A stretch of 63,323 nucleotides of DNA, the filler included, from Desulfonatronovibrionaceae bacterium (GTDB taxonomy: Bacteria > Desulfobacterota > Desulfovibrionia > Desulfovibrionales > Desulfonatronovibrionaceae), in assembly GCA_046539845.1 (NCBI GenBank). It is 3 parts of 2 records of this genome, joined end to end, with 100 filler letters (N's around TTAATTAATTAA, not from the genome) between each part and the next. Parts side by side here need not be neighbours in the genome. Positions count along the whole stretch, not along the records: positions 13,037 to 32,123 come from JBKHGE010000005.1; 2 more parts are not named here. The stretch is one strand, 5' to 3'. The notes below the pieces were generated by a model. The model ran no database searches. It saw only the letters and a list, made by a program, of their open reading frames with translations, and was not told the DNA's origin. The position numbers and the translations under genes were made by a program. Shown piece by piece: positions 1 to 63,323 of the stretch (position 1 is its first letter; every line of letters begins with the position of its first letter).

Positions 1-86
1 TGTTACTCGACAAAGAATAAATTACAACTGAATAAAAATCGCTCGTTTTAGGTAAAAATAAGCCCCCAAAAAGGGAGTAGTTTTCA

Positions 87-142
87 TTTACATATTACCA
101 TTACAAACATGTCATTAAATCGTAACAAAGATATGCCATTTT
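87..142 (+). promoter_or_regulatory. Putative tandem Pho-box array with -10 element
   Basis: Heptamers at exact 11-bp spacing: TTTACAT(87), CCATTAC(98), ATGTCAT(109), TCGTAAC(120), compared with PhoB consensus CTGTCAT-N4-CTGTCAC. CATTTT (137-142) lies 10 nt after the last unit. The downstream operon contains a PhoU domain. Confidence 0.6.
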
Positions 143-273
143 TTATGGGTATTAAGATGAGGAGCTTGGCGACTCGGATTTCCCGCTTCGATAATAACAA
201 GCCGCTGTATATATGCGGCAACTAAATATAAAAATAACCCATTTTTAAAACACAAGCAATTAAGGATAGGTCC

Positions 274-789
274 ATGAGCAAAAACGGCGTTGAAAATTTC
301 GGGGAATGTAGCGAAATTACGGGTTTTCTGCGGCTCCTGGCCGAAAGTTTGGAAAAAGGGCACGAAGAGATTCCTCAATACCATACTCCCTTGCTCGGCT
401 TCGAAAAAATGAAAATCAGTATCAAGCGCAAGGGGGCAGAGTATAAGCTTAAAATGAAGCTGAGTTTTCCGGGCGAGGAAGAAGAGGAAGACAAGGGGGA
501 AAGCTATAAGACACTCAAGAAAAGAATGAAAATATATTTCAAGGAAATAAAAAAATCTTTGGACAGAAGAATCCTGCCTTCATCAGAAATAATCAATATT
601 TTTCAGGAAGATTCACGGAAAATGGTTCAATACACCGGGACAGACATGGGAGAAGAGCTTTACCCGCAATACCTGGAGGTCTGCAGCGACCTGGAAAAAG
701 CCTACCGGGAAAAAGACATCCAAAAATTATACGCCGCCTACACTGAGCTGGAAAGGCAAAAAAGGGTCTGTCACGAAAAATACAAATAA
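274..789 (+). CDS. GAK system xxxCH domain protein with N-terminal amphi-Trp-like domain
   Basis: C-terminus KRVCHEKYK is a cytochrome c'-like CxxCH with the first Cys missing. First gene of the GAK cluster. No signal peptide. Confidence 0.8.
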   Translation: MSKNGVENFGECSEITGFLRLLAESLEKGHEEIPQYHTPLLGFEKMKISIKRKGAEYKLKMKLSFPGEEEEEDKGESYKTLKKRMKIYFKEIKKSLDRRILPSSEIINIFQEDSRKMVQYTGTDMGEELYPQYLEVCSDLEKAYREKDIQKLYAAYTELERQKRVCHEKYK

Positions 790-802
790 AAAAGGCACTG
801 TC

Positions 803-1963
803 ATGCAGGCAAAGCAAAATAAAATAAAACATGTATACAACCTTGTCCCGGAAAAGCTTCCCCGGGAAATAAGCCAGGAGGACGAGAGGATTTTTTTCTC
901 CATCACCTCCGAGGAGCTAACCGGGAAACAGATCAAGAAAATAAAGCAGCCCGAGGCAAAATACCCGCATCAAAAGGTAGTTTTGGCGGCGCACTGGCAT
1001 CCGGAATTCGTGTCCATCGACATGGCCATGGAAAGAATGCGGGCCATGTTTCCCAATCTGGAAAAAGAGCTGGTCATTCCCACTCAGCATAATGAGTTGC
1101 TGACTTACAAGGGGTACAGCGGCGTGGAAGTTGACTGCTACTCCCGGGGGTTCAACCAAAAAGTACAATTGCTTTTGCACTTTGAACGGGACAAAGTAAA
1201 AGAGGCATCCATACTCAAATCCATGCTGGAGCATACCCGCAAGTACAGAGCCTCCCAGCTTTTTGAGTTCATCCGGGCAATAACCGGAGACAATGACTCA
1301 AAACTACAAAAAGCCGCCCGGGAGACAGGGGCGGGAGAAGACGTAGTCAGGTTCACCCAAATTTACGTTAAAAAAATCGAAGAACTTATTGAAAAACACT
1401 ATTCAACGCTGCCTGCAAACAGCATTAAAAACAAGGTGTTGCGTAATTTTTTCGACAGTCTACGTCCGGTTTATTCCGACCAGCTCATAGACAGAGTCCT
1501 GACGTTTATAAAATCGATCAAAAAAATGGTCAAAGCGGATTTCAATCTGAACTATTTCTATCGCACTTCGGAAATTATCGAGGAAGCCCGCCTTCATGGC
1601 GGAGGGATTGTAGTCCCTCACCCGGAACAATTTTGGCCTATTTTGCTTGCCGAATATGATGTTGACGGATACGAGGTCTGGAATCCTCAATCCCAAAGAT
1701 ATACGGACTTCTTGATATCCGTTGTTAACAGAAAAAATGCGGAAAAGCGAAATTCGCAAAAGGAACTCCTGATTTTCATGGGCGATGACACCCACATGGG
1801 TGAAAAGGCCAAGGATCCGGCCTTTCAAAATAAAGAAAAAGCGGGGCGGGAAATCGGATATCAACCCGCCTGGGACGACATGCACATAAGGAAAAAACTC
1901 ATAACCGCCCAGGTAAACAGAACAAGCGTGATCGATACTTATAAAGAACGCTTGGCCGGGTAA
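803..1963 (+). CDS. PHP-family metal-dependent phosphoesterase-like protein
   Basis: Motifs HWHPE, QHNE, GVEVD, PHPE, GYEVWNP and MGDDTH follow PHP motif order. Confidence 0.65.
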   Translation: MQAKQNKIKHVYNLVPEKLPREISQEDERIFFSITSEELTGKQIKKIKQPEAKYPHQKVVLAAHWHPEFVSIDMAMERMRAMFPNLEKELVIPTQHNELLTYKGYSGVEVDCYSRGFNQKVQLLLHFERDKVKEASILKSMLEHTRKYRASQLFEFIRAITGDNDSKLQKAARETGAGEDVVRFTQIYVKKIEELIEKHYSTLPANSIKNKVLRNFFDSLRPVYSDQLIDRVLTFIKSIKKMVKADFNLNYFYRTSEIIEEARLHGGGIVVPHPEQFWPILLAEYDVDGYEVWNPQSQRYTDFLISVVNRKNAEKRNSQKELLIFMGDDTHMGEKAKDPAFQNKEKAGREIGYQPAWDDMHIRKKLITAQVNRTSVIDTYKERLAG

Positions 1964-2020
1964 AAAAGAGGCAAGCCGGAATCAACCACCCAAAACAAGC
2001 AACTGCGCGGGGGAATAAAG

Positions 2021-2299
2021 ATGTCCAAGGAGAACAAATTTTCTCACGAATCAATTCAGGATTCACAGTCAATAAAGCAGTTCCTGGAAGCACTGGAAGA
2101 AGGTCTGGAAAAAGGGACCATGCACCTGTCCAATCAGACCGAGAGCATTGATCTGTTTCCGCAGGGCCTTCTAAAATTCAGCATTAAAGCCAAGAGAAAA
2201 GACGAAACTAACAAGATATCCCTCAAAATAGAATGGAAAGACAGTCGGACCAGCGAACTCATATCCACTGCTCCGGTGAACATAACCGCCACTGAATAA
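2021..2299 (+). CDS. Amphi-Trp domain protein
   Basis: Amphipathic helix FLEALEEGLEKG and terminal strand KISLKIEW; GAK context. Confidence 0.85.
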   Translation: MSKENKFSHESIQDSQSIKQFLEALEEGLEKGTMHLSNQTESIDLFPQGLLKFSIKAKRKDETNKISLKIEWKDSRTSELISTAPVNITATE

Positions 2300-2358
2300 G
2301 CCGGGAAATTTTAAAGACTGAAATCCAAGATAACCACTACGGGGTGACCAAATAACCT

Positions 2359-4008
2359 ATGATCTCATTTGAAACCATTCAAGAAAACTTCTACTTCATG
2401 ATTTTGGAAGTCAAAAATCAGGTATATAACACCTTTGACTTCCTGAATTCCCCGGAGCCGGAACTATATGAGAAAATAATCTCCAAAGATGATTACATAG
2501 ACAATCTCAAAAATGTAATCGAAAGCAAATGCTTTTCCCGGATTCTTCCCTCTTCCGGACTGGTAAAAAAAGAAATCAATAAAATCCGGGCAATTCACAC
2601 CATAACCGTGAATCTGGAAAGAATCGGGGATTTCTGTGTAAACGTGGCCGAACAAATGAAATACCTGAGCGACTACAAGGTCCTGTATGGATTTGATTAT
2701 GATGAAATGCTCACGGAAATTCTCCGGGGACTCTCTAATATAAATGCGGCCATGCGCAAAAACGATCTCGCCCTTACCCTGGATATCTGTCGCACGGAAA
2801 ACAATCTGGACAAGATGTACAAAGTCCATTTCGATCATGTTCTTGGCCAGCTCTCGGAAAAACGGGTCCATCCTGGGGATTACATCACCATTTTATTCAT
2901 TGTCCGCTATTTGGAACGTATCGGAGACTCGCTCTTAAATATCGGAGAAGCCATCCTTTTCGATATCATAGGAGAAAAAATCAAGATCAACCAGTTCCAG
3001 GCTTTGCAACAGAATCTGGATCAGACCGGATTCGAGGGGCCAATCTCCGAGGTGGACTTTCAGGGCATATGGGGCTCGAGATCAGGATGCCGAATAGGCA
3101 GGATAAACGACAAACAGACCAACCCGGACAGCGCCCGGGGGAGTATCTTCAAGGAAGGGGCAATCAATAAAATCTCCAAGGAACGGGAGAATCTGAATAT
3201 TTGGCAGGAAAAATTCCCGGGGGTGGTCCCCAAGGTGTTCAGCTACCAGCAAAGTGACTCCGAAGACAAGGCTTCCATGCTGATAGAATTTCTTCCCGGA
3301 TGTACCTTGGACGAGGAGATACTAACAGCCGAACTAAACGTCCTCAAATCGGTCTATGCCGATTTTGAAGCGCAGCTCGCCCATATATGGGAAAACACCA
3401 TCAGAAAGGAAAAAACTCCTACAGATTACGTGAATCAATTCCGCTCCAGAAGGAACGCCGTGCTCCAGGTGCATCCTGAATTCAGGGGTGGAGAACAGAG
3501 GATGCAGGAAGTGCGGGTCAAGTCGATAAGCGGCCTCCTGGATGAAGCGGCCGGATATGAAGCCGAAACCCCCTCTCCTTTAAGTATTCTTATTCACGGA
3601 GACTTCAACGTAAACAATATAGTTTATGAACAGCGTAAAAAAACAATTCATTTCATAGACATGTATAGATCGCGCCAATATGATTACATTCAGGATGTTT
3701 CGGTTTTTCTCATTTCCAATTTCCGTATGCCGATATTCGACTCCAATCTGCGGACGCGCCTGAATTGGGTGATCGAAAAATTCTACAGCTTTGCCAAATC
3801 CTTTGCGGACAAACACGAAGACACGACATTTGATGCCCGACTATCCCTGGCTCTGGCCAGATCATTCTATACCTCCACCCGTTTCGAACTGAACAAGACT
3901 TTTGCAAACGAGATGTTCCTTCGAGCCCGATTTCTTCTGGAAAAACTATGCCTGTCCGGCAAAAAGCAGTCACAATTTAGGATACCAAAAGAGATCCTTT
4001 TTTACTGA
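2359..4008 (+). CDS. PhoU domain / aminoglycoside-phosphotransferase-like kinase fusion
   Basis: Two PhoU repeats (DDYIDNL..LERIGD; ENNLD..LERIGD), then a kinase fold with IFKEG, IHGDFNVNN and FIDMY. Confidence 0.85.
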   Translation: MISFETIQENFYFMILEVKNQVYNTFDFLNSPEPELYEKIISKDDYIDNLKNVIESKCFSRILPSSGLVKKEINKIRAIHTITVNLERIGDFCVNVAEQMKYLSDYKVLYGFDYDEMLTEILRGLSNINAAMRKNDLALTLDICRTENNLDKMYKVHFDHVLGQLSEKRVHPGDYITILFIVRYLERIGDSLLNIGEAILFDIIGEKIKINQFQALQQNLDQTGFEGPISEVDFQGIWGSRSGCRIGRINDKQTNPDSARGSIFKEGAINKISKERENLNIWQEKFPGVVPKVFSYQQSDSEDKASMLIEFLPGCTLDEEILTAELNVLKSVYADFEAQLAHIWENTIRKEKTPTDYVNQFRSRRNAVLQVHPEFRGGEQRMQEVRVKSISGLLDEAAGYEAETPSPLSILIHGDFNVNNIVYEQRKKTIHFIDMYRSRQYDYIQDVSVFLISNFRMPIFDSNLRTRLNWVIEKFYSFAKSFADKHEDTTFDARLSLALARSFYTSTRFELNKTFANEMFLRARFLLEKLCLSGKKQSQFRIPKEILFY

Positions 4009-4109
4009 TGATCAAGATACAGCATGAACCATTGATTTTTCACCCCGACCAAACGGCTTTTGCATCGAATCAAAACCAATAACACCAAGAAATACAAGAG
4101 AAAGTTAAA

Positions 4110-4985
4110 ATGCGCATAGGAGTGGTTGGAACGGTTGACGGATGGTCTTCGGAAAAACTGGCGGATACGGTCCAAAAGCTCACCGGCTTTCGTCTTCTGG
4201 TGGACATGGACCACTTTTCCCTGGATCTCAGCAACAGGGAAGCTATTTACGGTGATACGGACCTGACCCAGCTGGACGGACTGATCATAAAAAAGATCGG
4301 AGCCAGATATTCCCCTAATTTGCTGGATCGCCTGGATTGCCTGCGTTTTTTGCATGAATCCGGTCTGCCTGTATTTTCCGCACCGGCCAATATAACGCGC
4401 GTTATAAACAGACTGAGCTGCACGACAGCCATGTGCCTGGCCGGCATTCCCATGCCGGAAACCACTGTTACCGAAGACGTGGACACCGCCTTGAGGACAG
4501 TGGAAAAATACAGTCAGGCGGTATTCAAGCCCCTTTACTCCTCTAAGGCCCGAGGGATGTCCCTGATACAGGCTGGCCCCGGGGCCCGGGAGGCGATAGT
4601 CAATTTCAAGCGAGACAATCCGCTAATGTATATCCAGAAAAGGATAGAACTCAATGACCGGGATTTGGGATTAGCTTTTCTGGGCGGCAAATACCTGGCC
4701 ACCTATTCCCGTTTAAAACAAAATTCTTCTTGGAACACCACGACACTAAACGGCGGTAAATACGCGCCCTACGAACCTTCTCCGGAAAGCATAGCAGTGG
4801 CCGAAAAAGCGCAAAGCCTATTTAAACTTGATTTCACCTGTGTAGATGTCGTGGAAACAGCTAACGGCCCGGTGGTCTTTGAAGTCTCCGCTTTCGGCGG
4901 ATTTCGGGGAATCCAGGATGCATGCGGCCTGGATGCTGCTGAGCTCTATGTCAACTATGTCCTGGAGAAACTACAAAATGCCTGA
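4110..4985 (+). CDS. GAK system ATP-grasp enzyme (RimK/GshB-like)
   Basis: KPLYSSKARG, YIQKRI, WNTT and VDVVE..VFEVSAFGGF motifs. Confidence 0.9.
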   Translation: MRIGVVGTVDGWSSEKLADTVQKLTGFRLLVDMDHFSLDLSNREAIYGDTDLTQLDGLIIKKIGARYSPNLLDRLDCLRFLHESGLPVFSAPANITRVINRLSCTTAMCLAGIPMPETTVTEDVDTALRTVEKYSQAVFKPLYSSKARGMSLIQAGPGAREAIVNFKRDNPLMYIQKRIELNDRDLGLAFLGGKYLATYSRLKQNSSWNTTTLNGGKYAPYEPSPESIAVAEKAQSLFKLDFTCVDVVETANGPVVFEVSAFGGFRGIQDACGLDAAELYVNYVLEKLQNA

Positions 4986-6048
4986 GAACGCATCCCCCGG
5001 GACCATTAAAAAATACTTTCCCCATACTGAATGCCCTTGGGAATTGTTCCTGGACCTGGGAGGTGTACAGATCAGGGTACAAACCAACAGCCAGGTTCTT
5101 AGAAACGAACTCGAGGAATACTTCAAGGACTTTCTGGGAGGTGAAACGAGAAGGATGCTCAGAATCCAAGCCGTTCAAGCCGAAGAGCCCGATATCCCCG
5201 TTAAATTCAGCGACAAGCCCCAGGAGCCAGGAAAAACAAAAATCAAGGAAGAATTCGCAGACATCGGGGGATGCAGGATAATACGCAAAAAAACGACCAG
5301 GCTCGTTTTCCTGATCGGAGAAGGGATCAATCTGGCCTACGGACCATGCCGGGAAAATCCGAATCAGATAATAAACTTCATAAACAATCGGCTAATCCAA
5401 GTACTTTTACAAAAAAATATGCTCCTTGGTCACGCCGCGGGGATAAAATATGGCAATAAAGGCCTGGCCCTGGCCGGATTCTCCGGCAAAGGAAAATCCA
5501 CCCTGGCTTTGCATCTAATGAGTCTGGGGAGTATTTTTATTAGCAACGACCGCCTTTTGCTGGAAAAAAGCCCGGAAACCCAGCGTATGTATGGCGTACC
5601 CAAACTGCCGCGGATAAACCCCGGAACGGCACTGCACAACAAGGATCTGAAAATGGTTATTCCGGAGTTCGACCGGGACAAATTTTCTCGATTGTCTGCG
5701 GATGAACTCTGGCATCTGGAGCACAAGTATGATGTATATATAGATGAATGTTTCGGGCCGGGAAAATTTGAACTGGCTTGCAGCTATAGTGGACTTGTCC
5801 TCTTGAATTGGGATCATGAGAATACAGAGACGCGTATGGAGCAGATAGACATAAACAAAAGAAGGGATTTGCTTCCCGCATTCATGAAGCACCCCGGACT
5901 GTTCTATTTCCCAAAGGCAGGCCAGTCCCTGAATTTAGATCCGGAAAGCTATGTGCAGGCCCTGTCAAACAAACCGGTATTTGAGATCCACGGCGGAATA
6001 GATTTTGATAAAGCCGCTGAAAAATGTCTTGAATTTCTGAAAAAATGA
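4978..6048 (+). CDS. HprK-related P-loop kinase (GAK system)
   Basis: GHAAG...LAGFSGKGKSTLA Walker A and ISNDR. Start moved to ATG 4978, which overlaps the upstream stop. Confidence 0.85.
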   Translation: MPENASPGTIKKYFPHTECPWELFLDLGGVQIRVQTNSQVLRNELEEYFKDFLGGETRRMLRIQAVQAEEPDIPVKFSDKPQEPGKTKIKEEFADIGGCRIIRKKTTRLVFLIGEGINLAYGPCRENPNQIINFINNRLIQVLLQKNMLLGHAAGIKYGNKGLALAGFSGKGKSTLALHLMSLGSIFISNDRLLLEKSPETQRMYGVPKLPRINPGTALHNKDLKMVIPEFDRDKFSRLSADELWHLEHKYDVYIDECFGPGKFELACSYSGLVLLNWDHENTETRMEQIDINKRRDLLPAFMKHPGLFYFPKAGQSLNLDPESYVQALSNKPVFEIHGGIDFDKAAEKCLEFLKK

Positions 6049-7241
6049 CCATGCGCATACAAATAACCCGGGAAACCGAAATCCCGGACAAATACAAATT
6101 GGCCCGCTTTCGGGAAGCCCCGGCCCTGGGCCCGAAAATTCTGTTTTTCAGTGGGGGTTCGGCACTAAGGGACGTAAGCCGAAACCTTATAAATTACACG
6201 CATAACAGTATCCATATTATAACGCCCTTTGACTCCGGAGGGAGTTCCGCAGTACTTCGAAAGGCATTTAACATGCCGGCTGTCGGGGATATTCGCAACA
6301 GGCTCATGGCCCTGGCCGATCAAAGCATCAAGGGCAATCCGGAGATATTCAACCTTTTTTCGCACAGGCTGCCCAAGGACCGGGAACAAGATGAACTGAA
6401 AAGCATGTTCTACAAAATGGTTCGGGGAAGAAACACCCTGGTGGCCTCGGTCCCGGATCCCATGCGCAAAATAATTCGTCACCACCTGGAGGTATTCTGG
6501 GACAACATGCCGGGCGACTTTGATTTGCGCGGGGCCAGTATCGGAAACTTGGTCCTTGCTGCCGGATACCTGGAAAACAAAGGACATATGGACCCGGTTA
6601 TCTATATCTACTCCAAACTGGTTGAAGTGCGCGGGGTGGTTCGTCCGGTGGTCAATAGCAATCTCCATCTGGCCGGCCGCCTGGAAAACGGGGAAATCCT
6701 CACCGGCCAGCACAATTTGACCGGGAAAGAAGTCCCGAAACTTAAACAACGCATTGACGATTTGTTTCTCGTCCCCAACCTGGAGAGCAAACAGTCGGTT
6801 AATACCCAAATCCGGGAAAAGATCTCCAAAAAGATACGCAAGGCGGATTTGATTTGTTACCCCATGGGCAGTTTCTTTACCAGCATCATCGCCAACCTCC
6901 TGCCCTACGGAGTAGGAAAGGCCATAGGCGAGGCAAAATGTCCGAAAGTGTTTATACCCAATACAGCCAAGGATCCGGAATGCCACAGTCTGACTCTTTC
7001 CCGGCAGCTGCAGCTGCTTATGCATATATTAATGCAGGGATGCGGCAACACTTGCAGCAATGGAGACCTGCTTAATTTCATCGTCCTTGATCGTAATCAT
7101 TCTCTTTACTTAGGCGGGGTGGATAAAAGCAGGATACTCCAATTCGGCGTGGAAATTTTAGAATATGGCTTGGTTACCGAAAAATCCACCCCCTATATTG
7201 ATCCGGAAAAACTTTGCGAAGTACTGCTCTCTACCTGTTGA
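6045..7241 (+). CDS. GAK system CofD/YvcK-like protein
   Basis: FSGGSAL, PFDSGGSS, GDIRN, GASIGNL and PMGSFFTSII motifs of the CofD/YvcK family. ATGA overlap with the upstream gene. Confidence 0.9.
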   Translation: MTMRIQITRETEIPDKYKLARFREAPALGPKILFFSGGSALRDVSRNLINYTHNSIHIITPFDSGGSSAVLRKAFNMPAVGDIRNRLMALADQSIKGNPEIFNLFSHRLPKDREQDELKSMFYKMVRGRNTLVASVPDPMRKIIRHHLEVFWDNMPGDFDLRGASIGNLVLAAGYLENKGHMDPVIYIYSKLVEVRGVVRPVVNSNLHLAGRLENGEILTGQHNLTGKEVPKLKQRIDDLFLVPNLESKQSVNTQIREKISKKIRKADLICYPMGSFFTSIIANLLPYGVGKAIGEAKCPKVFIPNTAKDPECHSLTLSRQLQLLMHILMQGCGNTCSNGDLLNFIVLDRNHSLYLGGVDKSRILQFGVEILEYGLVTEKSTPYIDPEKLCEVLLSTC

Positions 7242-7352
7242 GCTCCAACATTTCCAATTTTTTCGGAAAATATATGGGTACAATATATACAGCTATTTTT
7301 ATTTGCAAAATGCAAATTCTTCGCAACCCAACAAAAAACATGGAGGCATGAA

Positions 7353-7817
7353 ATGGAAGGAAAAAACAAGATTCAAAACAAGAGCTCTATGGATTTAAAA
7401 GAGGTAATCACCTACCTTGAAGAATTGACCAAGGGCTTCAAACAAGGCAAAATAGTAGTTCAACAGGGTGAGGAGTTCCTTTCCCTGCTTCCTCCGGAGT
7501 CGGTCCAGGTGGAAGTCGAGGCCAAGCAAAAAGAGGACAAGGAAAAGTTCAGCTTGGAATTAAGCTGGGTGCCTGTCACATCTGGCAGTGAGGAAAGCGA
7601 AATAAAAATAACCCAAAAAGAGCCTGTTGTTTCCCCGCCGGAGCCGGAAAACAAGGCAAAAGACCCGGAGAAAAAAGAAGGCGGGGGAGAAGAAGCCAAA
7701 ACCGGAAAAGAGATTCCCTCCGCGCAAAAAACGTCCGCAGAATCGGGACAAAAATCCGCTTCGGCCACTAAGACGTCTGCGGCCAAAGGAGCAGCCTCCA
7801 AAAAAAGCGGAGCATAA
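7353..7817 (+). CDS. Amphi-Trp domain protein with low-complexity K/E/A/S tail
   Basis: YLEELTKGFKQG ... KFSLELSW followed by a disordered tail; GGAGG RBS. Confidence 0.85.
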   Translation: MEGKNKIQNKSSMDLKEVITYLEELTKGFKQGKIVVQQGEEFLSLLPPESVQVEVEAKQKEDKEKFSLELSWVPVTSGSEESEIKITQKEPVVSPPEPENKAKDPEKKEGGGEEAKTGKEIPSAQKTSAESGQKSASATKTSAAKGAASKKSGA

Positions 7818-7838
7818 AACCAAGGAGAAAAGCACCTC

Positions 7839-8720
7839 ATGCGGGACCAACAAAAAGCGTATCTGTATGGGGTGCTTACAGTCCTGATCTGGTCCACGGT
7901 GGCCTCGGCCTTCAAGATCAGTCTGAGGTACCTGGATGTGGTCCAGCTGCTGTTCTACTCCAGTCTGACCTCCCTATTCTGTCTTTTTATCCTGGCTGTC
8001 TTCTTTCACGGACCGCGCTTTACCCGCCTATGCTCCCGCGGGGACATCCTGCGCTCGGCCTTGTTGGGACTTCTCAATCCATTCCTGTATTATCTGGTCC
8101 TGTTCAAGGCCTATGACCTCCTTCCCGCCCAGGAGGCCCAGCCGCTCAACTATACCTGGGGAATAACCATAACCATCCTTGCCGTCCCTCTTCTGGGACA
8201 GAAAATAACCGCGAGGAGATTCGCGGCCATTGTGGTCAGCTACCTGGGTGTTGTTGTCATTTCCACGCACGGCACCCCATGGGACATGAATTTTTCAGAC
8301 CCATGGGGCGTTTTTTTGGCCCTTTTCAGCACCCTGATCTGGGCTCTTTACTGGATCGCAAACACCAAAGACAAACTGCCGGCCATTTTGCGCCTGCTCT
8401 TGAATTTTCTGGCGGGAACCGTCTACCTCGGCATTCTTTTACCTTTTGTCTCCACTCCACTTATTTTCTCCCTCAAGGGACTTGCCGGGGCAGTTTACGT
8501 GGGACTTTTTGAGATGGGGATCACTTTTGTCTTCTGGCTGCAGGCCCTTAAATATTCGAAAACCACGGCCCAGGTGAGCAACCTTATTTATCTCTCCCCG
8601 TTTCTGTCCCTTGTATTCATCCACTACCTGGTCGGGGAAAAAATCCTGGTCTCCACACTCATTGGACTGGTGCTGATTCTTTGCGGGCTGATCCTGCAAA
8701 GCCGGGCTAAAGACAACTAA
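7839..8720 (+). CDS. DMT/EamA family transporter
   Basis: About 10 TM segments, duplicated EamA pattern. Confidence 0.85.
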   Translation: MRDQQKAYLYGVLTVLIWSTVASAFKISLRYLDVVQLLFYSSLTSLFCLFILAVFFHGPRFTRLCSRGDILRSALLGLLNPFLYYLVLFKAYDLLPAQEAQPLNYTWGITITILAVPLLGQKITARRFAAIVVSYLGVVVISTHGTPWDMNFSDPWGVFLALFSTLIWALYWIANTKDKLPAILRLLLNFLAGTVYLGILLPFVSTPLIFSLKGLAGAVYVGLFEMGITFVFWLQALKYSKTTAQVSNLIYLSPFLSLVFIHYLVGEKILVSTLIGLVLILCGLILQSRAKDN

Positions 8721-8811
8721 GGTTACAAATAAACTGCTTGATTCTAATCCGTCAGGCAAAACCGTCTTGAACCGAAAGTCCGGACACGGACAAATAATAT
8801 AAGGAGCATTC

Positions 8812-9603
8812 ATGGACCAAAACATTGTAAAAAGGCTTATAACCACCCTGGAAAACGTGGCCCGCGGGATATATTCCAGCGATGTCCTGGAATTCACCAA
8901 ACCGGTCTATGCCCCGAGCGTACGGCGCATTGCTGAGGCCATGGGCATGATGATGGTCCGGGTGGAGGCCAGGGAAATGCGGCTGGAGGAACTGGTTAGC
9001 GACCTGCGCCGGTCGAACAACAGACTGCGGGAGAATATCCTGGATACGGTGTCCACGATAGCCAATGCCCTGGAGGCAAGGGATGACTACACACGCGGCC
9101 ATTCCCAGCGCGTCTCTCAGTACTGCCGCAGACTGGCTTTGAGGCTGGAACTTCCAGCCGAGGATGTGACCAACATCAAGCTCGGGGGTATGCTCCACGA
9201 CATAGGCAAGATAGGATTCAGCGACTGCATGTTTTCCGGCGATGGGCAGGAATCGGAGGAAAAAATGCAGGAAGAGATCGTACAGCACCCGCTTATTGGG
9301 GAAAAAATACTTAAGGACCTGCACTTTCTGGGTCCGGTTTTAAAATATGTGCGCTATCATCACGAGCGGGTGGACGGACAAGGGTACCCCTACGGCCTGC
9401 GTGGATCACAGATCCCTTTAGGGGCCAGGATAATCAGTGTGACGGACTGTTTTGACGCAGTGACCACAACCAGGCCGTATCAGAAAAAACGCTCCCCGGC
9501 CGAGGCATTCCGGATTCTGCGCGAAACAGCCGGATACGCCCTGGACAAGGAACTGGTCCGGGAATTCATCACCGAGGTACAGGAAAACGGGATGGAAGAC
9601 TGA
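8812..9603 (+). CDS. HD-GYP phosphodiesterase with N-terminal HAMP-like/coiled-coil segment
   Basis: YTRGHSQRV, LHDIGK, HHERVDGQGYP and DCFDA..RPY motifs. Confidence 0.9.
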   Translation: MDQNIVKRLITTLENVARGIYSSDVLEFTKPVYAPSVRRIAEAMGMMMVRVEAREMRLEELVSDLRRSNNRLRENILDTVSTIANALEARDDYTRGHSQRVSQYCRRLALRLELPAEDVTNIKLGGMLHDIGKIGFSDCMFSGDGQESEEKMQEEIVQHPLIGEKILKDLHFLGPVLKYVRYHHERVDGQGYPYGLRGSQIPLGARIISVTDCFDAVTTTRPYQKKRSPAEAFRILRETAGYALDKELVREFITEVQENGMED

Positions 9604-9757
9604 AATCAGGCGACCAACTAGCCGCTAAAACAGGCTAAAATAGTCAGGGACAATGCACTTGGTCTCTGGATAATAAAATATATAATTACAAGCATCCGCT
9701 GAATAGCAAAAACAGATGAGAAATATCAAAACCCTAGCAACTCATTTTATTAAAAAA

Positions 9758-9775
9758 TTTTTCAACAGTCAGTCA
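9758..9775 (-). repeat. Dispersed repeat end motif TGACTGACTGTTGAAAAA
   Basis: Same motif at 47523, 49657 and 56398; each copy lies just downstream of a stop codon. Confidence 0.5.
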
Positions 9776-9777
9776 TT

Positions 9778-10707
9778 TCATTTCCGACTTTCAGGCACCT
9801 TTACATACCTTCGAGTAAACAGAAGTGATTCCACCGTGTAAATGACAATCCCGGTCCAGATACAAATAAAGGTTATCATATGAGCGGAAGTGAACGGCTC
9901 GCCAAAGGCAAATACCCCAAGCAGAAACATACAGGTCGGGGCCAGATATTGCAAAATACCCACTTCCACCAGCCGGAGGCGCCGGGCGCAGAAGGCGAAC
10001 AATAGCAAAGGGACGGCGGTAACCGCTCCGGCTCCGGCCAGGAGGAAATCAATATGTCCGTCCCCGGCCCCGAACGCCCCCTGCCCGGATATATGCAACC
10101 AGACAAGAAAGCTTAACGCCGGAACGCTCATGAACATGGCTTCCACGCACAGACCGGGCAGGGATTCCACCCGGACCAGCTTGCGGATAAGGCCGTACAG
10201 CCCGAAAGAAAAAGCCAGAGTCAGGGCTATCCAGGGAAAGCGGCCGTAGCTAAACACCAAATTGAGGACCCCGACTGCAGCCAATAAAATGGCCGCCACC
10301 TGAAAGCGCCTTAGACGGTCCCGGAAAAAGACAAACCCCAAAAGCACATTGACCAAGGGATTTATATAATACCCCATGCTCGCATCCAGAACAAACCCGG
10401 CGTTAACTCCCCAGATATAGGTCAGCCAGTTCACGGCCAAAAGACAGCTGGTGCCCAGGAAGAAAAGAATATTCTGGCCCCGGCGCAGGGCTTGAAACAC
10501 CTCGCCCCAGCGCCCCCACACCGTTAGCACCACCCCAGCGAAAACAAAGGACCAAAACATACGGTGACACAAAATCTCTACCGCGGATACGCCTTGAAGA
10601 GTCTTCCAGTAACAGGGCAGAATCCCCCAAACGAGAAAGGCGCCGCCCCCAGCGAAAAGCCCGGGCAGACTCAAGCCGGAGCGGTTTTTGGATATCTCTT
10701 TTTTCAT
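9778..10707 (-). CDS. rarD: RarD family EamA transporter
   Basis: EILCHR, ASMGYYINPL, YGLIRK and GILQYLAPT motifs. Start placed at MKKEIS. Confidence 0.85.
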   Translation of the reverse strand: MKKEISKNRSGLSLPGLFAGGGAFLVWGILPCYWKTLQGVSAVEILCHRMFWSFVFAGVVLTVWGRWGEVFQALRRGQNILFFLGTSCLLAVNWLTYIWGVNAGFVLDASMGYYINPLVNVLLGFVFFRDRLRRFQVAAILLAAVGVLNLVFSYGRFPWIALTLAFSFGLYGLIRKLVRVESLPGLCVEAMFMSVPALSFLVWLHISGQGAFGAGDGHIDFLLAGAGAVTAVPLLLFAFCARRLRLVEVGILQYLAPTCMFLLGVFAFGEPFTSAHMITFICIWTGIVIYTVESLLFTRRYVKVPESRK

Positions 10708-10714
10708 CTTCACT

Positions 10715-10748
10715 AAAAAGCCGGGCCTAAAAAACAATCCAGGCCCGA
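10715..10748 (-). terminator. Intrinsic terminator-like hairpin
   Basis: On the minus strand CGGGCCTG...TAGGCCCG is followed by GCTTTTT. Confidence 0.5.
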
Positions 10749-10783
10749 GTCATTGTGTAAAATTTCAACAAACGGTTAAGGAT

Positions 10784-11341
10784 TTAACCCTCCGGATCCT
10801 GAATCTCCATGCCCTGAACCTGCAAGTACTCCCGCACCCTTTCCAATACACCGACAAACAGCTTGGTCCCCGCATGCACACAGAAAACATCCTCTCTGTC
10901 CCCGCACAGCCGAGCAAACTCCGGACCGATTACCGCAGCCGGGCTGCGGGTTTCTTGGGCCTGCTCCAGGCAACTGACATAAGAGGAGAGCCTCTCTTTG
11001 ATTATCCGGAAGTAGTCAATATCCTCGCCGATCAAAAGCCCGGTGCTCTGGGAGAGATTGGAGCACAGATCCCGCACCGCCTCCCAGTAGGCAAAAGACA
11101 AAAACTCCCTGGCCTCTTTGTCCCGAAGATAATAGGCAAAGGACCAGCCCACACTTATGAACTTCAGTATCTGCAGCTCATACTCTACCGTATCCGGATC
11201 CGCTACGGCCTCCTCCGGGATGCCGGCGGCAATAAGCTTTATGTCCTCCCGTTCCAGGGAGTAATTAAAAAGGTCCTCGCCCACCCGGGCAAGGATATCC
11301 TCACGGGTCTCCTTTTGCTTGGCGCTCATAAGCCCATCCAC
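10784..11341 (-). CDS. Hypothetical protein
   Basis: 185-aa ORF co-oriented with fxsA and MATE genes; AGAGG-type RBS. Confidence 0.7.
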   Translation of the reverse strand: MDGLMSAKQKETREDILARVGEDLFNYSLEREDIKLIAAGIPEEAVADPDTVEYELQILKFISVGWSFAYYLRDKEAREFLSFAYWEAVRDLCSNLSQSTGLLIGEDIDYFRIIKERLSSYVSCLEQAQETRSPAAVIGPEFARLCGDREDVFCVHAGTKLFVGVLERVREYLQVQGMEIQDPEG

Positions 11342-11386
11342 CTCTAAATCCTGAATTACACGGTCCCCCCGGGCCGAGGCCCGGGA

Positions 11387-11779
11387 TCAGAAGCGACGAT
11401 AATAGACATCCTTATTCTGAATCCACAGCTCTATTTTCTGCCGGGTGAACCTGCGGATCACCCGGCGCGTGGGCTTAAAAAGGACTAAGAGCCCGAATGC
11501 ATCGGTCACAAAGCCCGGGGTGAGCAAAACCAGCCCAGCCACCAGGATAAGCAGGGCGTCCAGGATATCATCCCCGGGCATTATCCCTTGCTCCATATTG
11601 GCCCGCACCCGGAGCATGGCCTGGGCCCCTTCGGACCTGGCCAGCCAAGCCCCGGCCACAGCGGTCAAAACAACCAAAGCAATCGTATACCCCGCCCCAA
11701 GCACGGAGCCGACCTTTATCAACACATACAATTCCGCAAGCGGAACCAGAAGAAAAAGCAAAAGCAATCTACCAAACAT
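11387..11779 (-). CDS. fxsA: FxsA family membrane protein
   Basis: VPLAELYVLIKVG and LLTPGFVTD motifs. Confidence 0.9.
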   Translation of the reverse strand: MFGRLLLLFLLVPLAELYVLIKVGSVLGAGYTIALVVLTAVAGAWLARSEGAQAMLRVRANMEQGIMPGDDILDALLILVAGLVLLTPGFVTDAFGLLVLFKPTRRVIRRFTRQKIELWIQNKDVYYRRF

Positions 11780-11782
11780 AGT

Positions 11783-12936
11783 TCAAACTCTCGATTTTTT
11801 ACGCATTGCAAACCTGGACCAGTTCTGGAACTGGTACACATAGATCATGGCTCCGGCCTGGATGACCATGGATATAAACATGGCCATCCAAATCCCGTCC
11901 GCCTCCCGTATGATCAGATGGCCCAAAACAAAGGCCAGGGGGATACGTACCAGCCAGGCCGAGCCGCCCATAACCAGCATCTGATACAAAGTGGCCCCAG
12001 CCCCGGTCAAAGCCCCGCCCAGGATCATGGCCGGGAGTAGGAAGGGAATGGCTGCCATATTGTATCTCAAATAATCTATGGTCTCCAGACGGACTTCCGG
12101 GTCTGGGGCGATGAACCCGGCGATGGGATCGATCACCAGCCACAAGAGCAAAGTCACCAATCCCACGCAGACAAGACCAAAGGACATGATCTGATATCCA
12201 GCCTTGCGCGCTCCGGCCGCATCCCCCTCTCCCAGCTTGTGCCCGACTATTATGGAGGCGGTAAAACTAAAGGCCGCCCCGGGCAAAAAGAGCAAGGACT
12301 CCACTCGCAGACCAGCAGTCATCCCGGCCAGGGCGATAACGCTTCCTACCGGCAGGGAAGCGGTCAAAGCAAAGAGTACCAGATAAGCTGAATGCCAGAC
12401 CAGCTGACTCAAACCGGCTGGCCAGGAAACGCGAAAGAGATACGGCCAGGCCCGTTTTATCCACCTCAAAGGCGGCAAGCTGTTTTTGTCCAGAAACCCG
12501 GTCCGACGCAGGGCCCATAGATCAAAGACCATGCCGCAGGCCACGGAAACAAAGGTACTCCAGGCCAGGCCCTTGTATCCCAGCCGGGGTAGACCGAACC
12601 AGCCCAAACCCAATCCGAAATCCCCGAGTGTGTTCAGGGTCATGACTATGAGCATGGCGAATAAGGGACACATCACCCTTTTCTGGGCCCGGAAAAAGGC
12701 ATTGCACAGGATAAATATATAATAGGCCGGGACTATATAAATAAAGACTTCAAACAGATATATGGCCACCGGCAAAATGTCTTCCGGGATCTGCAAAAGG
12801 CGCAGGAAATATTCCCCGAGGAAAAAACCGGCCGTGAGAAAGACGATCCCGAAAACGATGCCTGCTTCCAGGGCCATCCCCGTGTACCGCTTGGCCCGCT
12901 GCACCAGACCAGCACCCAGGGACTGGCTTATGGCGG
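11783..12936 (-). CDS. MATE family efflux transporter (5'-truncated by assembly gap)
   Basis: Multi-TM protein with LGYKGLAWST, IVGHKLG and GIWMAM; the ORF runs into the N gap. Confidence 0.85.
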
Positions 12937-13036
12937 NNNNNNNNNNNNNNNNNNNNNNNNNNNNNNNNNNNNNNNNNNNNTTAATTAATTAANNNNNNNN
13001 NNNNNNNNNNNNNNNNNNNNNNNNNNNNNNNNNNNN
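12937..13036. other. Artificial contig linker / assembly gap
   Basis: 44 N + TTAATTAATTAA (stops in six frames) + 44 N. Confidence 0.95.
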
Positions 13037-13242
13037 ATTTCCTTTTTGATTTCTTCATCTATGTCCTCAGCAAACCGATATTTGTCCTCCAGGACGTGCA
13101 CAAGCTCCAAAACACCTTGTTTCTGTTCCCGGGTCTCATCCTTCTTGCCGAAGGCCAGCCAACTCAGGCCGGGCCATCTCTTCCGCACCTCGTTTTGGTC
13201 GTAGGTGTAGGCCATAACCCTTATCTGCAAAACCCTTCCCAT
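13037..13242 (-). CDS. Hypothetical protein (3'-truncated by gap)
   Basis: Starts 3 nt after the biotin-attachment gene stop and runs into Ns. Confidence 0.7.
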
Positions 13243-13245
13243 ACC

Positions 13246-13896
13246 TTACCCCCTTTCTTCCCATTCCGCCTGGACCCGATTGACCACATCCTGTATCTCA
13301 GCCAATTGTTCCTCCGGGCAGACCCCGATTAAGGGCTGACCGGCATCAATCACCTCGTCCGGAGTGAAGTACACAGTATAAATCAGGCCGGGCTGACCCT
13401 GATAAGGGATTATGGTCTCCCTCTTCATTCGGGACAAAATAAACAATTCATCGTTGTCGCGCACCTTTACCGACTGATGCCCCTTGGCCTTGATCTTGCT
13501 GTCCACTGCAGGGACAAAATAATATTTACCCTTTTCCGGGGCGTTGAACAGATGCAGGGCCTTTTTGAGTATAATATCCAAAACTTCCTGGCGGGTCAGG
13601 AAATGGCGTATCTTGAGTAGCGGGGTTCCAGCCTGCACAAAGTCCCCGCTTTTGACCGCACAGAATTCGATAATCTCCCCCTTGTCCGGGGCATATACGG
13701 GCTTTTCCAGATTTTCCCGCCGCAGTTTGGCCAGCAGTGTCCCCGGGGTGTTTTTCCACTTCCCATGCCACCCCAAGACCCGAACCCCGGTCTCCCGGAC
13801 AACAAAATCCACATATCCGGTATGCATGGCCTTAACCACTATCTCTATATACGGTTCCCTGTGTATCTCGTCCAAAAGTCCTTTGACGTCTAACAA
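13246..13896 (-). CDS. Biotin/lipoyl-attachment domain protein (atypical BCCP)
   Basis: VYAPDKGEI..SGDFVQAGTPL and RMKRE..EVIDAGQPL barrel-sandwich halves. TTG start after GGAG. Part of the ACC cluster. Confidence 0.75.
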   Translation of the reverse strand: MLDVKGLLDEIHREPYIEIVVKAMHTGYVDFVVRETGVRVLGWHGKWKNTPGTLLAKLRRENLEKPVYAPDKGEIIEFCAVKSGDFVQAGTPLLKIRHFLTRQEVLDIILKKALHLFNAPEKGKYYFVPAVDSKIKAKGHQSVKVRDNDELFILSRMKRETIIPYQGQPGLIYTVYFTPDEVIDAGQPLIGVCPEEQLAEIQDVVNRVQAEWEERG

Positions 13897-13960
13897 GGCA
13901 TTCTCCTGTATGAAAACATCTCGTTCTTTAGCGGTAATCCACCCGGCGGGATTACCACGG

Positions 13961-16198
13961 CTAACGATAGTATATGTTCTTTCCACCCATAGTCAGCAAG
14001 GCCTGGTACAAATTGGTGCGTATTTCCCGGCGGTCCCAGATCCCCTGGATGTGCCCGCGGGACAAAGCGCTGTAAGCCCGGTGATAATCCGGGGGGATCT
14101 CCATGCCAGTGGTCTCCTGGATCACTCCCGGACCGGCGAACCCGATATTGGAAGAACGGACCGCGAACTGATACGGAGAGCACCCCAGAAAACTGGCCAC
14201 CGGCCCGGCGTAGGAGTTGGTATCGTAAAGGACCAGATACAGCCCCCCGGTCTCCAGGTACCTACGCACAGCCATGGTGCAGCGCGGCATCTGGATCACC
14301 CCGTTGGTCCCTTCCTGGATGCGAATTCCGGCCGTGCCGTGGACATAAAAGAAAAAAGGTAGATGCCTCTTTCTGGCCCTTTCCGCAGCCAGAATAATCT
14401 TCTCCCCTTCGGCCGCTCCCACACTCCCGCCGCGAAAACGACCCATGAGCATGGCCACAACCATCTGTATGCCCTTGACCGAGGCATCAAAGGTCATACA
14501 CGCACTTTTGTGCCCCACGCTCTTTCTGGCCTGTTCCAGTTTGAGGTCAAAGCCCTCGAAGTCGAGCGGATTGGAGGAGGCTATATGCGGATTGAATTCC
14601 CGAATGGAACGGCGGTCAAATACATTGTACAGGTACCACTCATATTCCATGGGGAAATGGTGCCCGCAGTAGCTGCACACCCCGGCAAAATCCCCGAACA
14701 GATCCGGAGCCCACTGATCCAGGCAATTCTGCTCCTCGGAATTGGGGCAGCTGACCGCCTGATCACGCTTGGACTGGGGGCTGGTGTATACCCAGGTCTC
14801 CTTGCCGGCAGCTCCGGGATCCCAGGAAGAAAGGGAAGTCAACTCGCTTGCTTCCTCACTCTTTTTCTTAAGCCGCAATCCGCGGACAAAAGACATGGAT
14901 CTCCTGGCCATGCGGCCGAACAAGGCATGCACTTCGCCATGCACTTCCTCGGCAAATTCAGCAATCTTGCGCTGATGGCGCTTTAAGAAATCATAGCGGA
15001 TAAACCCGTAAACAGTCCAGGCGCTGTCCTCCGCGAAACCGATCACCTTCTGCCACCAGGGAGTGAGGTCATTGTAGGCATGGCGGCTCATGGCCCGGTA
15101 CCTCTGATAACGCTGCCAGACCAGACGGTCCTTGGCCTTGGCGCTCAGGGTCCAGCGGACAAAGATGTCCGGATCCTTAAGTTTGCGCAAGGCCAGGGAA
15201 CGGACCAGCCTCACCCCCCTGACCCGGAGGACCACATCGTCTGTGGCCCGGATCAGCTCCTGGCGCAGATTGCGGAAAAAATCAAAGTGCTCTGGTCTGG
15301 CCCCCAAAACCGGCTCCCGTAGCACTTTATCCACATATCCCATGACCCGATTGTCATCTGCGGTTATTTTCAGCTGCCGGGCGCATTTCTCCACCAGGGA
15401 CGGATCCGCCCTCTTCCCTGATTTGAGCCTGCCTTCGATCGCGGCCGCACCCTCCGGAGAAATAACCGAATAATACCCGTGGGAGAGCATTATCCTGCGG
15501 TCGGCCAGACCGATGGCCTCGGCCCCTCCGGACCCGCCCTCGGAAAAGACCGAAATTATAGGCACTCGCAGTCCAGCCATTTCGTACAGATTCTTGGCTA
15601 TCTGCTGAGCAGCCCCGGGATAATCCTCTATTGGATATGAACCCGGAGTGAACACAAACGAATGCACCGGGATATTCTCCAGGGCAGCGACCTGCATATA
15701 GCGCAGGGCCTTGGAGTTTCCCCACGGCTTAACCGATCCCCCGTTGCGGAACTCCTCGCCATGTCCCTTTTCCTGCCCTACAACCATTACCGGTTGCTTG
15801 AGGATCTTTTTTCCCACCCGACGGGTTATATACGCCCGGGCAATGATCATGGACGGATCTATACTGCATTCCTCGCGGCCGCCTATCTCGGTATAATTGT
15901 CGTAGACATGCTCCAGGATATCCTTGAGACACACCCGCTGTGGATGGCGGACAATGCGCACCTTGTCCATGGGTGTGAGCTGGCGTTCTAGCTTGTTCTC
16001 CAGAAAGGAAAACACCTCCTCCAGGGCCAGAATCTGCCTGCGGCGCTCCTTGCCGGACATCTCCCTATAGCGGCCCAAAAAATCGCTCAATTTGGACTTG
16101 AGCAGATATATATTCTTGTTTTCCCTATGGCCGAATATGTCCTCTATGTAACGCAGGCGCTCCTGCATTTCCTGTATTTCTTTTTCTACATCCACCAT
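13961..16198 (-). CDS. Acetyl-CoA carboxylase carboxyltransferase alpha/beta fusion
   Basis: N-half AccA-like (VRHPQR, GQEKG, SEGGSGGA, YSVISPEG); C-half AccD-like (Cys cluster, GGSVGAAEGEK, GIRIQEG, IGFAGPGVI). Confidence 0.9.
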   Translation of the reverse strand: MVDVEKEIQEMQERLRYIEDIFGHRENKNIYLLKSKLSDFLGRYREMSGKERRRQILALEEVFSFLENKLERQLTPMDKVRIVRHPQRVCLKDILEHVYDNYTEIGGREECSIDPSMIIARAYITRRVGKKILKQPVMVVGQEKGHGEEFRNGGSVKPWGNSKALRYMQVAALENIPVHSFVFTPGSYPIEDYPGAAQQIAKNLYEMAGLRVPIISVFSEGGSGGAEAIGLADRRIMLSHGYYSVISPEGAAAIEGRLKSGKRADPSLVEKCARQLKITADDNRVMGYVDKVLREPVLGARPEHFDFFRNLRQELIRATDDVVLRVRGVRLVRSLALRKLKDPDIFVRWTLSAKAKDRLVWQRYQRYRAMSRHAYNDLTPWWQKVIGFAEDSAWTVYGFIRYDFLKRHQRKIAEFAEEVHGEVHALFGRMARRSMSFVRGLRLKKKSEEASELTSLSSWDPGAAGKETWVYTSPQSKRDQAVSCPNSEEQNCLDQWAPDLFGDFAGVCSYCGHHFPMEYEWYLYNVFDRRSIREFNPHIASSNPLDFEGFDLKLEQARKSVGHKSACMTFDASVKGIQMVVAMLMGRFRGGSVGAAEGEKIILAAERARKRHLPFFFYVHGTAGIRIQEGTNGVIQMPRCTMAVRRYLETGGLYLVLYDTNSYAGPVASFLGCSPYQFAVRSSNIGFAGPGVIQETTGMEIPPDYHRAYSALSRGHIQGIWDRREIRTNLYQALLTMGGKNIYYR

Positions 16199-16272
16199 GT
16201 CACCATGAGTCGGTTTCTTGTGTATCCAAAAATCCACCGCCCGGTATCTGCCTGCAAGAAATCCCTTAAAGA

Positions 16273-17685
16273 TTAAAACTCAAGCAGATTGGCCGTCTTG
16301 GACTTCAAAAAGCCTATATTGGATCTGAGCGGCCGGCCGCTTACGTCCCGGCCTTCCAATACGAGATTGTCTAAAAAGGAATATCCCCGGCTGCGGGCCT
16401 CGTCCAGGTCCCGGCCCCAGACAATGGCCAAAGCCAGATTGGGATCGAACTCGGTGGGGATCTCATACGTCCGATCCGAGGGTACCTGAGTATACAGCTT
16501 GAGCCAAGGCTCATCCTTCCAGGAAAAGCGCTCTATCTTTCCCACCCAGGGTGCGAAGCGATCTTCTGGATCTTCGGCTATTATCCTGTACTCAATGCCC
16601 ACACCGCTGAAGCGGACATCCTTCTGGGAATAATCGAGTTTTTGCCCCAGACCCAAGCGGATCTGCTCGCGAATGAGATCCACCTCGTGATCGTTCACCC
16701 GGGAAATGACCGCAGACACCCCGTTTTCCACCTGAATCCGGGTATTGACCTCCATCAAAAAAGGCTGCCCGGTAGGACTGACTATCCATTCCCAGGTCCC
16801 CAGATTGTCATAGCCCGATTCCCGGGCCATACGCCGGGAATAATCTATTATGTCCGTAAGCACCTTGTCCGCCTGAAATGCGTAGTTTAGGCCCTGGGGC
16901 CAGAAGCCGGGGGCCACCTCTATCCTCTTTTGATGGCCAAGGCTTTGCACCGAGCAGTTCCTGGTCCCGAAGTGGACAAGACTGCCGTGACGGTCGGCAA
17001 CTATCTGCACTTCCAGGTGATTGAAATCGAATATCCTCTGTTCAATGAGCACACTCTCATCCCGGAATTGCCGCCGGGCATAATTCTTCACCCGACGCAA
17101 AACGGTCCGAAAGCGGTCCAGATCGCTCACTTCTTCGATCCCCATCCCTCCGCCCCCGGCCGAGGCTTTGACCAGGATCACCGGGTTCTCCACCCCTTGT
17201 TCCTTTTGGAAATTATACAGGGAATGGGCCAGCTGCTCTGCCTCTAGGTCGTCGACAATAGGCCGGTCCGACCCGGGAACAGTGGGCACGTTCAGGCTCC
17301 TGGCCAGCCTCTTGGTATTTATCTTGTCCCCGAGGTCCCGGATAAGCTTCCAGGAGGGACCGATAAACAAAAGTTTGCGGGTCCGCTCCTGTACGCGGCG
17401 GGCGAAGCGAAAATCCTCGGCAAAAAAACCATACCCCGGATGGATCGCAGTAGCCCCGGAGGCGTCGGCAACCGAGAAGATCTCGTTTGCGTCCTGATAG
17501 GAACTGATGCGGTACAGGGCATCATCCCCGCCCCAGTGTACGGCCTTGGTGCAATGCTCGGACTCACTGTCCTCAGCCGTATACACACAGACAAAATCCA
17601 CATCCAAAGAGCGGCAGGCCTGCATAATCCGTAGGGCAATCTCGCCCCGGTTGGCTATAAGTACTTTATGTTTCTTTCGGCTCAT
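16273..17685 (-). CDS. accC: Biotin carboxylase
   Basis: VLIANRGEIA, IHPGYGF, KASAGGGGMG and MEVNTRIQVE motifs. Confidence 0.9.
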   Translation of the reverse strand: MSRKKHKVLIANRGEIALRIMQACRSLDVDFVCVYTAEDSESEHCTKAVHWGGDDALYRISSYQDANEIFSVADASGATAIHPGYGFFAEDFRFARRVQERTRKLLFIGPSWKLIRDLGDKINTKRLARSLNVPTVPGSDRPIVDDLEAEQLAHSLYNFQKEQGVENPVILVKASAGGGGMGIEEVSDLDRFRTVLRRVKNYARRQFRDESVLIEQRIFDFNHLEVQIVADRHGSLVHFGTRNCSVQSLGHQKRIEVAPGFWPQGLNYAFQADKVLTDIIDYSRRMARESGYDNLGTWEWIVSPTGQPFLMEVNTRIQVENGVSAVISRVNDHEVDLIREQIRLGLGQKLDYSQKDVRFSGVGIEYRIIAEDPEDRFAPWVGKIERFSWKDEPWLKLYTQVPSDRTYEIPTEFDPNLALAIVWGRDLDEARSRGYSFLDNLVLEGRDVSGRPLRSNIGFLKSKTANLLEF

Positions 17686-18076
17686 CCTCTTGCTGACTCA
17701 TTTTTTTCTTCAGTTCAATCATCTTTTTCTGGGACTCAAGCACGATTTTGTCCAGCCTGATCTCCTGACGCAGGGTGAGCCCGGTAAATTCCAGGGCCAT
17801 CCCGTTGTCCATGAAGCGGACAATCAAGGCCTCCAACCCCTGCATAAGCAGTCTTTCCTTCAAATACAGGGCCACCACCACTGACTGCCCCCTCTCCAGG
17901 CCCTTTTCCATTCCTTCTATGAACAAAGCGATCCCTGTACTGCTTATATCCAAAACCGGAAAACGCCCGGATATCCCCTCTAGCTCGGCGAACAGACCAG
18001 GGATTTTGACCCGGTAAGCCCTCCGGGCATTGTCAAACTCATAATCAATGGAGAAATCATGCAAGAAATCCATCAT
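17666..18076 (-). CDS. PilZ domain protein
   Basis: RRAYR and DISSTG c-di-GMP-binding motifs. Confidence 0.85.
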   Translation of the reverse strand: MMDFLHDFSIDYEFDNARRAYRVKIPGLFAELEGISGRFPVLDISSTGIALFIEGMEKGLERGQSVVVALYLKERLLMQGLEALIVRFMDNGMALEFTGLTLRQEIRLDKIVLESQKKMIELKKKMSQQEDEPKET

Positions 18077-18819
18077 TCCCCCCCGATCATCTTTTCCAGG
18101 ACGATTTCCACCCGGCGGTTGCGGGCCCTGTTCTCTTCCGTATTGTTCGGGACCAAGGGCCTCATATCCGCAAACCCGGTGGCTGTAAGCCTCTCCGGCT
18201 CCAGTCCCCGCTCCAGAAAAAATCGAAGCACATTTATGGCCCTAAGAGAGGATATCTCCCAGTTGTCCTTGAACCTGGAGCCGGAAGCAGGAGGGACATC
18301 GTCAGTATACCCCTGAATATTGATCTGCTGATCGGAGTGGCGAATAAAAAAATCCTCCAGGTCCTGCAACACATTTCTCCCCTCCTCGGTCAGCTCAACT
18401 TCTCCGGAAGCAAACAATACATTACCCGGGATGCGCAGGGAGATCTTTCCGGCGTCAAGATTTGCACCGATAATGCCTTCCGAGCCCTTCTGGGAGAAAT
18501 ACATCTGAAAATCAGAGAAGACTTCCTTCTGGGCCTCGAGCATACGATTACGCTGTGCGGCCTGATCCAGAAGCGCCCCCTGATCCGGGGAGCCGACACG
18601 CATCCCCTTAAACCCTATATTTTCATTGCCCAATGCCCGGCTCACCGACATGATCGTATTCTGGAACTTGCCCTTGCTTACCGAGGACATGGAAAAAAGC
18701 AAAATAAAAAAAACCAAAAGCAATAGACAGATGTCCGCGAAAGTGGTTATCCAGGATGAATCGCCTTCATCTTCATCTATGAATTCTTCGGATACCCTGT
18801 ACTGATCATGTTCGGTCAT
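18073..18819 (-). CDS. motB: Flagellar stator MotB/PomB/MotS (OmpA-like C-terminus)
   Basis: WITTFAD TM motif, GYTD, NWEISSLRA and RNRRVEI. Confidence 0.9.
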   Translation of the reverse strand: MTEHDQYRVSEEFIDEDEGDSSWITTFADICLLLLVFFILLFSMSSVSKGKFQNTIMSVSRALGNENIGFKGMRVGSPDQGALLDQAAQRNRMLEAQKEVFSDFQMYFSQKGSEGIIGANLDAGKISLRIPGNVLFASGEVELTEEGRNVLQDLEDFFIRHSDQQINIQGYTDDVPPASGSRFKDNWEISSLRAINVLRFFLERGLEPERLTATGFADMRPLVPNNTEENRARNRRVEIVLEKMIGGE

Positions 18820-19564
18820 AGCTGCGTTCCTGCGGAGCGACAAATGAGGATAGCTTCTCGTAAACAAACCTGGGATTGTTGTTCTCCAGAATGGAGCGGG
18901 CCCCCTGGAAAATAATCTCCAAATGCAAGACTTCCTGCTGGCTACGACTCTTTAGCTTGCCCGCGGTAGGCAAAAAAATCAGGTTAGCCATAAGCGCGCC
19001 GTAAAAAGTGGTCAATATGGCCACGGCCATGGCCGGCCCGACTGAGCTGGGATCGTCCAGTCTGGTGAGCATTTGGACCAAACCTATGAGCGTCCCGATC
19101 ATCCCGAAACCCGGTGCAAACGCCCCCATCTTCCTGAACACATCCTGGGCCACAGCATGTCGCTTTCGCATGGCGCTTATTTCAAACCGCAGGGTCTCAG
19201 TGATCATGACCGGGTCGGCATTGTCCGCAATCAGCTGACAGGCCTTTTTTAAGACATTGTTGTCGGTTTTAATATGCTCCAGGGCCAAAAGTCCGTCTCT
19301 GCGGCTGATCTCCGCCACCCGAACCATAGTATTCACAATCTCGTTCGGAGACACCTTCCGGCTGCCAAAGATGTTAAAGGCGGCTTTTATGGCCTTGAAG
19401 ATCTCGTCCACCGGGAAATTGATGCAGGTAGCCGCAAAGGTCCCGCCGAGAACAATCATAAGGCCGGGAATGTTCAAAAAGACATCCACCGCTCCGCCCA
19501 CGAAAATGGCCCCTATGACCAGGGAAAATCCGGCAATGAACCCGAAAAATGTTGCAATATCCAT
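18806..19564 (-). CDS. motA: Flagellar stator MotA/PomA
   Basis: RRDGLLALE, APGFGMIGTLIGLV and AILTTFYG motifs. Confidence 0.9.
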   Translation of the reverse strand: MDIATFFGFIAGFSLVIGAIFVGGAVDVFLNIPGLMIVLGGTFAATCINFPVDEIFKAIKAAFNIFGSRKVSPNEIVNTMVRVAEISRRDGLLALEHIKTDNNVLKKACQLIADNADPVMITETLRFEISAMRKRHAVAQDVFRKMGAFAPGFGMIGTLIGLVQMLTRLDDPSSVGPAMAVAILTTFYGALMANLIFLPTAGKLKSRSQQEVLHLEIIFQGARSILENNNPRFVYEKLSSFVAPQERSYDRT

Positions 19565-19784
19565 AGTTTCAAACTAGTTTTGAGTTTGCTGTGGGCTAAA
19601 AACGGAGCACCAGCTCGTTTCTCTCCTCCGCAAAACGGTCTTCAAAACGCCGGCCGGGCAGGAGCCCTGCCTGCTGCACTTTTTGGAGACAGCTTCCCGG
19701 CCATGCAAACAGTCCCGCGCCGGTACTGTCTGCCCCTGACCCGGGTAAGGAAAAACAACCTATGGGATCAAAAGCATAAAGTTC

Positions 19785-20630
19785 ATGATCATGCAAAATC
19801 AGAAAAAAGTCCAGAGCGCAGTTGAATACCTAAAGGAGAAGGCCCCGTTCAGGCCAAAAACAGCCGTGGTCCTGGGCAGCGGCCTGGGCGGGGAGGCACA
19901 AGAATCCGATATCGCCTGCAGCCTAGCCTATGCAGATATACCCGGTTTTTCGCCTTCTACAGTCAAAGGGCACGGGGATTTTTTGCATTTCATGGACAGC
20001 GAGTCAAGGACAACAGCCGTACTGTCCGGCAGGAGCCACCTTTACGAGGGGCTTAGCCCGGAGGAGATAGCCCGCCCGGTGCGTACCCTAGCCCTTCTGG
20101 GGGCAAACAGGCTGGTGATCACCAACGCTGCCGGAGCCCTGAATCCTTTGTTCAATATCCCTTCACTCATGCTCATAACCGATCATATTAATTTCACCGG
20201 CTGTAATCCCTTGTCCGGACCGAACAGAGATGAATGGGGGCCCAGATTCCCGGACATGAGCTGTATCTATTCCCGGGACCTCATTTACACCGCCGAGGAG
20301 TGCGCCTTGAAACTGGGCATGGCAATACACAAGGGGGTATACATAGGCATTCCCGGTCCCAGCCTGGAGACCCCGGCCGAGACCAGGGCCTTCCGACGTC
20401 TGGGAGCGGACGCAATCGGCATGAGCACTGTATTGGAAAGCATTGCCGCCAGACATATGGGCATGGAGATCCTGGGGATATCCTGTCTAACCAACAAAAA
20501 CCTCCCGGACTGCATGCAAGAGACTTCGCACGAAAAGATCCTGGAGCAGGCAAAAAAAGTCAATCAGGACCTGCATACCCTTCTGGGAGCCGTGCTTGAG
20601 GCCCTTTACCACAAAGACTCCCGGCCATGA
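19785..20630 (+). CDS. punA: Purine nucleoside phosphorylase I (trimeric)
   Basis: LGSGLG, GRSHLYEG, TNAAG, GPSLETPAE and GMST motifs. Confidence 0.9.
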   Translation: MIMQNQKKVQSAVEYLKEKAPFRPKTAVVLGSGLGGEAQESDIACSLAYADIPGFSPSTVKGHGDFLHFMDSESRTTAVLSGRSHLYEGLSPEEIARPVRTLALLGANRLVITNAAGALNPLFNIPSLMLITDHINFTGCNPLSGPNRDEWGPRFPDMSCIYSRDLIYTAEECALKLGMAIHKGVYIGIPGPSLETPAETRAFRRLGADAIGMSTVLESIAARHMGMEILGISCLTNKNLPDCMQETSHEKILEQAKKVNQDLHTLLGAVLEALYHKDSRP

Positions 20631-22276
20631 ACAGCGTGGACACCGAACACATCCTTCGGGAACTCAAAGACAATCTCCGGAAAAAAGACGTCATAAAAGC
20701 GGATATCGTCCTGTCTTATTTGGAAGATACCGAATCTCGGACCAGGGAAAAGGCCTTTGCCCTGCTGGAGTCGGCTGACCCGGAATTCTTCTTTGATCTT
20801 GTCCGACATATGGAAAAGGGCAACCCGGACATTTTAAGCACCCACCCGGAAATACATAAAATCCTCTCCACTCAGGCCCTGAAGTCTCCTGGGGCACTCT
20901 GCGCACGCATAAACGCCCCGGAGGGCCCGAGTCCCTCCTTGATCCGGACCGCAGGCGAGACCGATCTGCCCCAGGCCGTGCCCGTCTTAAAAGAGATACT
21001 AGAATCTAATCCGGACCCGGCAACAGCCAGGGACACTCTCCAGGCGCTGGGCGCAGTGGCTGATCCCGGCAGTGTGAACAGTATAAGCAGATATCTGTAT
21101 GCTGCGGACAACCGGACCATAAGCGAGGCCATAAGGGCCCTGGCCGAGATCGGAACGCCTACGGCCATGCGACGTTTGGCCGAGTCCATGGGCGGTAATC
21201 ATCAGACCGATCTTTTGATCCTGGACCTCTTTTCCCGCATCCAGGACGATACAGCCATAACCAAACTAAGCGAGACCCTAAGCTCCCATTATGCCCACCT
21301 GCGAGGCTACGCCAAGGCCAAGCTGGCGGGCATAGGGAAAAAAGCGGTCCCGTTTTTGACCCGCAATCTCTTGCACGAGGACCCGGATCTGCGCATCCAC
21401 TCCCTGAACCTTTTGGGAGAGATCCAGGACTCTAGCGCGTACCCAGCTATCCGCAAGCTCCTAAACGAACAGCCTAAGGACCCCAACGTCCGATTCGCTG
21501 CCTACGAGACGCTGGGCACGATTTTTGCCCGGGGAGGGGCGCATACTCTGGCAAACGGGCTCCTTGATCCGGAAGAGCAGGTGCGCCTTGCAGCAGCCGG
21601 GGCAATTGAAAACAATCTCAACGGGCTTTTGAGCGCCGGAATTGCCAACATGCTTGAGCTGGGGGAAAAAGAAAGAAAAAATATCTGCGCGGCGATCATT
21701 AATTCCAGGGCCCGGAAATTATTTACCGCCCTGCTTTCAAATCAGGATTTCCGGGCTGTCGCCATAAGGCGGCTTAAAAATGACTCCCCCCGGGATCTGC
21801 GCACCTATTTTGCCGCAATCCTGGATAAAAACGGATACGAAGAAGAGGCCGCCGAGCTGCTCCGGGAGGAGACAGAAAAAGGAAAGCGGCCCCTGGCCCT
21901 GGCAGTGGACGATTCAGACATGATCTTGAATATATACAAGAACGCCCTGTACGGCCTGGGCTACGAGCCGGTCCTTTTTAACCGGCCGGAAAAGGCCCTG
22001 AAATGGCTCCATAAAAACCGCCCCCGGGTCATGTTCACCGACCTGAACATGCCGGAAATGACCGGTGTGGAACTCATTCAAAAGACAAGAAAGCTTCATC
22101 CCCGAATCGAACTGCCGGTGATAATGATCACCACCCAAAACGAAATCCAGGACAATCAGGACGCCATCCGGGCCGGGGCCACCCGAGTGGGACGCAAACC
22201 TTTCTCCGCCCACTCCCTGCGGGAAATACTCCAGGGAGTCGGGGAGGCCGCCGGAAGTCAGGACGGACGACAATAA
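20627..22276 (+). CDS. HEAT-repeat protein with C-terminal receiver domain
   Basis: Repeated helical units (DPDLRIHSLNLLG, DPNVRFAAYETLG); AVDDS, TDLNMP and KPF receiver motifs. Confidence 0.85.
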   Translation: MNSVDTEHILRELKDNLRKKDVIKADIVLSYLEDTESRTREKAFALLESADPEFFFDLVRHMEKGNPDILSTHPEIHKILSTQALKSPGALCARINAPEGPSPSLIRTAGETDLPQAVPVLKEILESNPDPATARDTLQALGAVADPGSVNSISRYLYAADNRTISEAIRALAEIGTPTAMRRLAESMGGNHQTDLLILDLFSRIQDDTAITKLSETLSSHYAHLRGYAKAKLAGIGKKAVPFLTRNLLHEDPDLRIHSLNLLGEIQDSSAYPAIRKLLNEQPKDPNVRFAAYETLGTIFARGGAHTLANGLLDPEEQVRLAAAGAIENNLNGLLSAGIANMLELGEKERKNICAAIINSRARKLFTALLSNQDFRAVAIRRLKNDSPRDLRTYFAAILDKNGYEEEAAELLREETEKGKRPLALAVDDSDMILNIYKNALYGLGYEPVLFNRPEKALKWLHKNRPRVMFTDLNMPEMTGVELIQKTRKLHPRIELPVIMITTQNEIQDNQDAIRAGATRVGRKPFSAHSLREILQGVGEAAGSQDGRQ

Positions 22277-22314
22277 ACCATATTTAGGACCTGTAAATCC
22301 AAAGGATATCTCTG

Positions 22315-23958
22315 ATGCGCATAGGAATCCTGCAGCTCAATCCCAAAATCAACGATCTTGTCGGAAACGCGGACAAGATCGTCAGCCGGGTCAGGCGGGC
22401 CAGGGACCAGGGGGCAGAGCTGTGCATCACTCCGGAAATGGCTTTAATCGGCTATCCGCCCAAGGATTTCCTCTTTTACTCCTCGGTAATAGACAAATGC
22501 CTGGATACAGCCGTGGACTTGGCCCGGGAAATCTCGGGGGTGTGTCCGTTGATTTTGGGTATGCCCCTATATTCCGATGACCGCCGTTTTCTTTTTAATG
22601 CGGCGGCCCTGGTACATTCCGGAAAAATCGTAGCCAGTACTGCCAAAACCCTGCTACCCAATTACGACGTATTCGATGAATCCAGATACTTTGTTCCCCA
22701 TCCCCAGCCGCAGATATTTGCGATAAACGGCCGCAGACTCGGGATCACCGTGTGCGAGGATATCTGGAACGACAAAAATTTCTGGGAGTCGCCGCGCTAC
22801 GACTTAGACCCGGTGCATACCCTGGTTCGGTCCGGAGCGGAGATAATCATAAACATCTCCGCCTCTCCATTCAGCCTGGGCAAACAAAAAACCCGGGAGG
22901 CCATGCTCTCCAGCCAGGCCCACAGACACAGAGTGCCCATTGCTTACTGCAACCAGTGCGGCGGAAATGACGATCTCATATTCGACGGATTCAGCTGCGC
23001 CCTGGACCAATCCGGCCGGGTTTTTGCCCGGGCACCCGGTTTTGCCGAACATACCCTGATCGCGGACATGACCAAAAGATCGGATGCAGACCTCTTTCCC
23101 CTGTGCGTGAACAAAGAGGAGGAGGCCTGGGAGGCCATGGTCCTAGGATGTCGAGACTATGCGGACAAATGCGGATTCAAGCGGGTAGTCCTGGGACTCT
23201 CCGGGGGAATAGACTCTGCTCTGACCGCTGCCGTGGCCGCACAAGCCGTGGGGCCGGGGAATGTGCTCTGCGCAATGCTGCCCTCCCCATACACCAGCCG
23301 GACCAGCCAGGAAGACTCCCGCCGCCTGGCCGAAAACCTGGGCGTGGAGCTCATAAATCTATCCATCTCTGGAGCCATGCAGGAGTTCGCGGCCATTCTT
23401 ACCCCCGTGTTTTCCGGGCTCCCCAAGGGCGTAACCGAGGAAAACATCCAGGCCCGCATTCGGGGAAACCTGCTCATGGCCCTAGCCAACAAGCTGGGGG
23501 CCCTGCTTTTGACCACCGGCAACAAATCCGAACTTGCGGTCGGCTACTGCACCATTTACGGGGATATGGCCGGAGGACTGGGAGTACTATCCGATGTGCC
23601 CAAAACAATGGTCTACTCCCTCTCCCGATGGCTCAACCAAAAAAAGGGGCGGGAAATCATCCCGGAAAACATCCTGATCAAGGCGCCGAGCGCGGAACTC
23701 AAACCAGGACAAAAAGACCAGGATTCCCTGCCCCAGTATGAGACACTGGACCAAATCCTGTATTTCCTTTTGCAGAGATTCGAATCCGTCTCTGAGATAA
23801 CCGCGCGGGGCTTTTCTAAAAAAGAAGTCCAAAAAATAGCCGCTTTGGTCCACCGTTCGGAATTCAAGCGCAAGCAGGCCCCGCCGGGACTGAAAATCAC
23901 CGATCGTGCCTTTGGCACCGGCTGGAGAATGCCCATTGCCAGCTACCGGCTGACTTGA
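22315..23958 (+). CDS. nadE: Glutamine-dependent NAD+ synthetase
   Basis: Nitrilase domain (PE, K, VCEDIW) plus LGLSGGIDS, ENIQAR, GNKSE and PSAEL. Confidence 0.95.
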   Translation: MRIGILQLNPKINDLVGNADKIVSRVRRARDQGAELCITPEMALIGYPPKDFLFYSSVIDKCLDTAVDLAREISGVCPLILGMPLYSDDRRFLFNAAALVHSGKIVASTAKTLLPNYDVFDESRYFVPHPQPQIFAINGRRLGITVCEDIWNDKNFWESPRYDLDPVHTLVRSGAEIIINISASPFSLGKQKTREAMLSSQAHRHRVPIAYCNQCGGNDDLIFDGFSCALDQSGRVFARAPGFAEHTLIADMTKRSDADLFPLCVNKEEEAWEAMVLGCRDYADKCGFKRVVLGLSGGIDSALTAAVAAQAVGPGNVLCAMLPSPYTSRTSQEDSRRLAENLGVELINLSISGAMQEFAAILTPVFSGLPKGVTEENIQARIRGNLLMALANKLGALLLTTGNKSELAVGYCTIYGDMAGGLGVLSDVPKTMVYSLSRWLNQKKGREIIPENILIKAPSAELKPGQKDQDSLPQYETLDQILYFLLQRFESVSEITARGFSKKEVQKIAALVHRSEFKRKQAPPGLKITDRAFGTGWRMPIASYRLT

Positions 23959-24003
23959 ATTGGAAACCAGCCGGAACAGGGCCCGGCCTTGTGCAGTTAA
24001 CCC

Positions 24004-24033
24004 TTGACGTTAAATCCGGATTGTGAGTATAAT
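24004..24033 (+). promoter_or_regulatory. Sigma70 promoter
   Basis: TTGACG-N18-TATAAT; the expected start site falls at or next to the leader ATG (24041). Confidence 0.75.
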
Positions 24034-24040
24034 TTTTCAT

Positions 24041-24121
24041 ATGAAAAGTTTCAGCACTGCGGACTTTTTCCTGTTTTTTAATTTTTTTATTTTCCGAGGG
24101 GAAACTGGGTCCGTGGTGTAA
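24041..24121 (+). CDS. Phe-rich attenuator leader peptide MKSFSTADFFLFFNFFIFRGETGSVV
   Basis: 26 aa with 8 Phe codons (7 within 10 codons), followed by overlapping antiterminator/terminator stems. Confidence 0.8.
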   Translation: MKSFSTADFFLFFNFFIFRGETGSVV

Positions 24122-24146
24122 AGACAAAAACACCGCCAAGGTACAG

Positions 24147-24177
24147 GGCCACGGACCAAAAGTCCGTGGCCTTTTTT
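24147..24177 (+). terminator. Attenuator terminator hairpin
   Basis: GGCCACGGAC-caaaa-GTCCGTGGCC-TTTTTT, 29 nt upstream of the ligase start. Confidence 0.85.
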
Positions 24178-24206
24178 ATGCAATTTAAAAATCAAAGGAG
24201 GGCCTC

Positions 24207-25511
24207 ATGATCCTGAACGTGGAAAAGGAAACCCTGCCCCGGGACGAGCTCAAACAGCTGCAGACCCAAAGGCTCAAATATCTGGTGGACAAGGCTTACC
24301 ACAACGTCCCCTTTTACCGGGAAAAATTCAAGGAGCAGGATCTGCGGCCGGAGCATATAAACTCATTATCCGACCTCAAATATCTCCCGCTGACTGAAAA
24401 GCAGGATTTGCGCAACAACTATCCGTTCGGACTGTTCGCCGTTCCCCAAGAGAACGTGGTCCGGGTGCACGCCTCCTCCGGGACCACAGGCAAGGCCACT
24501 GTGGTCGGATACACTCAGAGGGACGTAAACAACTGGGCCCACCTCATGGCCCGCTCCCTGATGGCTTCCGGAGCCACCCGCAGGGACGTGGTCCACAACG
24601 CATACGGCTATGGCCTTTTTACCGGCGGGCTTGGGGTGCACTACGGCGCAGAGGCCCTGGGCGCAACCATCATGCCTGTTTCCGGCGGAGGAACCAAGCG
24701 CCAGGTGATGCTCATGCGCGATTTCGGTCCTACAGTGCTCTGCTGCACTCCTTCTTACAGCCTGCATCTGTTTGAATCCGCCCTGGCCGCGGGAATAAAT
24801 GTCTCCGATCTGAAACTCAAGATCGGGATTTTCGGCGCAGAACCCTGGACCGAAGAGATGCGTCGGGACATTGAGTCTAAGCTGAACATAACCGCCCTGG
24901 ACATCTACGGCCTTTCCGAAATCATGGGCCCGGGAGTGGGTATGGAATGCGCCGCCGCCCAAGACGGCCTGCACATCTGGGAGGACCACTTCCTGGCAGA
25001 GATCATCGATCCCGGCACCCGGGAAGTATTGCCCCCGGGCGAGACTGGAGAGCTGGTCATAACTACCCTGACCAAAGAGGCCCAGCCGCTCATCAGATAC
25101 CGGACTCGGGATATAACCCGCCTCAATCCTGTCCCCTGCAAATGCGGCCGGACACATTACAAGATCGATCGTCTCAAGGGCCGTAGCGACGATATGCTCA
25201 TTATTCGAGGAGTAAACGTCTTTCCCTCCCAGATCGAAAGCGTCCTTCTGGAAACAGAAGGGCTCTCCCCACACTACGTACTGTATGTGGATCGGGAAGG
25301 TTCCATGGATACCCTGGAAATACGGGTCGAGGTTGACGAAAACATCTTTTCCGACGAAATTAAACACCTGCAAAGATTGGAGCACAAAATCTCTTCGCAT
25401 ATAAAAGAATTTTTGGGTGTAACCGCAAAGGTCAGTCTGGTGGAGCCCCGGAGCATATCCCGGTCCGAAGGCAAGGCCCAGAGGATCGTTGACCTACGCA
25501 AAAAGGACTAG
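24207..25511 (+). CDS. paaK: Phenylacetate-CoA ligase
   Basis: [33 protein letters not shown] and GRSDDM motifs. Confidence 0.9.
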
Positions 25512-25520
25512 GAGGAAAGA

Positions 25521-25952
25521 ATGAAAGTCGAACAAATATCCATATTTTTGGAAAACAGAGCGGGCAGGCTGGAAGAAGTGACCAGGACTTTGACCGAGGC
25601 CGGAGTGAATATCCGGGCCCTCTCTCTAGCCGACACCTCGGACTTTGGGATCTTGCGCCTGATCGTGACCGATTGTGAAAAGGCCAAAAAGGTACTTAAA
25701 GAAAACGGCTTCACAGTGGGCAGGACCAACGTGGTTGCAGCCGAGGTCGAGGACAGGCCCGGAGGACTGCACAAAATCCTCTCCCTTTTGAGTTCCAGGG
25801 GGATAAACGTGGAGTATATGTACGCCTTTGTCCAGCAAAGCGGCAAAAATGCAGTGCTCATATTCAGATTCGACCGCACCGATCAGGCCATAGAAGCTCT
25901 GCAGGAAAAAGGGGTGCGCATAATCCCCGGAGACGAGCTATACAACATCTAA
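25521..25952 (+). CDS. Tandem ACT domain (amino-acid-binding) protein
   Basis: [13 protein letters not shown] and [16 protein letters not shown]. Confidence 0.9.
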
Positions 25953-26097
25953 ACGGCAGTCAGGTCTCGGACGGGTCCGGCGGCCCCGCAGCCGGGGACA
26001 ATCCGTTGGATTTTGCCTGCAAAACAGATGAAGTGCACAAGCAGAGACTCGGCAAATAAGATCCTCCCCGGACATAAAAAAACAAACGGAGAAAAGC

Positions 26098-27288
26098 ATG
26101 CCCAATCATTGCCAAAAATTCTTTCTTGCCTTTTTTATCCTCCTCTTTGGCTTGCTCCCGGCCTGTTCCGGTGAACAGGACCGGGAAAAAGAAACCGCGG
26201 ACACCAGCCGGGAAAGCGGACCGCAAAAAGAGCCGTATAAAATAGGCGCCGTCCTGCGACTGTCCAAAGGGGCCTCGGACGGGGTACCAGCCCGGGTGGG
26301 CACAGAACTGGCCGTGGATATGATCAATTCAGCCGGGGGGATAAACGGACGCGAGCTGAAAATCGTGTACTATGACAGCAAGGATGACGCCACTACTGCG
26401 GTTAATGCGGTCCAGAAGCTCATTTCCGTGGACGAGGTCCAGGCCGTGATCGGACCAATGATGAGCGGCAACGTCCTAGCCGCTGCTCCACTTTGTCAGC
26501 GTTCAGAGGTGGTCATGATCACCCCCACGGGGACCTCTCCCAAAATCACCGGGGCCGGAGACTATATCTTCCGGGTATGCAGTCGGATAGACCTGCAGGC
26601 CAAGGCCCTGGTTAAAAAGGCTCTAGAAATGAGCGGGGATGAGCGACCAGAAGTGGCCATAATCTACAGCAACGAACCCTATGGCAAGGGATGCAGGAAA
26701 TTGTTCGTCAAGTACCTGGAACAGGAAGGCATCTCCCCGCAAGCGGTGGAATCCTTCCAGCGCGGGGATAAGGATTTCCAAGCCCAGCTGACCAAGATCA
26801 AATCCCTGGACCCGGATATCTTATTCATCCCGGGCTATCTGCAGGAAACCGCCCCTCTTGTCTCCCAGGCCAGACAAATGGGTATAGATGCCCTGAGCGT
26901 CGGGGTCTTCGGAGACATGGCCCCCCTTTATGTGGAGCTGGCAGGCAAGGCGGCCGAAGACCATCTGATAGCCGGGGAATACGACAAAGACTATGAAACA
27001 CAGATAAACTCTGAATTCAAATCAGCCTATGAACAAAAGCTCCGGGACAATCCCAATCTCCCGGACAATATTATGTTTGCCTCCCTGGCTTTTGATTCCG
27101 TACGCATGCTGGCCGAGGCTTTCCAAGAAGGGGCCCAAACCGGACCACAAATAAAGGGCTATCTGGACGAGCTGGAAAATTTCGACGGAGTAACCGGAAC
27201 GCTCTCTTTTGACTCCAACGGAGATATAGAAAAAGGTGGTGTATACTTGTTCCAGGTAAAAGAGGAAAAATACGAAAAGATAAATTAA
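26098..27288 (+). CDS. LivJ-type ABC substrate-binding lipoprotein
   Basis: Lipobox LPAC, INSAGGINGRELK and FDGVTGTLSFD. Confidence 0.9.
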   Translation: MPNHCQKFFLAFFILLFGLLPACSGEQDREKETADTSRESGPQKEPYKIGAVLRLSKGASDGVPARVGTELAVDMINSAGGINGRELKIVYYDSKDDATTAVNAVQKLISVDEVQAVIGPMMSGNVLAAAPLCQRSEVVMITPTGTSPKITGAGDYIFRVCSRIDLQAKALVKKALEMSGDERPEVAIIYSNEPYGKGCRKLFVKYLEQEGISPQAVESFQRGDKDFQAQLTKIKSLDPDILFIPGYLQETAPLVSQARQMGIDALSVGVFGDMAPLYVELAGKAAEDHLIAGEYDKDYETQINSEFKSAYEQKLRDNPNLPDNIMFASLAFDSVRMLAEAFQEGAQTGPQIKGYLDELENFDGVTGTLSFDSNGDIEKGGVYLFQVKEEKYEKIN

Positions 27289-27312
27289 GTTCAGCCCCAC
27301 CGGATAAAGACC

Positions 27313-27361
27313 AGGCCGTCCGCTCCCGGACTTTACTCCCGGCGGGCGGCCTTTAACTTTT
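27313..27361 (+). terminator. Hairpin downstream of SBP gene
   Basis: AGGCCGTCCGC...GCGGGCGGCCT followed by TTAACTTTTT. Confidence 0.55.
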
Positions 27362-27688
27362 TCCGGCTGGAGGCAATCCCTAGCCAGAAACCCCGCCTCA
27401 CCTACCTTGAACTGCTAACTCACAAGATAAAGCAGGACTTCGCCTTTGCCACCGCCAAGCAAAATTTAAACCTAGACGTTTGCGATCACCGGGACCCGGC
27501 AATCGCTCTTTCCCTAAGTTGCCAGGAAACTGGAAACACCGCGGAAGAATCCGTCGCTTACCTATAAAGATTTTGCCCTATTTCTAAAGACGGGTCTATT
27601 TTTTATTGCATCCCAAAAAAGAGTGCTATACTTACCCGGGTGGATTGAGCCCCAAAAATACCAACCCATTGGAGGCACCCGGGAATTG

Positions 27689-28552
27689 ATGCTTACACAA
27701 CAACTGGTAAACGGCCTTGTCTCCGGATCCGCTTATGCCCTCGTGGCCCTGGGATACGCCCTGATTTACGGCGTACTCGGGCTTATCAATCTGGCCCAGG
27801 GCGAACTGTATATGATCGGCGCCTTTGGTCTCTGGGCGGCCGTCAGCTACCTGGGACTGGGCCTTCCGGGGGCTGTTCTGGCCGGCTTGGCTCTGGCCGG
27901 AGCAGCCGGACTGCTCATGGAACGGCTGGTCTTCCGCCCTCTACGGGGCAGGCATCCCCTAATCCCCATGCTGGGTGCGGTCGGCCTGTCCATTGTCCTG
28001 CAATCCGCTGCTCTGCTTGTTTTCGGACCGAATACACGGTCGTTCCCGCTGGCTATGGAATCCCGTGTCTGGGACCTGGGGCTGTTTCGGATAACCAGTC
28101 TGCAGATCATGCTCATGGCCTCAGCGTTGATCCTTATGCTCTTTTTACTGTGGTTTGTTAAGCATTCCCGGTCCGGAAAGGCCTTGGAAGCCGTATCCAT
28201 GGACCGGGAGGCGGCCCGAATGGTGGGCATAAACACCAATACCAGCGTGGCCAACGCCTTTTTCATCGGGGCTGTTTTGAGCGGGGCCGGGGGTATGATG
28301 ATGGCTGCATACTACAACGCCACCTTCCCGTACATGGGTATATTGCCCGGCCTCAAAGGATTTTGCGCCGCTGTTCTAGGCGGAGCCGGATCCATAACTG
28401 GAGCCATAATCGGCGGGCTCCTACTGGGCGTGGCCGAAAGCTTGGGCGCAGCCTATTTTTCCTCCGGATTCAAAGACGGATTCGCTTTCGCCCTTTTAAT
28501 TCTCATCCTCTTGTTTAAACCCACCGGCCTTTTGGGGCGCAAAAGGCCCTGA
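27689..28552 (+). CDS. LivH-type ABC permease
   Basis: QQLVNGL, INLAQGELYMIGA and AVLGGAGS motifs. Confidence 0.9.
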   Translation: MLTQQLVNGLVSGSAYALVALGYALIYGVLGLINLAQGELYMIGAFGLWAAVSYLGLGLPGAVLAGLALAGAAGLLMERLVFRPLRGRHPLIPMLGAVGLSIVLQSAALLVFGPNTRSFPLAMESRVWDLGLFRITSLQIMLMASALILMLFLLWFVKHSRSGKALEAVSMDREAARMVGINTNTSVANAFFIGAVLSGAGGMMMAAYYNATFPYMGILPGLKGFCAAVLGGAGSITGAIIGGLLLGVAESLGAAYFSSGFKDGFAFALLILILLFKPTGLLGRKRP

Positions 28553-28787
28553 CCCGGGAAAAAGAACCAGGCCAAGCGGCCTGCACCCCGGACATTAGCC
28601 GGAGATTGACCTTGCCAAGGGGGAAAAATATCACTAAATTCCAAAATGCGGGTTGCGCGGCCAGCGTAGACTCGCATTATTTTTGCCCCGCTAGCTCAAT
28701 TGCAAAAGTAAAATGTGTTACCCCGAGCAAATCTTTCGCCGGGATCAGGGACTGTTTCTAAACTATTTTGCGCCCAAAGGACAACGT

Positions 28788-30170
28788 ATGGCTTTACAAT
28801 ATGACACCATAATCGTCGGAGGCGGTCCGGCCGGACTTTTTGCCGCCTGGCACCTGGCAGGGAAACCGAATCATAAAGTCATCTTGCTGGAAAAGGGCCG
28901 GCACCCGAAAAAGAGGAAGTGCCCTATAAAAGAGGATCAGGAATGTCTGAAGTGCAATCCCTGCAATATCCTCTCCGGGATTGGCGGGGCCGGCCTGTTT
29001 TCTGATGGAAAGCTGAACTTCATCCATAAGCTGGGAAAAACCGACTTAACCCAGTTTTTGCCCAAAACCGAGGCCCGAGACCTTATCCGCGAAACCGAAG
29101 AGATATTCAACCGCTTTGGCATGGACGGCCAAATCTATCCCACGGACATGGCCTCGGCCAAAGACTTCCGCAAACAGGCCCGGAAATACGGGATTGAACT
29201 CTTGCTTATCAAACAAAAACACCTGGGCAGTGATTGCCTCCCCAGACATATCGCGGCCATGGCCGAGGCAATAGAGAAAAAGGGCGTGCATATAGCCTGT
29301 AATGAGGAAGTCCGTGAAGTTTTGACCGAAAACGGGCGGGTCTTGGGAGTGAGGACTGATAAAAACGAGTACGAGGCCCAAAATATTGTCCTCGCCCCGG
29401 GCCGTGTGGGAGCGGACTGGATGGGGGAAATCGCCGCTGGTATGGGCCTGGAAGTCACCCAAAGGGGTATTGAGGTCGGGGTTCGGGTGGAGGTGCACAA
29501 CGAGATAATGCAGGACCTGACCGATATCATCTATGACCCGACCTTTTTCATCCAGACCCAAAAATACGACGATCAGACCAGGACCTTTTGCACCAACCGC
29601 GGGGGGTTTGTAAGCCTGGAGAACTATCAGAACTTTGTCTGCGTGAACGGACACGCCTACCTGAACACCAAGTCCGAGAACACCAATTTTGCCTTTTTGT
29701 CCAAAGTAGTTTTGACCGACCCGGTAACGGACAACCATTCCTATGGCGAGGCCATCGGCCGCCTGGCTACCCTTATCGGCGGAGGCAAACCGCTTTTGCA
29801 GAGATTCGGGGACTTAAAACGGGGCAGACGCAGCACCTGGAACCGAGTCCGCAAGGGGTATATAGAGCCGAGCATGAAAAACGTGGTCTGCGGGGACATA
29901 GCCATGGCCCTGCCGGAAAGGATTCTGACCAATGTCATTGAAGGCCTGGAACAGCTGAACTGCGTCGTCCCCGGCGTGTCCAACTCCGAGACCCTGCTCT
30001 ACGCCCCGGAAATAAAATTCTTTGCCACCCAGGTGGTCACCGACAAAAACCTGCAGACTAAGGTGCAAGGCTTGTTTGTGGCCGGAGACGGCCCTGGAGT
30101 GGCTGGAAACATTGTCTCTGCGGCCGCAACCGGGATTCTGGCCGCCAAAGGGGTCCTGGCGGAAAGGTAG
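28788..30170 (+). CDS. NAD(P)/FAD-dependent oxidoreductase with Cys cluster
   Basis: GGGPAG, C-x6-CxxCxxC, GGAGLFSDGKL, RTFCTN and AGDGPG. Confidence 0.85.
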   Translation: MALQYDTIIVGGGPAGLFAAWHLAGKPNHKVILLEKGRHPKKRKCPIKEDQECLKCNPCNILSGIGGAGLFSDGKLNFIHKLGKTDLTQFLPKTEARDLIRETEEIFNRFGMDGQIYPTDMASAKDFRKQARKYGIELLLIKQKHLGSDCLPRHIAAMAEAIEKKGVHIACNEEVREVLTENGRVLGVRTDKNEYEAQNIVLAPGRVGADWMGEIAAGMGLEVTQRGIEVGVRVEVHNEIMQDLTDIIYDPTFFIQTQKYDDQTRTFCTNRGGFVSLENYQNFVCVNGHAYLNTKSENTNFAFLSKVVLTDPVTDNHSYGEAIGRLATLIGGGKPLLQRFGDLKRGRRSTWNRVRKGYIEPSMKNVVCGDIAMALPERILTNVIEGLEQLNCVVPGVSNSETLLYAPEIKFFATQVVTDKNLQTKVQGLFVAGDGPGVAGNIVSAAATGILAAKGVLAER

Positions 30171-30174
30171 TAAA

Positions 30175-30762
30175 CTACAAATGTTTCAGGTCATCGGGAT
30201 GATTGACGTTAAAAAAACAGGTCGACCTCTCTACCGAGTACGGGATATGATGCCTGAAGCTTTCGGGTATAAGCCTTGAAAGCTTATACACTCCCTGTTT
30301 AAGACCGGGATAGAGAAAGGAAAGCGCCCCGGGTTCATATATAGACACCAGTGCTTCTATATACCCGGTCTCGACCTGAAGGAAGGTGGTCATAACCGCA
30401 CTGGCGGGCCTTTGCTTTCTCTCTTTTATCAACAGATTTAGACATCCGGGCCCCAAAAACGGCAAGTCACAGGCCAAAACAAGACAAGGTCTGTTCCCGG
30501 CCAGCCGTAGGGCGGTCAAAATCCCGCCCAACGGTCCGATTCCCGGGTAGTCGTCCGGACTCCAGTCAATATCTAAACCGAACTCCCGAGCCGAACGGCC
30601 AATAAACAAAACCCGGGGGCAAAACCCTTTAATGAGTTTGACCATCCGAACCGGTAAATATTCCCTGTTTACCTGGACCAAGCATTTATCCCGGCCCAGC
30701 CGTCTGCTCTCCCCGCCGGCCAGGACCACACCCACTACATCCAGCCCAGGTTTTTTTTCCAT
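30175..30762 (-). CDS. mobA: Molybdenum cofactor guanylyltransferase
   Basis: LAGGESRRLGRDK, GPLGGI, ACDLP and FFNVN motifs. Confidence 0.9.
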   Translation of the reverse strand: MEKKPGLDVVGVVLAGGESRRLGRDKCLVQVNREYLPVRMVKLIKGFCPRVLFIGRSAREFGLDIDWSPDDYPGIGPLGGILTALRLAGNRPCLVLACDLPFLGPGCLNLLIKERKQRPASAVMTTFLQVETGYIEALVSIYEPGALSFLYPGLKQGVYKLSRLIPESFRHHIPYSVERSTCFFNVNHPDDLKHL

Positions 30763-30910
30763 ACCCTTTCACCTGAAACTAACTCTTCGTTACTGCCGGC
30801 GCACTTTTTTCCTAGCAAATATTCTGTCTGACCCGCTTCATGCTTGGCATTGTCACCACAGAGCTACCAACGACCAGGATTGGTTTCCGAGGTGCATATG
30901 ACCCGACTCA

Positions 30911-31837
30911 TCAGGGGGCGCACGGATCGCCGGGGCCGCCCCGTCCTGTCTGCAAAAAGAACTCCTTGTATAATCGCCGGTATCTGGGCAGGCTGTACTC
31001 GTCTATCCACCGTTCATAGGCCTTTCTGTAGCGCTTAAGGGGCCGTACTTCTCTGAGCACCCGGTTTATATCCGAGATAACCTTTGCCCCCCATTTTGTT
31101 TTCGGACAGGCCACATAACCGAGCCAGGAACAATAGTCGCCCTGATTCTCCTTTAAATGGACAACCTTAAGTCGGTCGCGGACACCTTTATGCTCCGCCC
31201 AGTACATCACTTCTTCCGGAAGAGCCAGGGTATAGTCCACCCGCCCCCCAAGAACCATCTGCAGAGTCTTTTCCCCGATATCCTGACCAAAATACCAGTG
31301 TATATCCGAATCACGACCCTGTTCACTCAAGATCACATCCAAGGTAGTGCCGTAGGAGCGCTCACTGACCAGGGCAGCGTCCAGATCGTTGCGTGTAAGC
31401 ACATCCTTCAGACTGACCATCTCTCCAGCTTTGGGCAAATCGGCATTCTCCCGGAGTGCAACCAAGACCACAGGGAAGGTAATGGTGTTGGGAATGGAGA
31501 AATACATAAACTCTCTTCTCTCCGGAGTGCGGTAAAAGGCCACATGACATACCTGCCGGCCCTGCTTGAATTCTTTATATATCCGGGAAACATTGGCTAT
31601 CTCGGATTCGTACTCATAACCCTGCAGCTCTTGTTCCAATATCTGCGTAATCACATCTTCATATCCCATCCCCTCATAAGGACCACTGTGAATAAAACAC
31701 GGTGGGAAATCAGGTTCAAGCCAGGTAATCACTTCATTCTTCTTTTCCTGGGCATAACCAGGCCCCACGGCGGCCAAAAAAAGAACCAGCAGGGAATAAA
31801 ATATGGACCTTAGGCAATTCAGGGCCAAAATATGCAT
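30911..31837 (-). CDS. Periplasmic solute-binding (family 3-like) protein
   Basis: Signal peptide, DFPPCFI, RTPERRE..FS and YVACPKTKWG. Confidence 0.75.
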   Translation of the reverse strand: MHILALNCLRSIFYSLLVLFLAAVGPGYAQEKKNEVITWLEPDFPPCFIHSGPYEGMGYEDVITQILEQELQGYEYESEIANVSRIYKEFKQGRQVCHVAFYRTPERREFMYFSIPNTITFPVVLVALRENADLPKAGEMVSLKDVLTRNDLDAALVSERSYGTTLDVILSEQGRDSDIHWYFGQDIGEKTLQMVLGGRVDYTLALPEEVMYWAEHKGVRDRLKVVHLKENQGDYCSWLGYVACPKTKWGAKVISDINRVLREVRPLKRYRKAYERWIDEYSLPRYRRLYKEFFLQTGRGGPGDPCAP

Positions 31838-32123
31838 ACCACTCTCCGGGTTTCTACGGGGATGATTGCGGCCTAGCAAGGCCGGCTGGAGCAATGACCG
31901 ACAAAAGCCAACTCATGCCGGCCCGAATTTTTCGAGCTGCCGGACACTATCACTTTAGATATTAACCTAGAAATGCAAGGAAATAAAGACTAACATAACC
32001 TCCGCTCTGAACGGAGGATTACTCGATATCAGCTGCTTTTCCAGTATTCGGGAGTATCCCGGAGCAAGGTTCTCCTCTATAATTATTTTGATCTATCAAG
32101 GCTTGTTTAAAGCGGATTTTATC

Positions 32124-32223
32124 NNNNNNNNNNNNNNNNNNNNNNNNNNNNNNNNNNNNNNNNNNNNTTAATTAATTAANNNNNNNNNNNNNNNNNNNNN
32201 NNNNNNNNNNNNNNNNNNNNNNN
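32124..32223. other. Artificial contig linker / assembly gap
   Basis: 44 N + TTAATTAATTAA + 44 N. Confidence 0.95.
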
Positions 32224-32704
32224 ATGTTTAAAATGCAGTATGACTGCAAAGTTGATGTAACAATTTCACGGATCTAGGTATATATAAAAAATACATAAAT
32301 ATTAATGCATCAAAGAGAAAGATGCAAAAAAATGTCAAATCATGCATTAAAAAATGCATCGTATTGCTGACTTGACAACACTTCCTTTTTATGGAATACA
32401 ATCTTCTATAGTTTGAAAGGCCTGAGACAGATAAAAACAAAGGCAATAATTTTTTGTGCTATCCTCAAAAAATTATTGAACAAATATAATTTATCCATCA
32501 CCAGTAATTAGTCTGGTCGTAGAAGCAGCATGATCCCTTATATCCTCATAGACCTAACAGTTGCCGAACTCTGAAGCAACTCCCATGTCATTATTCGACC
32601 GGGTAACAGCCATAGTGATTCCTTTACTGAAAAAAGTGGAAAATCTCATGGCCACAGCCGCGAGACGTAACTTAGATAATCTTAACTCAACTTAAGGAGG
32701 GAAC

Positions 32705-33490
32705 ATGAAAAAACTACTAACTCTTGTGACAGTGACTGCAATGCTTGTGAGCCTGTTGCTTATGTCCGGATGCGGTGAAGAGGAACAAGACTCCTTGACC
32801 CGAGTCAAGGACAAGGGCGAGATCAGCTTTGCCATGAGCGGAGGTTATCCCCCGTTTAATTTCTACAATGAAGAGAACGAATTAGTCGGGTTTGACGTGG
32901 ATGTGGGCAAAGCCGTGGCCGAGAGGCTCGACGTGGAGTTCAAACCGGTAACCACGGAATGGAGCGGCATAATCGAGGGCTTGCGCTCCGGGGCCTATGA
33001 CGGGATTCTGGGTTCCATGGCCGTTACTCCGGACAGGGAGAAGGTTGTGGATTTCTCCACCCCCTACTATTATTCTGGGGCCCAGTTGGTGGTACGCAAC
33101 GACTCCGATTTCTCTTCTCCGGATGATCTGGAAGGAAAGATTATCGGTGTGGTCACCGGGACCACTTTTGAAGACGACGCCGAGAAACTGGGCGCCGGCA
33201 AAGTCAACCTGTACAAGGACGACACCCAGACCCTTACCGAGTTGAACAACGAGGTCGTGGACGCAGTGATCACTGACCGCGTAGTCGGAGTGAACGCCAT
33301 GAACAGCGGCAAATTCGAGATCGAACTGCTGGGCACTCCGCTGCGCAGCGAAGACATAGCCGTGGCCTTCCGCAAGGACGAAGATACCCTGCGTGATGAG
33401 GTAGACTCCATTTTAGAGGACATGCATGCGGACGGCACCCTGACCGAGATAAGCCGGAGATGGCTGAACGTGGACGTAACCAAGAAGTAG
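32705..33490 (+). CDS. Polar amino acid ABC substrate-binding lipoprotein
   Basis: Lipobox MSGC, YPPFNF, GFDVD and DFSTPYY; very acidic; AAGGAGG RBS. Confidence 0.9.
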   Translation: MKKLLTLVTVTAMLVSLLLMSGCGEEEQDSLTRVKDKGEISFAMSGGYPPFNFYNEENELVGFDVDVGKAVAERLDVEFKPVTTEWSGIIEGLRSGAYDGILGSMAVTPDREKVVDFSTPYYYSGAQLVVRNDSDFSSPDDLEGKIIGVVTGTTFEDDAEKLGAGKVNLYKDDTQTLTELNNEVVDAVITDRVVGVNAMNSGKFEIELLGTPLRSEDIAVAFRKDEDTLRDEVDSILEDMHADGTLTEISRRWLNVDVTKK

Positions 33491-33613
33491 ACCTGTCCCC
33501 GGGGCCGGGCTTGTGCCCGGTCCCGTCGGCAGAGACCATGCCTTTGCAGGTCTTTTGCGGTCATTGATTCACCGGACTGTTAACTGCCGCAGAACAAAAA
33601 GGAAGAAGTAACA

Positions 33614-34264
33614 ATGGGCTACGATTTTACAGCAATATTTCAGTACCTCCCCTACTTTCTGCCGGCGGCCTGGATGACCATAGAAATCACCGTGTTGGGG
33701 ATTCTCCTCGGCCTTTTGCTCGGTCTGATCACCGCCTTTGCCAAGATATCAAAAAAAATGATTTTCAATCTCCCGGCCACCGCTTATATTTATTTGATCC
33801 GGGGGACTCCGCTTCTACTGCAGCTTTTATTTATCTACTACGGCATGCGCGGAATACTAGGCCTGGCCGCCCTGCCCTCGGCAGTGCTGGCCCTGGGGAT
33901 ACATAACGGGGCATATATTGCGGAGATATTCCGGGGGGCGATCATCTCCATCTCCTCCGGGCAGATGGAAGCGGCCAGATCCCTGGGCATGACTTACAGT
34001 CGGGCCATGCTGCGTATAATACTGCCCCAGGCATTCAAAAGATCGGTACCTCCCCTGGGCAACCAATTCATTATCGCGCTTAAGGATTCGTCTTTGGCCA
34101 GTACCATCACCATACATGAACTCTTGCTCAAGTCGCAGCAGCTGGCCTCTTCCAATTTCATGATGATGGAGATGCTGACCATAGCCGCATTTTTCTATCT
34201 CATTTACACCGGTCTGTTCACTTGGCTTTTCAACACAATAGAGTCTTATATGGAGACCAACTAA
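33614..34264 (+). CDS. Polar amino acid ABC permease
   Basis: RGTPLLLQL, AYIAEIFRG, GQMEAARSLG and LKDSSL motifs. Confidence 0.95.
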   Translation: MGYDFTAIFQYLPYFLPAAWMTIEITVLGILLGLLLGLITAFAKISKKMIFNLPATAYIYLIRGTPLLLQLLFIYYGMRGILGLAALPSAVLALGIHNGAYIAEIFRGAIISISSGQMEAARSLGMTYSRAMLRIILPQAFKRSVPPLGNQFIIALKDSSLASTITIHELLLKSQQLASSNFMMMEMLTIAAFFYLIYTGLFTWLFNTIESYMETN

Positions 34265-34279
34265 CAGCAGAGAGTACCC

Positions 34280-35014
34280 ATGACTGAAAACCTGATAGAG
34301 ATAAGCGATCTGCACAAATGGTTCGGGGAACTGCACGTTTTAAAGGGCATCGACATGGAGGTCCACCCCTCGGAGGTGGTGGCCATAATCGGGGCCAGCG
34401 GCTCCGGTAAGAGCACGCTCCTCAGGTGCGTAAACCTCCTGGAAAGATTCCAGCAGGGAACCATCTCGGTACAGGGACAAAAAATCCGGGACAATGAAAA
34501 AGAAATCAACGCCATACGCACCAAGCTGGGCATGGTTTTCCAACACTTCAATCTCTTCCCACACATGACCGTGCTCGGGAATGTTGTTGAGGGCCCGACC
34601 CAGGTATTGAAAAAGAAAAAAAAGGAAGCAAAGGACACCGGCCGCTACTACCTGGAAAAAGTGGGTATGCTGGACAAACAGGACGTATATCCGAACATGC
34701 TTTCCGGCGGCCAGAAGCAGAGGGTGGCCATCGCCCGCTCCCTGGCCATGCAGCCGGAAGTGATGCTCTTTGATGAACCCACTTCCGCCCTGGACCCGGA
34801 GCTGGTCGGAGAGGTCCTGAAAGTAATAAAGAAACTGGCCGAGGAAGGAATGACCATGATGGTCGTCACCCATGAAATGGGGTTCGCCAAGGAAGTGGCG
34901 GACAAGGTGTATTACATGGATGAGGGAGTAGTAGTGGAACAGGGACCGCCTTCCCAGCTCTTTGAATCCCCTGTACAGGAACGGACCAAGGCCTTTTTAA
35001 GCCAGATTCTTTAG
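34280..35014 (+). CDS. Polar amino acid ABC ATPase
   Basis: [17 protein letters not shown] and [11 protein letters not shown]. Confidence 0.95.
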
Positions 35015-35176
35015 CCTTCCAGCCCTGACTTTTCCCATTTTCAACACCAACACAGATCCGTGGCGTATCCGGTCTTGTTTCCGGATACGCCCGGGTCATA
35101 CAGGCATGGTTTTTCTTGCCTTTCGCCTCTGCATGAGGGAAAGCGCTAAAAAGCCGATTTTACCAAGGAGACATAC

Positions 35177-36493
35177 ATGAAAATCTACAGCAAACAGCAA
35201 AGAGAAGTAGCCAAAAAAATTAGCAAAGAAAGTGACCGGGATAATTGGACAGACTGGAAATGGCATATCCGGCATTCGGTGCGGGACATAGACACCTTTG
35301 AGAAATTGAGCGGGATCCGGTTCAACCCGAAAGAGAAGGAAAAATACGCGGAAGTAGTGGCCCGTTTCCCGATATCCATAACCCCCTATTATCTGTCCCT
35401 TATCGACTCCGAGGACTACGCGAACGATCCTATTTTTCGCCAGTCCTTCCCCTCCCTGGAGGAACTGGATATAAACCAGTTTGACATGAGTGATCCCCTG
35501 CACGAGGACGAGGACAGCCCGGTGGAGGGTATCACCCACCGCTATCCGGACCGGGTGCTTTTCCATGTCAGCAATACGTGTTCCATGTACTGCCGCCACT
35601 GCACCCGGAAAAGAAAAGTGGGTGATCGCGACTTTATTCCGGACAAAGAGCAGCTTAAAAAGGGCATCGATTACATCCGCCAAAACCCCAGGGTAAGAGA
35701 TGTACTCCTTTCCGGCGGGGACCCGCTCATGTTTCCGAACGAGAAGATCGACTGGCTTTTGGGTAAGCTGCGGGCTATCGAGCACGTGGAAATCATCCGC
35801 ATCGGGACTAGGATGCCTGTTGTCCTGCCGTACAGAGTCACTGAAGACCTGGTCCGGATCATCAAAAAGCATCACCCGATATGGCTGAATACGCACTTTA
35901 ACCATCCCCGGGAGATTACCCAGTCTTCCCGCCGGGCCCTGAACCGTCTGGCGGATGCCGGAACCCCGCTGGGAAACCAGACCGTGCTTCTGGCCGGGGT
36001 AAACGACTGTCCGCGTTTGATGCGCAAGCTGGTGCAAAAGCTGGTGGCCAGCCGGGTCCGGCCCTATTACATGTACCAATGCGATCTGTCCGAGGGACTG
36101 ACCCATTTCCGGACCCCGGTGGGCAAAGGGATTGAGATCATCGAATCCCTGATCGGGCACACCAGCGGCTTCGCTGTGCCCACCTACGTGATCGACGCCC
36201 CGGGAGGAGGAGGGAAGATCCCGGTCATGCCCAACTATATAATCTCTTGGGGGACCAACAAGGTGGTTCTGCGCAACTACGAGGGAGTGATCACCACCTA
36301 CCACGAGCCGGACTGTTATTGGGCCACATTCTGCGACCGCAAATGCAGCCAGTGCAATCTGACCCTTAAAGAAGGGGACGCCGAGGAATACAAGGCGATC
36401 GGAATTGAGAAGCTGCTCTCGGACTGGGATGAGACCGAAAGCCTAACTCCGGCGGAAAACGAACGCATGGAAAGGAGGGGGGATGAAGGATAA
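35177..36493 (+). CDS. ablA: Lysine 2,3-aminomutase (radical SAM)
   Basis: [20 protein letters not shown] and APGGGGK; adjacent to ablB. Confidence 0.95.
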
Positions 36494-37379
36494 GATCGAA
36501 GACCTGCTTGGAGCGACTGTGCAGCACGGCCCCTTATCCGACCGCATCTACCTCATGCACATGGGGGATGCCGAGCCGGACCCCTTGATTGAGAGCCTGC
36601 ACTCCCTGGCCCGGGATAAAGGATACGGGAAGATATTCGCCAAGGTCCCGGGCAGGGCCTTGAGCCCGTTTTTGAACAGCGGCTTTGTCCGGGAGGCCAC
36701 CGTCCCGGCCATGTACTCCGGAAAAGAAGACGCCTTTTTTCTAGCCAGGTTTTTGGATACGCGCCGAAGCGAGATCAAGGACAGGCAGACAATCTATCAC
36801 GTCCTGGAGGTGTGCGAAAAAAAATCCGGCATGGGACACGGTATACTCCCGCCCGGATTCACCCCCCGGCTTATGACCGAGGACGACTGCCCGGAGATGG
36901 CCAAGCTCTATTGCCAGGTGTTCGATTCCTATCCCTTCCCCATAACCGACCCGGATTACCTGCTTAAGACGATGCGTTCACACGTGATCTACGCCGGTAT
37001 GTACCACGGGGAAAGACTGGCCGCCTTAGCCTCCGCAGAGGTCGACCCCAAGGGGAAAAACGCGGAGATGACCGACTTCGCCACCCGGCCTGAATTCCGG
37101 GAAAACCGGCTGGCCACGCACCTATTGGAATTTCTGATCCACAAACTCGGCCTCCACCCCCTTTTGGACATTCGCACCGGCTACACCATAGCCAGATGTG
37201 TATCCTACGGCATAAATATAGCCTTTGCCCGCTGCGGGTTCACTTTCGGAGGCATCCTGGTGAACAACACCAATATCGCCGGGGAGGTGGAAAGCATGAA
37301 TGTCTGGTACAAACCCCTAAGCACAATCCGGGAGCACCCCGGAGAACCATCGGCCCATCTTATTCCTCCGGCGGAATAA
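36483..37379 (+). CDS. ablB: Beta-lysine N-acetyltransferase
   Basis: [29 protein letters not shown] and ESMNVWYK; overlaps ablA. Confidence 0.9.
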
Positions 37380-37921
37380 AGGCGGACCGAGTGCAAAACT
37401 CTATCTTTCGGGTTTTTCCGGCGCCTCTGCCCCCCACCCTACCCCGGCTTAATATGTATTTGGACTGTTGACAAAAAGCATCTACGCATAATAAACAGCT
37501 CTTTCCCTTACCCGCCAAGGACATTGGGCTATCCTTTGCCCGCAATCCATCATTAAAATAAGAAAATGAAAACTCACCATTTCTGGTCATGGACAACATG
37601 ACTCCGCTCACCGTCAAAATACTACCCTTCAGAAAAACCGACTTGACTTTTTTGACTGGCCATACATCAGTGTAAAAATTCTTCAAACCATGGTTAAATG
37701 CAATCCTGAAGAGTACGTATTTGCTCCCATAAGGAGCTCATTGTTTATATGCGCATTTGCTATGTCAATTGACGGGCAAAAATTACTTCCTTTACGCAGT
37801 TATTGTCTTTTGCGCCGGAGGCGTATTTTCCCGGCTGCATCGCAAAATAACCGCCGGGCATTTTTGTTCTCGGTATTGGGTTTGCCCGGCATTGCTGCCG
37901 GCCATTTAAGGAGAATCCGTC

Positions 37922-38575
37922 ATGTATGTCGGCCTGAAGATGCTCAAGGACTTTTACCGCTGCACTCCGGAGACACTGGTAAAAGATGCCCAGAGGCAGA
38001 TGGAAGACCATAACCTGTGGATGCTTCTGGTTATGGAGGGGGAGAAGCTGCAGGGATATGTTCGCAAAGAAGACATAATGGCTGCTTTGCCGTCCATGAT
38101 GACCTCTCTTTCCAGGCACGAAGTCAACTATCTGCTCTCGCGACTGAAGGTGAAAAAACTGGTGCGCAAAGACATGGTTACTGTGTCGCCGGAGCTTGAA
38201 ATCGAGGCGGCGGCCCATTTGATGTGGGAAAAAAACCTGGCCGGACTGGCGGTGGTGGACTACCAGGGCCACCTCCTCGGCTACATCAACCGCAATGTCA
38301 TGCTCCAGGTCTTTGTCGAAGAAATGGGCTACGACCGTGGAGGGTCGCGCATCGTGTTCGAAGTCCTGGACCGGGCCGGGGTGCTCAAGGAGATCTCCGG
38401 GCTGATAGCCGATCTGGGATTCTCCATAATCTCCACCGGGACCTATTTCCATCGCAATATGCGCTTGGTCGTGATCCGTGTGGACACCGATGATCCCTCC
38501 ATTATCGCCGCCAGAATGCAGGATTTGGGATACAAGCTGGTCAGTGCAACCGATTTCATGGACGAGTGGCAGTAA
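37922..38575 (+). CDS. CBS-pair + ACT domain protein (AcuB-like)
   Basis: Two CBS repeats, then DRAGVL ACT domain. Confidence 0.85.
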   Translation: MYVGLKMLKDFYRCTPETLVKDAQRQMEDHNLWMLLVMEGEKLQGYVRKEDIMAALPSMMTSLSRHEVNYLLSRLKVKKLVRKDMVTVSPELEIEAAAHLMWEKNLAGLAVVDYQGHLLGYINRNVMLQVFVEEMGYDRGGSRIVFEVLDRAGVLKEISGLIADLGFSIISTGTYFHRNMRLVVIRVDTDDPSIIAARMQDLGYKLVSATDFMDEWQ

Positions 38576-39339
38576 TGGCCGGATTAAAAGCGGACAGGGT
38601 CACGCTCACCTTCAAGGGGATAGCCGCGCTTCTGGATGTCTCTTTTGCGGTGGAGGACAAATCCATCACCTCACTTATCGGGCCGAACGGGGCCGGGAAG
38701 ACCAGCATGCTGAACTGCATCTCCGGCAGATACAAACCGGACAAGGGATCGATCCTGCTGGATGACAGGCAACTTTTGCCTATACCCGCCTACAGGCGCA
38801 CCGGGCTTGGCCTCTCGCGCACCTTTCAGAACATAGCCCTGTTTAAAGGGCTCTCCGTGCTGGACAATCTGACAGTAGGCCGCCACCGGCGTATAGACTA
38901 CGGCCTTTTGGCCTCCATCCTGTATGTGGGCCGGGCCAGGCGCACGGAAGACGAGCACCGCCGCAAGGTGGAGGAAGTGATCGATTTTCTGAATCTCTCC
39001 CCGTATAGACACAAGCCAGCCGGATATTTGCCCTACGGAGTGCAGAAACGGGTCGAGCTCGGCCGGGCTTTGGCCTCGGATCCAGAGCTTATACTTTTGG
39101 ACGAACCCATGGCCGGGATGAACATGGAAGAAACCGAGGACATGGCCAGATATATCTTGGATATTAACGAGGAATGGGGAGTGACCGTCCTCTTGGTCGA
39201 ACACGACATGGGGGTGGTCATGGATATCTCCGACCGGGTGGTGGTCCTCAACTTTGGCTCCGTGCTTGCCGAAGGGGGACCAGATGAAGTGGCCCGGGAC
39301 CCGGAGGTAATCCGGGCATATCTCGGAAACGGCAATTGA
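38575..39339 (+). CDS. LivG-type ABC ATPase
   Basis: GPNGAGKT, RTFQN, LPYG, LDEP and VEHDM. Confidence 0.9.
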   Translation: MAGLKADRVTLTFKGIAALLDVSFAVEDKSITSLIGPNGAGKTSMLNCISGRYKPDKGSILLDDRQLLPIPAYRRTGLGLSRTFQNIALFKGLSVLDNLTVGRHRRIDYGLLASILYVGRARRTEDEHRRKVEEVIDFLNLSPYRHKPAGYLPYGVQKRVELGRALASDPELILLDEPMAGMNMEETEDMARYILDINEEWGVTVLLVEHDMGVVMDISDRVVVLNFGSVLAEGGPDEVARDPEVIRAYLGNGN

Positions 39340-39403
39340 GCTCGCCTTCCCGGGGATTCCCGGCCCCAAAGACTATGTACAACAGTTAACCCCAAAACCG
39401 GAC

Positions 39404-41297
39404 ATGACAGAACCTTATTTTGCCACCCTGCCCCGACTGCTTCTGCGCCAGGCGGAAAGCAATCCAGACTCCACCGCCTTGCGGGAAAAGGAATGGGGGA
39501 TATGGCAGACCTATACCTGGGAGGAATACAAAACCGCTGTGGCTGAGTTCGCAGCCGGACTGGCCAAGCTGGGAATTGACCGGGGAGACATAATCATCCT
39601 TATCGGGGACAACCGTCCGGAGTGGCTGTGGGCAGAGCTGGGAGTGCAGGCCCTGGGAGGAATGGCCCTGGGGCTGTACCAGGACTCGTCCGCGGACGAG
39701 GTGGAATACATATTTCGGCTCACCGAGGCCCGTTTGGTGGTGGCCGAAGACCAGGAACAGGTAGACAAAATGCTGGAGATTCGGGAAAAAACCAATCTGG
39801 AGCATATCATATATCATGATCCGCGCGGCCTCTCCTCCTACACCGCAGAGGGGCTTTTCTCCTTTGACCGGCTCCGGGGGATGGACCGGGACGGGGCCAA
39901 AAAGTTCCCGGCCCGGGTTGAGAAAATCGCCCCTGAGGACCCCGCCCTGGTGGTTACCACTTCCGGGACCACTGGCCGGCCCAAGCTGGCTGTACTCTCC
40001 CACCGCAACCTCTTGGCTATGGCCTGCAATCTGGGCCGGGTGGACCCCAAGTATCGCACGGACGAATTCGTCTCTTTTTTGCCTTTGGCCTGGATCGGGG
40101 AACAGATGATGGCCGCGGCCTCCGCCCTGTACTACGGGTTCTGCGTGAACTTCCCGGAGGAGCCGGACACGGTGCAGACAGACATTCGGGAGATAGGCCC
40201 GCACCTGATATTCTCCCCCCCCCCGGGTGTGGGAGAACCTTTCGGCCCGGGTGCAGGCGGATATAATGGACACTACTCGTTTTAAACGCTTTTTGTTTAC
40301 CCACTTGTTTCCCTTGGGCCTGCGCCACGCCGAGGCCAGGTTGAAAGGCCGCCGGCCCTCGCCCGGGCTCAGACTGGGTCACCTGCTTGCTGAATTCGGC
40401 CTTTTTCGGGCCCTGCGCGACCGGCTCGGATTTTCCCGCATCCGCTCCGCCTCCACCGGCGGAGCAGCTCTCGGACCGGATACTTTCCGCTTTTTTCACG
40501 CCATCGGGGTCAACCTAAAACAGATTTACGGCCAAACCGAAATAGCCGGTATCTCCTGCATCCATCGCGACGGAAGCATAAATTTCGATTCCGTGGGCGA
40601 GCCCATTCCCGAAACCAGTATCAAGATATCCGCATCCGGGGAGATCCTTTCCCAGAGCCCGGCCGTGTTTCAAGGCTACTACAAAGACGAAAAGGCCACC
40701 CGGGAGACCCTGGAAAACGGCTGGCTCAAGTCCGGAGATGCCGGCTATTTCGACCAGTCCGGCCAGCTGGTGGTTATCGACCGCCTCAAGGATGTCATGA
40801 CGATGAAGGACGGGACCCGGTTCTCCCCACAATTTCTGGAGAACAAGCTCAAATTCTCCCCGTCCATTAAGGAGGCCGTGGTCCTAGGCCGGGACAGGGA
40901 TTATATCGCGACCATCCTATGCATTGATTTCCAGATCGTCGGACAGTGGGCGGAAAAAAACCTGATCACCTACACCACTTACCAGGATCTCTCGGCCAAG
41001 GACGAGGTGTACGGGATGATTCGCAGAGAAGTGGACCGGATCAACCACACCCTACCCGAAAGCACGCAGATCAAAAAATTCTGCCTGCTATTGAAAGAAC
41101 TCGATGCGGACGACGGGGAGCTGACCCGTACGCGTAAGGTAAGGCGCGGCACAGTGGAAGAACGCTACTCTGAGCTCATAGAGGGTCTGTATTCGGATAG
41201 ACCGGAGGCCCGCCTCAAGACCTCCATTGTCTACCAGGACGGCCGGGCCAGGGAGCTGTGCGGAAATATCCGCATCGAAACTGTTAATAACACTTGA
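39404..41297 (+). pseudogene. Long-chain acyl-CoA synthetase (AMP-binding), split by +1 frameshift in a C10 run (40215-40224)
   Basis: The 5' ORF has TSGTTGRPK and FLPLAW; the 3' ORF has YGQTE, SGDAG and IDRLKD. Removing one C restores FSPPRVWE. May be a sequencing error. Confidence 0.65.
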
Positions 41298-41392
41298 GCC
41301 GGCAAAATTAACAGCCAAAAGGCAACAAGGCCTTCTCGGTCTGCATGGGCAGCAGGACATGGAGGCAAAAAACCCGCAAAAAAAGGCACGGC

Positions 41393-42280
41393 ATGGAATA
41401 CTACCTCTACCTGATCATAAACGGCTTGGTTGTAGGCTCTATCTACTCCCTGGTGGCTCTGGGCTTTGTGGTTATCTACAAGGCCACCCAGGTGGTCAAT
41501 TTCGCCCAGGGCGAGCTGCTCATGGTCGGGGCCTACATCTGCTTCGCCCTGACCATACAGGCCCAGATCCCCTTTGTGCTCTCCTTTTTACTGACTCTGG
41601 GCTTCTCGGTAATCCTTGGACTGGCCATAGAGAGATTTGCCCTGAGACCGCTTATAGGGGAATCGCACATTAGTGTAATCATGCTCACTATCGGGCTCTC
41701 CTCGGTGCTCAAGGCCGTAGTCCAGCTGTTTTGGGGGACCAACGTCCGGGTCTTTCCCAAAGTCCTGCCCGCGGACCCGGTCCCGGTATTCGGCTTGCCT
41801 GTGGCCCCGGCATATATCGCGGCCATGATCCTTGCCGTGCTTTTGTTCACCATATTCACTGCCTTTTTCAAATTCTCCCGGACCGGCATAGCCATGCGGG
41901 CCACTGCCTTTGATCAGCAGGCGGCCCAGTCCATGGGTATCTCCATAAAAAGGGTCTTTGCCCTGTCCTGGTGCATAGCCTGTATCGTGTCCTCAGTGGG
42001 GGGGATTGTTTTGGGCAATATAAACGGAATAAACGCCCAGCTCGGGCACATGGGGCTCAAGGTATTCCCCGCGGTCATACTCGGCGGGCTGGATTCTCTG
42101 CTCGGGGCGGCAGTAGGCGGGCTGGTCATCGGAATCTTAGAAAACGTCTGCGACGGAGTGGCCAAACAGATCCTCGGCCTGGGCGGGGTCAAGGATGTGG
42201 CCGCCTTTGTGGTCCTGGTAATCATCCTCATGCTCAAGCCCTATGGTCTATTTGGGACCAAAGAGATCGAGAGGGTCTGA
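41393..42280 (+). CDS. LivH-type ABC permease
   Basis: NGLVVGSIYSLVALG, NFAQGE and VILGGLDS. Confidence 0.9.
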   Translation: MEYYLYLIINGLVVGSIYSLVALGFVVIYKATQVVNFAQGELLMVGAYICFALTIQAQIPFVLSFLLTLGFSVILGLAIERFALRPLIGESHISVIMLTIGLSSVLKAVVQLFWGTNVRVFPKVLPADPVPVFGLPVAPAYIAAMILAVLLFTIFTAFFKFSRTGIAMRATAFDQQAAQSMGISIKRVFALSWCIACIVSSVGGIVLGNINGINAQLGHMGLKVFPAVILGGLDSLLGAAVGGLVIGILENVCDGVAKQILGLGGVKDVAAFVVLVIILMLKPYGLFGTKEIERV

Positions 42281-42281
42281 G

Positions 42282-43328
42282 ATGCAGGACAAATGCGGAC
42301 TTTTCTTCACCTCTTACAGCCAAGAGGCTCAGCTGTTCCCGGGAAGATTCCAGAAAACAAGCCTGGCCGTTTTTCTGGTCCTGCTGGCCGCGGCCCCGTT
42401 TTATCTGGATACCTTTGTGATCTCCACCTTGAATCTGGTCTTGATCGCTGTGATCGGGGCCGTTGGCCTGAATATACTCACCGGGGCCTGCGGGCAGATA
42501 TCCCTGGGGCACGGGGCCTTTATCGGGGTGGGGGCCTATGCCTCCGGCTGGGCCACGCAGGCCGGTATCCCCTTTCCCCTGGCCCTGGTTCTGGGCGGGT
42601 TCGCAGCAGCCGGGGTGGGCATGTTCTTCGGGATCCCTTCGCTGCGGCTCAAAGGCATCTACCTAGCCATAGCCACCCTGGCCGCCCAGCTCATCCTGGA
42701 ATATATATTTTTGCATCGGGATGGCCTGACCGGCGGGGCCAATGGGATGTTTCTAGAGGCCCCGGTTATTTTAGGGTTCGCCTTTGACACGGACGAGAGG
42801 ATCTACTGGCTGATCCTGGCGGTGACTGCATTGTGCGTGCTCATGGGCGCGAATATAATGCGTACCCAGCCCGGACGGGCCTTTGTGGCCATCCGCGACT
42901 TCTATCTCTCCGCGGAGATAGCCGGGGTCAATTTGTTTACATACAAACTTTACGCCTTTGGTGTGTCTTCCTTTCTGGCCGGTGTGACCGGATGCCTGTG
43001 GGGACACTATACCATGTATATTGCACCGGAACAGTTCAATATCGGACTGTCCATCTCCTATCTGGCCATGATAGTTATCGGCGGCATGGGCAAGATACTC
43101 GGGGCCATCTTAGGAGCGGTGTTCATTACCCTCCTGCCTGAGGCCCTGAATATAGTCTCCGGATACTTTGGCAATTGGTTCCCGGATATCTCCGGCTCCA
43201 TACTGGCCCTGCGCGAAGGGGTCTTTGGCCTGGCCCTGGTATTGTTTCTCATCTTCGAGCCTGAAGGCTTGGCCCACCGCTGGAAAATGATCAAGGCCTA
43301 TTGGAAACTCTATCCGTTTGCCCATTAG
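42282..43328 (+). CDS. LivM-type ABC permease
   Basis: GQISLGHGAF, YLAIATLA and GRAFVAIRD. Confidence 0.9.
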   Translation: MQDKCGLFFTSYSQEAQLFPGRFQKTSLAVFLVLLAAAPFYLDTFVISTLNLVLIAVIGAVGLNILTGACGQISLGHGAFIGVGAYASGWATQAGIPFPLALVLGGFAAAGVGMFFGIPSLRLKGIYLAIATLAAQLILEYIFLHRDGLTGGANGMFLEAPVILGFAFDTDERIYWLILAVTALCVLMGANIMRTQPGRAFVAIRDFYLSAEIAGVNLFTYKLYAFGVSSFLAGVTGCLWGHYTMYIAPEQFNIGLSISYLAMIVIGGMGKILGAILGAVFITLLPEALNIVSGYFGNWFPDISGSILALREGVFGLALVLFLIFEPEGLAHRWKMIKAYWKLYPFAH

Positions 43329-43352
43329 GCAGACGCAACAAGGGGGAAGCTT

Positions 43353-44516
43353 ATGAAACGTCTGACGGTAGCACTCTTTCTTATTACCCTGTTTTTCACC
43401 ACCCAGGCCGGGGCGGAGACAATTAAAATCGGATCCATGATGGATCTCTCCGGGCCGACTTCCTCGGTGGGCCAACCCTACGCCAAAGGCCTGAAGGCCT
43501 GTGTGGACTGGATCAACTCCGAAGGCGGGGTGGCCGGAAACAAGATCAAACTCATCGAGGTGGACACCGGCTACAATGTCCAGCAGGGGCTTACCTCTTA
43601 CAAGCGCTTTGTCAACCGGGAAAAAGTGGTGGCCATCCAGGCCTTTGGCACCGCAGTCACCGAGGCCCTGGTCCGTTTTGCCAAAAAGGACCGCATCCCC
43701 CTTTTTTCCGCCTCCTACTCCGCACACCTGACCGATCCGGCCAAGGCCCCGTACAATTTTTTTATTGCTGCGGACTACTCCACCCAGATGCGGGTGGCCC
43801 TCAAATACTTCTTTGACAATTGGGAAAAGGAGCGTCAGCCGCGCATAGCCTTTATCTATCCGGACCACCCATACGGACTGGCCCCGATAAAGGGCGGGAA
43901 AAAATACGCCCAAAAACTCGGCTACGACATAGTGGGCGAGGAAAATGTTGGTCTCAAGGCGATCGACGCCACCACTCAGCTGCTCTCCTTGAAGACCAAG
44001 GCCCCGGACTACTGCTGGATCGGGGGGACCACCCCGTCCACGGCGGTAATCCTGAAGGATGCCCGCAAAGTAGGACTTGAAACCACTTTTTTCACCAATA
44101 TCTGGGGGGCGGACGAGGAATTGGTCAAAATGGCCGGAGATGCCGCCAACGGGGCCTATTCGCTACAGTCGGCCGCGGTTTACGGCCAGGATGTGGCCGG
44201 CATGGAGGTCATAGAAGAGATCACGGACAACAAGCCCAAAATGACCCATTACATTCGGGGTTTCGCCTCCATGCTGGTCATGGCCGAAGGGGTACGCATA
44301 GCCGCGGAGAACGAGGAGATAAACGGTCCGGGGATAAAAAAGGCCCTGGAGAGCTTGCGCGACTATGACCCTATGGGGCTCACCCCGCCTATCTCTTTTT
44401 TCCCGGACGACCATCGCCCCAATATGGCCGCCTTCCTCTACCGCTTCGAGGACGGAAAAATGGATTTCACAGGCTCCATGCATCTTGAGCGCAAACAGGA
44501 GTGGCTGGGAGAATAG
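43353..44516 (+). CDS. Liv-type ABC substrate-binding protein
   Basis: Signal peptide, DLSGPT and INSEGGVAG. Confidence 0.9.
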   Translation: MKRLTVALFLITLFFTTQAGAETIKIGSMMDLSGPTSSVGQPYAKGLKACVDWINSEGGVAGNKIKLIEVDTGYNVQQGLTSYKRFVNREKVVAIQAFGTAVTEALVRFAKKDRIPLFSASYSAHLTDPAKAPYNFFIAADYSTQMRVALKYFFDNWEKERQPRIAFIYPDHPYGLAPIKGGKKYAQKLGYDIVGEENVGLKAIDATTQLLSLKTKAPDYCWIGGTTPSTAVILKDARKVGLETTFFTNIWGADEELVKMAGDAANGAYSLQSAAVYGQDVAGMEVIEEITDNKPKMTHYIRGFASMLVMAEGVRIAAENEEINGPGIKKALESLRDYDPMGLTPPISFFPDDHRPNMAAFLYRFEDGKMDFTGSMHLERKQEWLGE

Positions 44517-44598
44517 CCCGGCCTGAAGACAAAAAAACAGGCAGTCTGGTCCTTATACAGCACATAGCCGGACTGCCTTAAACCTCAGGACCAAATAC

Positions 44599-45417
44599 AT
44601 GCGCCCAAAAGCTGCCGACCAAGAGGTCTTGGGTATCCGGAACATGGAGGTCGTCTACGACAACGTGATCCTGGTCCTTAAAGGCCTGTCCCTGACAGTT
44701 CGCCAGGGAGGGATCACCGCCCTTCTGGGGGCCAACGGCGCGGGCAAGACCACGACCTTAAAGGCCTTGTCCGGGCTTTTGCAGACCGAGGACGGAAAAG
44801 TGACCGACGGGGAGATCCTGTATCAGGGCAAACCCATCCACAATCAGCCCCCGGAAAAAATAGTCCGCCAGGGCATATTCCAGGTTATGGAGGGCAGGAG
44901 AGTCTTTGAGGACCTCACTGTCGAGGAGAACCTGCACTGCGGGGCCTACACCCGGCCCAGGAGCCGTTTCCAGCCCAATCTGGACAAGGTATACACCTAT
45001 TTCCCCAAGCTCAAGGACCGCTCCAGGCAAATGGCCGGATACCTGTCCGGAGGCGAGCAGCAGATGTTGGCCATCGGCCGGGCCATCATGGCCGATCCCC
45101 AGCTCCTGTTACTGGACGAGCCCTCATTGGGCTTGGCCCCCCTGCTGGTGGAGGAGATCTTCGATATAATCCGGGATTTCAACCGGCAGGAACTCGTCAC
45201 GGTCCTGGTGGTGGGACAAAATGCCAAAGCTGCCTTGGATATCGCCGAATATGGTTATATCATGGAAAACGGCCGCGTGGTCATGGACGGTACCGCCCGG
45301 GAGCTTTTGGACAATCCGGACGTGCAGGAGTTTTATCTGGGCATCTCCCACGCCGGGGGGAAAAGGAGCTATCGGAGCGTAAAACATTACCGGCGCCGCA
45401 AGCGCTGGCTGGGTTAA
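44599..45417 (+). CDS. LivF-type ABC ATPase
   Basis: GANGAGKTT, EGRRVF, LSGGEQQM and DEPSLGLAP. Confidence 0.9.
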   Translation: MRPKAADQEVLGIRNMEVVYDNVILVLKGLSLTVRQGGITALLGANGAGKTTTLKALSGLLQTEDGKVTDGEILYQGKPIHNQPPEKIVRQGIFQVMEGRRVFEDLTVEENLHCGAYTRPRSRFQPNLDKVYTYFPKLKDRSRQMAGYLSGGEQQMLAIGRAIMADPQLLLLDEPSLGLAPLLVEEIFDIIRDFNRQELVTVLVVGQNAKAALDIAEYGYIMENGRVVMDGTARELLDNPDVQEFYLGISHAGGKRSYRSVKHYRRRKRWLG

Positions 45418-45475
45418 AACCCGCAAGCACCCACGGTCCCGGGAGCCGGGACTGCAAGCACAGCCAGGAGGGATC

Positions 45476-46741
45476 ATGGGCCGAATTGAACGCGACAAAG
45501 GACTATTCCACCCACTGGAAGGCGTCCCCCGGGAGAAACGCCTGGAGGATAAATGGGACAAGACCGCCGCCCTGGTTTCCATGGCCGCGAAAAAGTCGAA
45601 CGAGTTCCGGGCCCGGCTGGCGGAAAACGGTATACACCCCGGGGACATCAAAAGTGCAAAAGATTTCCAGTCCGTTCCCGTGCTGCGCAAAAAAGACATC
45701 ATCCGTTTGCAGAAGGAAAACGGTCTGCAATGGATGCTTACCGCCCCGCTGGGCAAGATCCGGCGCATCTACCAGTCACCGGGTCCGATTTTCGATCCGG
45801 AAACCGACTCCAGAGATGGCTGGGGCTGGGCCGAGGCCTTTTTCGCCTGCGGGTTCCGGGCCGATGACCTGGCCCAAATCACTTTCAGCTACCACCTTAC
45901 CCCGGCCGGACTGATGCTGGAAGAACCGCTGCGGACCCTGGGGTGCTGCTGCATCCCGGCTGGGCCGGGGAACACAGAAAAGCAGATCGAACTCTTGACC
46001 GGACTCCCGGTGACCGGATTCGTGGGCATGGCTTCGTATTTGAAGATCATTGGGAAAAAGGCCCGGAGCATGGGACTGAACCCGGAAAAGGATTTCGGTC
46101 TGGAAGTGGCTTTTGTGGCTGCGGAACGCCTAACCGACTCTTTGCGCCGGGAAGTGGAGGATCTCTTCAATATCCGGGTCAGGCAGGGTTACGGGACTGC
46201 GGATGTGGGGTGCATCGCTTACGAATGTCCGGAACTCGGGGGTATGCACATTTCCTCCCGCTGCTGGGTGGAAATCTGCCATCCGGACACCGGCCGAGTC
46301 CTTCCGGACGGAGAAACCGGAGAAGTGGTGGTCACGGCCTACAATCCGGACTATCCCCTGATCCGCCTGGCAACCGGGGACATCTCGGTCATAGACACCG
46401 GCTTTTGCGCCTGTGGCCGTACTTCCAGGAAACTCCGGGGGATCCTCGGCCGGGTGGATGACACGGCCAAAGTCAAGGGTCAGTTTATCTACCCCTCGCA
46501 GGCCAAAGCCGCCTTAAACGGTTTCCCGCAGATCAGGCGCTGGCAGATTGCGATTTCCAACCCCGGAGGTCGGGACATTTTGACCCTGCGCATCCAGACC
46601 CGATCTGGAATCGATCCCACGGAAGTGGCCCGGGCCTTTCAAAAGGCGGTCAAGCTCAAACCGGAGATAGTAAACTTCACCGAAGACTGCACCCTGAGTG
46701 AAGACTCGCCCCTACTCGTGGACGAGCGCCAATACGATTGA
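45476..46741 (+). CDS. Phenylacetate-CoA ligase family protein (divergent)
   Basis: QSPGPIFDPE, YHLTPAG, QGYGTAD and IRLATGD. Confidence 0.8.
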   Translation: MGRIERDKGLFHPLEGVPREKRLEDKWDKTAALVSMAAKKSNEFRARLAENGIHPGDIKSAKDFQSVPVLRKKDIIRLQKENGLQWMLTAPLGKIRRIYQSPGPIFDPETDSRDGWGWAEAFFACGFRADDLAQITFSYHLTPAGLMLEEPLRTLGCCCIPAGPGNTEKQIELLTGLPVTGFVGMASYLKIIGKKARSMGLNPEKDFGLEVAFVAAERLTDSLRREVEDLFNIRVRQGYGTADVGCIAYECPELGGMHISSRCWVEICHPDTGRVLPDGETGEVVVTAYNPDYPLIRLATGDISVIDTGFCACGRTSRKLRGILGRVDDTAKVKGQFIYPSQAKAALNGFPQIRRWQIAISNPGGRDILTLRIQTRSGIDPTEVARAFQKAVKLKPEIVNFTEDCTLSEDSPLLVDERQYD

Positions 46742-46823
46742 CCACCAGCAAAAGGCAGCTTTCGGGGCCGGGCATGCAAGCGCCTGGACGATCCGCGGGG
46801 CGCATAAAATAGGCCGGGCCCGG

Positions 46824-47081
46824 CTACAAAACCATCTTCACCTTTTTGCAACAGGCCAGATCATTGCCCAGATCGCGCATTTGCCTGCGGTTTTGTACAT
46901 ACACACTGAAATGAAAGCTGCGATAGCTGCCCTCCCTGGACAGCCTGCCTTCCTCCACCCTGGCGCGGATACCTCTTTTGTTAAGAATGGAGACTATATC
47001 TTCGCGTACACCGTCCTCAGCCAGGGCTATGACCTTGTACTCCCAAACGCGGGGAAACTCCAGCTTCCCTGCATCTCCCAT
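46824..47081 (-). CDS. DUF493/YbeD-like ACT-fold protein
   Basis: LEFP..YKVI, SREGSYRS and VKMVL; GGAGG RBS. Confidence 0.8.
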   Translation of the reverse strand: MGDAGKLEFPRVWEYKVIALAEDGVREDIVSILNKRGIRARVEEGRLSREGSYRSFHFSVYVQNRRQMRDLGNDLACCKKVKMVL

Positions 47082-47144
47082 ACCAGTCCTCCATACGCTT
47101 TTAGGGACATCCTTCTGTCCACCAGTTCATAACCACTGAAAAAT

Positions 47145-47172
47145 TAAAGAAAATCTCCCCGGGTGCCGATAA
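47145..47172 (+). promoter_or_regulatory. Sigma28 (FliA) promoter
   Basis: TAAA-N16-GCCGATAA with a perfect -10 element. Confidence 0.65.
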
Positions 47173-47298
47173 AGTAAAAAACCAGTTTTTGAAAAGCCGC
47201 AAATCCGCTTAAGGTGCGCCTGTCTTCGGGCGGGCAAAGCCTCCTGGTTGAGAGCACAGGATACGACCCCGAAAAGCAGGCGGCAAGAGGAGGTCCTT

Positions 47299-47484
47299 AT
47301 GGAAACCCGGTTAAACAAAGTCCGGGCCCCAGTTGGCACCAACCCGAATCCAGGGGAAAAAGAGCCCAGACGCAAAGCAGCGGCGGACAACAAAGGACAG
47401 AAAAGCCCGCCTGAACTCCGGGAAGAAGATTTCAGCATCCTTATCCTGTACAATTCCCAGGGACAACTGGTCAAAAAATACTGA
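47299..47484 (+). CDS. Small hypothetical protein (61 aa)
   Basis: GAGGAGG RBS 5 nt upstream of ATG; lies downstream of the sigma28-like promoter. Confidence 0.65.
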   Translation: METRLNKVRAPVGTNPNPGEKEPRRKAAADNKGQKSPPELREEDFSILILYNSQGQLVKKY

Positions 47485-47522
47485 TCCGGGCCGCCGCAAT
47501 TCATCCACAATGCGAGGAACCT

Positions 47523-47642
47523 TAATCGACTGTTGAAAAGATCCCTATATCGCAATTGACTGCGGAGACCCCAAGGGAAGGCGCAGACAAATCCAAGGCC
47601 AAAGCAGACTAATCCGTGTGCCTAGAGGGTGTTGACTTTGCC
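47523..47642 (+). repeat. Degenerate dispersed ~120-nt repeat (MITE/REP-like)
   Basis: GACTGTTGAAA..CCAAGG..CAAGGC..AAGC..ACT..TTGA..TTGCC blocks collinear with the copy at 49657. Confidence 0.5.
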
Positions 47643-47712
47643 CTTTTGCTGTTAGGAAAAAATTTAAGGACAGACTGTTTACACAAGGCCTTATTTCCTC
47701 CCGGGCGGATGA

Positions 47713-47988
47713 CTACTGGAGCTGAAAGGCCCGGACTGCGGCCAGGCACACGGCCCGGGCCGCACTTTCATTGTCCTCGCTTACAGTCACCTCATCCGGG
47801 CAGATGAACTCCGCCCTCCACAGATTGCTTTCTATGTCTTTGGGACACATGTCTTTCAGCCGAAAACCGTAACCCTTTTTTTGCAGATGCTCGGCCAATT
47901 CCAGTGCGGTCTGGATCTCTTGGCTGTAATTTTTTTCCGGTAGCTGAAAGAGTTCGGACACTTCAGCACTCAAATCCTTTCCCTGCAT
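47713..47988 (-). CDS. Hypothetical protein, possible phage ABA-sandwich-like domain
   Basis: NYSQEIQTALELAEHL...WRAEF...AARAVCLAAV pattern. Confidence 0.55.
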   Translation of the reverse strand: MQGKDLSAEVSELFQLPEKNYSQEIQTALELAEHLQKKGYGFRLKDMCPKDIESNLWRAEFICPDEVTVSEDNESAARAVCLAAVRAFQLQ

Positions 47989-48110
47989 CTAAACACCCCC
48001 GTCCCCTATTTGCGGTTTTTATCCTGTATGGTGACCGGAGCAAGGCTAGGGGCCAAAACCCAAAAGCGCAAGCCCGCCCTGGAGCAGAACGATCCTTTGG
48101 CCTTGCCTCC

Positions 48111-48824
48111 TCAATCATTCAGATAATAGGCAACAGTAGTCACCACACGCACACGTTTTATCTCCGGGGTATAGGCGTCCTGATCCTGGATAGTAAAAAG
48201 CCCCTGTCTGGCCCACTTGATATTGCCCACCTTGCTGCCGGAATCGCGGGCGAATTGCCTGGCCGCCTGGCGCGCGTTTTCAGTGGCCCGGGCGATCATC
48301 TCCGGTTTCACCTCGTTCAGGCCGGTGAATTCGAACCGGGGCTGGTACTGATAGTCTTGGACCAGGGCCACGCCGGAAGCGGCCAAAGCGCCTGAATCAG
48401 CCATGGCCTCCTTGACCTGCTCCACCTTCCCGGAGCGAACCATGAGCACGTCTTTGGCCTGATACCTGTATACCGGTGCATCTTGCCGGGCATATCCCTG
48501 GGCCTGAAAATCCTGTATCTGGGGGGCGGAGCGGGAGATCTCCGAAGGGTCAAACCCTTTGTCTTGCAGAAAGGAAATGACCTGCTCCCGGGAACTGCTC
48601 AATTGGTCATGGACCGGGCCCAGATCGTTGCCGGTCACGGAGATACACACCGGCCACAGGGCCATATCCGCCGGGATCTCTTTTACGGCCAGACCCTTGA
48701 CCGTGACGTAGCGTTCCGCGGCCTTAAAATCAAGAAGCGCCTGCCCCAGTACGTAGGCGGACAGAACCAGGCCGGCCGCCAGCAACACCCCCAATCCCCA
48801 TCCACCGAACCGTTCCCTGCTCAT
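48111..48824 (-). CDS. SIMPL (DUF541) domain protein
   Basis: N-terminal TM, RYVTVKGLA, KPEMIARAT..A.QFARDS and KRVRVVTT. Confidence 0.85.
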   Translation of the reverse strand: MSRERFGGWGLGVLLAAGLVLSAYVLGQALLDFKAAERYVTVKGLAVKEIPADMALWPVCISVTGNDLGPVHDQLSSSREQVISFLQDKGFDPSEISRSAPQIQDFQAQGYARQDAPVYRYQAKDVLMVRSGKVEQVKEAMADSGALAASGVALVQDYQYQPRFEFTGLNEVKPEMIARATENARQAARQFARDSGSKVGNIKWARQGLFTIQDQDAYTPEIKRVRVVTTVAYYLND

Positions 48825-49071
48825 TGCCTTGCTCCTTGGTATTAAGTCCTCGCGATAGGGATATAAAAGCACAGGGCGGGGACAAAAACAAGCCTGAAAA
48901 CCTCTGGGCGGCCCTTGGGGACTGCCGCCGCATCAGAGCCGCAGAAAAAGGACCCTTTTTGACAAAACAAAAATCCGGGTCTAAACTGAAAGCCGATAAA
49001 CGTCGGCCTGGACATAAAGGGCCTGTTACAGGTGGATCGCCGCCTGCAAAACGGTAAAAAACGGACAAGCC

Positions 49072-49629
49072 ATGCTCACAAGACAAAAGGCAATCAGCCT
49101 CCTGTACACTGAACTCGGAGAAGAAACCGCGCTTATCAACCACAGCCTGGAAACAGAGGCGGTCATGCGCGCCCTGGCCGGGAAATTGGGCTCGGACCCG
49201 GAATTGTGGGGCATAACCGGACTTGTGCACGACATAGACTATTCCCGGACCAAATCGACACCGGAAAGACACGCCCTAGAAGGGGCGGAAATGCTGGCCG
49301 GCAGGCTGCCGGAAGAGGCCCTCCGGGCCATAAAGGCGCACAATTCCGAATATACCGGCGTTGATCCGGAAACAGACTTCGATTTCGCCCTGCGTGCCGG
49401 GGAAACCGTGACCGGGCTTATCTCGGCCAGCGCCTTGGTCCGGCCGCAGAAGATGGAGGGCATGAAGCCCAAGGGCCTGAAGAAAAAGATGAAGGACAAG
49501 GCGTTCGCTGCTTCAGTGAGCCGAGAAAGGATACACGAATGCAGCCGGATAGGTCTGGAACTCACTGATTTTCTGGCCCTGTCCATCGCCGCTGTGTCCG
49601 GCATCGCCGGGGAAGTCGGCCTGGACTGA
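49072..49629 (+). CDS. HD-domain hydrolase
   Basis: NHSLETEA, VHDID, AIKAHN and KDKAFAASVSRE. Confidence 0.85.
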   Translation: MLTRQKAISLLYTELGEETALINHSLETEAVMRALAGKLGSDPELWGITGLVHDIDYSRTKSTPERHALEGAEMLAGRLPEEALRAIKAHNSEYTGVDPETDFDFALRAGETVTGLISASALVRPQKMEGMKPKGLKKKMKDKAFAASVSRERIHECSRIGLELTDFLALSIAAVSGIAGEVGLD

Positions 49630-49656
49630 GCCGGGCGGAGCCCGTTGCACCGCCCC

Positions 49657-49775
49657 TGACCGACTGTTGAAAGAGTCCTTGCAACGCAGACCGTTTGGAC
49701 ATCCCAAGGCACGGGCCAAATAGCTCAAGGCTCAAGCGCACTTATATGCACATGTAACGCTTTGAATTTATTGCC
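49657..49775 (+). repeat. Degenerate dispersed repeat copy
   Basis: Collinear blocks shared with 47523-47642. Confidence 0.5.
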
Positions 49776-49832
49776 TCTTTTCTACCATGGGCAGATTTAA
49801 GAGCGGAATGCTAACTTAAACAGGAAAATTCT

Positions 49833-50978
49833 ATGCCCCTCAAGACATTGATCCTCTGCATCCTTTTTGTCTCCACCCTTATGCCCCCCGCGGCCTTGGC
49901 TCAAAAAGAGTATCTCTCCACCGTTCCCGACGAGGTTTTATACCTCCAGGACCTGAAACCCGACCACACTCTGGACCCGGATCGCCTGGACCCGTTAATA
50001 GATTTCGCCCTGAACACCACGGTTAAAGAGAGCGACCTGCCTGATCTGGACGGAATGTCCGGGGCCTTTTTCCGATTCAGGATCCCGACCGGGATAACCG
50101 AAATAATTGACTACGCCTACAACCCAGAGGTGCCTGCCCATGTGTTCCGCCCCTCCAGCGTGAGGTATACACAATGGAAGGACAGGCGCATCAACCGTGA
50201 AGCCGCCTCAACTATCCGGGATTTGGCCCGGTCCCCAAAAGACTATCCCCTTGTCGTCCGGGGGCTGGAATATGAAGAGATAACCCCGGACCGCTTTTCC
50301 GGGGCCTACTACGGGTATGACCAGCTACGGACCCTGGCCTTGTTTGAATCCGCCAACGCCACTGTCTTTATCTCTGTTTCCCGGCAGGACGAAAAATCAA
50401 AAGTGGGCCACAAAGGGGCCATTTTGGGCGAAGACACGGACTGGAGATATTTTTATTCCCCGGAAAAGGGGATTACCAAGAGTGGCCTGGGCTGGGCGGA
50501 TTCCTATATGTATTCCGGGTTTACCGTAACGGTCTACACACAAAGACAGGGAGAGGCGGAGACCACGGCCATGTGCTTCAACTGGCTGGACGCCGGGTGG
50601 ATGGGCATGAATTTCGTCAAATCCAAACACATCCTTTCCGGGCTAAAGCGTTTCGCCCGGGATGCGAGTGCGGTGCTTTCCCACCCTGATCTCCCGGACG
50701 CGGAGACCATTGCCGCATTCCACAAAAAACTTAAAAACTGTCCCCAGGAAGAACTGGCCGCCCTGCATACCGAAATTCTTAGCACTGAGTGCGCCGAATC
50801 AGACAACGATCTTTTACAGGAATACTGCCCGAAAATCAGGTCGGGTGACTTCTCCGAGCAGGTCCCGGGAAAATATCTCCGGGCCGCTATCGGTCTGCTG
50901 CAATTCAAAAAATGGCTGAAAAAAAGCGACCAGGGCCCGGATCCCTCCCAAACACCCTGCCTGAGCGGATCGCCCTGA
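49833..50978 (+). CDS. Secreted hypothetical protein
   Basis: Signal peptide ending ALA-Q; 381-aa ORF. Confidence 0.75.
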   Translation: MPLKTLILCILFVSTLMPPAALAQKEYLSTVPDEVLYLQDLKPDHTLDPDRLDPLIDFALNTTVKESDLPDLDGMSGAFFRFRIPTGITEIIDYAYNPEVPAHVFRPSSVRYTQWKDRRINREAASTIRDLARSPKDYPLVVRGLEYEEITPDRFSGAYYGYDQLRTLALFESANATVFISVSRQDEKSKVGHKGAILGEDTDWRYFYSPEKGITKSGLGWADSYMYSGFTVTVYTQRQGEAETTAMCFNWLDAGWMGMNFVKSKHILSGLKRFARDASAVLSHPDLPDAETIAAFHKKLKNCPQEELAALHTEILSTECAESDNDLLQEYCPKIRSGDFSEQVPGKYLRAAIGLLQFKKWLKKSDQGPDPSQTPCLSGSP

Positions 50979-50984
50979 ACCTTT

Positions 50985-51007
50985 GCCCGGCCTATGCCGG
51001 GCTTTTT
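50985..51007 (+). terminator. Intrinsic terminator
   Basis: GCCCGGC-ctat-GCCGGGC-TTTTT. Confidence 0.75.
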
Positions 51008-51293
51008 CTCTATAAAGAAAAATTTATTATAGCCCGACGGGCGCAAGCTGCCGTTCAGCCAGAAGACCAAACCGAAAATCTAAGAAAACATACCGTTCAA
51101 CAGCGTCTATGCGCAGGTACCGAAGTTTATTTACCTCTCGCCTTGACCCCGGACACGGATTAAGGCATGGGTACACCGTGCATACCGTACATAATTCAAC
51201 GCTATATTGCTTGCGACGCTGAAAACGAGCAAAGAATGCCCAATGGGGGCGATAAAATTACATTAATTAATTTTAAAGCTGAGGGGGTAGTTA

Positions 51294-52640
51294 ATGCAAG
51301 ATTTTCTAGGAGCAATCAGTTCATTTGTCTGGGGGCCGGTAACCATCGTCCTCCTGGTTGGTACAGGCATTCTTCTCACCCTAATTGTGCCGTTTATTCA
51401 GCTGCGCAAGTTCAGCTATGCCTGGAAACTCATCTCCGGAAAGTACGACGATCCGAAGGACAAAGGGGAAATCACCCATTTTCAGGCCCTGAGCGCAGCC
51501 CTTTCAGCCACAATCGGCACCGGAAACATCGCCGGAGTGGGAACGGCCGTGGCCCTGGGCGGACCGGGCGCGGTCTTTTGGATGTGGATCACTGCTGTTT
51601 TCGGGATGGCCCTTAAGTACGGCGAATGTCTGCTCTCACTCAATTACCGGACCATTCATCCGGACGGCGTGGTCGGAGCCGGTCCTATGTACTACCTGGA
51701 AAAGGGACTGGGCCAGAAATGGTTGGGTGTCCTTTTTGCCGTGTTTGCCGCAATAGCCTCTTTCGGCATCGGGAATATGGTCCAGGCCAACTCTGTGGCC
51801 GAGCCGGTCCAGTCCTATTTCGGCATCCCCAAACTGGCCACCGGCCTGTTCATCGGTATCCTCGTATTTCTAGTTATCGTCGGCGGAATCAAGCGTATCG
51901 GACAGGTGGCCAGCCGCTTGGTCCCGCTAATGGCCCTGTTTTATATTATCGGCTCCCTGTGGGTCATTTTTACCAACATAAGCGAAGTACCGGCCGCGCT
52001 GGGCATGATCTTCACCGATGCCTTTACCGGCACGGCGGCCACAGGCGGTTTTGCCGGGGCGGCGATAGCCCAGGTGATCCGTTATGGTGTGGCCCGGGGT
52101 GTATTCTCCAATGAGGCCGGACTGGGAAGTGCTCCCATAGCCCACGGAGCCGCCAGAACCAAGGAACCGGTCCGAGAGGGCCTGGTTGCCATGCTTGGAC
52201 CATTTATCGATACCATTGTTATCTGCACCATGACCGCCCTGGTCATCGTCCTTACCGGTGCTTTCACCTCCGGTGAGACCGGATCGGATCTGACCGCCAA
52301 GGCCTTTAACATCGGCCTCCCCGGACCGGGCGGATACATCGTGGCCATAGGCATAATCTTTTTCGCCTTTTCCACGGCCATCAGCTGGTCCTACTACGGG
52401 GACAGGTGCATTGATTATCTCTTCGGTCAGAAGCTGGTTATGCCCTACCGGGTCCTTTTCTGCATACTCCTGCCGGTCGGGGCCTATGTCAAGCTGGAAA
52501 CTGTCTGGACCATCTCGGACATCTTCAACGCCCTTATGGCCTGGCCCAACCTTATCGGCCTGATATTCCTGAGTCCGGTCATCATTCGGCTGACCAAGGA
52601 ATACTTCAGCGACCCCAAACGGGTCTATCCGAATGAGTAA
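51294..52640 (+). CDS. Alanine/glycine:cation symporter (AGCS family)
   Basis: IGTGNIAGV, GGPGAVFWMW and FSNEAGLGSAP. Confidence 0.95.
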   Translation: MQDFLGAISSFVWGPVTIVLLVGTGILLTLIVPFIQLRKFSYAWKLISGKYDDPKDKGEITHFQALSAALSATIGTGNIAGVGTAVALGGPGAVFWMWITAVFGMALKYGECLLSLNYRTIHPDGVVGAGPMYYLEKGLGQKWLGVLFAVFAAIASFGIGNMVQANSVAEPVQSYFGIPKLATGLFIGILVFLVIVGGIKRIGQVASRLVPLMALFYIIGSLWVIFTNISEVPAALGMIFTDAFTGTAATGGFAGAAIAQVIRYGVARGVFSNEAGLGSAPIAHGAARTKEPVREGLVAMLGPFIDTIVICTMTALVIVLTGAFTSGETGSDLTAKAFNIGLPGPGGYIVAIGIIFFAFSTAISWSYYGDRCIDYLFGQKLVMPYRVLFCILLPVGAYVKLETVWTISDIFNALMAWPNLIGLIFLSPVIIRLTKEYFSDPKRVYPNE

Positions 52641-52658
52641 TCGATAGTAAAAAAAACG

Positions 52659-52694
52659 AAAAGCCCGGCTCCTTAAGGAGCCGGGCTTTTTTTT
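52659..52694. terminator. Bidirectional intrinsic terminator
   Basis: AAAAGCCCGGCTCC-ttaa-GGAGCCGGGCTTTTTTTT between convergent genes. Confidence 0.9.
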
Positions 52695-52713
52695 ATTCCC
52701 GGAGGAAACAGGC

Positions 52714-53643
52714 CTACCTGCCATAAACCTCTTGTAAGATCTCCCCGCCTCCTGCGGCTAGGACCTCAGCAGCCAGGTCCTCTCCCAGGGAAAACGCGTC
52801 CTTGGGCTTTCCGGTCCGGCTTCTCAGGATATACCTCTTGCCCTGTTCATCCGCCACCAAACCCTGCAGATGGACAACATTACCCTGCAATCTCGCGTGG
52901 GCTGCAATCGGCACCTGGCACCCGCCGTCCAGACCGCTTAAAAATCCGCGTTCAGCCAAAACACAGAACCTGGTCCGGGGGTGGTCCATAAACCCAAGGA
53001 ACTCATCCAGATCGGTCCTTTCCCGGCAATATTCAATGCCCAGAGCTCCCTGAGCCACGGCCGGGTAAAATTCCGGGGGGACGAGCTTTTGCTCGTGCGG
53101 GGCGCTAAGACCCAGCCGACGCATCCCGGCCCCGGCGACCACAATGGCGTCAAACAGCCCATCGGTTAGCTTTTTCACCCTGGTATCCAGGTTGCCGCGC
53201 AGGGATTTTACCTTAAGGTCCGGGCGCAGATGCAGGATCTGAGACTGACGGCGCAGACTGGAGGTGCCGACAACGGAACCGGCAGACAGGGTCTGCAGCT
53301 CAACGTCAGCATTGGCTAAAAAAAGATCAAACCACTGCTCCCTTTCCGGCATTACCCCCAGCTTTAGGCCTTCGGGTAGAACAGTGGGCACGTCCTTCAT
53401 GCTGTGCACCGCGATATCCGCCCGTCCGTCAAGCAGGGCCTCCTCAATCTCCTTTACGAAGAGTCCCTTGCCTCCGACCTTGGCCAGGGGGACATCCAGT
53501 ATCTTGTCCCCCTGGGTGGTCACTTTCAAAAGATTTACTTCCAGGCCGGGATAGCGGGCGGTCAATTGCCCGGCTATGTGCTCCGCCTGCCACAGGGCCA
53601 GCTTACTCTTTCTGGTGGCGATGGTCAGACTGGACACAGACAT
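52714..53643 (-). CDS. hemC: Hydroxymethylbilane synthase
   Basis: [33 protein letters not shown] and GGCQVP. Confidence 0.97.
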
Positions 53644-53646
53644 CTA

Positions 53647-53895
53647 TCAGCTCCCGCAGGAGGAACAATTGCTGCTCGTGCAGGAGGCGCATCCGCCCAT
53701 GCCCCGGCTGGAGATCGCGTTTGACGAGGGAGAACCCTGGACAATGGGGCCACCGGTCCTGAATTTACAGGCCGAAATCAGCCTTTCCGCACTCTTTCCC
53801 GAGCAATGGGGGCAGGCAATCTCTTCGTTTTCATTCAAGACTATCTCCTCGAACTTTTGGCCGCAGTCCCGGCACAAGAATTCATATATCGGCAT
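53647..53895 (-). CDS. FmdB family zinc-ribbon protein
   Basis: MPIYEFLCxxC..CPxC and a Cys-rich tail. Confidence 0.85.
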   Translation of the reverse strand: MPIYEFLCRDCGQKFEEIVLNENEEIACPHCSGKSAERLISACKFRTGGPIVQGSPSSNAISSRGMGGCASCTSSNCSSCGS

Positions 53896-53936
53896 ACTTC
53901 CTCCGTTTAAAAAATGCAGCAGGGTGCGATTAAGTA

Positions 53937-54536
53937 TTACAGATCCAGCTCGCTCACCGCCTCAAACAGAAAATAATCCACCAAATGGCAGAGCATGTGT
54001 CCGGCTGCTATATGCACCTCCTGGATAAGGGGGGTATCCTCTCCGGGCACGATCAGGGCAAAATGGCAAAACTCAAGCAGAGGTCCGCCGTTGCCGCCGA
54101 GCAGGCCCACGCCCAGGATCTCCATTTCTCTGGCCTGAACCAGGGCTTCCCGGACATTGGGGCTGTTCCCGGAAGTGGAGATGCCGAAAAGCATATCCCC
54201 TTCCCGGCCCAGGGCTTTGACCTGTTTTGCAAATATCTCGTTAAAGCTGTAGTCGTTGCCCACTGCCGTAAGCACAGAAGTATCCGTGGTCAGAGCCAAG
54301 GCGGGGAGAGGCGGTCTTTCCAACCGAAAACGGTTCACAAATTCCGCGGCCAGGTGCTGGGCGTCGGCAGCGCTCCCGCCGTTGCCGCAGAACATTAGTT
54401 TGCCCCCCCGGGCCAAACACACCGCCGCGGTCTTGGCCACCTGGATCAAAAGCTCGGAATTGGCGGAGAAAAAATCCTCCCGCAGGCGGCTCCCCTCCAG
54501 GCTGTGCCTGTTTATTATCTCTGTGGCTTCGCTCAT
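53937..54536 (-). CDS. gmhA: D-sedoheptulose-7-phosphate isomerase
   Basis: CGNGGSAADAQH, GNDY, STSGNS and IQEVH. Confidence 0.95.
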   Translation of the reverse strand: MSEATEIINRHSLEGSRLREDFFSANSELLIQVAKTAAVCLARGGKLMFCGNGGSAADAQHLAAEFVNRFRLERPPLPALALTTDTSVLTAVGNDYSFNEIFAKQVKALGREGDMLFGISTSGNSPNVREALVQAREMEILGVGLLGGNGGPLLEFCHFALIVPGEDTPLIQEVHIAAGHMLCHLVDYFLFEAVSELDL

Positions 54537-54726
54537 CCGGATACTCCGTTTTTTGACTCTGCCTGGCCGCAGGCGGTGCATACTTTATCAGCACCTCCCG
54601 GCCGGGGATTGACCGGCAGGGCCTGACTGTATATGCAGGACATCTGCATGTACCACATATACATAAGAGCTACTGTCATATTTGTCCAGAAAACAAGAAT
54701 GCCGCGATTAAACCCAGCTGGCGCAC

Positions 54727-55245
54727 ATGTCAACCACAGACCCCTGCACTAACCTGATCCTTATAGGCATGGCCGGCACCGGCAAGACCACGCTGGGCAA
54801 AATGGCGGCCGGTGCCCTTTCCTGGTGCCATATTGACACTGACTATCTTTTGCAGTCCTGGTGGGGTATGTCCCTGCAGGCCCTTAGGGATCGGCTGGGT
54901 CTCGAAGCGTTCTTGCAGGCCGAGGCGGATATGCTCACCCGGCTGAAGGTATGCAGATGCGTAATCTCCACCGGCGGGAGTGTGGTCTACCGCCGGGCCG
55001 GCATGCGCAGGCTGAAGGAATTGGGCCCGGCCATAGAGCTGTTCGCTGATCTGGAAACGATCAGCTCCCGGTTGCAGAACCCGGACTCCCGCGGCCTGGC
55101 TGTTCGCCCGGGACAGACCCTGGAAGAACTCTACCATGAACGCCGCCCCCTTTATGCGGCTTATGCGGATGCGCGCATAGACACAGGGAAATCCGGTCCT
55201 GAGACGTGCGTGAAAGAGATCCTGGCATGGCTAAAAAAAAGATAA
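54727..55245 (+). CDS. Shikimate-kinase-fold kinase (possibly Desulfovibrio-type homoserine kinase)
   Basis: GMAGTGKTT, DTD, STGGSVVY, RGLA and ERRPLY. Confidence 0.75.
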   Translation: MSTTDPCTNLILIGMAGTGKTTLGKMAAGALSWCHIDTDYLLQSWWGMSLQALRDRLGLEAFLQAEADMLTRLKVCRCVISTGGSVVYRRAGMRRLKELGPAIELFADLETISSRLQNPDSRGLAVRPGQTLEELYHERRPLYAAYADARIDTGKSGPETCVKEILAWLKKR

Positions 55246-55835
55246 CCGGCTCCAGACACGGGGTGTTTACCCGACTCCAGGACCTGTACCTAAGGATGGA
55301 GGAGGAATATGACCGCATCGCCTTTCGGATAGGGCTCAGCTGCGCCGAATGTACGGACAACTGCTGCACCAGCTACTTCCGGCACCACACCTATGTGGAA
55401 TGGGCATATCTGTGGAAGGGGCTAAAGGCATGCGACAGCAGTCTAAGGGAACGGATCCTTGCCCGGGCCCATGGCTACCTCCGGGAGGAAGAGGCCGGCC
55501 TTGCCCGGGGGAAGGCGCCGGAAGCCATGTGTCCGGTAAACGAGAGCGGCTGGTGCACCCTGTATCCATACAGACTCATGATCTGCCGTATGCACGGGGT
55601 CCCAAACTGCTTGAACACCCCGGATGGACAGCGCAAAGACTTCCCCGGCTGCTTCATGGCCCAGGAATTGACCCAAGGAATGGACAGTGCTCCGAGCATG
55701 GACAGGACCGGATTTTATTCCGAGCTGGCCGCCTTGGAAATGGATTTTCTCGGGCAAAGGATCAAAAAGTTGCCCCGGGTGGATATGTCCCTGGCCCGGA
55801 TGATCGTTTCCGGTCCCCCGAAACTGAGCATCTAA
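55227..55835 (+). CDS. YkgJ-like CxxCxxxCC cysteine-cluster protein
   Basis: CAECTDNCC, CPV..GWCTLYPYRLMICR. Confidence 0.75.
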   Translation: MAKKKITGSRHGVFTRLQDLYLRMEEEYDRIAFRIGLSCAECTDNCCTSYFRHHTYVEWAYLWKGLKACDSSLRERILARAHGYLREEEAGLARGKAPEAMCPVNESGWCTLYPYRLMICRMHGVPNCLNTPDGQRKDFPGCFMAQELTQGMDSAPSMDRTGFYSELAALEMDFLGQRIKKLPRVDMSLARMIVSGPPKLSI

Positions 55836-55838
55836 ACC

Positions 55839-56387
55839 ATGGACAGCAAGATACTGTATCTCTTTATTTTACTGACCTGCACCGCAACCTGCACCGGTTG
55901 TATTCGGCCAAGCGTTGGACATCTGCCCCAAAAGCCCTTTGCGTCTTGTGCATCCGAGCAAAAAATAACCACCAAGAACCTGGAGTTTGTCTACCAAGCC
56001 GGGATTGAAAACGGGAAACTGATGGTCCGGGGAATTGCTTTTCCCAGGGACGAATACATCCCGGGTTGGGCCAAGACCTTTCAGGACCTCTCTATTTATG
56101 TCTATCTTACAGACTCCAAGGGCCGTATCCTGGACAAAGGCCTAAAGACCTTTTTGCCCCAAAAGCTGGACCGGGGAAAAGGCCATTCCTTTGTCCTCAC
56201 CCTGACCCCTGCGTCCGGGCAAAGTGAAGAACCACTGTATATCGCCTTTGGATACAGCATGAGATTGAGCCCGAAACCTCCCTACAGCGGCAGGATCCAG
56301 GACACTCCATTCAGCGACGACACATCGGACACCTTCAGCGCCCGCGAGGGTGCGGTCTATTCAGCACCGTCAGGGCCGGGGGACTGA
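55839..56387 (+). CDS. Hypothetical lipoprotein
   Basis: Hydrophobic N-terminus ending TGC; 3 nt after the upstream stop. Confidence 0.6.
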   Translation: MDSKILYLFILLTCTATCTGCIRPSVGHLPQKPFASCASEQKITTKNLEFVYQAGIENGKLMVRGIAFPRDEYIPGWAKTFQDLSIYVYLTDSKGRILDKGLKTFLPQKLDRGKGHSFVLTLTPASGQSEEPLYIAFGYSMRLSPKPPYSGRIQDTPFSDDTSDTFSAREGAVYSAPSGPGD

Positions 56388-56397
56388 ACAACAGCCT

Positions 56398-56414
56398 TAA
56401 CCGACTGTTGAAAA
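56398..56414 (+). repeat. Dispersed repeat end motif TAACCGACTGTTGAAAA
   Basis: Matches the motif at 9758, 47523 and 49657. Confidence 0.5.
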
Positions 56415-56441
56415 CTACCCGCACACAGCACTGAAAGACCA

Positions 56442-56936
56442 TCAATTGGAACGGGTCGAGGAGGGCGTGGCCTGCTGCCCCATGCTCAGGGAAGTGACCA
56501 CCTTTTTGGCCTGCTCCGTGCCTTTCCATTCCTCAAAAGCCTCTATCCACTTCTCAAAAGGCAAAAAGGCCTCATCAAGCTGACTCTCGTGCAGAGAAAC
56601 CCACATATTGAAGGCTTCCACCTCGGCCCGAAAAAGGGCGCTGTCCATCACCTTGGGTACAACGCCCAAATCAAATTCGATCCCGTCATATTTCTCTCCG
56701 ATAAATTCCACAATGACCTGCTGCGATATATCCGGTGTGAGCTCTCTGTCCATCATTTTTTCTACCAATCCGAACAGGTCCTTGTATTCTTCCTGAATCT
56801 TGCTTATTTGCTCATTCGACAATTTTATTCTCAGTCCGTTCGCACCCTCTTCCAAAAAGTAAAACCTCAGCCAGAGCTCAAATTTAAACACTCTGGAAAT
56901 ATCTTTTACTGCCTTTTTTTTCTTTTGAACATCCAT
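56442..56936 (-). CDS. Hypothetical protein
   Basis: 164-aa ORF with AAGGAG RBS; FELWLRFYF motif. Confidence 0.75.
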   Translation of the reverse strand: MDVQKKKKAVKDISRVFKFELWLRFYFLEEGANGLRIKLSNEQISKIQEEYKDLFGLVEKMMDRELTPDISQQVIVEFIGEKYDGIEFDLGVVPKVMDSALFRAEVEAFNMWVSLHESQLDEAFLPFEKWIEAFEEWKGTEQAKKVVTSLSMGQQATPSSTRSN

Positions 56937-57114
56937 AAATTACTCCTTATTAATTTATAAAAATTGTTTATTCTTTCTTAAAAGGACCATTCGGATAAAC
57001 GTTTGGGATAAAAGTTATCGCTTACATTTTATAACACTATTGACAACTACCTTTTAAAGGCCTATTAAGGGCTAAGGAACGGTTTAATAATAAAATATAC
57101 ATGGAGGTCAAAAC

Positions 57115-57504
57115 ATGGAAGATTATCTCAAACAAGCCCTTGAAATTGTCAAAGCGCAGGCCTCGGTTCGCAATATGACAGAGGAAGAAATAACCTCGAT
57201 GGTCAAATCCCTTGCCGACGGAATCAAAAAAGTGGCCGAAGGCGGGGAGGTGGAACCGACAAAGCAGGAGCCACCAGTTGACCCCAAAAAGGCCATAAGG
57301 GAAAAAAGCGTCATCTGCCTGGAATGCGGCAAGTCTTTCAAGGTCCTGACCAAAAGGCATCTTGCCTCGCACGGGATCACTCCGGAAGAATACAAGGCAA
57401 AATGGGGCTATAAAAAGAACACTTCTCTGGTGGCCAAGGCCCTTGCTAGAGAACGTCGGAAGAAAATGCAAGACATGAGATTGTGGGAGAAGAGAAAGAA
57501 ATAA
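57115..57504 (+). CDS. MucR/Ros family zinc-finger transcriptional regulator
   Basis: ICLECGKSFKVLTKRHL..HGITPEEYKAKWG. Confidence 0.9.
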   Translation: MEDYLKQALEIVKAQASVRNMTEEEITSMVKSLADGIKKVAEGGEVEPTKQEPPVDPKKAIREKSVICLECGKSFKVLTKRHLASHGITPEEYKAKWGYKKNTSLVAKALARERRKKMQDMRLWEKRKK

Positions 57505-57708
57505 TCGATTCTACATCCCGCACCCGATCCGGATAGTCCAGGTTGGGTGCGGGATATATACCAAATTTTTGTCCGCTAACGGACAAGTAAAGTTAGGTCT
57601 ATACAGGCCTTATTTTTTTGGGTTTGTCAAGGCGCCTCCAGCCAAGGCCCTGCGTCATAAGCGGGGCAGAAACAAACTCAAGGTCATGGCCCGGCAAAGG
57701 GGAAAGAC

Positions 57709-58008
57709 ATGAAAAATCCGAACCGGGATAAAGTTTCGCGCCTGGAAGAACTCCCCAATATCGGGAAGCCCATCGCGGCAAAACTTCGCCTGATCGGCAT
57801 TGACCATCCCAAAAAGCTGATTGGGATGCAGCCCTTTGAAATGCACGCGGATTTGTGCGCAAAAACCGGCAAAAGAGAGGACCCGTGTCTGCTTGATGTG
57901 TTCATGGCCGCAGTCCATTTTATGGAGGGCGGTGCCCCCTTACCGTGGTGGGAGTTTACTCCGGAACGGAAAAAGCGCCTGGCACAACAAAAACAACAAC
58001 TTTCTTGA
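57709..58008 (+). CDS. Helix-hairpin-helix (Cdd1-like) protein
   Basis: LPNIGK, DPCLLDVF and PWWEFT. Confidence 0.8.
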   Translation: MKNPNRDKVSRLEELPNIGKPIAAKLRLIGIDHPKKLIGMQPFEMHADLCAKTGKREDPCLLDVFMAAVHFMEGGAPLPWWEFTPERKKRLAQQKQQLS

Positions 58009-58079
58009 AGTTTACCCCGTCCGGATCTGGTCGATTAAGCTGTCTTCAAAGCCGCTAGTGATGTTGATAGCGCCTGGAA

Positions 58080-60089
58080 TCAACTGCCCTTCCTGCCTAC
58101 AAGGATCATCCTTTTTGCCGTATTCTCAAAGGGACTTAGATTTTCGTCATAAATCTTTTCCAGCTTCAGCCCGACAAGCCTGAAAAGGAGCCCAAACTGG
58201 GCCAGTGAATACAAATATGCTCCGACTATGACCGTGGAATCCTTGTCCGGGCCAATTTTCATGGGAATATACATTTTTTCGCTCAAGTCGTCCCAATATT
58301 TTTGAAGTTCCCGGCCGTGTTCATCCGTTTTGGCCCGGGTGTTGGCCAGGGCATTGGCCCGATTGGGAGCTTCAAGGATAAGAATACCGCCGGGGACAAG
58401 AGCTTCAGCCATGCGCTTAAGGATGTCGAAATCGGTTTCGATGTCAAAATAGCCAATACTGTTAAACCAATTCAACACCACGTCGAATTGGGGCCGCATG
58501 TTTATTTCCCGCATATCCAGAACCTGGAATTTTCCAAAAAGCCCGGCGTCGCTGAAGCGTTTTTCAGCCTTTTCAATAAAGTTGGGGTTTAGATCTATTC
58601 CCGAAACTCTAAACCCTTTTTTCGCAAGATGGAAGCTGACTCCGGCACTGCCGCAAGGGCAATCAAGCACATTCCACCCTTCGGAGTGTTTCTCGATGAC
58701 CTTGAGGACGGTCATGGCATCGGCTTTAGCCTCTTCATCGGATTTCAGCCATTGGTCATCAGGGATCTTTTTAAACCACTCCTTGTCCGAACGCTTTTCG
58801 CAGGAGGAAAGGGCGACAAGGAGATTCTGGGCATCTTTTTCCATCGCTCGGATTATATTCAGATCTTCCGCGAGGATCTCCGGATTTTCATGACAGAGAA
58901 AAATGCTGCCTGGAGCGGACAGGAGATCAACCGTTCGCTTCAGGGTATCGGTTTCAAAACAGGAAAGGAGATTGCCGCTTCTGACCGACGGCAGGGAGGC
59001 AAGGAGCGAGACCCCGGGCACGGACTCGATATTGCCCTCGCGTGAGGCAACCAGGATTTTTATAAAAAAATGCTTTTTCAATCTGTACGGCTTATTAATT
59101 CTTGCATAAAAAATTTCGGGCTCTAGATACGACTCCAAGCTCAGTTCCAGCTGAGTATAACCCAGGCTTTCCCTGAGCAGCTCCTGGGGATAGCCCGCGC
59201 CCATGGGCCGCGCTCCGCATTCTATTAGTATCGGGCCATTTTCAGTGAGCATGACTTCCATATGCGCCGGCCCCTGTTTTATATGCAGGGCGTCCAGCAC
59301 ACTAAAGGCGTAGTCAAGTGTTTGGTCGGTAATAGCGCCAAAATCCCGGACCAGCTCTGATCCATCATATACAGACCTGCCCTCACTGGTTATAATTTTC
59401 TTGTAGCGCCACAAGTCACTGATTACATGCTTTCCTTTGCAGGAAACAGTATTTATGACCACTTCCCTTCCCGGAGCGAACTCCTGGGCCAGCACCTCGG
59501 TAATCCTTTCTCCAAGTATATTTCGGGAGCCGAAAAGCGAGTTAAAAGCCGTTTGGACCTCTTGTTCATTCCTGCATATATGCACTCCGTCCGCACCCGA
59601 ACTGTTGTGGGGCTTTAATACCACCGGCAAACCGATTTGCCCAACCCACTTCTGAAGCGCCTCAATATCATCTCCAAGCCAGCTTTTAAGGCCTTTTACA
59701 CCTGCTTTATCAACCGCCCGATGCATTAGGTATTTGTCCCGCGAGACCTTGCCGGATTCCGGTTCATTACCGGGCAGTCCGAAGCCGGATGCAAGGGAAT
59801 TCGCAAGCTCGACTCCGGTTTCACAACCGGGCAAAATTGCCACCGGATTATATTCCCGGAGCTCGCGGATTAACTCCTCCATGTCCTGACATCCGTTTAC
59901 AAGGGCTGCATAACGATGGCCTGTTTCCGAAATGGCACCATCAGCCATATCGGAAATCTCGACATTTTCTGTTTTGGGAAAAGATCTGACATGAACGGCG
60001 GGAATTTTTCTTTTTTCCAGGAGATCTATATAGAATTTACCGGTTGAATACCCGTCCACGATTATAACATGCCGCTGATTTTTTCCCAT
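58080..60089 (-). CDS. ATP-grasp amino-acid ligase fused to class I SAM methyltransferase
   Basis: RDKYLM, VLKP..SSGADGV, QEF, HMEV..LIECGAR; C-terminal VLDCPCGSAG, GIDL and LVPGG. Confidence 0.85.
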   Translation of the reverse strand: MGKNQRHVIIVDGYSTGKFYIDLLEKRKIPAVHVRSFPKTENVEISDMADGAISETGHRYAALVNGCQDMEELIRELREYNPVAILPGCETGVELANSLASGFGLPGNEPESGKVSRDKYLMHRAVDKAGVKGLKSWLGDDIEALQKWVGQIGLPVVLKPHNSSGADGVHICRNEQEVQTAFNSLFGSRNILGERITEVLAQEFAPGREVVINTVSCKGKHVISDLWRYKKIITSEGRSVYDGSELVRDFGAITDQTLDYAFSVLDALHIKQGPAHMEVMLTENGPILIECGARPMGAGYPQELLRESLGYTQLELSLESYLEPEIFYARINKPYRLKKHFFIKILVASREGNIESVPGVSLLASLPSVRSGNLLSCFETDTLKRTVDLLSAPGSIFLCHENPEILAEDLNIIRAMEKDAQNLLVALSSCEKRSDKEWFKKIPDDQWLKSDEEAKADAMTVLKVIEKHSEGWNVLDCPCGSAGVSFHLAKKGFRVSGIDLNPNFIEKAEKRFSDAGLFGKFQVLDMREINMRPQFDVVLNWFNSIGYFDIETDFDILKRMAEALVPGGILILEAPNRANALANTRAKTDEHGRELQKYWDDLSEKMYIPMKIGPDKDSTVIVGAYLYSLAQFGLLFRLVGLKLEKIYDENLSPFENTAKRMILVGRKGS

Positions 60090-60481
60090 AAAACCCCCAT
60101 TTTTTGTTCTGTATATGGAAAGCAGTCTATCTTTATTTAAAAGTCACTTATGCGAAGTAAGGCTGTAAAGAGTCGAAGCACGGTGTCAGACGCACAAAAC
60201 AAATTTTACAACCTTTCGTTTTTACTTAAAGTTATAGTTAACACTTAACACCGCCTGCTAAAATATATTTTTTGCCGGCGTACCTGTAAAGGTTAAAACT
60301 GCAAAAATTTCGCTGGCGTCAGCAAGATCAGCAGCCGGGGGCAGGAGTCAGCGTGGAGGAATTAAGGTAACCTCGGCGCTCTTGCTTGGGGCGCAGCAAC
60401 TCAAAACCATACCCGATATACATAACAGTACGCCAGATCCCTTTCTCCAACCAGGGGTTGGGTTGCCGTCCAATACAGTAA

Positions 60482-63013
60482 TTAGGACAGATGCTCCTTC
60501 AAAAGCCTCATGAGTTCTTCCCTGTCAACCGGCTTGGCCAAATAGGCATCCATACCCGCAGCCAAAAATTTTTCCCGGTCCCCGCTCATGGCGTAAGCGG
60601 TTAAAGCGATGATAGGAATATCTTTGCATCCCGGACCGGAAGACCTGATTCTTTTCGTGGCCTCCACCCCGTCCATCACCGGCATCTGCACGTCCATGAG
60701 TACGCAGTCGAACTCCTTTTCGGCCAGCATTTCCAGGGCTTCCCCCCCATCCCGGGCCACGCTTATGTGGCCCCCTTCTTTTTCCAGCAAATGTTTGAGA
60801 TAAAGTCTGGTTACCGGATCATCATCCACCAATAATACTTGGCGCCCGCGAATTCTGTTGCTGAACGTTTCCTGCGGCTCGCACGTGCCATTTTTTTGTT
60901 TACGGGACTGCGGTAGCTTGAAGGGCAGGCTTACATACATCGCGGTCCCTTTACCCGGCTCGGAGTCAATGGCCATATTGCCGCCCATCAGACGCACCAA
61001 TCTCTTGACCAGGGGCAGTCCCAGCCCGGCCCCCTCGTACTGGCGGGCATAGAGGGATTTGGATTCACTGACCTGGGTAAAGGGCTCGAAAACCTGCTCA
61101 GTTTTGTCCTCCGGGATTCCGGGTCCGTTGTCTTTTACCATTAGTAACATGCGGCCCAACTGCAGCCCACTCCCGGGCAAACAGGAGATTTCTAAGCTGA
61201 CCTCACCGTTGCGGGTATATTTAAGGGCATTGCCCACCAGGTTGAACAGGATCTGGGTCAGGCGGGTGCCGTCCCCGAGGACTTTTTCCGGGAGTTTGTC
61301 GTCCAGGGTTATTTGTAGGGTATTGTTGTTCTCCCGGCAGGTATGCCGGAAAATATCCTCTACCGACTGCTTTATGTCCTCCAGGATAATCTCTTCTTCT
61401 TTCAACTCCAACTTATCGGATTCTATTCTGGAGAGATCCAAGATGTCGCTTAACAGTCTGGTAAGGCGCCGGGATGAGTTGCTGGCCATTTCCAAGTATT
61501 CATTCTGTTCCCGGTCCAACTCGGTTGTCTGCAAGAGCTGGAGCATGCCCAGGATACCATTCAGGGGAGTCCTTATCTCGTGGCTCATGTTGGCCAGGAA
61601 TTCGGATTTGGCCCTGTTCGCGGCTTCGGCCTGTTCCTTGGCTTCTTTCAAGTCTTGCAAGGCCTCATTAAGCTCGCTAACGTCAGCAACCTGGGAAAGA
61701 AGGGAGAGCATGTTCCCGGACTCGTCGCGCAGGGCGGAATTATACCACTGGCAGTGAACTATGCTTCCGTCCTTGCGAAAATTTCTGTTCTTACTGGTAT
61801 TGAATACCTCGGTCCCGTTGAAAAGCTTTTCTATCCGCTCATGCGTCTTCTCCCGGTCTTCAGGATGGATGAAATCGAAATCCTGCCAGTTTTTGCCCAC
61901 AACCTCCTCCCGGGTCCAGCCGAACATGATTTCCGCCTGGGAAGACCAGTGTTTTATGTATTTTCCCCCTTCCCATTCTATTACCGCCAGGGGGGAGTTT
62001 TCTATGTGAAAGGCAAGGCGGTCGGCCATGAGCTGATAGGCCTTTTCCGCCTCTTGGCGCCTAACAAGTTCCGCGGTGAGATCGGCTGTTTTTTCCTTGA
62101 CTTTCTTTCTAAGGGTTATGGTCCAGATAAAAATCATCAACACTATAGCAATCAAGGGGGTTATGATCAGCGCGGCATAACGAAGTATCTGGGCAACGGG
62201 AATGCCTTTGGGCGCTATCTGTCCAAACCATTTTTTGTATATCAGATCATAGCGCTCAGTGGTTTTAAGGATGGCCAGGCCTTCGTTCAGGGTGTCCGCC
62301 AGCTTTTCCCTGCCCTCGCCCACCGCGAAACAATATTCCCGCGGGTAAAACGGCGTACCCACCGCTTTTATATTTTCAATCTTAAGCCGTTTAAGATTGT
62401 ACAGCCCCTGGAGTTTGGCCAGCAGGGCGCAGTCGCATTTCCCGGCCTGCAAAAGCCGCAGGGCGTGCACTTGATTCCGGGCGACAACAATATCCTGGGT
62501 GAGATCCTTTTCCCGCACATAATCATGCATGATGTCTCCGCGCTGAATCGCGACGCTCCTGCCGTGCACATCGTTCAGCCTGGAAATCCCCGGGGTTGAT
62601 TCTTTTATGAAAACCGCATGCCGGACCGTGATAAATGAACTGCTGAAGTCAACCCGCTTGTCTCTTTCCTCAGAATAATACATACCGGTCAGGCCGTCGA
62701 TTTCCCCCTTCTCCAGGGCGGAGCGGATTTCACTCCATTGTCCGGCCTTGATCCGGACATCCAGCCCCATGATCTCGGCCACGGCCCGGAAAACATCCAC
62801 ATTGAATCCCCGTACTCGTCCCCTGCTGTCGCGGAATTCATAAGGCGGGTAATTTTCATCGGCCATGAAAAGCAGTGCATCCTTTGCCTGGGCCGGGAGG
62901 GAGAAGGCAATCAAGAAAAAAGCGAGAGAAAAAAATATAAACAGAACGGATGTGCGTCCCAAAATGCTCGATTTAGGCGAAAAATATCCATAGGCGCGGG
63001 CCTGGTTGTGCAT
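60482..63013 (-). CDS. Hybrid sensor histidine kinase (SBP_bac_3-TM-PAS-HisKA-HATPase-REC)
   Basis: NYPPYEF, IHPED, FLANMSHEIRTPLN, GAGLGL, MDVQMP and KP motifs. Confidence 0.95.
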   Translation of the reverse strand: MHNQARAYGYFSPKSSILGRTSVLFIFFSLAFFLIAFSLPAQAKDALLFMADENYPPYEFRDSRGRVRGFNVDVFRAVAEIMGLDVRIKAGQWSEIRSALEKGEIDGLTGMYYSEERDKRVDFSSSFITVRHAVFIKESTPGISRLNDVHGRSVAIQRGDIMHDYVREKDLTQDIVVARNQVHALRLLQAGKCDCALLAKLQGLYNLKRLKIENIKAVGTPFYPREYCFAVGEGREKLADTLNEGLAILKTTERYDLIYKKWFGQIAPKGIPVAQILRYAALIITPLIAIVLMIFIWTITLRKKVKEKTADLTAELVRRQEAEKAYQLMADRLAFHIENSPLAVIEWEGGKYIKHWSSQAEIMFGWTREEVVGKNWQDFDFIHPEDREKTHERIEKLFNGTEVFNTSKNRNFRKDGSIVHCQWYNSALRDESGNMLSLLSQVADVSELNEALQDLKEAKEQAEAANRAKSEFLANMSHEIRTPLNGILGMLQLLQTTELDREQNEYLEMASNSSRRLTRLLSDILDLSRIESDKLELKEEEIILEDIKQSVEDIFRHTCRENNNTLQITLDDKLPEKVLGDGTRLTQILFNLVGNALKYTRNGEVSLEISCLPGSGLQLGRMLLMVKDNGPGIPEDKTEQVFEPFTQVSESKSLYARQYEGAGLGLPLVKRLVRLMGGNMAIDSEPGKGTAMYVSLPFKLPQSRKQKNGTCEPQETFSNRIRGRQVLLVDDDPVTRLYLKHLLEKEGGHISVARDGGEALEMLAEKEFDCVLMDVQMPVMDGVEATKRIRSSGPGCKDIPIIALTAYAMSGDREKFLAAGMDAYLAKPVDREELMRLLKEHLS

Positions 63014-63323
63014 AAAATCTTCTCAGCCTGGTGCTTTAACCCCTGAAAAAGAGGTTTTAAGCCCCTGCAGGACTAGACGTTAGACATTTTTAAAACTTCC
63101 AGTTTAGTACAAAGGTCCGACCCCCTACCCTGCTTCAATATTCGGGAGGAATTTATTCTTGCGGTCAGTTAATCAAATCCGCGATAGATATTCAAGATTT
63201 TCTTGTTGATCATGTTTTTGGCATAAAAAGGATTGATGGGTTATCTGATTATTTACTCGGACAAGCACCTGCACATTCCACGCAAAATGGCCAGCCAGTA
63301 CACGCGATGGTGACCGGCCAGTA

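Follow-up and report, generated by a model that had tools for sequence, protein, structure and literature searches.

A predicted Phe-responsive leader-peptide attenuator upstream of a PaaK-like CoA ligase gene in a Desulfonatronovibrionaceae genome

A Phe-rich open reading frame, predicted to be translated from a leaderless mRNA, precedes the gene of a PaaK-like CoA ligase in the genome of a Desulfonatronovibrionaceae bacterium (GCA_046539845.1). Taken as a whole, this leader is on balance probably a ribosome-stalling attenuator that turns on the ligase and its ACT-domain partner when charged tRNA-Phe is scarce, with the salvage of phenylacetate to Phe as the likely function. We regard it as very likely that the element is an attenuator sensing aromatic amino acids; once that is granted, a role in salvage is likely as well.

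In the proposed mechanism, transcription would begin at or just before the ATG of the leader, and the ribosome would load without a Shine-Dalgarno sequence. With Phe plentiful, the ribosome would reach the stop codon (24119-24121) and cover segment 2, the 3:4 helix would form and the polymerase would stop at 24172-24177; an untranslated leader would fold into 1:2 plus 3:4, with the same outcome. With Phe scarce, the ribosome would stall on the last Phe codon (24092-24094) or earlier, leaving segment 2 just outside its footprint. Segment 2 could then capture segment 3 before segment 4 is made, a kinetic effect that would give read-through. In the least certain step, the ligase would form phenylacetyl-CoA, IorAB, encoded elsewhere, would reductively carboxylate it to phenylpyruvate, and an aminotransferase would yield Phe.

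The ligase is near-universal in the order and usually carries the label of a phenylacetate-degradation gene; a switch responding to Phe starvation would be a direct and testable argument otherwise. If the salvage role is true, the ligase would scavenge fermentation-derived aryl acids to supply aromatic amino acids and would thereby connect members of anoxic communities by cross-feeding. As a mechanism, the switch is textbook knowledge; the RNA family is uncatalogued, is absent from Rfam 15, and represents termination-type attenuation that would use leaderless initiation.

Anatomy of the leader

The window, that is the whole stretch of DNA analysed (63,323 nucleotides), joins contigs across two runs of N (12937-13036 and 32124-32223), with contig C5 up to position 32123 and contig C25 from position 32224. 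The features of the leader and of the genes behind it are collected in Table 1. The promoter and the Phe-rich reading frame named in the original prediction were both recovered at their positions. The eight Phe codons of the frame comprise three TTC and five TTT, seven of them falling within the regulatory block, and the last is separated from segment 2 by 13 nt. Since the ATG stands 7 nt 3' of the -10 box and no Shine-Dalgarno sequence is present in the 15 nt before it, we infer a leaderless mRNA, with a predicted transcription start at or just 5' of the ATG. An in-frame GTG at 24023 was rejected as the start codon, as it lies inside the promoter.

The pairings that had been claimed for the leader also hold. 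The core of segment 1 (24056-24064) pairs with 24109-24117 through 9 bp, including two G-U pairs, and on folding this 1:2 helix extends beyond the core, joining 24054-24072 with about 24098-24119 (-26.7 kcal/mol). Positions 24149-24157 are the exact reverse complement of 24108-24116, and the resulting 2:3 helix has a free energy of -20.6 kcal/mol. The terminator ahead of the T6 tract consists of 10 Watson-Crick pairs (24147-24156 with 24162-24171) around a 5-nt loop, is extendable to 12, and has a free energy of -22.7 kcal/mol. Folded on its own, the leader adopts 1:2 plus 3:4 at minimum energy. Upstream of the leader lies nadE (22315-23958), and no intrinsic terminator was found between its end and the promoter (23958-24004). 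Transcripts reading through from nadE would arrive at a leader that is not being translated and end at its terminator.

Table 1. Features of the leader and its downstream genes (window positions), and related leaders on other contigs of the same genome
Feature	Position	Strand	Remarks
Sigma70-type promoter	24004..24033	+	-35 TTGACG 24004-24009, 18 nt, -10 TATAAT 24028-24033; 11/12 consensus
Leader ORF	24041..24121	+	26 codons, 8 Phe; no Shine-Dalgarno, predicted leaderless
Segment 1	24054..24072	+	core 24056-24064; 1:2 helix with segment 2 region, by folding
Regulatory codon block	24065..24094	+	7 Phe per 10 codons
Segment 2 (antiterminator 5' arm)	24108..24117	+	overlaps final ORF codons
Segment 3	24147..24157	+	common to antiterminator (2:3) and terminator (3:4)
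Segment 4 and U6 tract	24162..24177	+	segment 4 24162-24171, T6 24172-24177; intrinsic terminator
Shine-Dalgarno of ligase gene	24195..24201	+	3' of terminator hairpin, from sequence
PaaK-like aryl-acetate-CoA ligase, 434 aa, first regulated gene	24207..25511	+	TIGR02155 627.4 bits
ACT-domain protein, 143 aa, second gene of unit	25521..25952	+	PDB 2f06, E 3.6e-33
LivK-like ABC binding protein	26098..27288	+	possibly co-transcribed (uncertain)
aro leader, before aroA'	L119:300-560 (G000:C26, this genome)		predicted leaderless Phe/Tyr/Trp ORF + terminator
Trp-run leader + terminator before trpB	L121, G000:C9:28700 (- strand)		
Trp-run leader + terminator before TRAP transporter operon	L122, G000:C20:31365 (- strand)		

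Conservation and covariation

With the thresholds applied, ligase orthologues turned up in 183 of 201 genomes from the order and in 73 of 201 from the phylum. Phe-rich frames upstream of the ligase-ACT pair of relatives, for which the original prediction proposed a search, do occur: upstream DNA was read for 110 orthologue loci, and a leader was recognized by eye at 14 of the 70 loci within the order and at 4 of the 40 outside it. A loose scan rule flagged 15 of the 110 loci, as compared with 4 of 110 when applied to the reverse strand. Two of the flagged loci were false positives and were rejected as leaders, one (L006) as antisense coding sequence and the other (L081, genome G302) as a terminator without leader ORF or segment 2; in L081 the same terminator sequence stands right behind a promoter-like site, possibly as a relic. 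The same-genus locus L003 coincides with an N gap. Most orthologues have a short untranslated region without a leader, and leader control of the ligase is, judged from sequence, patchy across the order.

Among the 14 aligned leaders of the order, TTGAC is invariant and is followed in all 14 by an in-frame ATG at a distance of 35-39 nt (the second ATG for L059, L060 and L074). Covariation was counted for the 2:3 and 3:4 helices, 1:2 having been folded in the window only. In these aligned rows, which are kin and so not independent (four come from one genus), 96.8% of the cells of the terminator are paired, with 15 cells changed on both sides, and 91.3% of the cells of the antiterminator, with 12 changed on both sides. 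Slid controls for both helices gave 28-41% paired. In one genus the central pairs have been exchanged in all three segments.

Of 151 genomes from the order, 81 were matched by a covariance model (R1) built on the 14 aligned leaders. In 34 of the 151 the match lay directly upstream of the ligase; 12 of these 34 are training genomes, and 23 belong to genus g19. The g19 leaders hold merely 1-4 Phe codons each (19 loci), and their ATG lies 35-36 nt after TTGAC in 19 of 19. Some orthologous leaders also contain Tyr or Trp codons. When run on 80 named homologue loci, R1 yielded two matches, both within this order; the model therefore does not reach other phyla. Three leaders from outside the order (L084, L088, L082) have an extra hairpin pair ahead of the final terminator, giving a six-segment layout. 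A Firmicutes record (L275) shows a possible Phe/Tyr leader with terminator ahead of a ligase-ACT pair, flagged solely by the loose rule.

The ligase, its ACT partner and the proposed salvage role

The ligase is of the same enzyme family as the catabolic PaaK of the aerobic paa pathway (2y27, 2y4o; E 1e-145), and its matches to phenylacetate-CoA ligases in the PDB (2y27, 2y4o, 4r1l) range from E 1e-145 to 8e-124. Judged by this similarity, it may activate phenylacetate to the CoA ester. It differs from the catabolic PaaK in that it falls below the cut-off of the PaaK equivalog TIGR02155 (627.4 vs 646.3 bits), has an ACT partner and resides in a genome without paaA. The closest named homologues (74-77%) come from Desulfomicrobium, Desulfohalobiaceae, Desulfothermus and Desulfovibrionaceae, which points to the order Desulfovibrionales; a search of plasmids gave homologues under 60% only, the plasmid-borne PaaK proteins being about 55% identical. 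The ACT gene adjoins the ligase gene in 30 of 30 loci, and in five of the 30, all from genera g1 and g5, a LivK orthologue (at least 67%) follows the pair. In the window, livK and livH-like genes (26098-28552) come after ligase-ACT, without adjacent livM, livG or livF.

Neither paaA (PF05138) nor the ring-degradation genes oah (TIGR03200), dch (TIGR03189) and bcrB (TIGR02260) were found in the genome, which is 98.9% complete. The genome does encode IorA, with a score over the cut-off, and iorB lies beside it, the two being unlinked to the ligase. Speaking against the salvage reading, pheA and tyrA for de novo synthesis are also present. By sequence and gene context, the ligase is a member of an ACT- and Ior-linked subfamily of anaerobes and not part of a catabolic cluster. 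A PaaK-like ligase presumably also has a role in the aryl-acid route of Methanococcus maripaludis. Induction by Phe starvation had originally been called unexpected for a gene usually annotated as catabolic. The induction fits the predicted geometry, and the puzzle itself falls away: because the ligase would belong to the ACT- and Ior-linked subfamily and ring-degradation genes were not found, induction by Phe shortage fits biosynthetic salvage.

The attenuator could be real and sense Phe (or Phe/Tyr) while the ligase-ACT pair serves another aryl acid, or another step in the supply of aromatic amino acids, instead of Ior-dependent phenylacetate salvage. This we consider unlikely, with evidence on both sides. 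Genus g19 retains both ligase and leader, yet among its four tested leader-bearing genomes IorA was over the cut-off in none, with weaker matches in two and no match in the other two, and the iorAB genes of the present genome are unlinked and lack an attenuator, no leader having been seen before this genome's own iorAB, symporter or aminotransferase. Directly upstream of the ligase orthologue, iorB occurs at 0 of 70 loci inside the order but at 12 of 40 outside it. It also neighbours the ligase at 29 of the 80 named homologue loci, with 27 of 47 ACT-linked loci vs 2 of 33 without ACT. The sub-threshold PaaK score and the Tyr and Trp codons of some leaders would suit a different substrate; against this, one leader fronts a whole iorAB-ligase-ACT operon, and 12 of the 17 leader-bearing genomes tested have IorA over the cut-off (44 genomes searched). 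We keep phenylacetate salvage as the preferred role of the ligase.

Aromatic-codon leaders at other loci

On another contig of the same genome, aroA'-aroB'-pheA-aroA-tyrA-trpE is preceded by a leader that shares this layout and contains 5 Phe, 3 Tyr and 1 Trp codons. Among the aroA' loci of the order that were examined (30 fetched from 37 matching genomes, plus this genome), 31 of 31 had this aro leader, once without Phe; it is more conserved than the leader of the ligase. The genome further contains the two Trp-run leaders of Table 1, and a similar Trp leader precedes dctP in genome G062 (L196). An aromatic ORF at G000:C1:67626 of this genome was dropped as a leader, having no terminator.

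In other genomes, aromatic-codon leaders stand before genes of the presumed salvage route. Genome G303 (L230) has a Tyr/Phe leader before iorA-iorB-ligase-ACT, with ligase and ACT 64% and 68% identical, and genome G237 (L231) a Trp leader before iorA-iorB, transporter genes and a ligase paralogue; their gene content and codons suggest substrate-specific Ior modules. Phe/Tyr leaders precede PRK06836 aminotransferases (L205, L208, L213, L222), and Phe-rich leaders precede SSS symporters of 532-536 aa in several genera (L183, L185-L188, L191-L193). The leader-bearing symporter is a candidate importer of Phe or phenylacetate; its homologue in this genome (C6:48450, 69%) has no leader. Phe/Tyr leaders were also found before DAHP synthases, shikimate kinases and a LivK-like protein. 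The NCBIfam check covered 12 products downstream of these model matches.

These observations lead to a tentative generalization, whose chance we put somewhat short of even. Throughout the Desulfobacterota, mostly leaderless aromatic-codon attenuators may wire the de novo aro, pheA and trp operons together with every step of aryl-acid salvage, namely the sodium symporter, the aryl-CoA ligase with ACT, IorAB and the aminotransferase. The leader codon (Phe, Tyr or Trp) would then tell which substrate the ligase or Ior paralogue behind it uses (phenylacetate, 4-hydroxyphenylacetate or indoleacetate, respectively), and a near-universal 'catabolic' gene of sulfate reducers would become biosynthetic.

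Ribosome position, chance controls and other modes of switching

The nascent RNA was folded as far as the terminator loop, and all nucleotides up to 12 nt past the A-site, including everything 5' of the ribosome, were kept unpaired. In this model of the window leader, the predicted capture of segment 3 was 0.78 whichever Phe codon the ribosome occupied, 0.2-0.35 once it stood two or more codons past the last Phe codon and 0.23 without a ribosome. A drop in capture 1-5 codons past the last Phe codon was seen in 13 of 17 modelled leaders, and in the other 4 the switch does not track the last Phe codon; L079, which has no terminator by the rule used, is outside these 17. With segment 4 included, the terminator of the window reached 0.9-1.0 at equilibrium at any ribosome position, and a clear equilibrium flip was obtained only for L019, L060 and L082. 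As the terminator dominates at equilibrium, antitermination in the window has to be kinetic. In the model, the antiterminator prevails on the nascent chain but not at equilibrium in the window. The pheL/trpL-type reading of the original prediction is supported by conservation, by covariation in both mutually exclusive helices and by the ribosome-mask folding.

It seems quite improbable that the terminator is switched by a protein, by RNA polymerase acting on the U-rich tract or by nucleotide levels, with the ORF as an untranslated by-product of a T-rich sequence. The lack of a Shine-Dalgarno sequence and the failure of equilibrium folding to switch in the window would agree with such a scheme, but the fixed distance from TTGAC to ATG (14 of 14 aligned leaders, 19 of 19 in g19) argues for translation. 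T-rich tracts yield Phe codons in all frames: over 18 leaders, the three frames hold 105, 59 and 67 Phe codons, a bias that is partly circular as 14 of the 18 were picked for Phe/Tyr richness. The TTC codons nevertheless divide 30/11/7 over the frames, and codon identity tracks the pathway, with Trp codons before trpB and trpE and mixed codons before the aro genes. Because T runs do not survive a mononucleotide shuffle, that control (105 Phe codons vs a mean of 38.8) was given no weight. In Phe content, the window ORF, with eight codons, tops 155 short ORFs that start 34-40 nt after TTGAC, the next having six.

Even less probable is that the hairpin is a constitutive terminator only, catching nadE read-through or acting as a leaky limiter of the ligase, and that the complement lying upstream is a small, functionless duplication. 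The absence of a terminator-like site between nadE and the promoter and the occurrence of a terminator without leader at L081 would be in keeping with this. On the other hand, a strong promoter is aimed into a terminator 110 nt downstream, and segments 2 and 3 show covariation across families. An exact upstream complement of at least 9 nt to the 5' arm of the terminator (within at most 90 nt) was moreover found at 2 of 208 terminator-like sites in the whole genome, the window leader being the only one of the 208 with such a complement plus a short ORF.

A catabolic ligase whose leader tunes the degradation of Phe-derived phenylacetate is barely credible: the closest solved structures are phenylacetate-CoA ligases, and other sulfate reducers degrade phenylacetate by CoA ligases and Ior (PMC5109826, in the portion of text available), but the modelled geometry predicts read-through when Phe is scarce, which is the wrong sign, and the search of the genome turned up no paaA, oah, dch or bcrB.

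Relation to known attenuators and pathways

At the gathering score, Rfam gave no match in the window, nor at 13 related loci including the aro leader. The T-box riboswitch appeared neither at the gathering score nor among 16 weak Rfam matches. The best sub-threshold match of the region was Phe_leader RF01859 (28.8 bits vs a gathering score of 55, E 0.005), a family located upstream of pheA or pheST. Attenuator surveys by the Lyubetsky group reportedly cover delta-proteobacteria and could list some such leaders, above all the aro one.

The leader resembles that of pheL-pheA of Gammaproteobacteria, as described in the available part of PMC3082878, in its short ORF with a Phe run, its 1:2, 2:3 and 3:4 helices and its U-tract terminator, and in the read-through predicted under Phe limitation. 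It differs in its target, here CoA ligase plus ACT, pheA being located on another contig behind its own leader, and in having no Shine-Dalgarno sequence before the ORF, which E. coli pheL does have (same source). In that part of PMC3082878 one sulfate reducer is mentioned, for pheA only, and 'phenylacet' does not occur in the accessible text of this or three further papers on attenuators and RNA motifs (PMC2965389, PMC4833913, PMC2864571). The term is likewise absent from what is available of the text of a Desulfovibrio vulgaris fitness study (PMC10102598). In the freely available literature searched, no leader before a phenylacetate-CoA ligase was found, and no leader-peptide control of the aryl-acid/Ior route.

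The metabolic route has a counterpart in Methanococcus maripaludis, which, according to the portion of PMC3462420 at hand, converts aryl acids to aromatic amino acids through Ior; by the same scheme, Ior acting on a CoA-activated aryl acid, followed by transamination, would yield Phe, Tyr or Trp. The route was shown in that archaeon, whereas in the present order it is proposed.

The poly-Cys leaderless attenuators of mycobacteria (bioRxiv 10.1101/834739, the part available) likewise have a run of a single codon, in an ORF that begins where the mRNA begins, a position that is predicted here, and they too place many unlinked loci under one signal, for which the term 'ribulon' is used there. They respond to Cys and act by sequestering the ribosome-binding site, in contrast to the aromatic codons and intrinsic terminator found here. 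The ligase gene's ribosome-binding site lies beyond the terminator, and the output of the leader is the U-tract terminator, not sequestration.
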